Source: Histomonas meleagridis 2922-C6/04-290x
Lineage: Eukaryota; Protista; Parabasalia
Length of the DNA: 64,000 bases
Direction of reading: 5' to 3'
Assembly (NCBI GenBank): GCA_020184695.1
Contig: JAANOX010000256.1
Location: 186,001 to 250,000, forward strand
The translations under genes were made by a program, and so were the position numbers. How positions within the stretch are numbered: position 1 is the first letter of the stretch; each line of letters starts with the position of its first letter. The notes beneath the pieces are model-generated. The model searched no databases. It worked only from the letters and a program-made list of their open reading frames with translations, and had not been told where the DNA came from. Below, piece after piece: positions 1-64,000 of this stretch.

Positions 1-510
1 TGTAAAACTTTTGAAAAATATGAGCAATATTGCTGCTTAATATTAAGCTAATATACAACTTATTTAGCATTAACATGATGCAACAAGTTTTGAGTAAAGC
101 GAAAAAGGTGCGTGCACATAAACTTTAATTGGTTGGTGTGACTGGATAAACTCCTTCCTTATGATTTATTATTTTCATGCAAATTTGTAAGACATATCTT
201 AACCAGAAAATGGTTGAGAAAAAATTATTTTCATAAACCAACTGATATATTTACTAAGCTACTTCATGATAATAACGTGAAAAAATCATATGAAAAAATG
301 CTAGAAAATAACCAAACAAAATTCATTAAAAATCAAAAGAGACAATATTTTATTAATTACATTATGCTTGTATCAGTTTTTTGGTCCCCAAAATCAACAT
401 ATTAAGAAAATATGAAATGAGTTATCATGATAATCGCGAACAGAAGATAATGTTTTGTGTTCAAAAGAGAAAAGAAAAAACGTTTATCTATTTTATCAAT
501 TGGTGAAAAA

Positions 511-1140
511 TTATTTCCTAAAACTCTTTTTTGGTGATTGAGACGGAGTCTGATGCTGAGGCAACTCAAATGCCTCATCTGTGCCTGTCTGGTATATATC
601 TGTATTTCTGAAAGATGAATGATCGCGAACTGATTCGTCATGTTTTTTGTACTCAAGTTTGGTTCCTGGTGGAAGCTCAAGAGCAGTACAAATCGCACGA
701 TATATCTCTTGGCGTATTGCAGGATCATTTCCAGTCTTATTCCATAAGCTGATAATATCTTCTTGAAAACGTACCGAAACAACTGCACCGTTAACATCAG
801 AAGAAAATTGCTCACCAATAAGAGCTAATATAAGGCGCTCCCAATAATAACTTGCAAGTCCTTTTTTGAGACGAATCATCCACTTTCCACCATTTACATT
901 ATCATTATCTTCCCAAATAGCACGAATGCCTTTGCGGAATAAGTGGTAATCTGTTGGTGGAGAAACATCATTAGGTTTCTTTAAATGAGAATAAAGACTC
1001 CAAAATCCTTCTATTGTACCAAAAGTACCAAGGAGGTGGATATTGTCTTCATATTGGTCACTTGAATTTCCTTGTTGCTTGAAAAAAATATGTAATGACC
1101 ACTCTGAGCCAAGTGGGGTCTTTTGTCTGTTCTCGGACAT
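511..1140 (-). CDS. eIF4E: Eukaryotic translation initiation factor 4E, class II (4EHP/eIF4E2)-like
   Basis: Motifs GTIEGFWSLYSHL, LFRKGIRAIWED, GGKWMIRLKKG, WERLILALIGEQF. Tyr (QYEDN) at the cap-stacking W56-equivalent position, as in class II eIF4E. Start taken at MSENRQK (ATG 1140); the longer ORF-track start (1335) adds non-homologous sequence. Confidence 0.92.
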   Translation of the reverse strand: MSENRQKTPLGSEWSLHIFFKQQGNSSDQYEDNIHLLGTFGTIEGFWSLYSHLKKPNDVSPPTDYHLFRKGIRAIWEDNDNVNGGKWMIRLKKGLASYYWERLILALIGEQFSSDVNGAVVSVRFQEDIISLWNKTGNDPAIRQEIYRAICTALELPPGTKLEYKKHDESVRDHSSFRNTDIYQTGTDEAFELPQHQTPSQSPKKSFRK

Positions 1141-1632
1141 GATTAAAGCGGCTTTTATCCACCCGTCAACTTTTTGAACGAATTCAATAGAAAAGAATAA
1201 AAAATCAAATTTTTTTTCTAGAATCCAAATTATTATGAAGTAAAATGTTCTTGTGGCGTTCATATAATGATGATAATGATTTTGTAAGTCAAAAATGAAA
1301 TTTGATTTTTTTGATGTAGACGCAATTTGCATCATTTTCCTTTATTAACAGTAAAAATTCACCTTTTATGTAAACAAAACAATCAGTGAAGCTGGGAGTG
1401 TGTGAAAGTTGAAATTAAAAAAAATTTTAAACTAATTGTTTGTTAATGATTAATCATTGATAATTTTTATAATTAATAAAATTGAAAATTAAGATAAAGA
1501 AGCGATTTCTTGTCTATTGCGGTTGATCTTTTTTATCATCGAAAATACTTTAGATAGCAAAAGAAGACAAATTTTTATAATTTTCCAAAATTTTTGAAAA
1601 CGGTTTTTTGAAAGATTTTCAATAGCCGCCAA

Positions 1633-4600
1633 ATGGAATCGAAGCAAAAGGAAGAGAAGGACAAAGAATTAACACAGCTTAAAATTACAGACCTTTCTTG
1701 CTTTGAGTCTCCATCAAATAACCTTTTTGATTTTACTTTCCAAAATAAAATTATTTTTTCAGAAACCACTCAATCGGACAAATCCGAAAATCTCAAGGAA
1801 GAATCAACGGCTCAAAGTACCACACAAAGTGGCTTTAATTCACCAAATATTTTAAATGAAAAAAACAAAAATAATTGCAAATTTGAACTAATTAATTCTT
1901 GTTTAGCTGATGTTTCTCCTATAAATCCTCCAAGCAAATTAGCTGATATTCCAAAATTTTCATTTAGCACTCCTTCTTTTGTTACATATGGCGAAAAACA
2001 CTTCGAATCCGTTTTATCATCACCAGTATCCATTTCTTTTCAGCAACCAAATTTTAGTAATGATAAATTTGATCTCAATCCAGAAATTTATAAATTTTCA
2101 TTAAGTTCCCCAGTTTCAATGTGTTTAGTTAACTCTCCTCTTCAATCCCAAGATAACATCTCAGAGCTACAAGAACCCCAAAAAACAGAAAAACTTGATT
2201 TTGATTCAAACGATATAATTTTCGATGCTCAAAATCTTAAGAAGAATAAATTCACAATCCAAAACTTTGAAAACATTTACAGTGAACCCAAAACAGAATT
2301 AAAAGCTTCTCTTGTTTATTCAGAAATTTTCAACATTCCAGAACATAAATTGATTAAAGACGAAATCGAAAAAATCAAAAAAGATATTTTATCAATTGAG
2401 AGAACTTCTGTATATGAAATAAATTCTCAAGAAAAACAATTTAAAGAAAAGAAAAATTCACTTTCACTTTCCGAATCCCAAAATAACTTTGAATTGAACG
2501 TAAAAAATAAACCATTGAAAATTGATGAATTGGAATGGTTTGAGAAAAGTGACTTAGAACAAATCAAAGATGTGTCATTTAATTACTCTGATATAGTAAA
2601 TACGAGTATTTATAATGATCAAACATTAGAATTTTCACATCAGGATGATATTATAATTGAAAATGAAGTGAAAAACTTAAAGAAGAAAAATAATTTTAAA
2701 TATTCTGATGTCACAAGTCTTAATGTTTCACGTGATTATCATTATCAAATAGAGGATACAAATAACTTTGATATTGATGAGGAAAATGTACAAAATAAAG
2801 AACTGACAATTGAAATTAATAATATAAAAGAAATTATTAAAGAAGAAAACGAAAATGAAAATAAAATTAAAGAAAGAAATCAAAAGTTTAATATATTTAT
2901 GCAAGAAATTGTTAATAAAGAAAGTGATTTAAATGAAAATAAAGAAATTAAAGAAAGAAATCAAAAGTTTAATATATTTACAGAAGAAATTATTAATAAT
3001 GAAAGTGATTCAAATGAAAATAAAGAAATTAAAGAAAGAAATCAAAAGTTTAATATATTTACAGAAGAAATTATTAATAATGAAAGTGATTCAAATGAAA
3101 CAAATAATACAAAACAAAAAGAAAATTTAAAGTTATGTATAGACAATGCAACAAATTATGAAGAAGTAAAACAAACAAACTTTGGCATTTCAACAAAAGA
3201 AATTATTTCGGAAGAACCACAACAAAAAGCAAATGATGCGCACAAAGAATCAACACTAAGTATTGATAATGAAACAAATTATGAAATTAATAATATGAAA
3301 CAACAAATTTTGAATGTCACTTCAAAGGAAATTATATCGGAAGAACCAAAACAAATCGAACTACAAATGAGTTCAATAGAATCAAATAATATAGAAAATG
3401 AAAAAGAATTAAATTTGAGTATTAACGAGACAGTAAATTATGAAGAAATTAAAGATATTAAACTTCAAATAAGTAAAATTGAATCAAATTATATCCAAAA
3501 CAAAAATGCAATCAAAGAAGAAATTGATGAAATCAAAGAAAGAGAAATAACTTCAGAACAACAAAATAATAGCAAAAACACCAAAGATGAAATAGAGTTA
3601 AGAATTGATAATTCAATAAATTATGAAGAAATCAAAAACATTAAACTTGAAATTAGTAAAACTGAAACAAATTATAATGAAAATGAACACGAAATCAATT
3701 TAAGTATTAATAATTCGATAAATTATGAAGAATTTAATGATATTGTCAAACAAACATTTGATATTTCAACCAACGAAATTGCTGAAATTGAAACCAACAA
3801 ATATTTAAATTCATTAATTATTGAAGAAACATTAAATGAAGAAATTAATAATAATTGTAACAATGATATTAATAACACAGAAGAATCAAACGCGAAAGAA
3901 CGAAATATTTCATTAAATATTGAAATGACAACAAATTATGAACATATTAATAATGAACAAAAGAAACTTTAAACACACAAACGAAGAAATCTTTATGAAA
4001 TATCACAGAGGTATAGTTAACTTAGAACTTAGTTCACCGAATGAATATGAAAACATCACAGAACAAAAGTATAACTTTGATACATTTGAAATCAGTTCAA
4101 TCAAAACAAAATCAAATCATCAAAACAAAGAAATTGATTTAAGCATTTGTCCACCAACAAATTATGAATCAAATAATAAACAATTTGAAGCACTTGAAAT
4201 TAGTCCAATTGCTTCAAATGAAATTAAGTCTCATGATGAAATTTCACTAATAATTGATGAAAATGATAAAGTTAATTCATCAATTGATATCACATCCGAA
4301 ATACCACAAAAACATTCACTAAAACTTAAACTTAGTCCAATTACATCAAATGAAACAAAAATTAATCAAAAATTGGAATTAGCAATTGATGAAACATCAA
4401 ATTATCAAAAGTATAATGAAGATTTAACAAAAACTTATGAAAATGAAAAACAAAAATCACTTAAATTAAGTTCAATTATATCAAATGAAACGCAAAATAA
4501 AAACACAATTGATTTAGAAATAAAGGAAACCAATAATTACGATGCTATATCTAAAGAAATAACATCTGAATCACCAAAAATAAAGAAACTTGAGTTAAGT

Positions 4601-7600
4601 CCAATTCAATCAAATGAAATAAATAATTTAGAAAATGAAAAAAATGACTTCGAATATTCAGAAGTTACAAGTTTCAATGTAACACAAGAAAATAAATATC
4701 AAATCGAAAACATGAAACAAATTAATATTGAATCTGAAAATAAAGTAAAAGAACCAAAAGAATTAACTATTGAAATTAATAACATCAAAGAAATTCATGA
4801 TAAAGATATAAATGAAGAAGAAATCAAAAACATCAAACTTGAAATTAGTAAAACTGAAACAAATTATATTGAAAATGAACACGAAACCAATTTAAGTATT
4901 AATAATACAACAAATTATGAAGAAATCAAAAACATTAAAGAAGTTAAACTTGAAATTAGTAAAACTGAAACAAATTATATAGAAAATGAACATAAATTAA
5001 AGTTAAGTATTGAAGATTTGCTAAATTATGAAATAACTCCAAAACAGCAACATGCAAAACTTGAAATCAGTCACATTAAATCAAATTATATTGAACAGAA
5101 ACCAGAAATATCATTAATCATTGACAAGCCAAATGTTTATGAAGAAATTTGTAATATAAAAGAACCAAATTATGTTACAACAGAAAAAGAAATTATTTCA
5201 GAAACACCAAAACAAATTCAACTTGAAATAAGTAAAACTGAATCAAATTATATCGAAAATAAACAAAAATTAAACTTAAGCATTAATAACTTAATAAATT
5301 ATGAAGAAGTTACACATAATTCACCAAGCAAAGAACTTGAAATAAGTCACATTGTATCAAATCATATCGAAAATGAACAAAAATTAAATTTAAGTATTGA
5401 AGATGTGTTAAATTACGAAATAACACCAAAACAACAAAATGTAAAACTTGAAATTAGTCACATTGAATCAAATTATATTGAGCAAAATCCAGAATTAATA
5501 TTAAGTATAAACACACCAAATGTTTATGAAGAAAGTGATAATAATAATAAAAAACAAATTTTTGATATTTCATCCAAACAAATCATCACAGAAGAGCCAA
5601 AGAAACACTTTAATAAGTCAATTGAAGCAAAACATTTAAACATTAGTAATTCAGCAGATGACGAAAAGTATTCCGAAGTTACACAGCCAATTTTATATAA
5701 TATTTCATCAAATGAAATTCATCAAATTGAACCACAAAATCAAATGAAGCAACTTCAGATGTGTTTAATTCAATCAAATGAATTCGAAAATAAACAAAAA
5801 ACTGAACTAAGTATTGATAACATAACTAATTACGACATAATAACAAACGAAGTTATTACAGAAAAGCCAAAGCAAATTCAACTTCAAATAAGTAAAATCG
5901 AATCAAATTATATCGAAAACAAACAGAAATTCAACTTGTGCATTAATAATATGGTAAATTATGAAGAAGTTAAAAATATTAAAAACCAAACATTTGATAT
6001 ATCGACAAATGAAGTTATTACAGAAAAGCCAAAGCAAATTCAACTTCAAATAAGTAAAATCGAATCAAATTATATCGAAAATGAACATAAATTAAATTTA
6101 AGTATCAACGATATATTAAATTACGAAATAGCACCAAAACAACAAAATGCAAAACTTGAAATCAGTCACATTGAATCAAATTATATCGAACAAAATCCAG
6201 AATTAGAATTAAGTATTGGTAATATGAATAGTTACGAAGAAATGCAAAATACAGATGAAGAAGTTTATGATGTTTCATTTAGAGATGTTAAATTAGAAGA
6301 ACAACGAAAATCACTTAAAGTTAGTGCAAATGAATCATTTGAAGTCGGATTTAGTGCAAATGAAATTCATTTGGCTCTTGAGGAAAGTTCGAATTATAAT
6401 AAATTTGAAGAAAGTGAAAATAAATCGGAAAATAATAAATCACTTGAGTTAAGTCCAATTCAATCAAATGAAATAAATAATTTAGAAAATGAAAAAAATG
6501 ACTTCGAATATTCAGAAGTTACAAGTTTCAATGTAACACAAGAAAATAAATATCAAATCGAAAACATGAAACAAATTAATATTGAATCTGAAAATAAAGT
6601 AAAAGAACCAAAAGAATTAACTATTGAAATTAATAACATCAAAGAAATTCATGATAAAGATATAAATGACGAAGAAATCAAAGAGATCAAAGAAAGAGCA
6701 CAAAATGAAGATACAGAAAGTAAAGAGTTAAGTATTGGTAATTCGATAAATTATGAAGAAATCAAAAACATTAAACTTGAAATTAGTAAAACTGAAACAA
6801 ATTATAATGAAAATGAACACGAAATCAATTTAAGTATTAATAATTCGATAAATTATGAAGAATTTAATGATATTGTCAAACAAACATTTGATATTTCAAC
6901 CAACGAAATTGCTGAAATTGAAACCAACAAATATTTAAATTCATTAATTATTGAAGAAACATTAAATGAAGAAATTAATAATAATTGTAACAATGATATT
7001 AATAACACAGAAGAATCAAACGCGAAAGAACGAAATATTTCATTAAATATTGAAATGACAACAAATTATGAACATATTAATAATGAACAAAGAAACTTTA
7101 AACACACAAACGAAGAAATCTTTATGAAATATCACAGAGGTATAGTTAACTTAGAACTTAGTTCACCGAATGAATATGAAAACATCACAGAACAAAAGTA
7201 TAACTTTGATACATTTGAAATCAGTTCAATCAAAACAAAATCAAATCATCAAAACAAAGAAATTGATTTAAGCATAGATAACTCGTCCACATACGAAGGG
7301 TGCCAGCGACTGCCAAATCCAACATTTGACATATCAGCAACAAAAGTTATTGCAACAGAAGAGCCGCAAAAGCAAATCAAGCAAAATCTTAAGTACTACA
7401 CAAACGATCCAATCGACATTAATCAAAGCAAGCAAATCGATTTAAGCATAGATAACTCGTCCACATACGAAGGGTACCAGCGACTGCCAAATCCAAACTT
7501 AAGTTTTGCTTCAAATGAAATTATTGCATCAGAAGAACCTCAAAAACAAATTCGCGAATTCAATGAAATCGAAAATCCATTCGTTGTTGAAGAGTCACTG

Positions 7601-10432
7601 CAATTTGAATATGACACAATTGACGAGCCAAACAACTATAAATCACTTGAAGTTAGTCCGATTGAATCAAATGAAACGCAAAACGAACAAATTCACTTAA
7701 GCATAGACAACTCGTCCACATACGAAGGGTGCCAGCGACTGCCGCATCCAAACTTAAGCATTTCAGCTAATGAAATAATCGCAGAACAGCCGCAAAGCAA
7801 ACAAATTAAATTAAGCATCGACAGTGCATCTATGCACGAATGGTGTCTTCAATTACCGAATCCGACATTTGGAATTTCATCGAACTCCATAATAATTTCG
7901 GAAGCACCACAAAACAAAGAAAGCGACTTAAGCATTGGAAGCGCATCCATAGAACAATTAAACAATTCGAACTTAAGCGTTTCTACAAACGAAATAATAT
8001 CAAAGGCATCACAGACAGTGCATAAGCCACTCAAATTAAGTCCATTTGCAGCAAACGAAACGCAATGCAAAGAAATCGACTTGAGCATTGACAGCGCATC
8101 GATATACGAAGGGTGCCAGCGCCTGAGCAATGCGGACTTGGACGTGACTTCGAATACTATTATCATTTCTCAAGAGCCGCAAATCAAAATCGAAAATGTA
8201 ACAACACAAAACGACAATAAAACACTTGAAATAAGTCCAATTGAAGTGAATGAAACTAAAGACAAAGAAGTTGACTTAGAAATAGATTACTCATCGACAT
8301 ACGAAGGCTGTGAACGAATTGTTGACGTGTCAGAGAAACAAATTATAATTTCAGAAGATCCGACAAACAATGCAAAGATTAGATCACTTGAAATAAGTCC
8401 AATTGAAGTGAATGAAACTAAAGACAAAGAAGTTGACTTAGCAATAGATTACTCATCGATTTACGAAGGCTGTGAACGAATTGTTGATGTGTCAGAGAAA
8501 CAAATTATAATTTCAGAAGATCCTACAAACAATTCAAAGATTAGATCACTTGAAATAAGTCCAATTGAAGTGAATGAAGCCAAAGACAATGAAATTGACT
8601 TAGCAATAGATTACTCATCGACATACGAAGGCTGCGAACGAATTGTTGCTCCGAAATTTGATGTAACAACAAAAGAAATTATAACTACGAAAGAGAAAAA
8701 TAATTTTAAACTTGAAATTAGTAGAATTGAATCGAATGAAATCAAAGACAAACATACAAACGATTTAATGATTACTGAAGTATCGAATTACGAAGAATGC
8801 GAACGAATTATTGCTCCGAAATTTGATTTTACAACAAAAGAAATTGTAAATTATGAAAATCATAATATATTAGAATTAAGTCCCGTAGAATCAAATTATA
8901 TTGAAAATGAATACTTAGCTGATTTAGTTATCGAAGATTCATCGAATTACGAAGGCTGCGATCGATTTATAATTCCGAAATTTGACTTTATGACAAACGA
9001 AACTTTTTCAGAAGAACCAAAAACCGAATTTCATAAACCATTCAAATTAACCGTTGACGCTTCAACTCAACACGAAACCAAAAATGAAGAAAATTTGACA
9101 CTTTTAACATATACAATATTTGATCAAATCGGTAATGAAACTAATTTAGAAATTTCATCTGTTAATGAGGTCACAGAAAATCATTTTCCAACATTAACTA
9201 TCACGCGTCAGTCGCCATATTACATATATTCGTTTGGCATGCCCGGCAGCTGTAATTATTCGCCACAACTTTTACCATCGAAAGTCAATTCGTTTGGCTT
9301 TTCACAATATAATAACTATAACTATGAAATTGAATCATTAACAATTAATGAAACGAACAATTTTTCATATTTTAATTATAATGAAAATGAATTTATTAAA
9401 ACACAAAATTATAATTTTGTAACGAATATAAATGAAATTAATATATTACCAAAAATAAACAAAAAATTAATAATTAATTTAACTAATGAATTATCAGTTA
9501 ATTACAGCGATGTACAATTCGAAAACAATAATTACATTAAATTAATTAAGAATCAATTAAACGAAATACGAAATCTTAAACATGAAATAATTCGGAACGG
9601 CGTCAAATACGAAACACTTAAAGAGAAATACAATCAAATCAAAGAAAGTTTTAGTGAAACAATTTCGAATTACATAAACACGAATTCAAATCTCAAAAAC
9701 GAAAACATAAAATTGGAACAAATTAACGAAGACTTAAACAACAAACTCAAAAACATATTAAAATATTATTCTAAAAACATACGAAAACAAAAAACAAATA
9801 ATTTATCGATTTCTAATTTGATGAATATTCTTACAATAAAAGAAGAAAACAAAATTATAAATTTAAATGTTTCGAATCCAAATTCATTCGATGTAATAAA
9901 TATAATAAACTTAAGAACAACTGGAAAAATTACACAAATTTCATTAGCGCCAATTAATAACTTCGAGCCACTCTTCATAACGAAACCTTTAACATATGAA
10001 TTTATTAAGCAAAAACCAAATTTAACATTTTCATTTAATTCATTTAAAGTAAATAACATTAATACAATTGACGAAATATCAAATTCTCTTCATTTGGAAG
10101 CAATTCCCGAAATTATTAATATTCGTCCAAAAATTTTAAACAATTTGAAGATACAAAAAATTAATGAAAACGAAATATTGAATGAAAATAATGAAGTTTT
10201 AAATGTTTCGTTGCCTTTGGTGAATGAAATAGATGATAATGAAATGGAGAAAATGAAAAATGAACTCGAAAGCGAAAGAAAAGAAAAGAAAATGTTAATG
10301 AAATTGTTGAAGAGAAGAATTAAGGCAATGAATAAGGAATTGGCCGAACAAAACGCAAGGCAAAATGATTTGTTGGAGGAACTATCAAGAGTTAGAACAA
10401 ATTATAGAGAACTACTTGCAAAATGTAATTAG
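1633..10432 (+). CDS. Giant (~2,930 aa) E/N/I/K/S-rich repeat protein with C-terminal coiled coil; one gene split by a +1 homopolymer indel
   Basis: ORFs 1633-3972 and 3938-10432 share the same repeat vocabulary (LEISxIESNY, LSIxxxxNYEE). The internal copy at ~7085 reads GAACAAAGAAAC; the copy at ~3955 reads GAACAAAAGAAAC (extra A at 3959-3962). Removing it gives 8,799 nt in one frame. Confidence 0.8.
2866..3099 (+). repeat. 81-nt (27-aa) tandem repeat, ~3 copies
   Basis: AGAAAGAAATCAAAAGTTTAATATATTT recurs at 2871, 2952 and 3033; protein unit approximately ENKEIKERNQKFNIFTEEIINNESDSN. Confidence 0.9.
3616..7275 (+). repeat. ~530-bp near-identical internal direct repeat (3616-4146 and 6746-7275)
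   Basis: The two segments match apart from the single extra A at 3959-3962; the offset changes from 3130 to 3129 across it. Confidence 0.9.
4588..6669 (+). repeat. 228-bp internal direct repeat (4588-4815 and 6442-6669)
   Basis: ACTTGAGTTAAGTCCAATTCAATC...GATATAAATGA present twice at offset 1854. Confidence 0.9.
8223..8640 (+). repeat. 162-nt (54-aa) tandem repeat, ~2.6 copies
   Basis: CACTTGAAATAAGTCCAATTGAAGTGAATGAA at 8223, 8385 and 8547. Confidence 0.88.
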
Positions 10433-10815
10433 AAAATTTGTAGAAATAAAATATTGTTTTGTTTTTTTGACATGTTTTTGATAGTGAATTTAAATAGTGT
10501 ATTTAATGAAATACATTCTGCAAATGCACCACCTCCAATTCCACTCATTAATTTATCTGGAAATTGGACATATTTTAATTGTTTACATGATGCAAATGCT
10601 CCACTACCGATATTTCCAACTGTTTCTCCAATTATTACTGTTGTTAACAAAGGCCATTCTCTGAATGCATCACTTTCAAGCTCCCCAACATCAATAATTA
10701 TAACACGTTCTGTATCATTCATATAATCATTTGAATAATCATTGAAATCAGATATTGTGAGTGTTTTTGTCTCTTCGTCATATGATTGCTTTGTATTAAC
10801 AAAAAATATAATCAT
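10429..10815 (-). pseudogene. Truncated BspA-like LRR gene fragment (no stalk, TM or tail)
   Basis: MIIFFVNTKQSYDEE...FAECISLN matches the 13.4-15.5 kb BspA almost exactly, then runs into unrelated sequence and stops, overlapping the stop codon of the giant gene. Confidence 0.75.
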
Positions 10816-10823
10816 TAAAATCA
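10500..10823. repeat. 324-bp duplication of 14541-14864
   Basis: Constant offset 4041; one mismatch seen (TVGNIG versus TVENIG). Confidence 0.92.
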
Positions 10824-12445
10824 AAAATATTTTCAAATTTTGTTTATTTTTATCATAAATTAAATAACTTTTATAAAAATACTTAATAAATTGAAAAAGA
10901 ATATTAAATATAATTAAAAATGAATTAATATATAAATTGTTAATTGTTGATTTAAATATGAAACAAATGAAATTCCTAAATAAAATATAAAATATTTCGA
11001 ATTTATTTATTATATAAATATCAAAATAAAATAGAATTTTCTTCAAAGAATAAATAAAGTGATTTTTAAATTTTGAAGAAGAAGTTAATTCGAAACATTT
11101 TTTAAAGATAGCAAATAAATTTGTAAATAAGTGACTTAATAAATGATAATATTTATAACTTATTTTATGAATCTTTTCATATGAGAAAAATAAAATTTTG
11201 TTATTTGAATGATTTTTTTGTTATTATTGAACAGATAATGAGGATATTCGTTATGGATCTGTTGATTTGCTGTTTTCATTTTTTTGTTTTTTTGCAATTT
11301 ATATATTTTTATATTTTTATGAAAAATATTTTCATCATGAAATATGTTGGAAATAAAGTCAATAAAACGAATGCTGAAAGTCATTAATAGATATATTTCA
11401 TATTTTTTCATCAATTTGATGATTGGAATTGGAAGATATATTCTTGATTTTAACTCAAACAAAAAACCTTCAAATTTTCATCAAAAATGTATGAAACCTA
11501 TTGTTTTCCATCTGAAATTGAAATTGTCATCAAAAATTTAAGCGATACGAGTCATAAACAATGATAAGTGAGATGATAATGTTCTCTTTTCATTTTCGCT
11601 TTTAACTTGATACAAAATATTCTTGTAATCATATCAATTTTACACGCAAAACGATCAATACAACAATAATTCAATACCGAGCTTTCAAATAAAATTTTCA
11701 ACTTTTCTATATAGTCATTTCAATTATTTTAAAATCTAACCGCCTTTTACAGTCAAATTAAAATCTAATTCATTCAAAAATATTTTCACAGAAATTATCT
11801 TCATAAACAATGAACATTTTTAAAAAAAAATTCCTGATTGTTTTTTGATGACAGCTCCTTTCTTGTATCCAGTAGTATCTTAGAAGCGAATTATATGTCC
11901 AAACAAATCGATTTATTCAAAAAGAAAAAACAAATATATATTTTCTAGTAAATGAACAAAAAAAAAATGATTTTTTCATTTAGATTTATAAGCTATTTGA
12001 ATATTTTAACAAACGCTTATCATCCTTGGTATTCTTAAGCTATTCCAAGTTTTTCATAAGGTTAATTTAAGTTTTATCAGTGTTTCATGCCTTTACATTA
12101 TCCACAGAAACAAGGCAACAACAATTAATTTACTTTTTCAAATCGAATACTTTAAAATTTTAATATTATTTTGTAGAAGTTGTATTTGAATGCATGTCTT
12201 CAAATAATTGGATAGAGAAATTGTTTTGGTACAAAATGGCATTGAAATAAATTTAATATCTTAGAATTTCATAAAGTTGAAAGTAATTTGACACAAGGGG
12301 TCATAAACCTTAATCAGGAGGGGAAAATTCATCGGGGGTGCGATATACGATGAATTAGGTAGAATTAAAGTATGTTTAAAAAATTAATTGCATAAAGATA
12401 TGAAAACAAATTTAATATAACAAAATTTAGATCCATTTATAAGCA

Positions 12446-12505
12446 GCTGTCATTGGAGAAAATGTAATAACAATTGGAGATTCTGCGTTTTATTGTTGTT
12501 CATCT
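12446..12505 (+). pseudogene. Isolated single BspA-type LRR relic
   Basis: Translates AVIGENVITIGDSAFYCCSS, matching the TpLRR pattern (xIGxNVxxIGxxAFxxCxxL), with no surrounding gene. Confidence 0.55.
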
Positions 12506-13407
12506 GGTAATAAACGGTCGTTTTGTAAAAATGTATTTTTCCTTTTAATTTCAGAAAATACATTAATTTCGCAAAAAAATTTAAACTCACCTATTAGTAG
12601 ATAGTAATATATTTTGATAACTCAAAATAATTTACAAAAATTCTTTCTGAGAATAACAAGTTGAAAGCTTGATTTCGAATTTATTATGAATTTATGTGTT
12701 CATGTTCACTTACAAGTAAAATTAACAAAGAATAAAATGGTTCATTTTCTTTGAGAAAAAAAATCATATTCATTTCTTGAATTAATTTGGGAAGAGGTCC
12801 GCCTTTTTGATAGTATAATTAAATATATCTTTTCTCCAACTTACTTAATTCTGTGCTCTAATATCTGGAAATAGTTGGCTAATGGCATAAATATATTTCC
12901 TGAATGTTAGTATTATTTTGATATAATTAACGTGTAATAAATAAAGTTATCATAAGTTTCGTATTTTTATATGTTTGAAGTAGAGTATATGCATAACTTT
13001 TACCATTTAAAATATATTGAAATATTTTAAATTTATCAATAAATTTTAAAAATTATAATGTAGCACAATAACTCATTCTGCATTGAAAATATGTATTTTA
13101 ATTCCATGTTAAAATTGTAAAGTTAATATGAAATAGCTCATAATGTATATCACCATAGTTGTTCTCAGAAAAATATCTTGCATATAAAAATTATGTTTAC
13201 AAATTCTAAAACTGATTTAATATAAAATTTATTATTAAATAAATTACGCATGCGATAAGATTTCATTGTTATAAAACTGAGTGTTATTGTTGTTTAATGA
13301 GCGCTGCTTCCGATTCTTTTTATGTAAAACAAATTTCTTTTCACAATAAGTAATGATGAACAAAAACATAAAAAAATTTTATTACATATCGATTATTTAT
13401 CACAGTA

Positions 13408-15453
13408 TTAAATCCATTGGTCCTCATCTTCCGTTATCAATTTATTAAATTCATTGTCCACTTCTTCGTGATTTCCTCCCGTATTCGATGACGTATTATT
13501 ATTTACATTTGACAACGATTTTGTTTTCGTTGTTTGTTTCTTATTTCTCTTCAACATAAATATTACGATTCCGACAATTATCAAAACTATCACAATAGCG
13601 CCGCATATAATACCAATTAACAATTCATTTGATATCGAATTATCTTTTGGAGTAACATCAGTGACAACTAATGTATAAAAGTCAGAATAATAACTATAAT
13701 AAGACGAATAATATATAACAGTGTAATCGTAATAAATGACATTTGTCGATATATAACTATAAGTGGATTCAAATGTTAACAATGAAATTGTATTTATGTA
13801 TTTACTATAAAATGTAATCGAAAGTGTAATAGATAATGACTGAGTTAAAGTGAATGAATGTGTTAAAGTTAAAGTTACATCCGATGGAAGTGATTTAGTG
13901 AACGTATCACTTTGTGTGAATGTGAATGTGCGTGTTGGCGGGAGACATTCGTCAAGTGTTGTTCCCTTAGTAATTTCCATATTTCCAAATGTTTCATTTT
14001 GATATGTTTCTATTGTCATAACTCTTGTCGCATTTATATTAACAAATGCATCATTTTGGATTTTTGGTGAATTTTCTCCATTAAAATGAATACATTGAAG
14101 TGATGTACAATTAGTAAATGCACATGAATTAATATATTCAACATTTTCATCAATAAAAATTCTTTCTAAATTATTACAATAAGCAAAAGCATAATTCATA
14201 ATAGAAATGACTGAATTAGGAATTGTAAATGTTTTACTTTTCATATTTGGATAACTAATAATTTGTGTAATTTCTTTATTATATAAAACCCCATCGTTTT
14301 CATAATTCGAATATTTAAAATTTTCTTCTGAAACATTAATAAATTGAAGATTTGTACATTCTAAAAATGGATTCCCAATCGAAGTAACTGAACTTGGTAT
14401 ATAAATATTCACAAGGCTTGTACATCCTCTGAATGCATCTGAGTCAATATTTCGGACGCCTTCATATAATGTTATCGTTTCAAGTCCTGTACATTGATAA
14501 AATGCTTTACCACTAATGCTATTACAACGGATTGTAATGTTATTTAATGAAATACATTCTGCAAATGCACCACCTCCAATTCCACTCATTAATTTATCTG
14601 GAAATTGGACATATTTTAATTGTTTACATGATGCAAATGCTCCACTACCGATATTTTCAACTGTTTCTCCAATTATTACTGTTGTTAACAAAGGCCATTC
14701 TCTGAATGCATCACTTTCAAGCTCCCCAACATCAATAATTATAACACGTTCTGTATCATTCATATAATCATTTGAATAATCATTGAAATCAGATATTGTG
14801 AGTGTTTTTGTCTCTTCGTCATATGATTGCTTTGTATTAACAAAAAATATAATCATTAAAATCAGAATAACTTCGTTTTTTTGATGAATGATTTTCTGAT
14901 TAAAATAAATTTTGGATAAGAAAGTAAATACGAAAAATATAAATACGAACAAAGTTATATTTGAATATATAGAATTAATTAATGCAATAAATATCTTTGG
15001 TAGATTTTTCAGAATATTATTGCTGCAATTCATTGATAAATTACATTGGAAACTTTCATTAAAATGATATATATTATGTAGGATATGAAAGATTGCAGTT
15101 ATTTTGGAATAAAAATACGAAATTATTAAATTTGAAGAAACGAAATGCTTAGAACCTATTCTGTTGTTATTTAGAGAATTGTTGAGTGAAACGCATTGCA
15201 GTAAATGATTTATGTTGTTTGCTGTTTGAATTTTTTGTAAAAATATTTTACTCTTTATGTGTTCTCTCTTGTTACTTGGCATGTAATGAATGCTTTTGTT
15301 ATGTACATGCTTGTTCATTGTTTTATTTTCAGTAAGAGAATCAAAATTATATTTATTTGAAATAAAAACATGTTTGTCGAAATTTATGAGGAGGATGAAA
15401 GTGCCAATGTGAATCAATGTTATCATTAATTGAGAATGGACATTATATTTCAT
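13408..15453 (-). CDS. BspA-like leucine-rich-repeat surface protein with Ser/Thr stalk, TM and acidic tail
   Basis: TpLRR repeats (VIIGETVENIGSGAFASCKQL, IPSSVTSIGNPFLECTNL), TFTFTQSDTFT stalk, TM LLIGIICGAIVIVLIIVGIVIFML, tail ending EDEDQWI. Start uncertain: first in-frame ATG at 15453, or ATG 14856 (MIIFFV). Confidence 0.88.
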   Translation of the reverse strand: MKYNVHSQLMITLIHIGTFILLINFDKHVFISNKYNFDSLTENKTMNKHVHNKSIHYMPSNKREHIKSKIFLQKIQTANNINHLLQCVSLNNSLNNNRIGSKHFVSSNLIISYFYSKITAIFHILHNIYHFNESFQCNLSMNCSNNILKNLPKIFIALINSIYSNITLFVFIFFVFTFLSKIYFNQKIIHQKNEVILILMIIFFVNTKQSYDEETKTLTISDFNDYSNDYMNDTERVIIIDVGELESDAFREWPLLTTVIIGETVENIGSGAFASCKQLKYVQFPDKLMSGIGGGAFAECISLNNITIRCNSISGKAFYQCTGLETITLYEGVRNIDSDAFRGCTSLVNIYIPSSVTSIGNPFLECTNLQFINVSEENFKYSNYENDGVLYNKEITQIISYPNMKSKTFTIPNSVISIMNYAFAYCNNLERIFIDENVEYINSCAFTNCTSLQCIHFNGENSPKIQNDAFVNINATRVMTIETYQNETFGNMEITKGTTLDECLPPTRTFTFTQSDTFTKSLPSDVTLTLTHSFTLTQSLSITLSITFYSKYINTISLLTFESTYSYISTNVIYYDYTVIYYSSYYSYYSDFYTLVVTDVTPKDNSISNELLIGIICGAIVIVLIIVGIVIFMLKRNKKQTTKTKSLSNVNNNTSSNTGGNHEEVDNEFNKLITEDEDQWI

Positions 15454-15780
15454 CGATTTGGTATATGCGTTTACAATATAAATCTGCTTTGGTTGTAACG
15501 ACAAACCTTCAATTTTTCATTAGAAATGTGTGTAACAACTGTTGTTCAATGTGACATGTGATTTTTAATCGAAATTATTTTGGATGCCAAGGTGCTCACA
15601 TGAAGCATTAGGTGACATGAAAATATCTCATTTACTTGACATTTGAATGGGATTTAAGGGAAAACGACAAAAAACAACCAACTTTTTATGAAAAGAAAGT
15701 TTCAATTGAATGGTCATTCAACTTTTGTGTGTTCATGTCAAAATAGTATAATTTTGAAATAATGGGGGAATGATGATTAA

Positions 15781-16038
15781 TCATAATAAGAAATTTATAC
15801 TTATACAAATGTTTTTTTTACCAGTTGCAAATGGATCATCTTCAACATAGCTCGTACTGTTGATTTGGTTTTGAATGAACTCGTTCTGGCTTAAATTTAA
15901 CGGTCTATTGTCTAAACGGTCGTTCGGCACCGAATAAAACGAAATAATCTCGTTGTTCATATTGTTTTGATTTTTAGAAAATATATAACAAAGATTAATA
16001 ATAACAGTAAATAATATTCTTATCTCTTTATAAAACAA
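15781..16038 (-). pseudogene. Relic of a TM plus cytoplasmic tail of the BspA-type membrane protein family
   Basis: Hydrophobic ILFTVIINLCYIF followed by an Asn-rich stretch and VEDDPFA, resembling the EEDPFA tails at 35.6, 47.3 and 60.9 kb. Confidence 0.4.
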
Positions 16039-16825
16039 AAACTTTTATTTAAAGATTTGACAACTAAAAATAAAACAAATATATCTTCATATAAAATAGG
16101 TTTACGCATGTGATGATAGGTGTTTTATATATTCCATTATATATTATATCTGATATTAAAAATAATCAAAATTTTATAAAAGAATTATTGACTTTCTAGA
16201 AGTGAGAAAAATATTTTGCATTTTTTTGATAGTGAAAGGTTTACGTGCAGGCTGCAAAGCAAGGTGTCCCGCTAGCAAAATTAAACACCCAAATTTGAAA
16301 AGCTTACAACACAAAATAAGGGCAGGTGTATTTTGTATAAATAAATTGTTTTTGAGGAACAAAGATTCACTTTTGCACGCGTCACTTTTTAGAATATTTG
16401 GTTTTGCACAATGTATAAGAGCAATTGCAATGAGCTGTAAATTGACTCGTTTTTTATGATCTTCCAACCTAACTTGAATTCCCAATCGCTTTGGGTTCCA
16501 GACTCATTATACGCACATTTTTGAATAGTTTATTGGAATCAGGAACTGAAATTTAATGGTACCGATCATTTTTAATACAAAAAAATGAAAATATAAATAT
16601 AAATATCTCTATTTATAATTGGTTACGGAATAAAAAAAGATATATATTATGAAATACATCATAATTATATAACATGTTATTTAATTATGAATAAAATATT
16701 TAAAATTCATAAGAAAATTATAATCTCTTCAAAACACAAAATTTTGGATTTAAAAAATTGAATATAAAACGTTCATCCATATCAAATAAAGCCAATTTGC
16801 TAACATACTTTGTCAAATCTAAAAA

Positions 16826-17590
16826 ATGTCTGAAGAAAACAAATCTGATTCTTCAAGCTCATCGCCTGAAGAGAAATTGCTGAAAATGATCATGTTAGGT
16901 GATCTTGAAGATTATCCTATTATAAAAGAAACAAAACCAAATCACACATCTCCAAATGACAAAAATTCTTCAAGTGGATCGTATGATGAACCATTCAAAA
17001 TACTAGGTGATGATTCATCTGATGATCAAGCAAAACATTCAAAAGAAAAAAGGAAACAAAATAGCAAAAAACCTTCTGCCATCTATGATGAAGATGACTA
17101 TGACTATGATGATGACGATTTAATAGGTATTTCACCTAGGAAACCAATATTACCAACCAGACCGAAAAAAGATCAATTCATTGAACGCCGAAGGCCAGTG
17201 GACGACGATTATTTTGACATTGGCCCTCGGAGAAAGAGAGTGGGTGGTATGGATTATGGGATAAGAAGAATAGGTGGCGAAAGATTGCCCAGAATGGGAG
17301 GCATGGATAGAATGGGCATGGATAGAATGGGAGACATGGATATGTTCATGGGAATGAGCGGAATGCGAGATACTAGATTTCCAAGAATGGGTCCGATTTC
17401 AACATTCAAACACGGACCTGCCAAGAGAGACTTAGATGAGGACGATGAAGGGTTCCTAGCTGTGATGAAAAAGAAGGAGAGGAAGCCAACTCCAATTGAT
17501 GAAATTATTCCATTTTATGATGTTGACTCTGTCAGCTCTATGTCATTTGCAAAAGAACTTGAAGAATCACCACTATTAGTACTTTACTGA
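16826..17590 (+). CDS. Hypothetical low-complexity protein (Asp/Ser-rich, Met-Gly-Arg repeats)
   Basis: ATG-initiated 254-aa ORF with coding-like composition; RMGGMDRMGMDRMGDMDM segment; no family recognised. Confidence 0.75.
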   Translation: MSEENKSDSSSSSPEEKLLKMIMLGDLEDYPIIKETKPNHTSPNDKNSSSGSYDEPFKILGDDSSDDQAKHSKEKRKQNSKKPSAIYDEDDYDYDDDDLIGISPRKPILPTRPKKDQFIERRRPVDDDYFDIGPRRKRVGGMDYGIRRIGGERLPRMGGMDRMGMDRMGDMDMFMGMSGMRDTRFPRMGPISTFKHGPAKRDLDEDDEGFLAVMKKKERKPTPIDEIIPFYDVDSVSSMSFAKELEESPLLVLY

Positions 17591-18093
17591 CTAAACGCCT
17601 TCTAACTCAATATACAATTTAACGAGGTGAAAATCGTTTCAATAAGTTCTTCTGAGAATTGTTTTATATAATACTATTGAATTCAAAGCTTATTATTAAT
17701 GAAAAGTTCTATGTTACCTAATAAAGATGCATAGTTAAGTGCTGTTCGACATAGTTTACATAAATTCATTTGCATTTAACATAAATTCCTTCTGTTTTTA
17801 AGATCTAATTGAACTATTTGATTTTTTTTTTTTTTTTTAGTGCCCTAATGAATGCTGTCCGAAATAGTATAAATAATTTTTAAATATTATTTTGTAATCC
17901 AAAATTATGAAAATAAATAAAAACCAAATTAAACAAAAAATTATTTTTAGCATTAATATCAATTTATTTTTACGAATATCTTAATAACGCATTATATACA
18001 ATCATTAATAATAATATTATTATTTATCAATATATAATCATTAATCATTCTATATATTTTATAAAGATGAAAAACAAAAATAAAATATTTAAA

Positions 18094-19212
18094 TTATTCA
18101 TCAAGTAGAGTGAAGAAATATTCTGTTTCTAATTGTGCATCTTCTTCTAAATCTGTACAATGCACAGCATTTAAAATCAAATCTGTTCCGAACAAAGCTC
18201 TTAAGCTATTTTTTCTTATTTGCTTTGCCACATTTGGATCTCTTGGTCCGCATAATTCCCTAAATGCATTAAAGTCACCATTAACTTCTAATGCCAAACA
18301 AGTACCAGAAGACAATTGCTTTACCATATCTGGATAATCCTTTACAACTCCTCTATAAACTTCAAGAAATTCTTCAGCAGTTATAATATCCAAATTAGCT
18401 GTCATTGCACCTGTTATCTTAAAACCTTCTTCTAATATTTTATTTATTATTTTACCAGCAAGTCGCTCTTTCATTGCATGTGGCTTAATAATACATAACG
18501 TGCAATTGTCAGTATTACTAACTAAATCAACTGAATGTTGTCCAAATATGAGATTGAGCTCCCGTTGGGCAGATTCTGGTGAATCAGATCCATGTGCAAA
18601 GTTTTCGGTGGTATTACGAGCATACTTTGCACGAAGTGAATTTGGTGATTCACGTTTGGCAGTCTCAAGATTGGTTGGACCTATGAGTTGACGCCATAAA
18701 CTTATTGCATTATTTCCAGTAAGTTCCATTGCAACAATTGGTCCACTGGTAATATAATTAATTAATGTGTTATAAAATGATTTACCTTGATGTTCAGCAT
18801 AAAATGTAGAAGCTGTTTGAATAGAGATTGTACCAAAACGTAATTTAGTGACAATTAATCCTGATTGATAAATTCGATCTAGAGCATCACCAAGATGTTG
18901 ATGGAACCCTGGTTTTAGCATAGCATAAGTAGATTGCATTTTTTGTGAAAATGCTTCTTTAGTTGAAGCACTGGCATAATCAATAATTTCATATTGACGT
19001 CCATTTATAAGGATTTTATTTCCTATAAAAAGATCTTTGAGTTCAATCCCGTGGTTTCCAAACCTTTTTAGGAAAGGTCTTCTATTTCTTATATCATATA
19101 TTTCAATTTCATTTTTATCTGTATGATATGTTAGCAAGTAAGGCCTTACCAGTTCTGCCATTTCATCATAAAATTCGATTTTAAATGAATAACTGGGAAA
19201 AACAGAATTCAT
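18094..19212 (-). CDS. NME7: Nucleoside diphosphate kinase 7 (DM10 domain plus two NDK domains)
   Basis: N-terminal DM10-like YSFKIEFYDEMA...LKDLFIGNKILINGRQ; NDK-A NFAHGSDS; NDK-B NAVHCTD. Start at MNSVF (ATG 19212). Confidence 0.93.
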   Translation of the reverse strand: MNSVFPSYSFKIEFYDEMAELVRPYLLTYHTDKNEIEIYDIRNRRPFLKRFGNHGIELKDLFIGNKILINGRQYEIIDYASASTKEAFSQKMQSTYAMLKPGFHQHLGDALDRIYQSGLIVTKLRFGTISIQTASTFYAEHQGKSFYNTLINYITSGPIVAMELTGNNAISLWRQLIGPTNLETAKRESPNSLRAKYARNTTENFAHGSDSPESAQRELNLIFGQHSVDLVSNTDNCTLCIIKPHAMKERLAGKIINKILEEGFKITGAMTANLDIITAEEFLEVYRGVVKDYPDMVKQLSSGTCLALEVNGDFNAFRELCGPRDPNVAKQIRKNSLRALFGTDLILNAVHCTDLEEDAQLETEYFFTLLDE

Positions 19213-19949
19213 TAATAATAACGTACTTTTTCTCAGCAAGAAATATGACCGTTTAAGTGATGGATTGAAGTTTTGCTCAAAAACATGGGAAAAAAACTCA
19301 TTTTTTATTGTTATGAATCATTACGCATGAGCTTTTATTAAAATCTATGATAAAATTTGATTATTAAAATTTAGAATTAGTAATGTTTCAAAAAGTGTGG
19401 AAGAAAGAAAGAAATATTGATATCCTAGTTAAAAATACATTTAAATTTTGAAAGATGGTTTAATCCAAAACAAATTGCTTTTGATTTAGTTAAAAAAGAA
19501 AAAAAGCAAATTTGTTGATCCTATCGTTTACGTTTTGTTTTAAATGACTACCCTTTAACGGGCATTTTTTTCACAAAAAAAGTGGCAAATAACCAATATT
19601 CAAACGATATTTTGGCGTAATTGCACAAATTTTTAACTCCCAATTCAATATGATGTATTCAAAAAGTTTCACCGTTCACCGGAACTGCTCCATCCAACCC
19701 CCAATGAAAATCATCCAGTAATTTATTTTTTTCTAGCATATCATTTCATTTCCACGCATTCACATTAATTCTCTTATCAAATATGTGATTCATATTTTAA
19801 ATTTTTTCTTAGATCTCGCTTGAAACCCAGACAAAAGAATAATTTAGTTTAACGTATTTGCACGGTTTTTTGTTTCAATTGTGTCAAAATTAAGCCGTTT
19901 GTGGAAAATCTGTTAGTGTAATACATTGAAAAACTTGGTCTTTGTTTTT

Positions 19950-19954
19950 TCATT
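19950..19954 (+). promoter_or_regulatory. Initiator (Inr) element TCATT
   Basis: Matches the trichomonad Inr consensus TCAYW, 8 nt before ATG 19963. Confidence 0.6.
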
Positions 19955-19962
19955 CGGCAATT

Positions 19963-22728
19963 ATGATCCCGCTTGTTTCTATTTTCCTTGTTACAAGCCT
20001 ATCTTATGATATGGATTCAAGCCCACAATCTATTCGCGGTGGTGCTTATGATTGGGCCTATGGTTTAGGCGCAATGCGTGGTGCTTGGAAATCATTTCAT
20101 TTTGATTCTATTTCTTTTAATGACAAAGATATTAACCTCAAACCTTTACTAACTACATATGCTGATCAAATTGCTTCAGCAATAAATATAACACAACTTC
20201 TTCAAGATCTTTCAAAACAACTTTCAGGTACAGATTCAGATACAAGTTCAAACAAAACACAAGAAATGGAAACTGTAGAACAAATCGGAACAGAACCAGT
20301 TAGCTATTCAGATATTTGTCAAAATCCACAAGGAAATATTAAACTTTTTTGCTCTTTATTTGGAAGCATTAACCCTTATGATATAGGTTATACAGAAGAA
20401 TCATTCAATGAATTGTTAGGATCCGTATTTTCATCAGTTGTTGTTGTCACAATGTTAGTTGTTTTCTTCATAATATCTCTTCTTTATTTCATTTCTGGTC
20501 TCTGTATTGCATGCTGTTGCTGTCCTAAAGAGAGTACCAAACCAAATATTATATCGATAATTTTTTATATAGCAGGAGCAGCAGCTATGCTTTTTGGTGC
20601 AATTTTCATGACTGTTGGCTATTGTATGCCAAGAGAATTTATTAACAATGCACCTGAAATTCCAGATATTGTCAAAGAAACATATGATAATTTTTATGAC
20701 CTAACAACATCTTTAGAAACAGTGATTCCCAAATACATTTCGCCAGATGTCAATAGCATTGACAATGGCCTTACATTGTTTTTCAATAATGCGACAAATA
20801 TATTTGATGCTTTAATGTTCACTGTTGATACTGTCTTAAATTATATTACAGGCGCAGAAGGCGCATTTGCTCTTGCCGAAAAGCTTGAACAAGAGATTAT
20901 TGTTTTCAATAATTTATATTCCGAAATTGTCCTCAATGTTTATAATCGATGTAATGGTGGATCTGAAGGCCAAAACATACCAATTGCCGAAGAACTTGAA
21001 AAGTATAATCCAGCAATTTTATTCAATGAAACAATGTCAGTGTTTATTGACCAAAAAAATAAATACACAGAAGTAATTGAAGACATTGAAGGATACAAAC
21101 ATATACCGTCCAATCTTACAGATGCCATTCGTCCCATTATTGATGATTTAGAAAGTATTGTATTGAATCCCAACTTTACTTTTAAGACTACATTTAGTGA
21201 CATGAGTAAAGAATGGGACACAAATGGTGAAAAACGTAAATCATTCAATGAAAACTTTTTACCAATTACAGATTATTTCAAATTCTATTGGATATTAATT
21301 GTTATCTTTGTCTTATTGTTTGCATGGATCGCAATATGGACAGCTTCATTCTTTACAAAGTGTTGTTGTTCACGATGCAATGGCTGTTGCCCATGTTTCC
21401 CGCAATGTTTATGTAATTTCTTCTTATTAATATTTGGTGCAGTAGCTTCAGTCTTGTGTTATGTTATAGTTGTTGTAGCGAATACATTTGTTAATGATAC
21501 TGATTATTCCATTAATTATCTTTATGATCAATTAATACCAAATCGAGAATTAACAATACCATCAATTAATTTATCATCAACAACAGAAGGTTTAATTAAT
21601 GAAATCACATTTGATACAATTGAATTTCCTAAATCAGAAATCAAAATCCTTGATACATTATTTAATGCTGAGACAACTACATCAATATTAAATGCATTTA
21701 GTTTAGACCAATTAATACCATTCCAACAAATCGCACAATCATTACAAGGAGGACTTACTGAAGCAATAGAACAATTAAAGGTACCACAAGTCTTAGATGA
21801 CTTAATTGACCAAGCAGTCACATTAATTAATGATGAATCAATATTACCATCGACATTTTCAACATTCATTGGTGAGGACTCTTATACATCAGCAATATCA
21901 GCAGCCAAGTCAGGCATCTCCGGATTTATTACAAGTAATGACGGTACACAATGTGGAGTTACAACAGCAGAGAAACAAAAATTAAATAGCCAACTTGATA
22001 CATTTTCAACTATTTTGAAGCAAATCGAAACTCTATATAACTTAGGTGTTAGTTATGTCCACACGAACTTGACATCTAAGTTACGTATTACTCCAAGTGA
22101 ATTAATTGACTCAGTTAAACCATTTTTGACTACAGCATCAACATCATTAACGAGTATGATATCGAATGTCTCACTAATGTTATCAGATGTAAGCGCGCGG
22201 TCAATCATAGGACCATTAAATGTCATCCGCTCCTCGATCTTAGTGCCCGTCGCAGGACTGGTGACATATTTCTCCATCGGCGCGCACTTGTACATGATCG
22301 GGCTCTTCATATGCGCATTGCTACTTATGATCAGGCACCGCGGCATGAAGCCTGGCAGTGATTCATATTATTCATCAACATCGACGTCATCTTATTCAAC
22401 GACTTATGTTTCGTCAGCAAATTGCAGTTTCTCTTCATCGTCAGAAATGAAAACAATTGACGTGAACTCGATACGTAATTCAGCGCGGCCAAACAGTAAC
22501 ATCAATGGCTATGGAATGGACAACAACGAGACAACAAATGACAAAACGTTCTCCGAAGACGAATATTCGATATCTGTCGGTAATGATAATAACAATGAAG
22601 TGATGGCTTCGTATAACCCTCCGGTGTCAAATTATTCCGAACAAAACCCATACCAAGACTTCGCGCCAGACATAAACCAGGACAACTTCAACCCGTACGA
22701 GCTGCAGGACTCTGATTCTGACATTTAA
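19963..22728 (+). CDS. Prominin-like five-TM membrane protein
   Basis: Signal peptide MIPLVSIFLVTSLS; TM1, Cys-rich loop (CIACCCCP), TM2, large loop, TM3, Cys-rich loop (KCCCSRCNGCCPCFPQC), TM4, large loop, TM5, Ser/Asn-rich tail. Family call rests on topology only. Confidence 0.6.
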   Translation: MIPLVSIFLVTSLSYDMDSSPQSIRGGAYDWAYGLGAMRGAWKSFHFDSISFNDKDINLKPLLTTYADQIASAINITQLLQDLSKQLSGTDSDTSSNKTQEMETVEQIGTEPVSYSDICQNPQGNIKLFCSLFGSINPYDIGYTEESFNELLGSVFSSVVVVTMLVVFFIISLLYFISGLCIACCCCPKESTKPNIISIIFYIAGAAAMLFGAIFMTVGYCMPREFINNAPEIPDIVKETYDNFYDLTTSLETVIPKYISPDVNSIDNGLTLFFNNATNIFDALMFTVDTVLNYITGAEGAFALAEKLEQEIIVFNNLYSEIVLNVYNRCNGGSEGQNIPIAEELEKYNPAILFNETMSVFIDQKNKYTEVIEDIEGYKHIPSNLTDAIRPIIDDLESIVLNPNFTFKTTFSDMSKEWDTNGEKRKSFNENFLPITDYFKFYWILIVIFVLLFAWIAIWTASFFTKCCCSRCNGCCPCFPQCLCNFFLLIFGAVASVLCYVIVVVANTFVNDTDYSINYLYDQLIPNRELTIPSINLSSTTEGLINEITFDTIEFPKSEIKILDTLFNAETTTSILNAFSLDQLIPFQQIAQSLQGGLTEAIEQLKVPQVLDDLIDQAVTLINDESILPSTFSTFIGEDSYTSAISAAKSGISGFITSNDGTQCGVTTAEKQKLNSQLDTFSTILKQIETLYNLGVSYVHTNLTSKLRITPSELIDSVKPFLTTASTSLTSMISNVSLMLSDVSARSIIGPLNVIRSSILVPVAGLVTYFSIGAHLYMIGLFICALLLMIRHRGMKPGSDSYYSSTSTSSYSTTYVSSANCSFSSSSEMKTIDVNSIRNSARPNSNINGYGMDNNETTNDKTFSEDEYSISVGNDNNNEVMASYNPPVSNYSEQNPYQDFAPDINQDNFNPYELQDSDSDI

Positions 22729-23445
22729 ATGTTGTTAAAACCGCTAAATAAGTAAAATTAAACGATAAAATGTGTAATTGTCTCTTGTATAATAACGATC
22801 GTTTATACTTCAGTGTTTATCAAAATGGATGACTTCTTTTGATCGTTTTTGACAGAAATGCCATTCAAAAAGTCGGCGCATTTGGGGCTTCGCTCGGCCA
22901 AACAGTGCGGCCATGTAAACTGTGAAAAACTTCGATGTGTTTAAACACATCAGATCGTATTGTGAATTTTACAGTTTGTTTTGATCGCGTTTTTTATTTC
23001 GGAAAAAATGAACAACCGTGAAATGAATGTTGTTTGATCGTCTGACGACGTTGTCCTTTTGTGTCTTTTTGCCAAAGTGTGCTTTGAATCATGTTTGATC
23101 GTCAATGAAGTTATTTTTCATCGGCGGCCGAAACGTTGGTCGGTGAATGCGTTCAAAAAGCCGAAGAATGATCACAAATTTTTCTGGGTTGAAATCAAAT
23201 TATTGGGATATATGCTTGATAAATGGTTCGATAAATTGCAGTAAAATATGAAACAATATGTGTTGATAATATGCACAGGATATTTCGAATGGTTTGAGAG
23301 TATAAAAATTGAGGTTTTATGGAATTATTCGAAATAATGTGGGAACTTACAAGGGCTTTTGACATTCAAAAAAATGGTATCACAAATTTCTGTGAATTGT
23401 GTTCTCAAAATTTCTGTTCAAAAAAAAGCTGTCCTGATAACATTA

Positions 23446-23453
23446 TCATTTTT
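23446..23453 (+). promoter_or_regulatory. Inr element TCATTTTT
   Basis: Canonical Inr immediately before in-frame ATG 23455. Confidence 0.6.
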
Positions 23454-23454
23454 A

Positions 23455-24216
23455 ATGTATCAAATGTTTGAAGCAAACCAAATGAGATCTAACAACTATT
23501 TGTTGGAACCAAGACCTGATATTACTTCAGTGAACATTCCTAATTCACAAATTAAAATATTTAAACATCCATTAAACATAATAAAAAAGAAAAACTTACT
23601 ACCTGATATATTTACAACTTTCCCACAATTAAGACAATTCCAGCCAATTTTACTTATGGAAAAGATAACAAATATTTCTATTCAAAATAAATTTGATCCT
23701 GAAAAAACACCAATTCATCCCGCAAGAATTGGGTTTTTGCCTAAAGGTGATTGGCCAGATAAATTTTATACACTGGTGGAATTAAAACAAAAATTTTTTG
23801 CTAAAAGAAATGGGGCAGTTCGACAGTTCGCTTATAAGCTATATAACGCTCTAAAGATTACTCAGGAATACCCAGATGCATATAAATATGTTGGCGCAAT
23901 TTGGATAACAGATGATATTATGAAGATCGAAGCAAATATTTTCTCGCATTTGTTAGGTATTAGCTGTGTTCAAGGAGGTCTATTTCACAAGCAAGGTAAC
24001 TTTACAAGACATGGATTCGAAAATGTATTAAAAAATAGTTCTTTGTCATTGATGAGAAATCCAGATTGTGCAGACGTTGATGACTATAACGTAAGGCTAT
24101 TTCGAGAAAATCCTCAAAATGAAAAAAGAAATGAATCTTTTCACTTCGTGCGTGAAAGCAACAATAGTAATAGAATATCATCGGATAATCAAATCCAGCT
24201 TTATCCTAATCAGTAA
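23455..24216 (+). CDS. Initiator-binding-domain (IBD, IBP39-family) DNA-binding protein
   Basis: FAYKLYNALKITQEYPDAYKYVGAIWITDDIMKIEANIFSHLLGI...GGLFHKQGNFTRHGF fits the trichomonad IBD winged-helix pattern. Confidence 0.85.
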   Translation: MYQMFEANQMRSNNYLLEPRPDITSVNIPNSQIKIFKHPLNIIKKKNLLPDIFTTFPQLRQFQPILLMEKITNISIQNKFDPEKTPIHPARIGFLPKGDWPDKFYTLVELKQKFFAKRNGAVRQFAYKLYNALKITQEYPDAYKYVGAIWITDDIMKIEANIFSHLLGISCVQGGLFHKQGNFTRHGFENVLKNSSLSLMRNPDCADVDDYNVRLFRENPQNEKRNESFHFVRESNNSNRISSDNQIQLYPNQ

Positions 24217-24449
24217 ATCAATATATAAATAGATTGATAAATACACTTGATTTAATCAAGTAGATAAAAGAAATAAAAGGCCACTTTATAAAAAGGTTTT
24301 ACAAGAATAATTGATTTTGTATTTTGCACTATCTCGTCGAATTGGACGATTTAGATAAAAATAAGCTTTTCCAAAAAACGTTCCGAATTATAATAAACGT
24401 TCAAAAAAAATTTGTATATTTTACAACGCACTTTTATTATCAAACAGTT

Positions 24450-27400
24450 TTAAAAATATTGTGTTTCATTTGATGGTAGACTTGAGTCTGATTGTGAATC
24501 CGGTAGCACAAATATTTTCGAAAGTTGAATATTTGCAAAACCATGAGATTGTAAAATAGAAGAAATTAATGATAACATATAATTTCTAAATTCTTTGAAT
24601 TCATCATCATTTAAATGTGATTTTTCAAAGAATGATTTGAAGTATCTTAAAGTATTAAATATTTCTACACATCCATATTCCATTGTTAAATTTCCATTGC
24701 AATCTTTTTTATGCTTTGAATTCAATCCTATCGGCAATTGTAATGTTTTGAAATCACATAAACGGTCGTCACACACAAATTTACCAATATTCGAAACAAA
24801 TCTATGCAAAAACAATCCTAACCTATTCGCTACATACTTCCAAGAATTGGATTTAAAACACTTTGAACATCTCATTACATCTCTTAAATTATAAGACATT
24901 ATAATTTTTTCACCACAATTTCCACATTCAAATTCTAATTCACAAATATGAGGAATTACAATAGCCACGCATTCATCTCTTTGTGTCATTCCATGAGCTT
25001 CAGCAACTTTTATATCTAAAGCTCTTCCAATCATTGCCACACTCATTCCACCAAATGGGTCACAAAGTCTCCAAATTGGAGCCAACACCTGATTTGACAA
25101 ATACCATTCAATATCCAATTCATTAACGTTTTCTATTTCATCTGGAATTCTTGCTCTTTCCCCAATATCTTTTTCCTCACCTTTTATAATCACATAAGCT
25201 ATAGTCATATTCGGTGAAACATGCTCACCTCTTTCTTCCATCCTCTTAGCAACACGCACATGCGGCAACATGTTATCGTGGTACTTGTTTAACGGCTTTG
25301 TCAGCGTCATGTACAACGTTAAGTGTTCAATTTTTATGTTATCGAGAACCCGAAAACCGTTTTCATCGTTTGACAGTTTTGGGTTAATTCCATATTCCTT
25401 TAGTATATAAGAAGCAGAAATGTCATTAATGTTATTATTATTCTTAAATAAAAGCTGACTACTTTTAGGGAATATTAACTTTCTTTTCACTCGATAATTT
25501 TGAGGAAAACATTCCGCAGATAATATATTCGATAAAGAAGATTCATTACTTGAGTTTTGAGTATTAATTAAAATAATTGCTCGATTTGATAAACTTAAAG
25601 TTTCTTCGTTTTGTATTCCATTATTTCTTAATAATTTCGATATCCGTGATAACTCTATAAGTATTTCACAAATAGCGATATCGCGATCATTTGATTTTAG
25701 AAATCGATCAATGATATACGCGGAAAGATATTTCGTTAATCCGCACCAATCACGACGAATTAACTCGATACCTTTAATCTTTTGATGACTTTTACCAGGA
25801 GCATCATATACGAGTGCAACATATCTTTTCTTTTGTATCAATAACATTTTCAAAAACAAATTCTCGAATATTAATTTTATGTTTTTAAATTGTTTTGTGA
25901 TTTTTGTACTTATTTCTTCTGCAAGTTTTATTGCTTCAGTAATGTTCGAGAAACCACTATCAACCATTACTGAATCAGTATCGCCATAAATGACCGAATT
26001 CTTTCCCGATTTCTCAATGATTTCAACAGTGTTTTGTAATATGTTTCGTCCAATTTGTGTAATTAACGCTGCAATCGAATTAGCCATAAAACGACTATGT
26101 CTATAACCTAAATAACCATAAGTCGAATTCGCTAATGATTTTAATGCGAGTTGTTTCGTGTTAATTCGTTGGATTTCTAATCGTAACTGATATAATTTCT
26201 TATGAAGTTCATTTGAATCTTGATTAATTTGTTCTTTAGATATAAAATTATTATGAAACAATTTACCAATTTCATTTATATTATTTGGATTTTGTGTTTT
26301 TATTTCATTTTTATTATTTAAAATTTCTTCTTCTATTTGTGTATATTCATTAGTATATTCTTTAATTTTCTCTTTAATTTTTTGTCTTTCAGTTAATAGC
26401 TCAGACATAATTTTAGGTAAAATACCTTTTTGCTCATTATTTTTGGACATTTCAGGATCAGGGTTATTCAAATCTAAAGTCGTAAAACAAATATTATACT
26501 CAATAATAATCGAAGGATATAAAGAAGCATAATCTAAACATAAAATACACGTCTCATAAAAGCCTCGTTTAGGTTGTAATACCATTCCACCAGGAAAAGC
26601 AGGTTCTTTTTTAAGATTGGAGATCACTTTATCAGGTATTACGAAACCTTTCTCATAAAAATATTTCAAAAATAAGGACTCACATCTAAAAGATGAATGT
26701 CCAAGTTGTACACGTGCCCAAGGACAACCACTAATCTGTGATATATTTAAACTTAATGAAAGTATATCTAATGAATTTAATAGTTGTGCTATATAAAGCG
26801 TATCACGTGAATTATATCGTATTAAATTCCATAGTTCTTCTTCGTTTTTTAAATCAATTTCAAAATGATCAATTTGTTGTCGATGAAATCCAAATTGCGT
26901 TTGAACAGCTGATGATAAATCATTTGATTTAGAATGCATAAACTCTTGACATCCAACTTGAATATCACATGGAATTCGACCAGATAATAACATAGTAGTC
27001 TTAAGCTTTTTATAAAAAATATATGGATTAATAGATCGTTTTAATCGACCTATTTTCCACCATTGATCAATATGATTTTGATTTATTCGCTCAAATATTA
27101 ATGGCAATTGTATTGTCGTTAAACCATATGAACAAATGATATCAATATCAAAATCATCAACTAATTGACAAAAATTTATCAACAATTCTTTTTCATTTTT
27201 ATAGAAAAAAATGTTTTTCGACTCATTTGAATGACTTTGTTCGGATTTTAAATCAGTAGATACTAATGTAAATGATTTACTACCAGAGCCAGAAAAATCT
27301 ATAATATCCCATTCATGTAATACACGTAACGAAATCATGTAAATTTCATGAGAATGAAAAAATGATCGAATTGAAATTGTACCGATGTTCATCGGTGGAA

Positions 27401-28091
27401 TGGTTGGAGTATCAATAGGTGTTATGTCATCTATTGTAGGAATGGCAAACATTGGTATTGTGGAAATACGTTTCTTTTTGGATAAATTGGTGCAGCGAAT
27501 CCAGGAGGGACCGTTTACTTTGCGGCGAACAAAAATACTTTCAGACAAAGGCGCTGAGATACCAAAGACATGTGAATAATGAGTGCCTTTTGGTTTAATC
27601 TTCGAAATATTACATTTAGAAGAAAAAGTGGCACAACAATAATTGGCACGTTTTGGAATTAAAACATTTTCAAATGAGTAAAGTAATTCTTTCATTTCAT
27701 AGGAAATTAGTGATCCGCCAATTCGATTAGCGACTTCTTTGACTTCACCAACAATTTCAAATTCGTGTCCTGATATAGGTAAAAATTGAACATAATAATA
27801 TGGATTTAAAACTTGTATACAAACAGTGTAATATTTTTCCTCGATAAGTTGTTTGCAAAATAAAAAAATTTGTCCATCTTCTTCATGTATATGAAAAACA
27901 AATAAATCTACAACAGAATCTGGTGGCATTTGGATAGATACTTTGGGTGGCATTGTAAAATCAAATTCATCTGTATCAACAGAATCAACATGTTCAAAAT
28001 GAAAAAACTTCTTTTCTTTATTACAAATTTCAATATCACTTGATGAGTCAGAAAGAAATGAAATCTCTTCATTATCTTTGCATTTTTCCAT
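24450..28091 (-). CDS. POLA1: DNA polymerase alpha catalytic subunit (family B)
   Basis: Motif A LDYASLYPSII, motif B KQLALKSLANSTYG, motif C YGDTDS, KKRY, KGIELIRRDW, C-terminal zinc finger CGNC...CSKC; GPSWI segment typical of Pol alpha. Start at ATG 28091. Confidence 0.88.
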   Translation of the reverse strand: MEKCKDNEEISFLSDSSSDIEICNKEKKFFHFEHVDSVDTDEFDFTMPPKVSIQMPPDSVVDLFVFHIHEEDGQIFLFCKQLIEEKYYTVCIQVLNPYYYVQFLPISGHEFEIVGEVKEVANRIGGSLISYEMKELLYSFENVLIPKRANYCCATFSSKCNISKIKPKGTHYSHVFGISAPLSESIFVRRKVNGPSWIRCTNLSKKKRISTIPMFAIPTIDDITPIDTPTIPPMNIGTISIRSFFHSHEIYMISLRVLHEWDIIDFSGSGSKSFTLVSTDLKSEQSHSNESKNIFFYKNEKELLINFCQLVDDFDIDIICSYGLTTIQLPLIFERINQNHIDQWWKIGRLKRSINPYIFYKKLKTTMLLSGRIPCDIQVGCQEFMHSKSNDLSSAVQTQFGFHRQQIDHFEIDLKNEEELWNLIRYNSRDTLYIAQLLNSLDILSLSLNISQISGCPWARVQLGHSSFRCESLFLKYFYEKGFVIPDKVISNLKKEPAFPGGMVLQPKRGFYETCILCLDYASLYPSIIIEYNICFTTLDLNNPDPEMSKNNEQKGILPKIMSELLTERQKIKEKIKEYTNEYTQIEEEILNNKNEIKTQNPNNINEIGKLFHNNFISKEQINQDSNELHKKLYQLRLEIQRINTKQLALKSLANSTYGYLGYRHSRFMANSIAALITQIGRNILQNTVEIIEKSGKNSVIYGDTDSVMVDSGFSNITEAIKLAEEISTKITKQFKNIKLIFENLFLKMLLIQKKRYVALVYDAPGKSHQKIKGIELIRRDWCGLTKYLSAYIIDRFLKSNDRDIAICEILIELSRISKLLRNNGIQNEETLSLSNRAIILINTQNSSNESSLSNILSAECFPQNYRVKRKLIFPKSSQLLFKNNNNINDISASYILKEYGINPKLSNDENGFRVLDNIKIEHLTLYMTLTKPLNKYHDNMLPHVRVAKRMEERGEHVSPNMTIAYVIIKGEEKDIGERARIPDEIENVNELDIEWYLSNQVLAPIWRLCDPFGGMSVAMIGRALDIKVAEAHGMTQRDECVAIVIPHICELEFECGNCGEKIIMSYNLRDVMRCSKCFKSNSWKYVANRLGLFLHRFVSNIGKFVCDDRLCDFKTLQLPIGLNSKHKKDCNGNLTMEYGCVEIFNTLRYFKSFFEKSHLNDDEFKEFRNYMLSLISSILQSHGFANIQLSKIFVLPDSQSDSSLPSNETQYF

Positions 28092-28214
28092 TAAGCCCAA
28101 AAATCCAAAAGCTTCACAGCTTGTGTATAAAAAAGTGTAAATAATTGAATGTTTTTATTATGTCAACATTTTCTTTGTCAAAATCAATTGCCAAAAAAAC
28201 TTCTCAATTATAAA

Positions 28215-28222
28215 AAAGTGAC
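28215..28222 (+). promoter_or_regulatory. M2-like core promoter motif AAAGTGAC
   Basis: Exact match to the T. vaginalis motif-2 consensus as I recall it, 12 nt upstream of ATG 28235. Confidence 0.5.
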
Positions 28223-28234
28223 GAACATAAAAAG

Positions 28235-28450
28235 ATGAGCCAATTCAACCCAATTGTATCATTTGGAGGACAAAATCTTTTTTTCGCAGTAAGTTCCATT
28301 GTTGCTTTTATATGCGTGGTACGTTTCTTCCTTTATGAAAACAAAAAAGACAGAAATCTTGGAATGGAAATAATTTCTGCAATTTTTGCAGCTGTTACAC
28401 TTAGCGTTTGGATTTTCTTTGCTCTCCTTCGTGCAGATGTCATTCTTTGA
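28235..28450 (+). CDS. TMEM258: Oligosaccharyltransferase subunit OST5/TMEM258-like small two-TM protein
   Basis: 71 aa, two hydrophobic helices; FFLYE...K..RNL..EII..I.A pattern parallels TMEM258 (FFVYE...K..RDI..ELL). Confidence 0.65.
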   Translation: MSQFNPIVSFGGQNLFFAVSSIVAFICVVRFFLYENKKDRNLGMEIISAIFAAVTLSVWIFFALLRADVIL

Positions 28451-28968
28451 TTAATAAAAATAATTTATCACAAGATTATCTTTTTCTTTCCATCTTCATT
28501 TCCATTTTTTTTTCATGACAATTTCTTCAGTAAAAGTCAGTTAAAAAAGATTATGATATTATAAACGCACGAAGAAGACAGAGACAGTGCTTGCCCACGG
28601 ACAGACAAACAAAGAGATATTCAGTCAGTAAAGAAATCTATCAAAAACGATTCGCTATTGGTAGCAGAATTCAAAATATTAAATCATATTTTAAAATATG
28701 ATTTAAGATTGCTGTTCATGCAACTGGTTCATTTTTTATCTTCAATGCAATAAATTTAAGCGTGTTTAATAAAAGTCTGATATGAAACATTTTGAATAAG
28801 AGTTGAAGGAATGATATGTCCTTCTTGGAAAGATGATTGAAGAAGAAACATCTTAACAATCCTTCGTAAAGAACATGAGCGCATTATATTTTTATCAATT
28901 TAAATAAAAGAAGAAATAAATGAAAATTTAAAAGAATATAAAAAAAAGAAAATCAAATTTCATACTGT

Positions 28969-30103
28969 TTAGAAGCACTTGCGGTGGACAATTCCTGGAC
29001 CAGCTTCGTTGTATTCGTCACGTGTGATAACCATTTGTGGGAATGTAGCGAGTGATGCGAGGATGGAGCCACCGATCCAAACTGCGTACTTACGTTCTGG
29101 TGGGGCGACGACTTTGATCTTCATTGTTGGTGGTGCGAGGCGGACCATTTCCTTCTCCATACGTTCTGGGAGACCTTCGAACATTGTGGTACCACCGGAA
29201 AGAACAATGTTAGCGTAGAGATCCTTACGGACATCGATATCGCATGCCATGATGGAGTTGAAGAGGGTTTGGTCAATACCTTCGAATTCGAAGCCATTGA
29301 AGTGTGGCTTGAAAAGAAGTTCTGGGCACCCTGAAGCGCTCGTTGGCGATGGTGATGACGTTGCCATCTGGAAGTGTGTATGAGATGTCGCATTCGGATG
29401 TTGTGGCGGCCTTGTTCATTTCTTCGTCGAAATCAAGAGCAACATATGCGTGCTTCTCCTTGATATCACGAACGATTTCCTTTTCGGCGGATGTTGTGAA
29501 GGTGTACCCACGTTCGTTAAGGATCTTTTGGAGGTAGGCTGTGAGATCACGACCGGCGAGGTTGATACGCATGATGGCGTGTGGAAGGGAGTAACCTTCG
29601 TAGATTGGAACTGTGTGGGAAACACCATCACCTGCATCGAAAACGATACCGGTTGTACGACCTGATGAGTAAAGGGGAAAGAACGGCTTGGATACCAACA
29701 TAGAATGCTTGCACGTTGAATGTTTCGAATTGGAGTTGGATCATCTTTTCACGGTTGGCCTTTTGGGTTCATTGGGGCTTCTGTAAGAAGAACTGGGTGT
29801 TCAGCTGGGTCAACACGTAATTCGTTGTAGAATGTGTGGTGCCAGATCTTTTTCCATATCGTCCCAGTTGGTAACGATACCGTGTTCAATTGGGTACTTG
29901 AGGATGAGGATACCTGCCTTAGCGCATGCTTCATCACCAACATATGTATCCTTGTTTTGACCACCAGCGATTGTTTGGACATACTTTGGACGACCAACAA
30001 TTGATGGGAAAACTGAGCGTGGTGCTTCATCACCAGCGAAACCGGCCTTGCACATACCGGAACCATTATCGATAACTAATGTTTGAACTTCGTCTTCAGC
30101 CAT
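28969..30103 (-). CDS. ACT: Actin, with four +1 homopolymer frameshifts in this sequence
   Basis: [25 protein letters not shown]...[10 protein letters not shown]...IVHRKCF. Extra bases in runs at 29849-29853, 29761-29764, 29674-29677 and 29329-29331; removing them gives a 376-aa actin. Confidence 0.93.
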
Positions 30104-30112
30104 TAGGATAAA

Positions 30113-30117
30113 TGTGA
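30113..30117 (-). promoter_or_regulatory. Inr element TCACA upstream of actin
   Basis: TTCACATTTATCCTA-ATG on the minus strand; Inr 9 nt before the ATG. Confidence 0.6.
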
Positions 30118-30326
30118 ACTGAACAGAAGAGGTGAAATGTTCCTGTCAATTTCCCGGACAATTGAGCTCGGGCAGCCCTTTCAAATATTTTATCGTCTTT
30201 TCAAGAAGGCAATGATTTCAATGCAGAAAAAAAAAATGGTAATAAAACCCACAAGCTTGGTTTGTATCATAAATGATCGGAAACTGCTAATATCCAATCA
30301 AAATATCTTCCCAATTCACTTGCAGG

Positions 30327-30554
30327 TTAAACTACATTAGAAACAAGACTTTTCCAAAAAGCTTCAACTATATCCCAATATGATTTTATGCAACCTTGAA
30401 TAATACTCTTGTTTTTTTGAGGTTCTCCTCTTACTGGATCAAGAATCAAATCATTTTGTAAAGTATTAAATTTTTTTGAATGCTTAATCGGCCTGAGTTT
30501 TTCATGATATATCAAAACTCTGATATTATGCAAAGTCCTCTGTGAGGAACTCAT
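30327..30554 (-). CDS. Small hypothetical ORF or truncated gene (75 aa)
   Basis: ATG preceded by CCTTTT and TCATTCATTTT (M5- and Inr-like); translation past the TAA still looks protein-like (PASELGRYFDWILAV). Confidence 0.35.
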   Translation of the reverse strand: MSSSQRTLHNIRVLIYHEKLRPIKHSKKFNTLQNDLILDPVRGEPQKNKSIIQGCIKSYWDIVEAFWKSLVSNVV

Positions 30555-31041
30555 TTATTTCTAAAATGAATGAAAAGGTTTTTATGGAATTCCCAAAAAT
30601 TATGTTTTTAAAAAATTATGAAAATTGGACAATGAGCATAAAAACCATTTTTTCATAATCCGATTATTTCCTTATCAAAAAGCTCATTGGTGTTATAAAA
30701 TTTCTGAATTCAATCGTGTGGGGTTTTTGATATTGTCAAAATGGTTGTTTACCGAATTGAGTTAACTTTTGAATAAATTCTATAAGTGGCATCAAAAGCG
30801 GAGAAAAAGTCATCTTTAATTAAAATAAGATTTTCTTAATATATTATTAATTTTCGAATATCATATTATGAAATTAAAAATTATATCTTATCTTTTTTAT
30901 TCAACATATAAAAGAGTGCTCAAAATCCTTCCGAATAGAAAGAAATAATGTTTTTCATTGAGGATTTTTGGTTTCTATGCCTTCGATCGTTGAACAAACA
31001 ATTTCATTCAAAAAAACTCCTTTATAAAAGTTTGGACCAAA

Positions 31042-31665
31042 ATGTGTAAACACGGTTGTTGCTCAACTGTAGCGATTTTAATACTTACCATTATAGGTGC
31101 CGGGGTTTCTTTTGCACTATTGATAGTTGGTGTCCTTAAATTTAATGATATAAAGGATATTGCAGAAGAATATTATTTTATTATTCTAATTGTTATTATT
31201 TGTATTGGTGGAGTTGCTCTTATATTATCAATTATTAGTTCTTTTACTTCTTCCAAATGTTTCAGAATATTTGTTTCTATTTTGCTTTATCTTTATGCAA
31301 TCATTATTGCAGCTCTTGGAATCATTATAATCTTGTTTAAAGGTAAATTCCAGGATCTTGTTATAAATTACCTTCACAGTAATTTGCCGACCGATGAAAC
31401 ATTCATAAATATTGAAAATGTTTTTGCTTGCTGTGCCGACATTTCTTCGCAAGAGAAATGCCTGGACATTACCCAAGACATTCAAAAGTGTTCGAATTCG
31501 ATTCCAGAAGATATCAAATTATTTTCATACATATTTCTTGGTGTCTTTCTATTAGGTTTTGTTCTTCTTTTTGTAACAGCAATAATATTCGATTGTACGA
31601 GTTGTTGCTATAATAAAAATGATGACACATCTCCTGAAGCAACTCCTTTGTCATATATTTGGTAA
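31042..31665 (+). CDS. Tetraspanin-like protein
   Basis: Four TM helices; large second loop with FACC and further Cys residues; short Cys-containing tails. Confidence 0.8.
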   Translation: MCKHGCCSTVAILILTIIGAGVSFALLIVGVLKFNDIKDIAEEYYFIILIVIICIGGVALILSIISSFTSSKCFRIFVSILLYLYAIIIAALGIIIILFKGKFQDLVINYLHSNLPTDETFINIENVFACCADISSQEKCLDITQDIQKCSNSIPEDIKLFSYIFLGVFLLGFVLLFVTAIIFDCTSCCYNKNDDTSPEATPLSYIW

Positions 31666-32151
31666 ATGTCATAGTGTTTTTTGTTATTTTATGTTATTTT
31701 TCATTTAGTAAAAGGCTGAATATTTCCCTTCTCAGAGGTTTGGTTTTTATGCTGAATAAACAATACAAAAAGTGAAAACTTATGCTGATTTTAGATATTA
31801 ATAAACAAATTTGGCTTTACTTTCCAGCCTTCTTCCAATTTATATTTTTCTGGTTTGTTTGAGGTATAATTTAAATTTTTTGGAATAACTGATTTGTTAA
31901 TCAATTTTACTCACATTTCAGTTTTTTAGAAATATTTGCCAAAAAGCTGAGTGAAATTTAATAAAGAAACAAGCCCTATTACTCTTTTTACTGGGAGAAA
32001 GTCGTGGTGAGTTCAGCAAGATTTTTTGGGAAAATTTTGAATTCAATAAATTGGGTTGTTGACTCAGAAACTCTTTCAATTGTTTGAGCAAAATTAAGTT
32101 GTTTACATATAGTACACCCCAAAATTTGAGATAAATCCATAATTTTCAACA

Positions 32152-34839
32152 ATGTTTGTAGAAAATCTTTCAGACTTCGAAATACTATGCAATAATTTCT
32201 ACCAAATAGGAGAAGAATCAGACATTGCGAGAGAAAGAATCATACAAATGAGTGAAGATCCTCATGCTCTATTTATATTTCATAACTTCATGATAAACAC
32301 ACAAAATGAAAAGGCCATGTTCATTATATTATCGACAATCACCCAAAAAATACCAACACAATGGGAAATGTTAAAGGATTTCCAAAAAGAAGCATTTCAA
32401 AAATATTATTGGAATTTACTTGATAATTGGTCAAAAGCTAATGTAAACCAAACACTCCTTCATCAGCTAGATGCGTTAGTTGTACAAATTCTTTTTATTG
32501 AATGGCCACACAATTGGCCAACATTTATGAACGACCTAATTTTAAACGCAGGCAATGACGAATCTGCTATTCTTAACACTACATACTTTTTTGCGCTTTT
32601 TTCTCAACAGCTTCATCATTCTCAACTTCTTTCAGATCGTAAACAAGAATTAATCCATTCATTACACAAACATTTTCAAACCATTTATAACTTCCTTAGT
32701 ATTATTTTTATTAAATCCAACAATGCAATTCTTCGTGTCGAAGCCTTAAACACACTTGGTGAGTATCTTGAATGGGTAGATTTACGACTTATTTCCGTTG
32801 ACAAAATATGTGATGCTTTCTATGACATTTTAGCTACCCACAACAATTTCTGTGCCTCTGTCCTCAGATGTTTGCATGCAATTGTGTCCAGAGAAAACGC
32901 GGGCGCCGATAGGCTCATGACTTACATTTTGAATCAGTTTCTGAAGACGGTTTCTCTCAATTTTGAATTGCTGTCCGATCCTGAGCTTGTTCCACTTTTT
33001 CTACGTATCGTTTCGCGGTTTATCTGTCTTGGGCGATGTGCATTATTACCTAATGATTTATTAATAGAGATCATGTTAGAGTATACGAAATATGTTACAG
33101 ATGACTTATTTACTGTTGCAGTTGATACGTGGCATTGCATAACACAAGTTTTCATGCTTGAGACATCATTTTTACCATTTTCAATTAATCTTTTATTGCC
33201 ATTGCAATATACATTATGTGAACGTATGGTAGCACCACCAGAGTTTAATGGCGATAAAGGATTATATGATAAAATGTCCGAAACGCTTTTGTTATTATTT
33301 AAAGTTAGTCATGAAAACATTTTACAAGTTCTTGTTGAAAAAATTCGTAATCCGCAATCGATTGAACAACTTTTACCATTTATATATTCGATTGGGTCAA
33401 TTTCTGGCATATGTAATGTTGAAGAAGAAAAACAATTTTTAACTGAAGTGTTTAACATATTATTAAGGAATCGTAACACTAATGAACTCATTAACTTAAG
33501 TATATTATATTTAATATCACATCATCAACGTTATCTTTATCATCAAAAAGATTTGTTATTATTTGCGGTACAACAATTTTATAATTATTTTGTCGAAGGT
33601 TCCGAAATGACACAAAGTATTTCATTAAAAACATTTTTAAACTTAACGAAAAGTTGCGGTAAATTAATCATTGATAATATGTTCGCACAACCATTTTTCG
33701 AAAACATTTCAACGATTTTATCACATATATCACCACATATGCATATATTATTTTTCGAGAATATGATAAATTTGGTTAAAGCATGCGCAAACCTTCAAAT
33801 CAAACAACAAATTGTTCATATTCTGTTTAATTTCGCAACTTCGTATGAAATTTTAACAATTTTGATGGAAGTCGCACTCGAAAGTGAACAAGAACAAGTC
33901 GAAAAAGTCATCTTAAACATATTAAATCAATTCCCACAATGTTGTCAAAACCAAATTGAATTTCATGCGATTTATGAATTATTTAAACATTTCTTAAAGA
34001 AATTCCCAAATACAAATTTACTTAGTCAATTAACGCAAACGTTCTTCGTTGAATTTTCACAGACACATTCATTTGAATCATTTGACTGCTTTACAATTCT
34101 GATCGATAGTGGAAATGTCGGTTTGATCCCACAGATTTTCAATCAATTAATCCAGCCGACTTTTTCAGAGATATCGTCCACTTTTTCGGAGCACCCCGAA
34201 CACAGACATTCATTTTATTCATTAATTTTATCGATGTTTAAACATTTTGAGATATTAGATAAAGAAATCTTTACTGAGTTATTTAATTATACATTCTTTG
34301 GACTTCAACATCCACAAAATGATATATCGGAACTATCATTAAATTGCATTTCAATAATAATCTCGAAAGTTGAATCTAATGAAGAAATTATTGAAGAGTT
34401 TTACAAAGTATTTTATGTTGAAATCCTTTCGCATATGTTTAATGCTATTTTTGATGGAATGCATTCGTTTTTATTTATGCAACTTACGCAAAACATTTCA
34501 TATTTACTTCAACTTGTTCTTACGCAAAAAATTAATTTCATTAATGTAAATGATTTGGAAGAAATAATGTTCCAAAAGGTAATTAGCTTATTCCCTAATC
34601 ATAATCGAGAAATGTTTTATATGTTCGTCGAAAACGTAATTCGTAATGTACAAAACATTGCACAGTTACGTCAAATGTTTAATAACTTCATCGTTGCTGT
34701 GAAACAAATTACTCCCGATCAAATCGATGACGATTTGGTGGTGAATATGGGATTCGGAAGAAGTAACGTGCTGCTAAATGACGCGACTGAGGATTTGTCG
34801 TTTATGCTCGAGAATGAAATCGAATTGGAGGAAATTTGA
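32152..34839 (+). CDS. Exportin-1/CRM1-like karyopherin (divergent)
   Basis: FIEWPHNWPTFMNDL, LGEYLEWVDL, RMVAP, SIGSISGICNVEEEKQFL parallel CRM1 HEAT-repeat motifs. Confidence 0.78.
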   Translation: MFVENLSDFEILCNNFYQIGEESDIARERIIQMSEDPHALFIFHNFMINTQNEKAMFIILSTITQKIPTQWEMLKDFQKEAFQKYYWNLLDNWSKANVNQTLLHQLDALVVQILFIEWPHNWPTFMNDLILNAGNDESAILNTTYFFALFSQQLHHSQLLSDRKQELIHSLHKHFQTIYNFLSIIFIKSNNAILRVEALNTLGEYLEWVDLRLISVDKICDAFYDILATHNNFCASVLRCLHAIVSRENAGADRLMTYILNQFLKTVSLNFELLSDPELVPLFLRIVSRFICLGRCALLPNDLLIEIMLEYTKYVTDDLFTVAVDTWHCITQVFMLETSFLPFSINLLLPLQYTLCERMVAPPEFNGDKGLYDKMSETLLLLFKVSHENILQVLVEKIRNPQSIEQLLPFIYSIGSISGICNVEEEKQFLTEVFNILLRNRNTNELINLSILYLISHHQRYLYHQKDLLLFAVQQFYNYFVEGSEMTQSISLKTFLNLTKSCGKLIIDNMFAQPFFENISTILSHISPHMHILFFENMINLVKACANLQIKQQIVHILFNFATSYEILTILMEVALESEQEQVEKVILNILNQFPQCCQNQIEFHAIYELFKHFLKKFPNTNLLSQLTQTFFVEFSQTHSFESFDCFTILIDSGNVGLIPQIFNQLIQPTFSEISSTFSEHPEHRHSFYSLILSMFKHFEILDKEIFTELFNYTFFGLQHPQNDISELSLNCISIIISKVESNEEIIEEFYKVFYVEILSHMFNAIFDGMHSFLFMQLTQNISYLLQLVLTQKINFINVNDLEEIMFQKVISLFPNHNREMFYMFVENVIRNVQNIAQLRQMFNNFIVAVKQITPDQIDDDLVVNMGFGRSNVLLNDATEDLSFMLENEIELEEI

Positions 34840-35596
34840 AAACAAAAATTTATTATTAAAATCGGTTTAAACAAAAATATTTTTTGGAATTATGTTAATT
34901 TATTTATTATATTAATAAAAGTTTTATTTGAATTAAAAAAAATTTCGGATTAAGAAATTATGTAATAGTAACTTCAGTGAAAAACATGTAGTACAAAATA
35001 TTCATATAATTTACGAATATAATGCAGCATTATTCATAATAAAAATTTTTAATATTATAAACTTTTTTACGATTTAAATTCACAATTTTTCACTAACTTC
35101 ACTTGGCAAAACGATAATACGAAATTTTCTTTTCATATTTTAATTAGTTTATATCTTTAGGACTGAAGATATATTAAAATTTCTATTTGCAGCCTAAATA
35201 AAATTTATGATTTGCTAAAAATTTTGTTGTGGGTATACGCATTTTTCACGCTGTAACATGTATACTATTTGTATAGTTGGATATTGGTGTACATGAAAGA
35301 GTAAGAATTAACTTGATTAAGGCCAGTTTAATGAATAATGATTTGGGAATTTTCAAGTACTTCCTTGTTTTGGTGTTGTTGAATAAGCTAATCAATTGAT
35401 TTTGTTGTATTTTTTGGAGTAATTCAATGTTATAAATCTTTTTCTTATGAATAATGCCATAGTCGAAAACACAGGAAAATGTCTTCCAATATGGAAGAAA
35501 TGAATATTATCAAATTAATAACGAAATCTCTCTATAAAAATTTAATCTGAATAAGGAAAAATAAATTTAAATTGTATTTTTTTATTGATAATTATA

Positions 35597-37480
35597 TTAA
35601 ATTTGTGCAATAAATTTTTCTTCTTGAAAATCTTCGGCAAATGGATCTTCTTCAATATTTATGTTACTTATTCCTGTTGTAAATGTATTCGTCGTTTCGT
35701 TTTCATTTTCTTCTGATTTATCATTTTCATAAATTTCTTCTTTTTTATTTCGAATATGTGTCAATAATATAATTAATAATATGATAATGACTATTACTAT
35801 AACAATTACACAAACAGAAATGATGATAATTGTTGTTTTATTGTCGTTATTTTGATTATTATTATCATTATTATCAGTGTAAAACATTGTAAAGAAATTG
35901 GAATAATAATTATAATAAGTCGAATATATAACAATCGTATAACTGTAATAAATAAATTCTGTTTCAATATATGAAAATGTCGAATTATTGATATATAATG
36001 AAAATGTTTTCGTTTTTGTTTCATAAATAGTTAATGAATGTGTAATTGATAATGTAATTGTTAATGTATATGAAAATGATAATGATAATGAAATATCACT
36101 TTGAAGTGATGCTGTAAATGTATTCGATTGACTAAATGAATATAATGCTGAGATTGAAATTGAATCTGAATGTGCATATGAATTTGATCTTGTAAATGTA
36201 TTCGATTGACTAAATGAATGTGTTGGAATTGGATTGCAGGTTCCTTCTGCGTTTTCTTTGGCAACATCTAAATTTCCAAATTTACTTCCTTTATATGTTG
36301 GATATGTGATAACACTTGTTGAAACATTATAAAATGCATTTTCACCAATTTTTGGTTCTTTGTCTCCATAATAATAAATGCATTGAAGTTGATAACAATT
36401 ACCAAATGCTGAACCTCCAATATCTCTGATTCCATATCCAAGTATTAATAATGTTAAATTAGAACAGAATGAAAACGCTCCACCGCCAATTGTTGTAACT
36501 GAATTTGGAATTGTAATGTTTATGATTGATGAACACAATGAAAATGCACTACCGCCAATTGTTGTAACATTTCCTCCAAATATAATCGTTTCTAATTGTG
36601 AACATAACGAAAACACATAACTTTCAATATCTGATACTGAGTTACCAAAATCAACTGAAACAACTGAATGCCATGCTGAAAATGAACCACTTGGAATTTC
36701 ATATATATTTTCACTGATAATTATAAATTTTGTTATGTTTTGATATTGGCTAATTTCATTAAAATCATTTGAATTCATGATTGAAAGTGTTGAAGTATTT
36801 TCATAAAATATTTCATAAGAGTTCATGAAAAACATAAAAAAAATATAAACAAAAATATTTTCAATTTTTTTCTTATCTTTTACTTTCAATATATATTTGG
36901 TCGTTAATATTTTCTGAACTGAGATTGTGTTTTTCTGATAAAATTTGATATAAATAACCGGAAATGTAATTGAAAAAATGATGGTTAAATGAAGTAAAAC
37001 ATTCAAAATGTTTGGTCCTTCTTCGTTGTCGTTTCGCATCATCAAAAAATGTGAAAATTCACGCTTTATAGGATATATATCTTCATAAGATTTGTTATAT
37101 GATTTATCAGATATACCATTTTTGACAAATGTATCAATTTCAAAGCCTATTTTCAAAATGTTTGAAAAATATGTTCTTTGAAATTTTTGTTTGTTATTAA
37201 AATCATGATGTACAATTGCTGTAGATTCATTATTTGGTATCAAATTTAAAAATAATTTGTTTATCAAAACTTTATAATTATTGTTAAATCTTTTGAATTT
37301 TTTGATCATAATTTCATTGATTGGAACTTCTCCATCACATTGGTAAGTCAATCCTTCCCTGCTTTTATCTTTTTGTATTTGTAATATTTCTTTATGAATG
37401 ATATAAGGTGTAATAAGCTTTGTATCGGTTATTAATCGTTTTGTCATGATCAAAATGATGGACAAAATGAAGGTTCTCAT
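35597..37480 (-). CDS. BspA-like LRR surface protein with Ser/Thr stalk, TM and EEDPF tail; long N-terminal open extension
   Basis: TpLRR repeats (IPNSVTTIGGGAFSFCSNL), SQSNTFT stalk, TM, tail EEDPFAEDFQEEKFIAQI. Alternative start at ATG 36835 (MFFMNSY). Confidence 0.88.
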   Translation of the reverse strand: MRTFILSIILIMTKRLITDTKLITPYIIHKEILQIQKDKSREGLTYQCDGEVPINEIMIKKFKRFNNNYKVLINKLFLNLIPNNESTAIVHHDFNNKQKFQRTYFSNILKIGFEIDTFVKNGISDKSYNKSYEDIYPIKREFSHFLMMRNDNEEGPNILNVLLHLTIIFSITFPVIYIKFYQKNTISVQKILTTKYILKVKDKKKIENIFVYIFFMFFMNSYEIFYENTSTLSIMNSNDFNEISQYQNITKFIIISENIYEIPSGSFSAWHSVVSVDFGNSVSDIESYVFSLCSQLETIIFGGNVTTIGGSAFSLCSSIINITIPNSVTTIGGGAFSFCSNLTLLILGYGIRDIGGSAFGNCYQLQCIYYYGDKEPKIGENAFYNVSTSVITYPTYKGSKFGNLDVAKENAEGTCNPIPTHSFSQSNTFTRSNSYAHSDSISISALYSFSQSNTFTASLQSDISLSLSFSYTLTITLSITHSLTIYETKTKTFSLYINNSTFSYIETEFIYYSYTIVIYSTYYNYYSNFFTMFYTDNNDNNNQNNDNKTTIIIISVCVIVIVIVIIILLIILLTHIRNKKEEIYENDKSEENENETTNTFTTGISNINIEEDPFAEDFQEEKFIAQI

Positions 37481-38017
37481 GTTTCAGCTTGTAATATACT
37501 TATAGACCTTCACCAAATATACATCGGCTATCTCAAAAGTTTAAAATCTCACGGTTAAACATTAAAAAACCTGTCGTTTAATTGTGGTCTTTTAAGTCAA
37601 TTTTGAAACATTTGAATTAATATTTTAAAATGCCAATCGAAGAAACAACTATAACACATTATATTTTCACTTTTAAATAACACAATGAATATATGTTATA
37701 GAACGGAATTTAAGCTTTAATTTGATGTGCCGTTCATTGATTTAAAATGTTTTCATCATCATAAAATTTAATTTTTTTTTTTTTTTTGAAACATTGGAAA
37801 TTCTTCTATAATATGATTTTAATTTTCTTGTTTTATTCTAAATTAACATAACATGAGAAGCACTTTATGTACAAAATCATTTTTAGTGTATCTTTAATTT
37901 AAAAAATATTTTTTGCTTTTATAAATAATGAATTCAAGTAAAGTTTGTCCCATTTCATTCAGAAAAGTGCAAACATTAATGTAAATGTAATCATGATTCA
38001 AAATCATTGATCATTGA

Positions 38018-39443
38018 TCAACAAAAGTTATTGAGCCTTCCAATTTGGTTTACTATATTACCAAATATAACTGTTCTTAAACATAGACAAATATAAAATG
38101 CATCATCTTCAATTGTTGTTACATTATTACCAATGATTACATTAATTAAACTTTCATTTATGTAAGAAGTTAAGCTTTTCATCGATACAAATGGCGAAAG
38201 AATTGTTAAATTTTTCATATTTATACATGAATCAAATACTTTTTCCCTAACTATATTAACATTCATTCCTATAGTAATTACTTCTAAAGATGAACATGAT
38301 GCAAATGTTCCTTCAGCAATTATTTCTAATTTGTTTCCAATAATAACTGTTTTTAATGAGGGACAAGATTGAAATGCTGATTTCCCAATAGCTTTGATGC
38401 TATTTCCAATAATAATTTCATTTAAGGATGTACATGAATAAAATGCATAATCACCAAGTGAAGTAACTGAATCTGGAAGGTTAATATTTACCAAATTTTT
38501 GCATAAATAAAATGCAGATTCACCAATTGTTTCTAAATTGTTTCCAATAATAATAGTTTCTAAAAATGAACATAAGCGAAATACGGAATTACATATTACA
38601 TTGAAGTAACTGAATCAGTTATATTTGTTAAATTTGTACAAGAGTTAAAGGCAAAATTACAAATTGTTTCTGTATTGTTTCCAATAATAATTTTACGTAA
38701 AGATGAACATGCTGAAAATACCCCAACATCAATTATAACAACAGAATCTGAAATAATAATGCTTTCCAAACTCTTACAACCATAAAATGCATATTGTTCA
38801 ATTATTTTAACATTATTTCCAATAATAACTGACTTTAATAATTTAAATGAACTAAATGCATTGATGTTAATTTTTGTTACATTATCCAATGATAACGTTA
38901 ACAAGATTATCTTTTAACGGTAATACAATTTTGGTTATGGATACATTTGGATTGAGAATTGTTATATTTACTATGTTTACACAATCTGAAAATATTCTAT
39001 CACCAACATTTTTAACATTATATCATAATTTCTTTCAACGATGAACATGATTCAAATGCATAATCACTAATTGAAGTAACTGAATCTGGAAAAATAATAT
39101 TTGTCAAATTTGAACATTGCTGTAAAGCATACCTTCCTATTGTTTTCAAATTACTTCCAAGTTTTATTGTTTTCAAATATTTAAATGAAGAAAATGTATA
39201 ATCAACAATTGATTTAATATTATCACCAAGGACAACATTGACTAAATTATCTTTGTATGGTTTTATAAAATCAATTACAGACATATTTGAACTAAGAATT
39301 GTCATATTAATTAAACTTGTGCATAAAGAGAAAGCATTCGAACCAATTGATGTAACTGAAATTCCTGATTCAGGAATTATTATACTCTTAAGATTTCCAA
39401 TATTGGAATGAGAAAGTTTTGATAAAAATTTGATCCCTTTCAA
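38018..39443 (-). pseudogene. Degenerate multi-LRR BspA gene
   Basis: Three LRR-coding fragments (39018-39443, 38596-38904, 38018-38494) joined by multi-base deletions and stops (e.g. ATT GGA T AAT for IGDN); no stalk or TM follows. Confidence 0.8.
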
Positions 39444-39686
39444 AAAACATTATTAATGTTAATTTCGGAATTAGTGAAAAAAGATTTTATACAACATTAA
39501 CATTATTTTCTTTATTTATCTTCTTTATATATAGGAGAGGACCACTTTGACTCAATCCAATGAGCTTTCATTGATGATTTTTTCTTTTGAGATAATACAA
39601 ATAATCAAAGTACTCATAAAGTCTTTCATTATTACATAGAGTTTCAACACAAAAATTTTCCAAAAAAATTGAAATTCATTTTTTAC

Positions 39687-42600
39687 TTATCTTAATCTCC
39701 TCAACAACGACCTTATTTCTATTTGTGCAACATGTAACTTATTTTCAGCTTCTCTTAATCTTTCTAACTCTTTTCTTCTTATTGCTTCTTTATTTTGTTC
39801 TATGTACCAGTCATATCTATTTATTGCATTTACCACTGTATTAAATAATAAGTCATCGAGTCCTCCATTTTGACTATCACCAGTTAACATTTTTTCGCAA
39901 TTATAATAAACGAAAGTTGTATTATCCATTATATCTAATACGTAATTTACGTCTTGGTGTTCTGGGAATGGAAAATATTTTTGATGTTCTGGGAATTTTT
40001 TAATGAGGTCAATAAATGGATAAATTCTTGAATGTAAACCATAAGGACCATTTGAATATGCCACATAAAAATTACAATAATGAATCCAACGTGTTTGCAC
40101 ACAAAACTCAAAGTATTCACCAGATTCAGTAGAGAATTGTAATCTATCTTCAATTCGTTTTGATGTATATTCTTTTCCTTTAATTTTGATTTTTGTTCCG
40201 TCTTTAATTGGATCGAAATATTTCTCTTCCATGTACTTCTTTCTTTCTAATGACATTTGTCGAAATTCTTCTCGACGAATTTCTTGTTCTTTTTTACGAA
40301 CTTCCATATTTTTATCAATTTCTTTAAAGAGTTCACTACGTATTGAGTTTACAATGGTTTCGTTAATTCCAGAATATTGAGTAAATTCTTCACTTATTAA
40401 AGTTCTTTGTGATATAATTTTTGAAGTTACTTTACTATGAAGACTTTGAAGGATTTTAAGTAATTCTGCATGTGTTTTAGTTAAATAATCTTTCATTACT
40501 TCAACATTTTGTGTCATAACTTTTGATAATTGACCGAATTTTTTAATTGCTGAATTACACATTTTAATTGGAAATACATAATTTGAAATGTAATGGAATA
40601 TGGATTTAAGATAATTTTTACAATCATAAAATTCATCTGGTAAGAATAATTCTTGTAATATTGTTGATATTGGAAATATTTCTTCCAAATCAAAATTAAT
40701 ATTTGTTAATTTTTCTTCTTCATCAAAACTAAATGGATCATCACGTTTTGGTATAACTTTATATTTGTCCTCAACTTCTTTAACTGCTTCTAATAATTTT
40801 TCATAATAAATTGGTGAAAGATTAACAAATAAACATGGAAAAGTTAATGGTGTTATAAACCAATTAGATGATGAGAATTGTAAAATATCTTTCTTTTGTG
40901 TAATATATCTTAAAACATCAAGTGTTTCTTCAGTAATTGAACGTTTTGCTTGTTCTTGTGCAAACTTTGTCATTACTGTTTGGAAAAATTGTTCACTAAT
41001 TGGTTTAATTTGTGGGTATACTTTATCTGGTTTTTCTGGATATAAAATTAATGGATTAGAACATGCAATATGAATTGTTCCTGTTTGACTAATTGCAAAT
41101 TCAGATTCTATATCATTCATATTCCTTAAACAATAACATGATTTTGGTACTAATGATTTAAATCGTTTAAATGTTCTTAAATCAGTTGAAAACTTCTTTT
41201 CGATTTCTTTGTCTCCATGAATATAATCACAATCAAATATTGGCTCTAATGGCATATTCCTAATATTTTCATCTTTAGAAAATACATATGTTGTTGGAAC
41301 AATTTCATTAAATGGAATTCTTCCTGTCTTTTCCCAAACTTTAGTGATGATTTTAATACATCTATTTCGAATTCCTTCAATTGCTGAATAATTATTCCAT
41401 AATCCTTCAATTATTTTAAGTGAAATTAAAGGCTTTGTTTCAACATAAGATTCAGCTTCTTCTATTATTTTAATTTGTTCTTTATTAGAAGAAAGAATTT
41501 CATTTTCTTTTGCAATTTGAATAAGTTTTTGTGATTCTTCTAATCCTCCACCAAGAATAATATCTAACATAATAAAATCAGAAATAAAATATGATAATGC
41601 AAATGTAAGTAATTGTTTTGGAGTAATATCTCCTAAAAGTGTTGTAACTTTTGGTGGTGGTTCTTTAATTGCATTAATAGTCATTATAGCTCTGTTAAAA
41701 ACAATTGAAAATCTTTCTTTAACTCCTTCTTTAATTTCATTTTTAATAGATCCAAAGAAATCTTCAATTTCTTTAAGATATTTTTGGTAATCACTTTCTA
41801 ATTTAGATGCTTCAATAATACCAACAATGAGAGATAAAAGCTTAATATAATTAGCATCAGGTTCTTTTGAATCTTCTTTCATTGTATTATAAAACTCTTT
41901 GACCTCTTTTAATGATCTTTCTATGTCTCCTTTAAATACTTCACTTGGTTTTACTTGTGTTTTATAAACAATTTTATCAAATTTATATGGAGCAGGTTTC
42001 TTGACTGCATTTAATTTTTGTCGCATTTTATCCGCTTCTTCTTTCGAAAGGATATCCATGATTTTAATGTAATCTTCGCATTCAAGATAATACGCTCCAT
42101 TTGCTGATGCTTTTTGTAATGAAGTTTCAAATTCTTTAGAAATAGTTTTATTTTTTTCATCAAATGCTATATCTAATGCTTTTTTGTATTTTTCTTTCGC
42201 TTCGTCAAGTGATCCTTCTTCAATATCACCAGTTGCATAAGCACGTTGAAGTATTAATTCTTCTTCTTTTCGATAATTTCGAGTTATTTGGATAAGTGAA
42301 CAAGAATTAGGTTCTTGTTCTGGTTTATTTGCTCCATAATGTGAATCTTTATATTTATTTACAATCATAGTATAATATGATTGTTTTTGTTTTTCAATAT
42401 TTTTAGCTATCAAATCATTAACTTTTGGTGTTTGTGTTGTATCTGCTTCACGTCCATTGATCATGAAATGTTTTCGACTTTCAATAACTTTATTATAACG
42501 AGCTACTTCCCAATCTTCATAATCAACAGGAGCTACTTTAGATATTTCTTGTGGAGTTTTACCTGATTCTAATTTGAGTTGTTTTTCGTATTGTGCATCT

Positions 42601-43010
42601 CCTTGTTTTTGACGAAGTGTTTCTCTATATTGTTCTTGGTTTTCATAAATTTCTTTGATCTTAAGGAATACTTCATCAGTAGATTGACTTTCATCCAAGT
42701 GAATATCAGGTGAGAAAACATTAACTTTAGCAAGTTGTGCTTCAATCTTTTTAATTTCTTTTTCGAAATTATCTAGAGTTCCAGTATTGATGATTTTCTC
42801 AATCTGAGAACGCTTAATAGCATTAAACGCATTGTTGATCTGTGCTGGTCTTGGACCAGTTGATTGATCAGCTTCTTGTTTTGCTTTTGGAGCAGGTTTC
42901 GCAGGTCTTCCTTTTGGATGTTCTGGTTTTGGCTTGGGCTCAGGCTTAGGTTTTGGTGTTGCTTTTGCTACTTTTGGAGGCACTCTCTGCTTTTTGTTTG
43001 GCTCGCTCAT
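39687..43010 (-). CDS. Hypothetical ~1,107-aa helical/coiled-coil protein with Pro/Lys-rich N-terminus
   Basis: Long uninterrupted ORF; ATG 43010 preceded by Inr-like TCACATTTTT; no family recognised. Confidence 0.8.
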   Translation of the reverse strand: MSEPNKKQRVPPKVAKATPKPKPEPKPKPEHPKGRPAKPAPKAKQEADQSTGPRPAQINNAFNAIKRSQIEKIINTGTLDNFEKEIKKIEAQLAKVNVFSPDIHLDESQSTDEVFLKIKEIYENQEQYRETLRQKQGDAQYEKQLKLESGKTPQEISKVAPVDYEDWEVARYNKVIESRKHFMINGREADTTQTPKVNDLIAKNIEKQKQSYYTMIVNKYKDSHYGANKPEQEPNSCSLIQITRNYRKEEELILQRAYATGDIEEGSLDEAKEKYKKALDIAFDEKNKTISKEFETSLQKASANGAYYLECEDYIKIMDILSKEEADKMRQKLNAVKKPAPYKFDKIVYKTQVKPSEVFKGDIERSLKEVKEFYNTMKEDSKEPDANYIKLLSLIVGIIEASKLESDYQKYLKEIEDFFGSIKNEIKEGVKERFSIVFNRAIMTINAIKEPPPKVTTLLGDITPKQLLTFALSYFISDFIMLDIILGGGLEESQKLIQIAKENEILSSNKEQIKIIEEAESYVETKPLISLKIIEGLWNNYSAIEGIRNRCIKIITKVWEKTGRIPFNEIVPTTYVFSKDENIRNMPLEPIFDCDYIHGDKEIEKKFSTDLRTFKRFKSLVPKSCYCLRNMNDIESEFAISQTGTIHIACSNPLILYPEKPDKVYPQIKPISEQFFQTVMTKFAQEQAKRSITEETLDVLRYITQKKDILQFSSSNWFITPLTFPCLFVNLSPIYYEKLLEAVKEVEDKYKVIPKRDDPFSFDEEEKLTNINFDLEEIFPISTILQELFLPDEFYDCKNYLKSIFHYISNYVFPIKMCNSAIKKFGQLSKVMTQNVEVMKDYLTKTHAELLKILQSLHSKVTSKIISQRTLISEEFTQYSGINETIVNSIRSELFKEIDKNMEVRKKEQEIRREEFRQMSLERKKYMEEKYFDPIKDGTKIKIKGKEYTSKRIEDRLQFSTESGEYFEFCVQTRWIHYCNFYVAYSNGPYGLHSRIYPFIDLIKKFPEHQKYFPFPEHQDVNYVLDIMDNTTFVYYNCEKMLTGDSQNGGLDDLLFNTVVNAINRYDWYIEQNKEAIRRKELERLREAENKLHVAQIEIRSLLRRLR

Positions 43011-43948
43011 TAAAAAATGTGATGCGCTGTAAAAAACAATCAAATTTTCTGCACTCAAATAACTCGGCAATTGAATGCTTTGTTGGTTACCTAGTATTCA
43101 ATTTTTTTGGGTTCCCATACAGAACCTCATTTTTTTTGAATGAGAAACCGACGTTGTCAAGTTTGCTTGCATTGAAAAAAAGCTACGATGATGTTGCTGA
43201 TTGCATTTAGAAAATCATTTTTGATTTACAACAGTATTAATAAATTTGCTTTTTTACATTTGGGTATTGTTGCTTTAGTGAAAAATAAATTGAGTTTTTT
43301 ACATGAAGAAAATTTCAAGATATGACATTGGCGAAAATAAATAATAACATAATAATAACAAATTTAAATCTGATGTATTCAATTAAGATTCATACCTTGA
43401 TATCGAACATCAAAATGTGAAAATATAATATGTTTTGATATAACTTTGCATTTGATGTATAATTTAACAAATGTGATGTAATTTTTTGTATTGCTTTTGA
43501 TAATACATTAAATTTTTAAAGATTAGTACAAATTGTAACATGAAAAACAAATGATTGCCGTAATTGCTATCATAAGTTTCATATTTTATATTGATTCGAA
43601 GGTATCTTATTCATTTAATGATTTTCTAATTAAAAATAACGAATTTCAAAATTGACCTCTAACCGATTATGATTTATATCCACTTGCCAGAATTTGAATT
43701 AAAACTGTCAAAATTTTGAATTCAGAAAATAGTTGGTTCGGTCAAAACCTTAATATGATCATGTTGTTCGAAATCGATACATACATTATATCTTTTTTAT
43801 AATTTATATGATAAATGAATTACCCATATATTTTATTTAATTAGTGTATGTAAAAATTTGTCTAAAATCATATGCATCATGAAATAATTTTATTTTTTCA
43901 TTTTAACCTTCAAATTTTAACCGTCGAACTTGATCTCAATAATTTTTA

Positions 43949-45598
43949 ATGAAAGTCGCTTTTGGCTCTTATAATAACATACCAATCCAAAGACGCGATG
44001 TTGCTAATAATTACACAGGCACTGATTCAGTCGCACCATGTGCCGATGCATTGAATCAAGGCCAAACTTATCCATTAGTTAATCTACATGTTTCTGCTAA
44101 AAATTTAAAAGACATGGATGTCATTACAGTATCCGATCCAGTTTGCGCTCTTTACACATTCCGTAATGGAAAATGGGAAGAGTTTTCTCGAACAGAAGTT
44201 ATATGGAATAATTTAAATCCAGAGTGGGTCACATTCTTTACAGTCATGTATATATTCGAAATTCGTCAACCTCTTTTATTCCGTGTTTATGATGTTGATT
44301 CTGAAAATGCAGATCTTTCAAAGCAAGACTTTATTGGTGAAGCCCAAATTGAGCTATCACAAATCATTTCAGCGGAAGGCACCACTGAGCTTACTTTAAA
44401 GATTCCCAAATCGAATGAAAATCGCGGCACACTTTTTGTCACGCCTGAACAAGTCGAAAATTCCGGTGCTATAGTTCAAGGGCAAATCATTGGCAAAGAT
44501 CTTAAGAAGCAAAGCTTTTTCTTCCGTAATACCCCATTTTTTGTCATTGCCAAATCTTCTGAACAAGGTCGTTATCTTCCAATCTTTCAATCGGAAGTCT
44601 CCCGTCCCATGAGCTGGAAGCCATTTACCATTCCATACCAAGTCTTATGTAATGTTGATCCTGATCGTCCATTACGTATCTCGTTCTATAACCACAAATC
44701 TCATTCCGCCGCAGTTCTCATAGGTTATTTTGACACCACCTTTAGTCAACTTTCTGAGAAAGCCGGGCAAACAGTTCAAGTTATTGACAAAAACAGGAAA
44801 ATCGTTGGGAATGTCATCATTCGCCAAATCAGTCTCCAACAGAAGTTCAATTTCTATGACTATTTACATGGTGGCATTCAACTTAACCTTATCACAGCTA
44901 TTGATTTCACAGCATCTAATCGTGATCCACGTGATCCACATTCATTACATTACATATCACCTAACGGCGACAGCATTAATCAATATGAGCGCTGCATTCG
45001 CGGCGTTGGCGAAGTTTTATGTCCATATGACACTGACCAATTATTCCCAGTCTTAGGCTTCGGGGCAAAAATCGGCGGCCGTATTAACCATTGTTTCCCA
45101 TTAACATTTAATGACCAAGCGCCATGCGTCAGAGGCTTAGATGGCATCTTAGACGTATACCGTAACGCGCTCACGCAAGTACAGCTAAGCGGTCCGACGT
45201 TGTTTGCGCCCATCATTAGATACGCAAGCCAGCTGTCAGTGCAGTCGTTCCAGCAAGACAGGACATACACTATACTGACAATAATCACCGACGGTATCAT
45301 TAACGATATGGAGGACACGATCGACGCAATCGTCGACGCAGGAAGAATCCCGTTGTCGATCATCATTGTCGGTGTGGGTAACGCAGACTTCACAGCAATG
45401 GACGTACTCGACGCTGATGATACGCCACTCGTCTCAAGAAGCGGATTTAAGATGGTGAGGGACTTGGTGCAGTTCGTGCCGTTCAACAAGTTCGTAAATC
45501 AGCACTACTCCGTGCTGGCGGCGGCGGTCCTGGAGGAGGTACCGCGCCAGTTGTGCGAGTGGGCAGAGATGAACGGAGTACGTCCAAATGGTGCATGA
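43949..45598 (+). CDS. CPNE: Copine (C2-C2-vWA)
   Basis: DMDVITVSDP, WNNLNPEW, AIDFTASN, LSGPTLFAPII, ILTIITDGII, IIIVGVG, RDLVQFVPF, LEEVPRQL. Confidence 0.95.
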   Translation: MKVAFGSYNNIPIQRRDVANNYTGTDSVAPCADALNQGQTYPLVNLHVSAKNLKDMDVITVSDPVCALYTFRNGKWEEFSRTEVIWNNLNPEWVTFFTVMYIFEIRQPLLFRVYDVDSENADLSKQDFIGEAQIELSQIISAEGTTELTLKIPKSNENRGTLFVTPEQVENSGAIVQGQIIGKDLKKQSFFFRNTPFFVIAKSSEQGRYLPIFQSEVSRPMSWKPFTIPYQVLCNVDPDRPLRISFYNHKSHSAAVLIGYFDTTFSQLSEKAGQTVQVIDKNRKIVGNVIIRQISLQQKFNFYDYLHGGIQLNLITAIDFTASNRDPRDPHSLHYISPNGDSINQYERCIRGVGEVLCPYDTDQLFPVLGFGAKIGGRINHCFPLTFNDQAPCVRGLDGILDVYRNALTQVQLSGPTLFAPIIRYASQLSVQSFQQDRTYTILTIITDGIINDMEDTIDAIVDAGRIPLSIIIVGVGNADFTAMDVLDADDTPLVSRSGFKMVRDLVQFVPFNKFVNQHYSVLAAAVLEEVPRQLCEWAEMNGVRPNGA

Positions 45599-45791
45599 AT
45601 AGTTCTATAAACAAAACTTTTTGACGTTCCGTTTTGTTTTACTTGTTGTGTTATCGATTTGTTGTTCACAGAAATTCGTAAAACGACAATTCAAATTTCA
45701 CTCAATTTTTGAGACGGTTCAATTCGAATAATGCGTTCAAAATTTGGTGAATGTCCGGATTGAATGGTTTAAGTCGTTATGACGGTTCGTG

Positions 45792-45796
45792 CCTTT
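45792..45796 (+). promoter_or_regulatory. M5-like core promoter motif CCTTT
   Basis: 12 nt upstream of ATG 45809, where no Inr is evident. Confidence 0.4.
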
Positions 45797-45808
45797 GAAC
45801 GCAGTAAA

Positions 45809-47391
45809 ATGTTTTGCGCATTATTCTTTATTGGTGCATATCAGGAATATACTTTAATAAATGGCACTCTCGAAATAATTGGCGATAGTGTTATTGATGA
45901 TAATACGAAAGAAAAATCATTCCACATTTTCATCAATCGACTCGATATAATTTATAAAAATTTTGAATTCAGTTCTTATCCAAATCTCAAAACAGTTGAA
46001 ATTGGAAACGATGTTAGAGAAATTGGAGAACAAGTATTCAGTTATTGTTATAATTTGACAAAAGTTGTGATTGGAAATGGAGTTAATACAATTGGTGCAG
46101 AAGCATTTCGCAATTGTTCAAACTTGCGAACTGTTATTTTGGGAGAAAATGTTAAAACTATTGGAGAAAAAGCATTTCGTATGTGCTTCAGTTTAGATGA
46201 AATCATCATTCCTGATTCAACATCAGAAATTTCTGAACAAGCATTCAGTTATTGTCATAATTTGACAAAAGTTGTGATTGGAAATGGAGTTAATACAATT
46301 GGTGCAGAAGCATTTCGCAATTGTTCAAACTTGCGAACTGTTATTTCGGGAGAAAATGTTAAAACTATTGGAGAAAAAGCATTCAGTTATTGTACAAATT
46401 TGCATATTGCCATTATTGAAATAATATCACAGTCATCAATGAATATACATTTTATAACTGTGTAAACTTATCAACAATTATTATTGGAGAAAAAGTTATA
46501 GAAATTTGTTATCACGCATTTTATTATTGTGATAATTTAAAATGTATTTATTTTAAAGGTTATAAATCGCCAAATATAAGTGAGGAAGTATTTAGTAATG
46601 TACAACCAAAATATGTTCTGACATCAGAGTTATATCAAGATTCAACATTTGGTGTGTTTGAGGTGTTTAAAGGAAAATCAGTTGAAGAATGTACTCAATA
46701 TCTTTGGCAAACAAATTCGTTTTCTGATTCGAATACATTTACTAAATCTAAATCGTACACACAAAGTAATTCCTTCACTAGGTCGAATACATTTACTAAA
46801 TCTAAATCGTACACACAAAGTAATTCCTTCACTAGGTCGAATACATTTACTAAATCTGAAACATGTTCAAATACATTTTCTGAAATGATTCAAAGTTATA
46901 TCACATTATCATTGACAAATTCATTTACTTATTCATTAATGATTTCATATTCATTAACTCTCTATGAAACACAAACAAAAACATTTTCATTGTTAATTAA
47001 CAATTCAACAAATGTTTATATTGAAACAAAATTTATATATTATGAATACACAGCAATTATTTATTCAACTTATTACAAATATTATTGGAATTACTTAACT
47101 TACATAAATATACATGAAATGCAAACAAGAGATAATAAAATCACAACAGAAACAATTATTATTATCGTTTGTGTTATTGTTATATTTATCATTATAATCA
47201 CATTAGTTATTATATTATTAATTCATATTCGAAACAAAAAATCAGAAGTTAATGAAAATGAAACTTCAGATATAAATGAAACTAATGATATTTCAATGAA
47301 TAACGTTTTAAGCTTAACAAACGTTGAAGAAGATCCATTTGCTGTTGATTTTAAAGAAAATGAATTCGACAAATTTGTCGGATATATATAA
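45809..47391 (+). CDS. BspA-like LRR surface protein (one gene; 1-nt deletion in the A-run at 46419-46421)
   Basis: Adding one A gives ...IIENNITVINEYTFYNCVNL... continuous into the 46654-47391 ORF (527 aa): signal, LRRs, SNTFTKS stalk, TM, EEDPFAVDF tail. Confidence 0.85.
46036..46383 (+). repeat. LRR-pair duplication (46036-46176 and 46243-46383, 207-nt period)
   Basis: Near-identical 141-nt blocks three 23-aa LRR units apart. Confidence 0.88.
46729..46857 (+). repeat. 54-nt tandem repeat in the stalk (SNTFTKSKSYTQSNSFTR), ~2.4 copies
   Basis: TCGAATACATTTACTAAATCT at 46729, 46783 and 46837. Confidence 0.92.
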
Positions 47392-48015
47392 GTTTAGTAT
47401 TACAAATTGATGCTTTGAATAAATAAGAATTTAGTTTTAATTTTTATAGAATTAATATTAAATCCAAAGTTTTTTTGAGAGATTATATACATTTTTAAAG
47501 AAATAATATTTTTGAAGTTGGATTTACTATGACAAAGTTATTAATGATACAAAATAAAAAAATATTTTATATGATTCTAATTTTATAAATTTATATGTAT
47601 TGTCATATTAAATTATCCATAAAATTAATTTTTAATGATATTACACCTATTATATATTGATAAAGTTATACTAATAAGATGTTATACAAAAAATGTAAAT
47701 ATAAGATATATATCCTTTTAATCTTAAGATAAATATATCAGTAATTTAAACAATTGCCATTTTTTCGAAATTAGAACAATCTTATCCATCATAGATATAA
47801 AAATCCTTGTTTAGAAGCAATTTAACTATTTCATTGTTAATTAATAACATGTTATCAAACACCAGCCCATTTCAAAGAAACTGCTGTCAGACGGTTAATT
47901 CTAGTATTCAATTTATGTTCACCGATTTCTTCACCGTAATGTACAAATGTTGGCAGGAAATCAAACCAAAGAAAAAACAACAATCCCGAAGCCTCAAAAT
48001 GAATTGGGAATATTA

Positions 48016-49434
48016 ATGTCAATTAGTAAGGTGATTTTTAATCTAAATAAAGGAAATATTGATCAATCAATTAGATGTGTAACCAATAAATTCAATGATA
48101 TTTACTCAATATCGTTTAACACGATCATAAGCCAAATGATATACTTATTGATGGGTGTGAGAATAAGTAATTCTGAAATTTATTTTAACTTTATGAAAGA
48201 AATCCAAATATTTGAAGAGAATAATAAAAGTAAAACGAAAATTTTCGATATATTTACATGTTTACTGCTCAACAATTACACTCAAGAATCAAATTTCCTT
48301 CTTGGAAATATGATTAAACGCAAATTTATCAAACCCAAAATTATTAAAAAGAAAAAGAATTTGTATTTTATTCATTACATGTCAGATGAAGAAAAAGATG
48401 AATTCTTTTATGATTATTTTGAGGTTGATAACATTGAAGAACTTAAAAAGAATGATTGGGAACTTCATAAGCAATTAATTGAAGAAGGAGTTAATCCGAA
48501 TGAAATTGCGAAAATAATTCGAAATGATGAAATAGAAAAACTTCAAGAAATATCATCACAAAATGATTTTGATTTTAATCAAATAATTAAACCATCACTT
48601 TATGAAAGATGTGATTTTGTTAACAAAGAAAATGTTTCATTAATTGATTATGCCGCATTTTTTGGATCTGTTAAATGTTTTAAATATTTATTATTAAGTA
48701 ATTCTAAATTAACAAACACAGGTAAATATGCAATTGCAGGTGGAAATCTTGAAATCATTCATTTATGTGAACAAAATCATTCATCATTTGAAGGGGCATT
48801 AAAAGTAGCAATTAAATTTTATCGAAATGACATTTTTCTTTATCTTTATGAAAACAAAATGTATAAAAGTAATAATTTAGAAGAATTAGGAAAGAAATGT
48901 ATTTTACATCAAAATTATGAAATTTTCACATTCCTACAAAAAGAAGGTATGAAAATTAATTCTTCATTAATTAATTTAGCAGCGAGAATAGGTAACTTAT
49001 TTTTGATTAGATATTTACTGAAATCTTATCAAATTCCTAAAGATATTTTAGTGTTTTCATCTGAATCAGGAAATAGTGAACTTGTTAAATATGTTTTGCA
49101 ACAAGATGGAATCGATATTAATGCAAAAATTGTTTATATTAATAAATTTATGTTTCAAAACATCATTTGGAATTTGCTCATATGATTTTGGACTGCACTT
49201 ATGTTTGCTTCAAGTAATGGTCATACTGAAACAGTAAAATTACTCCTTGAAAATGAAGAAATTGATGTTGATACTAAAGATATTTGTTTGTTTTATTTAA
49301 TATTCGTTTTGGTAATTTTTGGTAATATTTGGAATATGTTCATATCATTTTGGACTGCACTTAAATATGCTTCAAGGCATGGTTACACCGAAATTGTTAA
49401 AATGATTCTTAAACAAAAATGCAATAGATTCTAA
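48016..49434 (+). CDS. DUF3447-type ankyrin-repeat protein, interrupted by two inserts
   Basis: IRNDEIEKLQE, SLIDYAAFFGSVKCFKYLL, YAIAGGNLEIIHLCEQ; C-terminal canonical ankyrin repeats (TALMFASSNGHTETVKLLL, TALKYASRHGYTEIVKMIL). Removing 48 and 60 nt gives one 436-aa frame. Confidence 0.8.
49139..49186 (+). other. 48-nt ankyrin-linker insert with in-frame TGA (candidate non-canonical intron)
   Basis: Lies between DINAK and TAL; ATTTGG at 49165-49170, 21 nt before the Thr codon; ends ...GAT. Exact boundaries are inferred. Confidence 0.55.
49289..49348 (+). other. 60-nt ankyrin-linker insert (candidate non-canonical intron)
   Basis: Between DTKDIC and FWTAL; TTTATTTA at +4; ATTTGG at 49327-49332; ends ...CAT. 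Confidence 0.55.
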
Positions 49435-49465
49435 TATGAAAAAATATTTTGTAAACAATGAAGGT

Positions 49466-49473
49466 GACCGTTT
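49466..49473 (+). promoter_or_regulatory. M3-like (Myb-type) motif GACCGTTT
   Basis: Fits DRCSGYTD, 27 nt before ATG 49501. GACCGTT also lies near the NME7 and cyclase starts. Confidence 0.45.
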
Positions 49474-49500
49474 AGCATAATTTATAACGTTCGCTAATCA

Positions 49501-50313
49501 ATGTCTTTGGGAAATGTTGGATTTATTGGAGGAGGGAAAATGGCAACATCAATAATTGCTGGCATGTTGAAAAGTGGTTTTGATCCACTTAGGGTAATGG
49601 TTAGTGACATTTCCAAGCCTCAATTAAATTATCTGGAAAACAAATTCCATATTTCAGCAATACCAGACAACAAAAAAATAGCTAAAATGAGCGACGTACT
49701 TGTCTTAGCCGTAAAACCAAAAGATTTCACTGGTGTTTTATCAGAAATTAAAAATGATGTCAGTTCTTCAAAACCAGTTATTTCTATTGCTGGTGGCCTT
49801 ACAATAAGTTACATTGAGAACCAACTTTGCTCAGGTGCAAGAGTACTAAGATCAATGCCTAACATTTGTTCAACAGTGCAAGAAAGCATTACTGCAATTT
49901 GCTGTGGAAAAAACTCAACACCAGCAGATGTAGAGGCCACCAAATCTATTTTTTCATGTGTTGGAACAACAGTTGATATAAATGAATCATTATTTGATGC
50001 ATTTTCTGGTGTTGCTGGTTGTGGCCCTGCATTCATATTTCCTGTTATTGAAGCTCTTGCTGATGGCGCAGTTTATGAAGGAATCAATCGGAAAACAGCA
50101 ATCGAATTAGCAGCAAAAATGATTATTGGTTCAGCAAAATTAGTGTTAAACACAAGTGATCACCCTGAACAGTTAAAAGATTCTGTTTGTTCACCAGGAG
50201 GATCCACAATTGCTGGCGTTAAAACTCTTGAAGAATACAAAGTACGTGCTGCCTTTATGAATGCAGTCATTAATGCTACTGAGAAATCAAAAGAAATGGG
50301 AAAACAAAGTTAG
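49501..50313 (+). CDS. proC: Pyrroline-5-carboxylate reductase
   Basis: GFIGGGKMA (NAD(P)-binding), LAVKP, ISIAGG, RSMPN, GCGPAF, VCSPGGSTIAG. Confidence 0.96.
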   Translation: MSLGNVGFIGGGKMATSIIAGMLKSGFDPLRVMVSDISKPQLNYLENKFHISAIPDNKKIAKMSDVLVLAVKPKDFTGVLSEIKNDVSSSKPVISIAGGLTISYIENQLCSGARVLRSMPNICSTVQESITAICCGKNSTPADVEATKSIFSCVGTTVDINESLFDAFSGVAGCGPAFIFPVIEALADGAVYEGINRKTAIELAAKMIIGSAKLVLNTSDHPEQLKDSVCSPGGSTIAGVKTLEEYKVRAAFMNAVINATEKSKEMGKQS

Positions 50314-51093
50314 ATAATAAAAAATTTGAAAAAAATTACTTTTTTTGCAATAATTTATCGAAAATATGAAAAAAGCAAAAAAAGCTTCTTTTATGAAATC
50401 CATCATTTCTAGAATATTCTTGGATAGAATTTTCTCAAATTGAGATATTATGCTAACTTTTAATGTGTAATATTATATTTTGTGTTTTATATAGATTTAT
50501 GCACCTAATTCTAAGATCTAATCATTTAAAATGATAATAAATTTCAATTGCTTATCAACTTTTTGAATCGAAGATAATCGTGCGAATCTTTTGTAAGCAG
50601 ATTAGAATCACTTTTGGTGTAATTGAAAGCCAAAATGAACAGTGAATAAAATCAAATGATAATATTTATATTTTGTGCACATAAATTATAATGCGAATCG
50701 CAAAATAATTTAACCAACATATATTTATTATGAATAAATCATATAAATAAAATATAAACAATAAATAATTATTGACCCCACTAAAAATACATATGTAGCT
50801 GTATAATTATTTCGATCTCAAAAAGCTCTATCGTTCTCGAACGTAACTTTTTGAATACATTTTCGCGGGGGTTTTCGGCTTGTTTTTTACCGCGGGAAAA
50901 AAACCGTACCGACGTTAATATTATGTGCTCAAATACTAAAATCGGCCGTTACGGTTAAAATCGTTATTTTACCAATTCCACCTACTTTGAAAAAATCACA
51001 AAACTTAACCGCCATCTACACAATGACACTTTTGTCAAAGTGATATGGCTAAATTTCAATTTAAAAAAAAAAAAAAGAAAAAGAAAAAAATAA

Positions 51094-53637
51094 ATGGCGA
51101 ACATAGAGGAACAAATTCATATTTCATTTTCACAAGATCCATCAATTCCTCAAGAACAACGCAACGCAGCAACTAGATTTTTAATGCAATTTCAAGACTC
51201 TCCAGATGCTTTAAATTGGGCATTGGGAACTTATATTAATCAACAAGACAATGTCTTAGCTACGTATGCTTTAATGATTTTTAAGAGAATGTGTCAATTT
51301 CATTTTTCTATGTTAAGTCCAGAAGTTGTAAATCAAATTCGAAACATATTGTTTAATCGTGAATATCATCAAGCACACATTTCACAAGGCACGTTCAAAA
51401 ACAGAGTGACAGATGCTCAAGTTGCGTTTATGTGGCATGTTTACCCAGAGCCATATGGAAATTTCTGGGATGATCTATTTTCATTGGATCGATCAGAGAT
51501 ATTTGAATTTATCCAATCGCTTTGTAGCTATGCAAGTATACTTAATGGAAATGATAATCTTATCTATAACAAAATCAAAGATGCAATGAGAGAAACTGGC
51601 AATGACAACAGAGTTGCCAGTTTTGTTATAGAATTGATGAGGGAAGGGAATGCTGATGCCTATAAATGTTTTGCACATTTTTCCAAGTGGATTAATATAA
51701 ATTATTTATTATCTCAAGAGGGTTTCCAATGCATTATTGATGGCTTTAATTCACCTCAGCTTTGCCAATATTCACTTGATATCTATATACAACTTGTTAC
51801 TCGTGGCATGCCACCCGAACAAAAACTAAGTGTTATCAATAATATCAACATTCGTGAGAAAATTGGATTTATTACATCAACAGAAAATCCACCAATTGAA
51901 TTACTTATATCTGCTGCTCGAGCAATTAATGCCACAGGATTAGAATTAATTAATGAACAACCAATTCTAGAAGATTATCTTAACGTCGCATTAATGTTTA
52001 TTCGAGTGGAAAACGATGACATTAGTGAAGGTGTCATCTCATTATTCCATTCCACAGCCAAGAAATATCCGCAGTATCACCAATTTTTATTAGGTGAACT
52101 CATTAACCGTTTTGAGACATTTTTCAGAGTTCATTCAAATGAGATGATTTCACTTGACGGTTTTGCCGAACAATTAGTGATGGTTATCCATTCAATTGTC
52201 ATGTCCAACGTTAATGCAGCGATGAGTCAAATTAATTCAATATCTCAAGGTAATTTTTATGAAAACTTACCAAAAGCTGCAGCTATAATTCATATTGTTA
52301 GTAATTCATTAACATATAAAGATGAGTCACACCGGCAAATAATTAGTAACTTCATTAATATATTTGCGCCAATAATGCAAGTTCCACCACCAGAAATTGC
52401 GCCATTACATTTATATTGTATTTCTGAGTTTGTTAAATTTTTCATTCCAGCAAGTCCATTATTTGGGCCTGACATTTTCGCATATATTTTTAATGGATTA
52501 AATGGAATAATTCAAAACAATGAAATCATGGATGTTCGAATGACAATATCATCATTATTGAAAACGTTTGTTGAGAAGCTTCAAAACAAAATTCCATTTG
52601 ATCCAAACCAAATTTATTTTTATGTACAAACATGTAATCCTGATTTAGTATCAGCCGCTGCCATTTTAATATGTAATCTTCGAGAGGGTCAAATGGAAAT
52701 CTTCCAACAGTCGTTAGATCGTTTAAAGGAATTTGTTGCAAACTCTGAAAACAAGTTTTATGCGTATGAAGTTATATTATCATTTATACATTCCATTAAA
52801 TATTTTGATAAAGCGCCACATGTACAAATAATTGGTCCATTCATTGAACAAACATTTCCCGAGTTCTTTGAGATAGATCCATTATTAGCGTCATGTATTC
52901 GTGCGTCATATTCATCATTAGGCCCATTTTCTCGCGATTTAATATTACGTGTAATACCACAAATTAAACCTATGTTTAAGTTATCATTAACAGCTGTTTG
53001 TTCCGCGTTAATGGCATTAGTAATCGATAAAGCAGATAATCGTTGGATATGCGATTTCTTACCACATATCAGTCAATTAGTTCTCGCTAATTTCGATAGC
53101 GTTGTCGATTGGACGGCGAAAACAGAAGAAAACAAAGAGACTTTAGATATGATATGTAAATACTTAAAACTTATCACAAAGTTATTGAAGATATCACCGC
53201 AATGTATCGTCCCTCAAACATATGAAAATCTTTGCCAATTTACCAACAAAACTTTCAACAATAACTTCGATATACCAATTTTAATGATGGCAATCATCGA
53301 TATGTTGATGCAATTAATCGGAAACGACTTGAATACTGTGGTCAATTTCGCCCCAATGACTTTGTCGTTCTTGTATTCAAGTAAATTCGACCCATTGTCC
53401 AACGAATGGTTCGATTTATGCAAACGAGTAATGAACTTCCACATTGCTTTACTAAATAAAGAGAAGCAAAACGCAGTGCAATTAATTGCGGAGTCATTCA
53501 AACGCTACGGAGCAAATGATGATTTGATTAGAGGTTACCTCGCTATTTTGGAGTCACCCAGACCAAGAGATAGGGCAGCAAACGGTAGGAATTTCTTCTT
53601 TGAGTTCGCAAAGTTTAGAGCTTCACTTGGGAATTAA
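51094..53637 (+). CDS. XPOT: Exportin-T (Los1/Xpo-t)-like karyopherin
   Basis: YPEPYGNFWDDL, KIKDAMRE, SKWININ, TRGMPPEQKL parallel exportin-T motifs (IKDxMR, WIDI, KGMxPxxK). Confidence 0.72.
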   Translation: MANIEEQIHISFSQDPSIPQEQRNAATRFLMQFQDSPDALNWALGTYINQQDNVLATYALMIFKRMCQFHFSMLSPEVVNQIRNILFNREYHQAHISQGTFKNRVTDAQVAFMWHVYPEPYGNFWDDLFSLDRSEIFEFIQSLCSYASILNGNDNLIYNKIKDAMRETGNDNRVASFVIELMREGNADAYKCFAHFSKWININYLLSQEGFQCIIDGFNSPQLCQYSLDIYIQLVTRGMPPEQKLSVINNINIREKIGFITSTENPPIELLISAARAINATGLELINEQPILEDYLNVALMFIRVENDDISEGVISLFHSTAKKYPQYHQFLLGELINRFETFFRVHSNEMISLDGFAEQLVMVIHSIVMSNVNAAMSQINSISQGNFYENLPKAAAIIHIVSNSLTYKDESHRQIISNFINIFAPIMQVPPPEIAPLHLYCISEFVKFFIPASPLFGPDIFAYIFNGLNGIIQNNEIMDVRMTISSLLKTFVEKLQNKIPFDPNQIYFYVQTCNPDLVSAAAILICNLREGQMEIFQQSLDRLKEFVANSENKFYAYEVILSFIHSIKYFDKAPHVQIIGPFIEQTFPEFFEIDPLLASCIRASYSSLGPFSRDLILRVIPQIKPMFKLSLTAVCSALMALVIDKADNRWICDFLPHISQLVLANFDSVVDWTAKTEENKETLDMICKYLKLITKLLKISPQCIVPQTYENLCQFTNKTFNNNFDIPILMMAIIDMLMQLIGNDLNTVVNFAPMTLSFLYSSKFDPLSNEWFDLCKRVMNFHIALLNKEKQNAVQLIAESFKRYGANDDLIRGYLAILESPRPRDRAANGRNFFFEFAKFRASLGN

Positions 53638-54150
53638 GTAAAAAATCTTTAAGAATGTACTCCAAAGCTTCGACTTTTTGATGAAACTCATAGAATTTTT
53701 TTTGGATAATAAGAGAAAAAGTTGTGACAATAAATTCAAACAAATTAAGTGTCAATAGACCAGTCTCACCACCATCACTTTGGAATTGCGTATTAAATTT
53801 AAGTCGTAAAACTTTTGCTTGGATGAAGGGCCTTATTAGGAACGAAAATGCAAACTTTATTCGGAAGATTTACAAAAAATAAATTTTTGTTTGCATTGAA
53901 TAGTTGAATCAAATCTATTAGATTATATGTAAAAATTTATCGATTTTAATTATGTGCATTTCTATAATGTATTAAAACAATGCATGACTCAATATTGGGG
54001 GTGTTTGTGCTGACATATTTTCTTTTTTTACTCATGTCGTTCTCATCGACTTTATTTTCAACGAGTTCCTTGCCGAAAAAAAATTGAATATAAAATCGTT
54101 AATTGTAGTACATCCTTAAGATTGGGATGTTTATGTAAAAGTGTGATCTG

Positions 54151-54184
54151 CCCAAAGTTTTGGCACATTTGCCAATTCTTTGGG
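54151..54184. other. Imperfect inverted repeat (15-bp arms, 4-nt loop)
   Basis: CCCAAAGTTTTGGCA-CATT-TGCCAATTCTTTGGG, 13 of 15 positions complementary. Confidence 0.6.
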
Positions 54185-54406
54185 AAAAATTTGTCTTCTA
54201 ATTTGGGCTTTTAAAAGCTCTAATTTTATGATTATTATGATGCCATAATTGTTATCATCATATATTCAACATTACAAGCGAAATCATTCAAAAGTTAAAA
54301 TTAATTAAGTGAATTCACTTAATACACTTAATAATCGATTATTGATTATCAAATTATTTTACTATAAAAAAAAAATTAATTATTTTTTTTTAGTTCAACA
54401 GATTAC

Positions 54407-57400
54407 TTATTTTGGTTTATCTTCATCACTTGACGATTCGTCGTCACTTTTAATTTTATCATCTTTTGATTTCTTCGACAACTTTCGTGCGTAATACGAG
54501 TTGGCCATGCTGCCAGACGAGGCCACCACCACTTTATTACTAAAGTTCGGTATCAAAAATGTTTGTTTTCCTTGTACGACAGGACCAATTTCGAATTCCA
54601 TTTCATCTACGATTTCATTTTTCACAATTTCGTTCATTATAATTCTATTTGGCGCATTAATTTCCAACAAGTTATGAGTTTCTTCAATTATTTGGCCTGA
54701 TATTGTGAACATTCTTTGATTTCCGATGTTCATTACTGTACAATATATTGGTCCTCCTACTGCTACGCTAACCTTCACACTAAATTCCTTTAAATCATTA
54801 TCATCGATTGTTTCCAAATCTTTAATTACATCAATTCCGAAACGAACAGCATTTTTCGATTGTGGGACTTTATTATTTTCTGATTCGAACAAACCAGAAA
54901 TTGCTAAATATATATCAGGTGTTTGTCGTTGTCTAATGAAAGGAGGATGTAAATTACAGATATGATCGAAACGTTCATATAACTTTGTGATTAAATGTAA
55001 ATAATCTTCTTGATCATTTTTCTTTAATGTATCGAAGAAGCCACAAATTTGGATGGCAATAATCGTAACATTCTTTGATATGAATGAAAAGTCTTGATGA
55101 TCTTCTCGAATGAAACCTTGTACATCACTTGGTATTAATTGGTTCATTAAATGGTCAACTTTATCTTTAGCTTTTTGGATCTCTGTTTGTAATTGGAAAT
55201 CTTCTGTTTGATCCTTAAAGAAGATTAAGAAACTTGAAGCAGTATCTTGTAGAAAGTCATAAATTCCATAAATTATAGTATCACATTGTATAATTTTATT
55301 ATCTCCTCGTAAGAATTCTAAATTAGAAATATGAATACTTTTCTCTTCGTTTTCTATCAAAAGTTTCTCTTCAATGGCTTGATAAAATTTATATGATGAA
55401 ATATCATTTTGTGATTCTAATGTATTCTCATCTCCATCGACTTGTTTAATAATACCATCAATCTTTTGGCCAATGATTTGTGCTCGTGGGAATTTTAATA
55501 TAGTTTTAGCTGCTTCATTCATAGAGTTTATAGTTTTATCATTACCAATTGTTATTATAGCAGTAGGTAAATAATCATAAATAACTTGATTAAGAGTCTT
55601 TTGTTCAAATTCATCATATTGATAATTACTCATTAAAATGGAATATAACTTTTGTGAATTAGATATCGATGGTGGTGGTACTCTACGGATTAATATTAAA
55701 CAAGTTTTAATTAATTTATTATAATAATGTGAAAACCAAATCATTAAATAAAATAAAATAATAAATAAGATAATAGTTAATATAAATATGATAATACTCA
55801 TAATAATAATTAAATTCTTTTTTGATGAAAATTCAGTCGTTAATATTAAATTAGATTGTTCTAAACCATTAGATAATTCAGCCATTGTTATATGATAAAA
55901 ATCTATATATGAAGTAGATTGAAATGTCGAAGTTGTATCGAAATTATTTGTATATATATTAAATGTAGAAATTAAACTTTCTAATGATAAACATTTATAA
56001 AAATCATGTTCACTAGAACCTTCATTTGATTGACATTGTTCTTTAGAATATAAATTATCAATATCAGTAATTACACCTTTCATTCCTTTAAAATCATTAG
56101 TACCAGAATATAATTTGTTTTCTTCATTAGTTAAGTCAATAACTAAATTGGAGATTTCTTTATAGATATCTTCCGATGTAATATAATTAACATTTTCATT
56201 ATTATATAATAACATTGAAGATACTCTTAAAAATATGGAATATAATAATGAATTACGTTTCGATGCTTGAATTGTCCATTTAACAATTTCATTTAAATTA
56301 TTATAAAAATCTCGATAAAAATATGCAAATAAAAATAAAAAGACAATAATTAATATTAATACTAATGCATCGATAATACCTAAAATCACATTTTTAGCTT
56401 TTGTCATTCTAATTGGATGATGTATAGCTTTCTTATCATCATTATTTTCAGATTGTACAACTAATTTCGAAGCAAATTTAGCATCTTCTTTATCGACTTC
56501 TAACATAGCTTTAAAGACATGTGTATAATCTCTTCCATATATTAATAATATCATATGACTTAAAGGAAATACGATTACTATAACAATAATAGGCATAGCA
56601 ATTTGATATATCGATAAAAACCTATAACGACCATTAAGGAATTCATTAAAATGATTAATTAATTGATTTAATGAGAAATCAATTGCATTTGGAAACTCTA
56701 AAATAAATTCAAGTAATTGACACATATTTCGTGCTTTTAATATAGTTGAAGGATCATTACTTACTAATAAATCATAAATATAATATGTTAATTTAGAACT
56801 TGCACTAATTAATGAAGTGTTTTTATAGAATTTGATAATAGCATCATTACTACACATAGGTCGAGTAATAGTATTATTAGTATAAGCTATAGATTCATAA
56901 GTGATTTCTGTTGTTCCTTCAACTATAGCCCAAGTACGTTGAAACATATCACTAAATGATTGTACCATACTTTGAGTTAAGTTTAATGTACTTTGTCTTA
57001 ATTCTTTATATGAGATTAATAATTGTTCATTATATGCATCCCCATATATACTTTTATTATAAAGTTCTTCATCAAAGAATTTACCTAAACCTTCTGATTC
57101 ATACATTATTAATGAAATTGAAGCTAATAAAGAATTTTTGGCTAATTCTTTCCCATTATAAAATTGATAATAATAATTAATCGACTTATTTAATTGTGGA
57201 AATATTAACCCAAATATTAAACTATAACCTATTAACCAGATTAACGCTGAAATGATTAATGAAGCTATACCTAATTTTAAGTTCTTCGGTTGATAATGTG
57301 ATGTAGCTCTATATAATGACTTACGTAAATTAGGCCATTGATAAGTCTTTCGTATGATTTCATCTGCTATGCCACTATTTAAATCATCTTCAATCTTTTC

Positions 57401-59212
57401 GATAGCTGTTGTAGATATACTTAATGATGTACCATTAATTTCATATCCACTCTTTTGAATATTTCCACTTTTATCACATATTTTCTCAGTAATAATCATC
57501 GGAATAGCACCAGCTAATGCTCGAAAGATTGGATCAATATCAGAATGAAAACCTTTTTGTAAATGTCCACTTTTAAGTTTCATAAAAACACCATTCTCTG
57601 GACTAACAGCACATTCAAGTAAAAACTCGGAATAACCATTAGGGAAACGTGAATCATTTGGATATGTATCGATACCAGTTTTCCATAAATTCTTTGATTC
57701 TTCAAACTTAGAAGAAATTGTTTCTAATAAATAACTATCGACTATTTCTGGATTATTAGCAATTTTTAACCAAACTTCTCTTATAGATGATAATAATTCA
57801 CTTGTACTTTGTAATGCTTCATTATATTGTAATGTAGCTTCACCAGAATTCGAAGTAAAACGTTTTAAAAAGATTGAGCGTAATCGAAATGTATAATATT
57901 TTTGTATAAATGTTCGAGGTGTTTTAGTTAATATTAAACTTAAGAAATATGATAACGCTTGTTGTTCCCCAGGGAAAAATGATACGTATAATGCTGATGT
58001 ATAAAGTGATTCTAAATCAGGATTAGCTTGTGATAAATAATATAAAAATGACCAATCATTAATTAATGTATTAAATGTAACCATTCCAACGTTTTTGATT
58101 ACTTCTAATGTGTTTAAATTCTTTATATTTAATGAATCAAAATATTGATTCTTTTCGAGTTCTGTATGTGAATCAATTTGTGTTAATATTTCAAGACATT
58201 TCTTATACATTAATCGAAATATTAAATAAAAAATGATTAATCCTATAATAAATATACAAATTGGTATTAAGAAATGTACATATATATTAACATGAATTCC
58301 TGATATTGATATTATCGTAAGAATATGACCTGTAATTGTTGCACAATATAATGAATCCATAAAAACACTTGCAAACATATGTACATAAACAATTCGAAAT
58401 GATACTATTATCCAAAATATTAAAAATATTATATGAAGTATAATAATGACATATTGAATCCATGTTTGAAATAAACTCGTGATTTCTACACATACAAAAT
58501 AAATGGCATATGATACTACTGATAAATTAAAATGAACTCCATTTAAGTCTGCTAATGGTGATGGATTTGGATTAATTAAAAAACCATTTAATTGTCCTAC
58601 AAAAACTGTTATTAAAACAGAATAAATAAATGCTAAAATGGCAAATATTATTGAAAATATTCCTCCAACATTGTTAGTAAAATTACGAAATAACATGGAT
58701 AATTGACCTGAAAATGGAATTAATAACAAGATAAATACAATTTGGGTAATAAAAGCATTGACATATAATACTTTCTTGTTGTAAGCACGTTTCCCACCAG
58801 AATACATTGATAACGCTATTAACCAAATTCCACATAATACATATACTATCGCAAAAATTATAAGTAAAGCTGCATTAAAATTTGGACCAAATGTTAAAAT
58901 TTCATCTGCGACTTCAGCAATATGATTTGAATCCCAAATATTACGAAGAAATGGTGAAAACATTATTAAAAACATCTCTACAATTGGAAATACATATTGA
59001 AGTGCCCAATAAAGCCACGAAAAAATTCCGAGTGTTGATGTTTCATATGTTATGTGGAAAAAAGAACCTTGTAAAGAATCCGCTTTAAAAAATGATGAAT
59101 GAATTAATTGGGATTGAAGAACTTCAGGATTTTCATCTATAAAGTTACTTGGCATTGTGTGTGATATTTCATTGGATACTGGAGCCTTCTGAAGCAGAGC
59201 TTCCTCATCCAT
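54407..59212 (-). CDS. Multi-TM receptor-type class III nucleotidyl cyclase-like protein with PAS domain (catalytic residues degenerate)
   Basis: N-terminal TM cluster, further TMs, PAS-like region (NEAAKTILKFPRAQIIGQKID), coiled helix LMNQLIPSDV, C-terminal cyclase fold (VTIIAIQICGF, DIYLAISG, VGGPIYC). Confidence 0.85.
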   Translation of the reverse strand: MDEEALLQKAPVSNEISHTMPSNFIDENPEVLQSQLIHSSFFKADSLQGSFFHITYETSTLGIFSWLYWALQYVFPIVEMFLIMFSPFLRNIWDSNHIAEVADEILTFGPNFNAALLIIFAIVYVLCGIWLIALSMYSGGKRAYNKKVLYVNAFITQIVFILLLIPFSGQLSMLFRNFTNNVGGIFSIIFAILAFIYSVLITVFVGQLNGFLINPNPSPLADLNGVHFNLSVVSYAIYFVCVEITSLFQTWIQYVIIILHIIFLIFWIIVSFRIVYVHMFASVFMDSLYCATITGHILTIISISGIHVNIYVHFLIPICIFIIGLIIFYLIFRLMYKKCLEILTQIDSHTELEKNQYFDSLNIKNLNTLEVIKNVGMVTFNTLINDWSFLYYLSQANPDLESLYTSALYVSFFPGEQQALSYFLSLILTKTPRTFIQKYYTFRLRSIFLKRFTSNSGEATLQYNEALQSTSELLSSIREVWLKIANNPEIVDSYLLETISSKFEESKNLWKTGIDTYPNDSRFPNGYSEFLLECAVSPENGVFMKLKSGHLQKGFHSDIDPIFRALAGAIPMIITEKICDKSGNIQKSGYEINGTSLSISTTAIEKIEDDLNSGIADEIIRKTYQWPNLRKSLYRATSHYQPKNLKLGIASLIISALIWLIGYSLIFGLIFPQLNKSINYYYQFYNGKELAKNSLLASISLIMYESEGLGKFFDEELYNKSIYGDAYNEQLLISYKELRQSTLNLTQSMVQSFSDMFQRTWAIVEGTTEITYESIAYTNNTITRPMCSNDAIIKFYKNTSLISASSKLTYYIYDLLVSNDPSTILKARNMCQLLEFILEFPNAIDFSLNQLINHFNEFLNGRYRFLSIYQIAMPIIVIVIVFPLSHMILLIYGRDYTHVFKAMLEVDKEDAKFASKLVVQSENNDDKKAIHHPIRMTKAKNVILGIIDALVLILIIVFLFLFAYFYRDFYNNLNEIVKWTIQASKRNSLLYSIFLRVSSMLLYNNENVNYITSEDIYKEISNLVIDLTNEENKLYSGTNDFKGMKGVITDIDNLYSKEQCQSNEGSSEHDFYKCLSLESLISTFNIYTNNFDTTSTFQSTSYIDFYHITMAELSNGLEQSNLILTTEFSSKKNLIIIMSIIIFILTIILFIILFYLMIWFSHYYNKLIKTCLILIRRVPPPSISNSQKLYSILMSNYQYDEFEQKTLNQVIYDYLPTAIITIGNDKTINSMNEAAKTILKFPRAQIIGQKIDGIIKQVDGDENTLESQNDISSYKFYQAIEEKLLIENEEKSIHISNLEFLRGDNKIIQCDTIIYGIYDFLQDTASSFLIFFKDQTEDFQLQTEIQKAKDKVDHLMNQLIPSDVQGFIREDHQDFSFISKNVTIIAIQICGFFDTLKKNDQEDYLHLITKLYERFDHICNLHPPFIRQRQTPDIYLAISGLFESENNKVPQSKNAVRFGIDVIKDLETIDDNDLKEFSVKVSVAVGGPIYCTVMNIGNQRMFTISGQIIEETHNLLEINAPNRIIMNEIVKNEIVDEMEFEIGPVVQGKQTFLIPNFSNKVVVASSGSMANSYYARKLSKKSKDDKIKSDDESSSDEDKPK

Positions 59213-60137
59213 TTTCTAACGGTCAAGATTATTGAGGAAAATTTCGAATTTGTAAACTATTGAAAGTATTGAAATGTCAGAACATTTCAAACCATTATAA
59301 CGTGTGTTTTTACTTTTTGTGAAACATTTAGTAACGTGTTTTATCCTCGCGGCTTTTTGTATTATGAATGTTTGGCTGAATCTGGACAAAAATTAAAATT
59401 TAAAATTCTTGTCATATATATATAATTATCAATAATAAATAATGAATTAATAATAAAATTACTTAGGATTTATAATATTATAATAAAATTGTTGAATTTA
59501 TTAAATATCTAAGTATAAAAATATTTTATCGCTTTATAGAGTTTTGATTAGTTTACATAATAAAAATATCAAAAAGTTATAATTCTTTGAATGTTGATTA
59601 GTGAACAAAAAAAAAATTAAAACAATCCATTTGTTTTCCAAATTTGAGTAATATATATATAAAATAAATTTTCGAAGCAAGATGAATTCTATTTTAAGTA
59701 ACTTTAATTTGATGATTGATTCTCAGATTCCTAAGAATAGTATATTATTGAATATTTGTATCATTTCCATTTTTTTATAAGAAGTAAATATATGATTTCT
59801 TTTGGATTTAATCTGATTGGTTTCTTCTATTTTATCAATCTCTTTCTTGAAATTTATGTATTTTTCTTATTTTAAAATTAAAATCATTTATCATTTTTAA
59901 TCAACAACATTTCTTTATACTTCATTTTCTGCTGTACAGCATTGGATAAAATGTAAAAAAAAATTGGAATATATTTACTCATATCTACAAATGAAAGAAA
60001 AAAAATCAAAAAGTTCTGCTAAGTTTTTTATTAGTTTGAATTTTAATTTTCGATACTTAAATCAATTTTTTTCTGTTCGATTAATTGATCAATATCATGA
60101 TTCCCATTTTTGCATGCATAAATAAGAGCTGTATATT

Positions 60138-60205
60138 ATAATTTTAATAAAAGCCAAATCTTTTAATGAAACACCAAATAATTTAATAAAAATCTAAATA
60201 AAGTT
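60138..60205 (-). other. 68-nt frameshifting ankyrin-linker insert
   Basis: AACTTTATTTA...ATTTGG...AAATTAT; removal destroys TAA stops and gives QNAWKYTAL. Confidence 0.55.
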
Positions 60206-60307
60206 TCCAAGCATTTTGAGCATTGATATTAATTCCTTCTTGTTCAAGAAGTAATTTAACTGTTTCTGTTTGATCTCTTTGAGAGGCTAAAATAAGTGCT
60301 GTATTAA

Positions 60308-60375
60308 ATATTTTCGATATTTTCCATATGTATATATTAAATATTATATTGCTAAAATAAATTTTAAATAAAACT
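60308..60375 (-). other. 68-nt frameshifting ankyrin-linker insert
   Basis: AGTTTTATTTA...ATATGG...AAAATAT; removal destroys a TAG and gives RCVYFNTAL. Confidence 0.55.
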
Positions 60376-60477
60376 AATAGACACATCTATTATTAATATC
60401 AATTCCCTTTTGTTCAAGAAGCAATTTAATTATTTCAACCTTTCCATTTTCAGATGCAAACATAAGTGCAGTTTTAA

Positions 60478-60528
60478 ATATTTTAAATATTTTCCATATT
60501 TTAATTTGAAATATTAAAACTTTATTAC
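60478..60528 (-). other. 51-nt ankyrin-linker insert (copy B)
   Basis: GTAATAAAG...ATATGG...AAAATAT; removal gives KDNIFKTAL. Confidence 0.55.
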
Positions 60529-60630
60529 AAATATTATCTTTTGCATTAATATCAATTCCCTTTTGTTCAAGAAGCAATTTAATTATTTCAACATTACCTT
60601 TTTCTACTGCGAGAAGAAGTGCAGTTTTAA

Positions 60631-60681
60631 ATATTTTAAATATTTTCCATATTTTAATTTGAAATATTAAAACTTTATTAC
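60631..60681 (-). other. 51-nt ankyrin-linker insert (copy A)
   Basis: Identical to 60478-60528 at a 153-nt offset. Confidence 0.55.
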
Positions 60682-60842
60682 GAATTTTGTTCAAGGGCTT
60701 TCAGAAATCAAACGAATCATTGATTTTATTTTGTTTTAAGAGGAGAATGCAAAAAAGTCACTTTTACACCAAAACAACTTTTTGTGATTATGAAAATAAC
60801 GGCTCCGATAGAGTTTTTTTAGCCACAAATGAATATTTTTCA

Positions 60843-61121
60843 TTAAATTCTGGTGAAAGTTTCTTCTTTTAAATCATTCGCAAATGGATCTTCTTCAATA
60901 TTTGTGATCTATATTCCTTTATTAAACGATGTAATTTCATTAGAATTTTTGTTTTCATCACTAATTTTTGTTTCTCCTGAAAAAACGATGTGCCGATTTG
61001 ATAAATAAATGAACATAACAATAAATATTGTAATAATAACAACAATTATGATACCAATGATAATATAAACATTGTTTGATATTATTACATTAACATTATG
61101 GAAAGAGTTGAAACATTCCAA
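60843..61121 (-). pseudogene. TM plus EEDPF-tail relic of a surface-protein gene
   Basis: YIIIGIIIVVIITIFIVMFIYL TM; in-frame TAG at 60909-60911, then ITNIEEDPFANDLKEETFTRI-stop; no ectodomain upstream. Confidence 0.65.
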
Positions 61122-61380
61122 AATCTATTCTGTGGATTCAAATATACCAAAATAAATAAAAATTTTGATTTGATCAAATCAAAATATATGTCAAATATCT
61201 TATTATCAGAAAAATTAACTATTTATGGAATGTAATTATGGAAGGAATGGGCGAGATTTAATGTAATTGGGCCTAAAATATTTTTATGAAATTTTGAGCA
61301 AAATGTTAAGTTTCTCCATAATTCAATGATTTATTTGAAAGTGCTAGGAAAATTCAGATACCTATTGTTTGCATTTTACC

Positions 61381-63321
61381 ATGTTTCTCTTTTTTTTAGA
61401 GATTGTCCAAATTAGCGAACTTCATCTAAATGCGATCACAAATATGTCATCTTATGTTACATCTATTAATTGGACAAATATCACAGATCTTGATGTGTAT
61501 TACAAGATTTTTAGGCAAATAAGATATTCAAGTGGTAGCTGGTCAGATTGGGAACAAATTAATATGTATCAAGAAACAGAAAAAATAAATGTTTTAAATG
61601 TATATCCAAGTCAAATTGATGGATATAAAGGGCAGGCTTCTAACACAAATACTTCTTACACAACCCATTTAGTTAATTATACATTTGGTGAAGATAAAAA
61701 AATTTATTCGTTACCAAATTCAGCATCATTAAAAGTTTGGCTTGAAGGAGGAACGATTAATGACCACGACACAATTACAGAATTTCAACCAGTTGGAATA
61801 AATCCCAACACAAGCGAGCAAATGATTTTTGTTACACCGATATCGATAAATGATTTCGAATCTAACATAAGTACTAATCCCGATTTTATATACGAATATG
61901 ACATTATCTTTTTTGGCACATGGGAAGGTAGTTCAGGTTATAACATTAAAACAGAAACTGCCGAAAACATAATTTCTGAGTACATAAGCAATGGCTATGG
62001 CGTTATAGCCAGCTGCGACACACTTGGAAACTCTTTTTATGTTAATAATAAAACAGAAAGTTTATTAACGATACGAAATTTATTTGGCGTTGTAACATTT
62101 GGCGCTGATGACAATATCACAGGTACAAATGGAACAACAATACGACCAAATTACACGACAATTCATTCGACGCGAATTATAAATCAACGAAAAGGCTTAT
62201 TAACAACATATCCATATAAACTTTCTAATGACACAATGGAAATCTCTAATTCGAGCACGAATTTAAATGGGATTATCAAAGGCGACATATGGTATAAATA
62301 TGATACAATAGAAGAAGAAAACGAAAGTGATTTTTTAGAGAATAATTTTTATTTATCGACACATAATAATACAGCAATAATTAATTTATGTAATAGTAAT
62401 AATAACACGATAACGAAAGAAGAACTAAAAATATTAACAAATTTAATATATTATTTAAAGAAAAGGAATTATAACACATACATTGATCAAATAACTAAAG
62501 ATACAGAAGCGCCCATCATTCGAGATATATTATATGATCCCACAATATACTCCGCAAAGATTACTGCTGAAGATATCGATTCGACATATAGATACAAAGT
62601 TTTTGCATATTCCGTGTCTAACGAAAGTAATTATGTTGCATCTAATGAAATAACTATAAATATATTAACTGGAATTAATTATTATAATTATACAATTACA
62701 CCAACAGAAAACATCGAAAGAGATAACTTAACAAAGTTAACTAAAGATACAATAATTCCTCTTTCACGAGAACAAATACAAAATGGAATGTATTTGCATA
62801 TATTCGCTGTCGATCGAGTCGGAAACATTGGCGATATTAAAAGTTGGCAAATTCCAATTCCAACTCCGACTCCTTATCCGACTGCTTCTTTATTACCAAG
62901 TAATTTAACATATTCTTTAACAATTACTTTTACAAAATCAATTTCGATGTTTAACTCTTTGTTAAATTATTCATATATAACACAAACAGAAACAATTTCA
63001 AATTTGGTAATAACTTTTACTGAATTAATTGTTTATAATTATTCGTATATATTTTATACTTCGTTTTCCGATTTCTATACTGCTTTTTATAATACTTATC
63101 CAACGTATCTCGGAAAAGATGACATAAGTATTGTCATAATTTCAAGTGTTTCTGTGGTTGTCGCATTAATCATTTGCGCAATTGTGGTTGCTATCATTAT
63201 TGTATATAACAAAAAATATAAAGATGTAAGTAGAAACTCAAATGAAATGGAAGTGGTCAATGAAACAACTGAAAGTTTTTCATTAAATAATTCTTTTAAT
63301 CCAGAAGAAGATAAAAATTAA
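61381..63321 (+). CDS. Single-pass surface protein with a class-I GATase-like/DUF5057-like ectodomain and the BspA-type stalk-TM module
   Basis: Signal MFLFFLEIV; INVLNVYP, YDIIFFGTWEG, YISNGYGVIASCDTLG motifs; PTPTP hinge, LTYSLTITFT/Tyr-rich stalk, TM IVIISSVSVVVALIICAIVVAIIIVY. The domain name comes from recalled motif similarity only. Confidence 0.7.
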   Translation: MFLFFLEIVQISELHLNAITNMSSYVTSINWTNITDLDVYYKIFRQIRYSSGSWSDWEQINMYQETEKINVLNVYPSQIDGYKGQASNTNTSYTTHLVNYTFGEDKKIYSLPNSASLKVWLEGGTINDHDTITEFQPVGINPNTSEQMIFVTPISINDFESNISTNPDFIYEYDIIFFGTWEGSSGYNIKTETAENIISEYISNGYGVIASCDTLGNSFYVNNKTESLLTIRNLFGVVTFGADDNITGTNGTTIRPNYTTIHSTRIINQRKGLLTTYPYKLSNDTMEISNSSTNLNGIIKGDIWYKYDTIEEENESDFLENNFYLSTHNNTAIINLCNSNNNTITKEELKILTNLIYYLKKRNYNTYIDQITKDTEAPIIRDILYDPTIYSAKITAEDIDSTYRYKVFAYSVSNESNYVASNEITINILTGINYYNYTITPTENIERDNLTKLTKDTIIPLSREQIQNGMYLHIFAVDRVGNIGDIKSWQIPIPTPTPYPTASLLPSNLTYSLTITFTKSISMFNSLLNYSYITQTETISNLVITFTELIVYNYSYIFYTSFSDFYTAFYNTYPTYLGKDDISIVIISSVSVVVALIICAIVVAIIIVYNKKYKDVSRNSNEMEVVNETTESFSLNNSFNPEEDKN

Positions 63322-63677
63322 AATTGATGATGTGAAGCTGTCTATCGTACATTCAAAAATGTGTGTAAAATTCTGAATTTCACTTTTTCAAAGTTGAAAG
63401 CAGTTTATATCTTTGTTGTATAAACAAAATAATTATTCTGTTTAATAAAATTATTATAATTTGTTTGTATATGTTTTTTAAGAGTTGCTTCGAAAAAGTT
63501 CTGATTTGGGAAATCAAATAAAAATTAAAATATTTGTTATATCAACATAGTTCTATGCAAGGATAAAGTTATGTGAATTTTTGCTCTACAGATTTTGAAA
63601 AGTAATTTCTTTTGAGGTACTCATTTTCGCTATTTTTTATTGTTTTTAAATAGTTAAATATTGCTTTAACAAGTTTT

Positions 63678-64000
63678 TTATTTATTTCTAAGAAATAGCT
63701 TATTAATTTTTTCTTTTTTGATAAAAACTTTTTTATTTTTATTTTTATTACTTCGTAATTCTTCATAATATGGAGAAAATATAGTTTGAATATTTGAAGG
63801 TGTATTCAAAAGCATTGTCCTAAATAATTGATATAAAACAAACGAACATCTTTTACATCAACTTCAATTCCTTTTGCAATAAGAGATTTAATAATTACTT
63901 CTTTATTTTGAAAAGGTTTTTCGATTGCATAAAAAAGTGCTGTTTGAAATAATTTGAATAATATTATTTTGGTATACAAAAATTTTAAAATACATATTGT
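63678..64000 (-). pseudogene. 3' part of a third ankyrin-repeat gene with linker inserts (runs off the window end)
   Basis: FQTALFYAIEKPFQNKEVIIKSLIAKGIEVDVKDVRLFY; flanked by AT-rich non-ankyrin segments, the downstream one containing a TGA. Not captured by the ORF track. Confidence 0.6.

Follow-up and report, generated by a model that had tools for sequence, protein, structure and literature searches.

What are the stretches of AT-rich extra sequence that split the (D/N)xK(D) codons from the T-A-L codons in the ankyrin repeats of Histomonas meleagridis? The question arises from a 64,000-nt piece of the genome (contig JAANOX010000256.1, positions 186,001 to 250,000; hereafter the window), in which such inserts lie at 49.1–49.4 kb on the forward strand and at 60.0–60.7 kb on the reverse strand. 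The coding sequence around them is readily recognized: 47947–49182 matches the Pfam models Ank_2 (4.5e-10) and DUF3447 (6.5e-08), and 60377–60694 matches Ank (1.7e-16). By domain content and homologs, the genes belong to a parabasalid family whose ankyrin repeat proteins have an N-terminal DUF3447 region, and the block that opens the 49-kb gene has paralogs of 54–64% identity. The family is very large, as the contig depth summed over 48401–48800 exceeds the single-copy level by a factor of thousands. The original prediction was that each linker contains one contiguous intron of non-canonical type, excised at a single junction register by an unrecognized processing system acting at a fixed linker position. 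The inserts are real and lie where it placed them, at 49 and 60 kb, and RNA processing is upheld by the evidence below; the proposed anatomy, including the single register, is not. Each linker is instead interrupted by two to four separate tandem elements, every one exactly 17 nt long, with single kept codons between them, and this layout matches no described kind of intron.

The elements conform to the consensus RTTT-N9-ATTT, where R is A or G, and are T-rich, C and G each accounting for about 7%. The kept codons specify the x-x-G tip of the ankyrin beta-hairpin with its usual polar residues, the common layout being ...D [17] x [17] x [17] G [17] x-T-A-L.... In a set of 72 elements the 5' ends are AT (34), GT (20), AA (6), TT (6) and GC (4), so that 54 begin with AT or GT; at the 3' end 55 carry TT and one carries AG. 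Length is thus far more conserved than the terminal nucleotides. Insert excesses that had been measured as 48, 60, 51, 68 and 68 nt acquire a common unit: the last three equal 3 × 17, 4 × 17 and 4 × 17, the first becomes 51 on an RNA contig, and 60 is 51 plus three codons. The previously noted AT(T/A)TGG motif, ending 21 nt before the Thr codon, recurs in all six inserts and is made up of an element's 3' ATTT and, directly after it, the Gly codon GGN. The parts of the three loci are collected in the table.

Features of the ankyrin loci in the window (position, strand, feature, basis)
47947–49131	+	49-kb gene, opening coding block: N-terminal region, DUF3447 and ankyrin repeats	ORF; Pfam DUF3447, Ank_2, Ank_3; RNA contigs
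49132–49148	+	Insert 1, element 1 (GTTTATATTAATAAATT)	Missing from RNA contig X3 record 21
49149–49151	+	Kept codon TAT (Tyr)	RNA contig: first half of TATGGA
49152–49168	+	Insert 1, element 2 (GTTTCAAAACATCATTT); placement free by ±1 nt	Missing from RNA contig X3 record 21
49169–49171	+	Kept codon GGA, conserved hairpin Gly	RNA contig; GGN offset rule (30/39)
49172–49188	+	Insert 1, element 3 (ATTTGCTCATATGATTT); AT...TT ends, unambiguous placement	Missing from RNA contig X3 record 21
49189–49281	+	Coding block WTALMFASSNGHTETVKLLLENEEIDVDTKD, one ankyrin repeat	Exact in RNA contig; Pfam Ank
49282–49298	+	Insert 2, element 1 (ATTTGTTTGTTTTATTT); placement free by ±1 nt	RNA contig: 49283–49317 replaced by A
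49299–49301	+	Kept codon AAT (Asn)	RNA contig sequence GAT-AAT-TTG...
49302–49318	+	Insert 2, element 2 (ATTCGTTTTGGTAATTT)	Missing from RNA contig
49319–49333	+	Kept 15 nt TTG GTA ATA TTT GGA (L V I F G)	Present in RNA contig
49334–49350	+	Insert 2, predicted element 3 (ATATGTTCATATCATTT), between GGA and TGG ACT	Rule GGN + 17 nt + codon + Thr
49351–49434	+	Last coding block WTALKYASRHGYTEIVKMILKQKCNRF and stop	ORF; Pfam
60701–60720	-	Possible start of the 60-kb gene: ATG (60720–60718) and 17-nt element (60717–60701, ATTCGTTTGATTTCTGA)	Prediction
60629–60685	-	Insert D: elements 60685–69, 60665–49, 60645–29; kept AAT, GGA	Conceptual product; GGN rule
60476–60532	-	Insert C: elements 60532–16, 60512–496, 60492–76; kept AAT, GGA	Parse; conceptual product
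60306–60382	-	Insert E: elements 60382–66, 60362–46, 60342–26, 60322–06; kept AAA, AAT, GGA	Parse; conceptual product
60136–60212	-	Insert F: elements 60212–196, 60192–76, 60172–56, 60152–36; kept AGA, GGT, GGC	GGN analysis; conceptual product
60043–60135	-	Last coding block YTALIYACKNGNHDIDQLIEQKKIDLSIEN and stop	ORF; conceptual product
63831–63847	-	Predicted single 17-nt element (GTTCGTTTGTTTTATAT) after ...EVDVKD, third ankyrin locus	Prediction

Evidence for removal comes from sequencing contigs whose run types, DNA or RNA, are guessed assignments. One RNA contig of 1375 nt (run X3, record 21) reads 48877–49131, TATGGA, 49189–49282, A and 49318–50335, and its flanks of 255, 94 and 1018 nt match the 49-kb locus without any difference. 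The 57 nt of 49132–49188 are replaced by TATGGA, which is compatible with three 17-nt deletions (17/17/17 is one of six distinct deletion-length splits with this outcome); 49283–49317 is replaced by A, which is compatible with two (17 + 17 is likewise one of six). A single contiguous deletion in insert 1 was rejected by direct reading, since no prefix and suffix of the 57 nt together make TATGGA, and a 6-nt micro-exon was rejected because TATGGA occurs nowhere inside the insert. Of the five missing elements, the first can be placed up to 5 nt leftward equally well on account of an AAATT repeat; the TAT that follows it has a counterpart at the equivalent position in a paralog (L001).

The first coding block ends in ...GIDINAKI, and translation of the RNA contig across insert 1 gives K-I-Y-G-W-T-A-L, a normal ankyrin hairpin. 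The peptide at this junction is NAKIYGWTAL, so that NAKIVYIWTAL and TKDICFWTAL, the junction peptides first proposed, are no longer expected. Similarly, the one register that had yielded IVYIW, DICFW, DNIFK, CVYFN and NAWKY does not hold, as AK-IYG-WTAL needs several separate deletions. Decomposition into 17/17/17 and 17/17 deletions gives the product DINAKIYGWTAL. Insert 2 is irregular: its hairpin is longer than usual at 49319–49333 and adjoins a 10-nt tandem duplication (ttttggtaat, twice). Its third element is still present in this contig, which leaves the last repeat out of frame as it stands; omission of the element, which we predict, restores the frame as ...GWTALKYASRHGYTEIVKMILKQKCNRF followed by the stop. 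A protein search with the product predicted from the processed contig returned no match, and thus provided no second retrieval of the RNA form.

The RNA evidence at 49 kb comprises this single contig, assembled from one run by the de Bruijn method (k=31), together with break points in a second run, X2, whose RNA contigs end at 49131 and restart at 49189. A third X2 contig retains the insert at a depth of 9.9, about half that of its neighbours (19.7 and 20.4). A DNA contig of the same organism (X1, record 5) runs unbroken from 48877 to 49303, unbranched across insert 1 and with the inserts kept, at a depth of 520 against a single-copy level of about 500. Five elements are therefore missing from an RNA contig with exact locus flanks, while the DNA contig and an RNA contig of lower depth keep them.

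We consider it likely that the 17-nt elements are transcribed and subsequently removed from the RNA, which would rebuild ordinary ankyrin repeats. Under this proposal the linker would be an array of two to four intervening 17-mers set between successive hairpin-tip codons, and the single codons would act as 3-nt exons. The elements would first be transcribed and then taken out of the RNA, each independently, as one partial product suggests; their removal would restore a repeat of 33 or 34 residues, and the expected junction peptides of the processed form would include ...DINAKIYGWTALMFASSNGHTETVK. Removal presumably extends to every element and probably takes place on RNA rather than in rare DNA copies. 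The last point has a direct competitor, namely that a subpopulation of nuclei or extrachromosomal copies lacks the elements at the DNA level and is the source of the processed RNA. Several junctions do carry short direct repeats, such as the AAATT flanking element 1 of insert 1. The processed form is absent from all DNA contigs examined; contigs show presence and not absence, and drop rare variants, hence they would overlook a processed DNA form that is rare. Against DNA-level excision, unprocessed RNA amounts to about half the flank depth and stands well over the intergenic background, and a partly processed product with two of three elements gone fits stepwise processing of RNA. We regard this explanation as highly improbable.

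Equally improbable is that the inserts stay in the mRNA, either translated as hydrophobic extensions of the hairpin or skipped by the ribosome. Three-element arrays of 51 nt are frame-neutral and can be read through, as in the 106-aa ORF at 60377–60694 and in a Histomonas-like paralog, P0015, and unprocessed RNA is present. Yet the commonest array, of 68 nt, shifts the frame, many inserts contain stops, and the elements are physically missing from the RNA contig; the hydrophobicity is a mere consequence of translating T-rich DNA. When the 77-aa ORF running across insert 2 of the 49-kb gene was used in a profile-free search of 1.84 billion representative proteins, the hydrophobic hairpin insert was found, among 203 proteins (150 matches listed and 53 paralogs), only in P0015, a restriction that argues against a translated loop.

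The rule derived from RNA at 49 kb can be applied conceptually to the other two loci. In the 60-kb gene, insert C parses to D-N-N-G-K-T-A-L, insert E to NRC-KNG-NTAL and insert F to AQN-RGG-YTAL; the total removed is 68 nt (4 × 17) in both E and F, which in E explains the frameshift. With 14 elements left out, the locus becomes a single open frame with four canonical repeats. Omission of 60717–60701, a putative element with an atypical 3' end, would place the conjectured ATG in frame with KPLNKNGKTAL.... The share of RNA words at this locus, 0.24–0.31, is compatible with exon-only words or with partial expression. At the third locus, which extends past the end of the window, leaving out 63831–63847 joins the ankyrin frame to an open tail of 50 codons, whereas keeping it brings a stop after 13 codons.

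Wider comparisons covered 39 candidate repeat starts from the window, one H. meleagridis contig (L012) and metagenome relatives; a JGI metagenome scan with the family alignment yielded three distant loci only, and these were left out. A GGN triplet lies exactly 17 nt plus one codon upstream of the Thr of TAL in 30 of the 39 starts. All other spacers between 0 and 40 nt have zero to four GGN each (four at 16, one at 15, one at 18, none at 0), so that the excess at 17 is more than chance. Codons taken at a 20-nt period give typical hairpin residues, among them DNNGKTAL, DHEGRTAL and DHDGSTPL, and L012 and the metagenome relatives parse to DINKKD-HEG-RTAL, DVNTND-HDG-STPL, DINPMD-YDG-KTPI, INAKDN-NG-KTAL and the like. 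These Gly-containing hairpins again count against a single register. Among the phases of the 20-nt period, hairpin-type residues come from phase 0 alone (97% polar or small, free of stops), against 7–73% in the other phases. Between the DxN motif and the Thr codon, the most frequent distance is 89 nt, equal to 4 × 17 nt plus seven codons; removal of the commonest array, 68 nt, shifts the frame. When upstream element length was varied, a change of 1 nt in a three-element array moved the exon end by 3 nt and kept the frame. In a dynamic-programming search for the longest stop-free path, all skip lengths of the form 3n+2 performed about equally, and a long ordinary ORF dominates L012. The array layout is conserved across paralogs and related organisms.

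Conservation of this kind also bears on whether the processed RNA came from elsewhere, either by chimeric assembly via a paralog or because strains or alleles differ, the inserts being inert and the genes pseudogenes. The family is huge, with its summed depth at 48401–48800, paralog crossing is possible in k-mer assemblies, insert 1 contains an in-frame TGA (49183–85, inside element 3), and the Met start of the 60-kb locus is conjectural. Nonetheless, the contig flanks are identical to the 49-kb locus over all three segments, the DNA contig is unbranched over insert 1 at single-copy depth, and the RNA-derived rule fits loci outside its derivation, where it gives canonical hairpins with Gly. 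Pseudogene decay was rejected, as it would preserve neither the exact 17-nt length nor the stop-free coding blocks. The earlier observation of stops and frameshifts in the inserts is confirmed: insert 1 has its TGA, insert 2 is in frame and two 60-kb inserts shift the frame. In the window and in its relatives, the inserts hold these lesions while the flanking repeat-coding segments stay intact. Together with an RNA contig that lacks most of both inserts and a DNA contig that keeps them, this favours a processing system over inert insertions, as originally preferred, and an origin elsewhere has very little probability.

If the elements are removed from RNA, which machinery could do so? As first reported, the inserts have no GT-AG ends, and the trichomonad ACTAACACACAG motif, allowing up to two mismatches, has no match within or near them. 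Parabasalid U2-type introns have a 5' GT, an (A/T)CTAAC branch site near the 3' end and a 3' AG; here AT outnumbers GT, the sole unambiguous junction (49172–49188) begins with AT and ends with TT, and the branch site is missing from the inserts. The U12-type AT-AC pattern (5' ATATCC, TCCTTAAC branch site, 3' AC) does not apply either: elements starting with AT continue with TTT rather than ATCC, and AC is absent among the 3' ends listed. Minimum-free-energy folds of five inserts have no common structure, with z between +0.5 and -0.5 in four and -2.9 in one, and no bulge-helix-bulge as in tRNA-type introns, or other consistent fold, was seen in them; excision defined by structure was rejected on this basis. 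With no GT-AG, branch motif or consistent fold, no known machinery is implicated.

Within the reading of removal from RNA, a dedicated non-spliceosomal system is conceivable though rather doubtful: an endonuclease acting with a ligase, or else some guide-dependent system, would measure 17 nt and ignore the terminal dinucleotides. The conservation of length over terminal nucleotides and the AT...TT junction would suit it, and known parabasalid introns require GT...(A/T)CTAAC...AG and at least 23 nt (PMC12316389). On the other side, the folds offer such a system no structure (z about 0 in four of five inserts), and no candidate enzyme or guide was found. Moreover, the tiniest spliceosomal introns, highly conserved in sequence, are likewise of fixed length, at 16–17 nt in Mikrocytos mackini and 15–16 nt in heterotrich ciliates such as Stentor (PMC10245619). 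We lean towards a splicing-type reaction in which each element would be a unit of fixed minimal length, recognized by intron definition without GT-AG, and a strongly derived use of the spliceosome would be preferred to a dedicated cut-and-join system. More tentatively, the 17-mers may constitute a new class of intervening sequence whose machinery measures length instead of GT-AG, and so allows single-codon exons.

Should removal from RNA hold, this would be a new gene layout, in which 17-nt intervening sequences without GT-AG stand in tandem around exons of one codon. Such a layout would probe how short exons and introns can be and still be recognized, and would raise the question of which machinery is capable of it. 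If the machinery does measure length, a large ankyrin family of the Histomonas lineage would be 'encrypted' in the DNA and unseen by gene finders, and the elements might be selfish passengers that multiply as the 20-nt unit is duplicated, or might act as a switch of expression among family members. The published annotation of H. meleagridis puts the number of genes at about 11,000 and that of introns at 573 (PMC8529796). In contig L012, a stretch of about 10 kb with more than 20 such repeats is devoid of recorded gene calls, and the published count probably misses part of the 17-mer-bearing family, which is relevant to the annotation of an important poultry parasite. The rule itself, omission of RTTT-N9-ATTT 17-mers at a 20-nt period, predicts cDNA and peptides precisely.

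A literature search found no published description of tandem 17-nt inserts in ankyrin genes, and we know of no described precedent for 3-nt exons between 17-nt introns. Several systems invite comparison. Ciliate internal eliminated sequences are bounded by TA and removed from DNA; they too are short AT-rich inserts in coding sequence that are lost precisely, but the 17-mers are kept in DNA contigs, occur in RNA in both forms and do not end in TA. Bypass elements (phage T4 gene 60; the mitochondrial 'byps' of Magnusiomyces, with many copies per genome) are similarly short non-coding inserts that leave the protein intact; these remain part of the mRNA and the ribosome passes over them, whereas the 17-mers are gone from the RNA contig. 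Nonconventional introns of euglenids are removed from pre-mRNA without the GT-AG rule. Both these and the non-canonical introns of tunicates are of variable length, and in euglenids the introns rely on pairing of their ends. For tunicates (Fritillaria, Oikopleura), removal from pre-mRNA without the GT-AG rule is reported (PMC13326754). The 17-mers differ from both in their fixed length, with no end pairing or stable fold seen.

Closer in phylogeny are the type B introns of Trichomonas, 23–25 nt long and found in some ankyrin and other repeat-protein genes (PMC12316389). They come from the same phylum as the 17-mers and are likewise T-rich and very short, but they combine 5' GT, a TCTAAC branch motif and 3' AG, signals that the 17-mers all lack, and occur once or twice per gene at most, as opposed to up to four times per repeat. 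Ultra-short spliceosomal introns of fixed length keep GT...AG ends and are scattered singly among ordinary exons. The 17-mers, starting mostly with AT or GT and ending mostly in TT, depart from those conserved dinucleotides and stand in tandem arrays one codon apart, so far in ankyrin hairpins only. What they share with the minimal introns of the Mikrocytos and Stentor type (15–17 nt), and with those of chlorarachniophyte nucleomorphs (18–21 nt), is a near-invariant minimal length under tight constraint and, apparently, removal from the transcript.

The inserts predicted in ankyrin linkers at 49 kb and 60 kb are present in this AT-rich eukaryotic DNA. In insert 1 of the 49-kb gene, ...GIDINAK is followed by 60 nt, including a TGA, and then by TGG ACT GCA CTT (W-T-A-L); in the insert 2 repeat, the distance from GAT to TGG ACT is 69 nt. 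On the minus strand at 60.0–60.7 kb four repeats carry like inserts, two in frame and two frame-shifting, and a third ankyrin locus at 63.7–64.0 kb (minus strand) resembles the other two. All six inserts contain the motif AT(T/A)TGG, which ends 21 nt upstream of the Thr codon; as had been claimed, there is no trichomonad branch motif in their vicinity. The inserts are most likely arrays of intron-like intervening sequences of a fixed 17 nt that are taken out of the transcript and leave single codons as exons. The nearest named relative of the 49-kb gene product is Histomonas meleagridis protein P0018, Tritrichomonas foetus proteins being farther off. Public runs containing the window comprise two DNA samples (2021) and RNA (2023 and 2013), consistent with the H. 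meleagridis genome project (PMC8529796). Judged by these nearest relatives and the run metadata, H. meleagridis is the most likely source of the window.

Features of the ankyrin loci and their neighbourhood
Feature	Position	Strand	Basis or remark
DUF3447 region and ankyrin repeat protein gene	47947-49434	+	Pfam, ORF
Element 3 of insert 1	49172-49188	+	ATTTGCTCATATGATTT; sole possible placement; ends AT...TT
Pyrroline-5-carboxylate reductase gene	49501-50313		neighbour of 49-kb gene
Importin-beta-like gene	51094-53637		neighbour
PAS/cyclase membrane protein gene	54407-59212	-	neighbour; 1601 aa
Candidate start of 60-kb gene	ATG 60720-60718, then 17 nt (ATTCGTTTGATTTCTGA)	-	inferred from sequence only
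Predicted single 17-mer, third locus	63847-63831	-	after ...EVDVKD

Logan contigs of one DNA run (X1) and three RNA runs (X2, X3, X7), the run types being the tool's guess, were compared with 47001-53000. RNA support at the 49-kb gene comes from assembled contigs: a single RNA contig and, in a second run, one group of break points. The RNA contig (X3 record 21; 1375 nt, depth 132) matches 48877-49131 with no difference and continues with TATGGA, 49189-49282, a single A and 49318-50335. In X2 one set of contigs stops at 49131 and another begins at 49189, and a separate contig (49102-49218) retains insert 1 at a depth of 9.9, against 19.7 and 20.4 in its neighbours; both forms therefore occur in RNA. 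The RNA-processing idea of the original prediction is supported by X3 record 21, which lacks most of both inserts. Depth of X2 in three intergenic bins (50401-51000) was 0.7 and about 2 in two and 39.9 in the third (50601-50800). The DNA contig X1 record 5 crosses 48877-49303 without a break at a depth of 520 (497-507 in neighbouring single-copy contigs), which argues against a second, insert-free genomic copy with identical flanks. Chimeric assembly is unlikely, as the flanks of X3 record 21 are exact and the DNA contig is unbranched and single-copy, and removal at the DNA level in a minority of copies fits less well with the abundant unprocessed RNA and the partly processed product.

A single contiguous deletion of the 57 nt of insert 1 cannot produce TATGGA. 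Three deletions can do so with six distinct sets of lengths, one of which, 17/17/17, leaves TAT (49149-51) and GGA (49169-71); the single A at insert 2 permits six two-deletion splits, one being 17/17. The processed product of insert 1 reads ...DINAK-I-Y-G-W-T-A-L..., a hairpin of the usual ankyrin kind that includes the conserved Gly; the single junction register proposed earlier gave no Gly and is not supported by this RNA form. The excess lengths of 51, 68 and 68 nt reported earlier stand, as 3x17, 4x17 and 4x17; a single contiguous intron per linker does not. At insert 2, X3 record 21 has lost two elements and retains the predicted third (49334-49350), with the last repeat out of frame, and conceptual omission of the latter restores ...TKDNLVIFGWTALKYASRHGYTEIVKMILKQKCNRF*. 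We take X3 record 21 to be a transcript processed only in part, which suggests that elements are removed one by one. A 10-nt tandem duplication (ttttggtaat, twice) lies within insert 2 at 49307-49326 (+) and probably accounts for the additional four codons (L V I F) that the hairpin keeps after processing.

The removal of most elements we infer from comparative constraint. The loci compared were those of the window, metagenome contigs L001-L003 and L008-L011, and L012, a 21-kb piece of H. meleagridis assembly. Products of the metagenome loci are 54–64% identical to the window protein; paralog ORFs mostly end shortly after ...DINAKD, in a hydrophobic tail, with further ankyrin blocks downstream in other frames. 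Among 39 candidate repeat starts collected by regular expression (approximately four false positives), 30 have a GGN Gly codon exactly 17 nt plus one codon before the Thr codon; other spacers are 16 nt (n=4), 15 nt (n=1) and 18 nt (n=1). A spacer of 0 nt occurs in none, so uninterrupted G-x-T-A-L is essentially missing from the DNA of this family. In cleanly parsed arrays the triplets 20 and 40 nt 5' of GGN encode A, R, N, D, S, K, Y, H, E and others, 97% polar or small and with no stops, against 7–73%, mainly F, I and L, in all other phases of the 20-nt period, some of which hold up to eight stops. The spacing between the DxN motif and the Thr codon has a sharp peak at 89 nt (14/34), equal to 4x17 plus seven codons, and distances of 92, 72 and 69 nt are likewise n x 17 plus 6–8 codons. 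The parsed products (DINKKD-HEG-RTAL, DVNTND-HDG-STPL, DINPMD-YDG-KTPI, HINASD-KDG-LTSL and DVNAKD-NKG-NTAL; INAKDN-NG-KTAL in the window) have the form of textbook ankyrin hairpins. Pseudogene decay, the alternative named earlier as inert insertion in pseudogenes, leaves three things unexplained: the exact lengths, the intactness of the coding blocks and the hairpin codons specific to one phase. Read-through translation of the inserts accounts neither for the dominant 68-nt arrays, which shift the frame, nor for X3 record 21.

One repeat of a metagenome paralog (L002:1830-1870) has an uninterrupted hairpin and no Gly (RLNSKNVMFESAL); element-free repeats thus occur in the family. A DDE transposase gene (Pfam, IS1595 family) is found at L003:4380-5279 and L004:4622-5521, about 2.5 kb 3' of the ankyrin gene; the metagenome contig carrying both is from a Histomonas-like organism.

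If 14 17-mers are left out conceptually, the 60-kb locus reads from end to end as a single open frame with four canonical repeats (...NGKTAL...DNNGKTAL...CKNGNTAL...NRGGYTAL...*), and it may represent an entire small gene: omitting the 17 nt after the candidate ATG sets that codon in frame with KPLNKNGKTAL.... Between 24 and 31% of sampled words from this locus are present in the RNA runs. Inserts D and C with their intervening repeat (60476-60685, minus strand) represent an almost identical tandem duplication whose unit is 153 nt long (34 codons and 3x17 nt), so whole repeat-plus-element units duplicate together. At the third locus, omission of the predicted 17-mer links ...EVDVKD with an open tail of 50 codons, and its retention brings a stop after 13 codons. 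The upstream repeat (63944-63975, minus strand) has a consensus-like last element (tattattcaaattattt) and TAA in place of the Gly codon; it may be damaged or follow a variant rule, and the window ends before its upstream part.

The PAS/cyclase neighbour is a multi-pass protein with a PAS domain and a C-terminal adenylate/guanylate cyclase catalytic domain, similar to a transmembrane cyclase family known from Trichomonas. Similar tails, a hydrophobic stretch and then a short acidic motif, accompany the ORFs at 46654-47391 (+; ...NVEEDPFAVDFKENEF), 60909-61121 (-; ...NIEEDPFANDLKEETF, just 3' of the ORF stop in another frame) and 61369-63321 (+; ...NPEEDKN). Pfam gave nothing above threshold for these three, which look like related single-pass surface proteins of one family; at 60.9 kb there is a fragment only, adjoining the ankyrin locus.

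The H. meleagridis genome paper makes no mention of ankyrin genes and counts 573–638 introns, never more than one in a gene (PMC8529796). At L012:11300-21266 (GCA_020186115.1, WSYJ01000186.1), approximately 10 kb for which the collection records no called gene contain over 20 ankyrin repeat blocks in the 17-nt/one-codon layout, and most of the family seems to be absent from the published annotation. Full-text literature searches on Histomonas introns, short introns in Trichomonas ankyrin genes, 17-nt introns, and non-canonical splicing or micro-exons in Parabasalia found this layout nowhere described.

The 72 elements are 56% T and 31% A, with a purine at position 1, T at 2–4, mostly A at 14 and T at 15–17. 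Their 5' dinucleotides are AT (34), GT (20), AA (6), TT (6) and GC (4), and 55 end in TT; length is much more strictly conserved than the termini. Predicted folds of five inserts revealed no common RNA structure (z-scores +0.5, -0.1, -0.4, -2.9, -0.5). A derived spliceosomal route is given a close to even chance as the machinery; a dedicated length-measuring cut-and-join system is rather less likely, and all other explanations together are slightly less likely still. The spliceosomal route is favoured by the shortest spliceosomal introns, which are locked to one length (16–17 nt in Mikrocytos, 15–16 nt in heterotrichs; PMC10245619), by the splicing of non-GT-AG introns by the major spliceosome in tunicates (PMC13326754), and by intron definition, under which a 3-nt exon need not itself be recognised. 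Against it, the GT, (A/T)CTAAC branch motif and AG that described parabasalid introns need (PMC12316389) are not present as a set in the 17-mers, only one of which ends in AG. Those introns measure at least 23 nt and number about one per gene, whereas the elements measure 17 nt and reach four per repeat.
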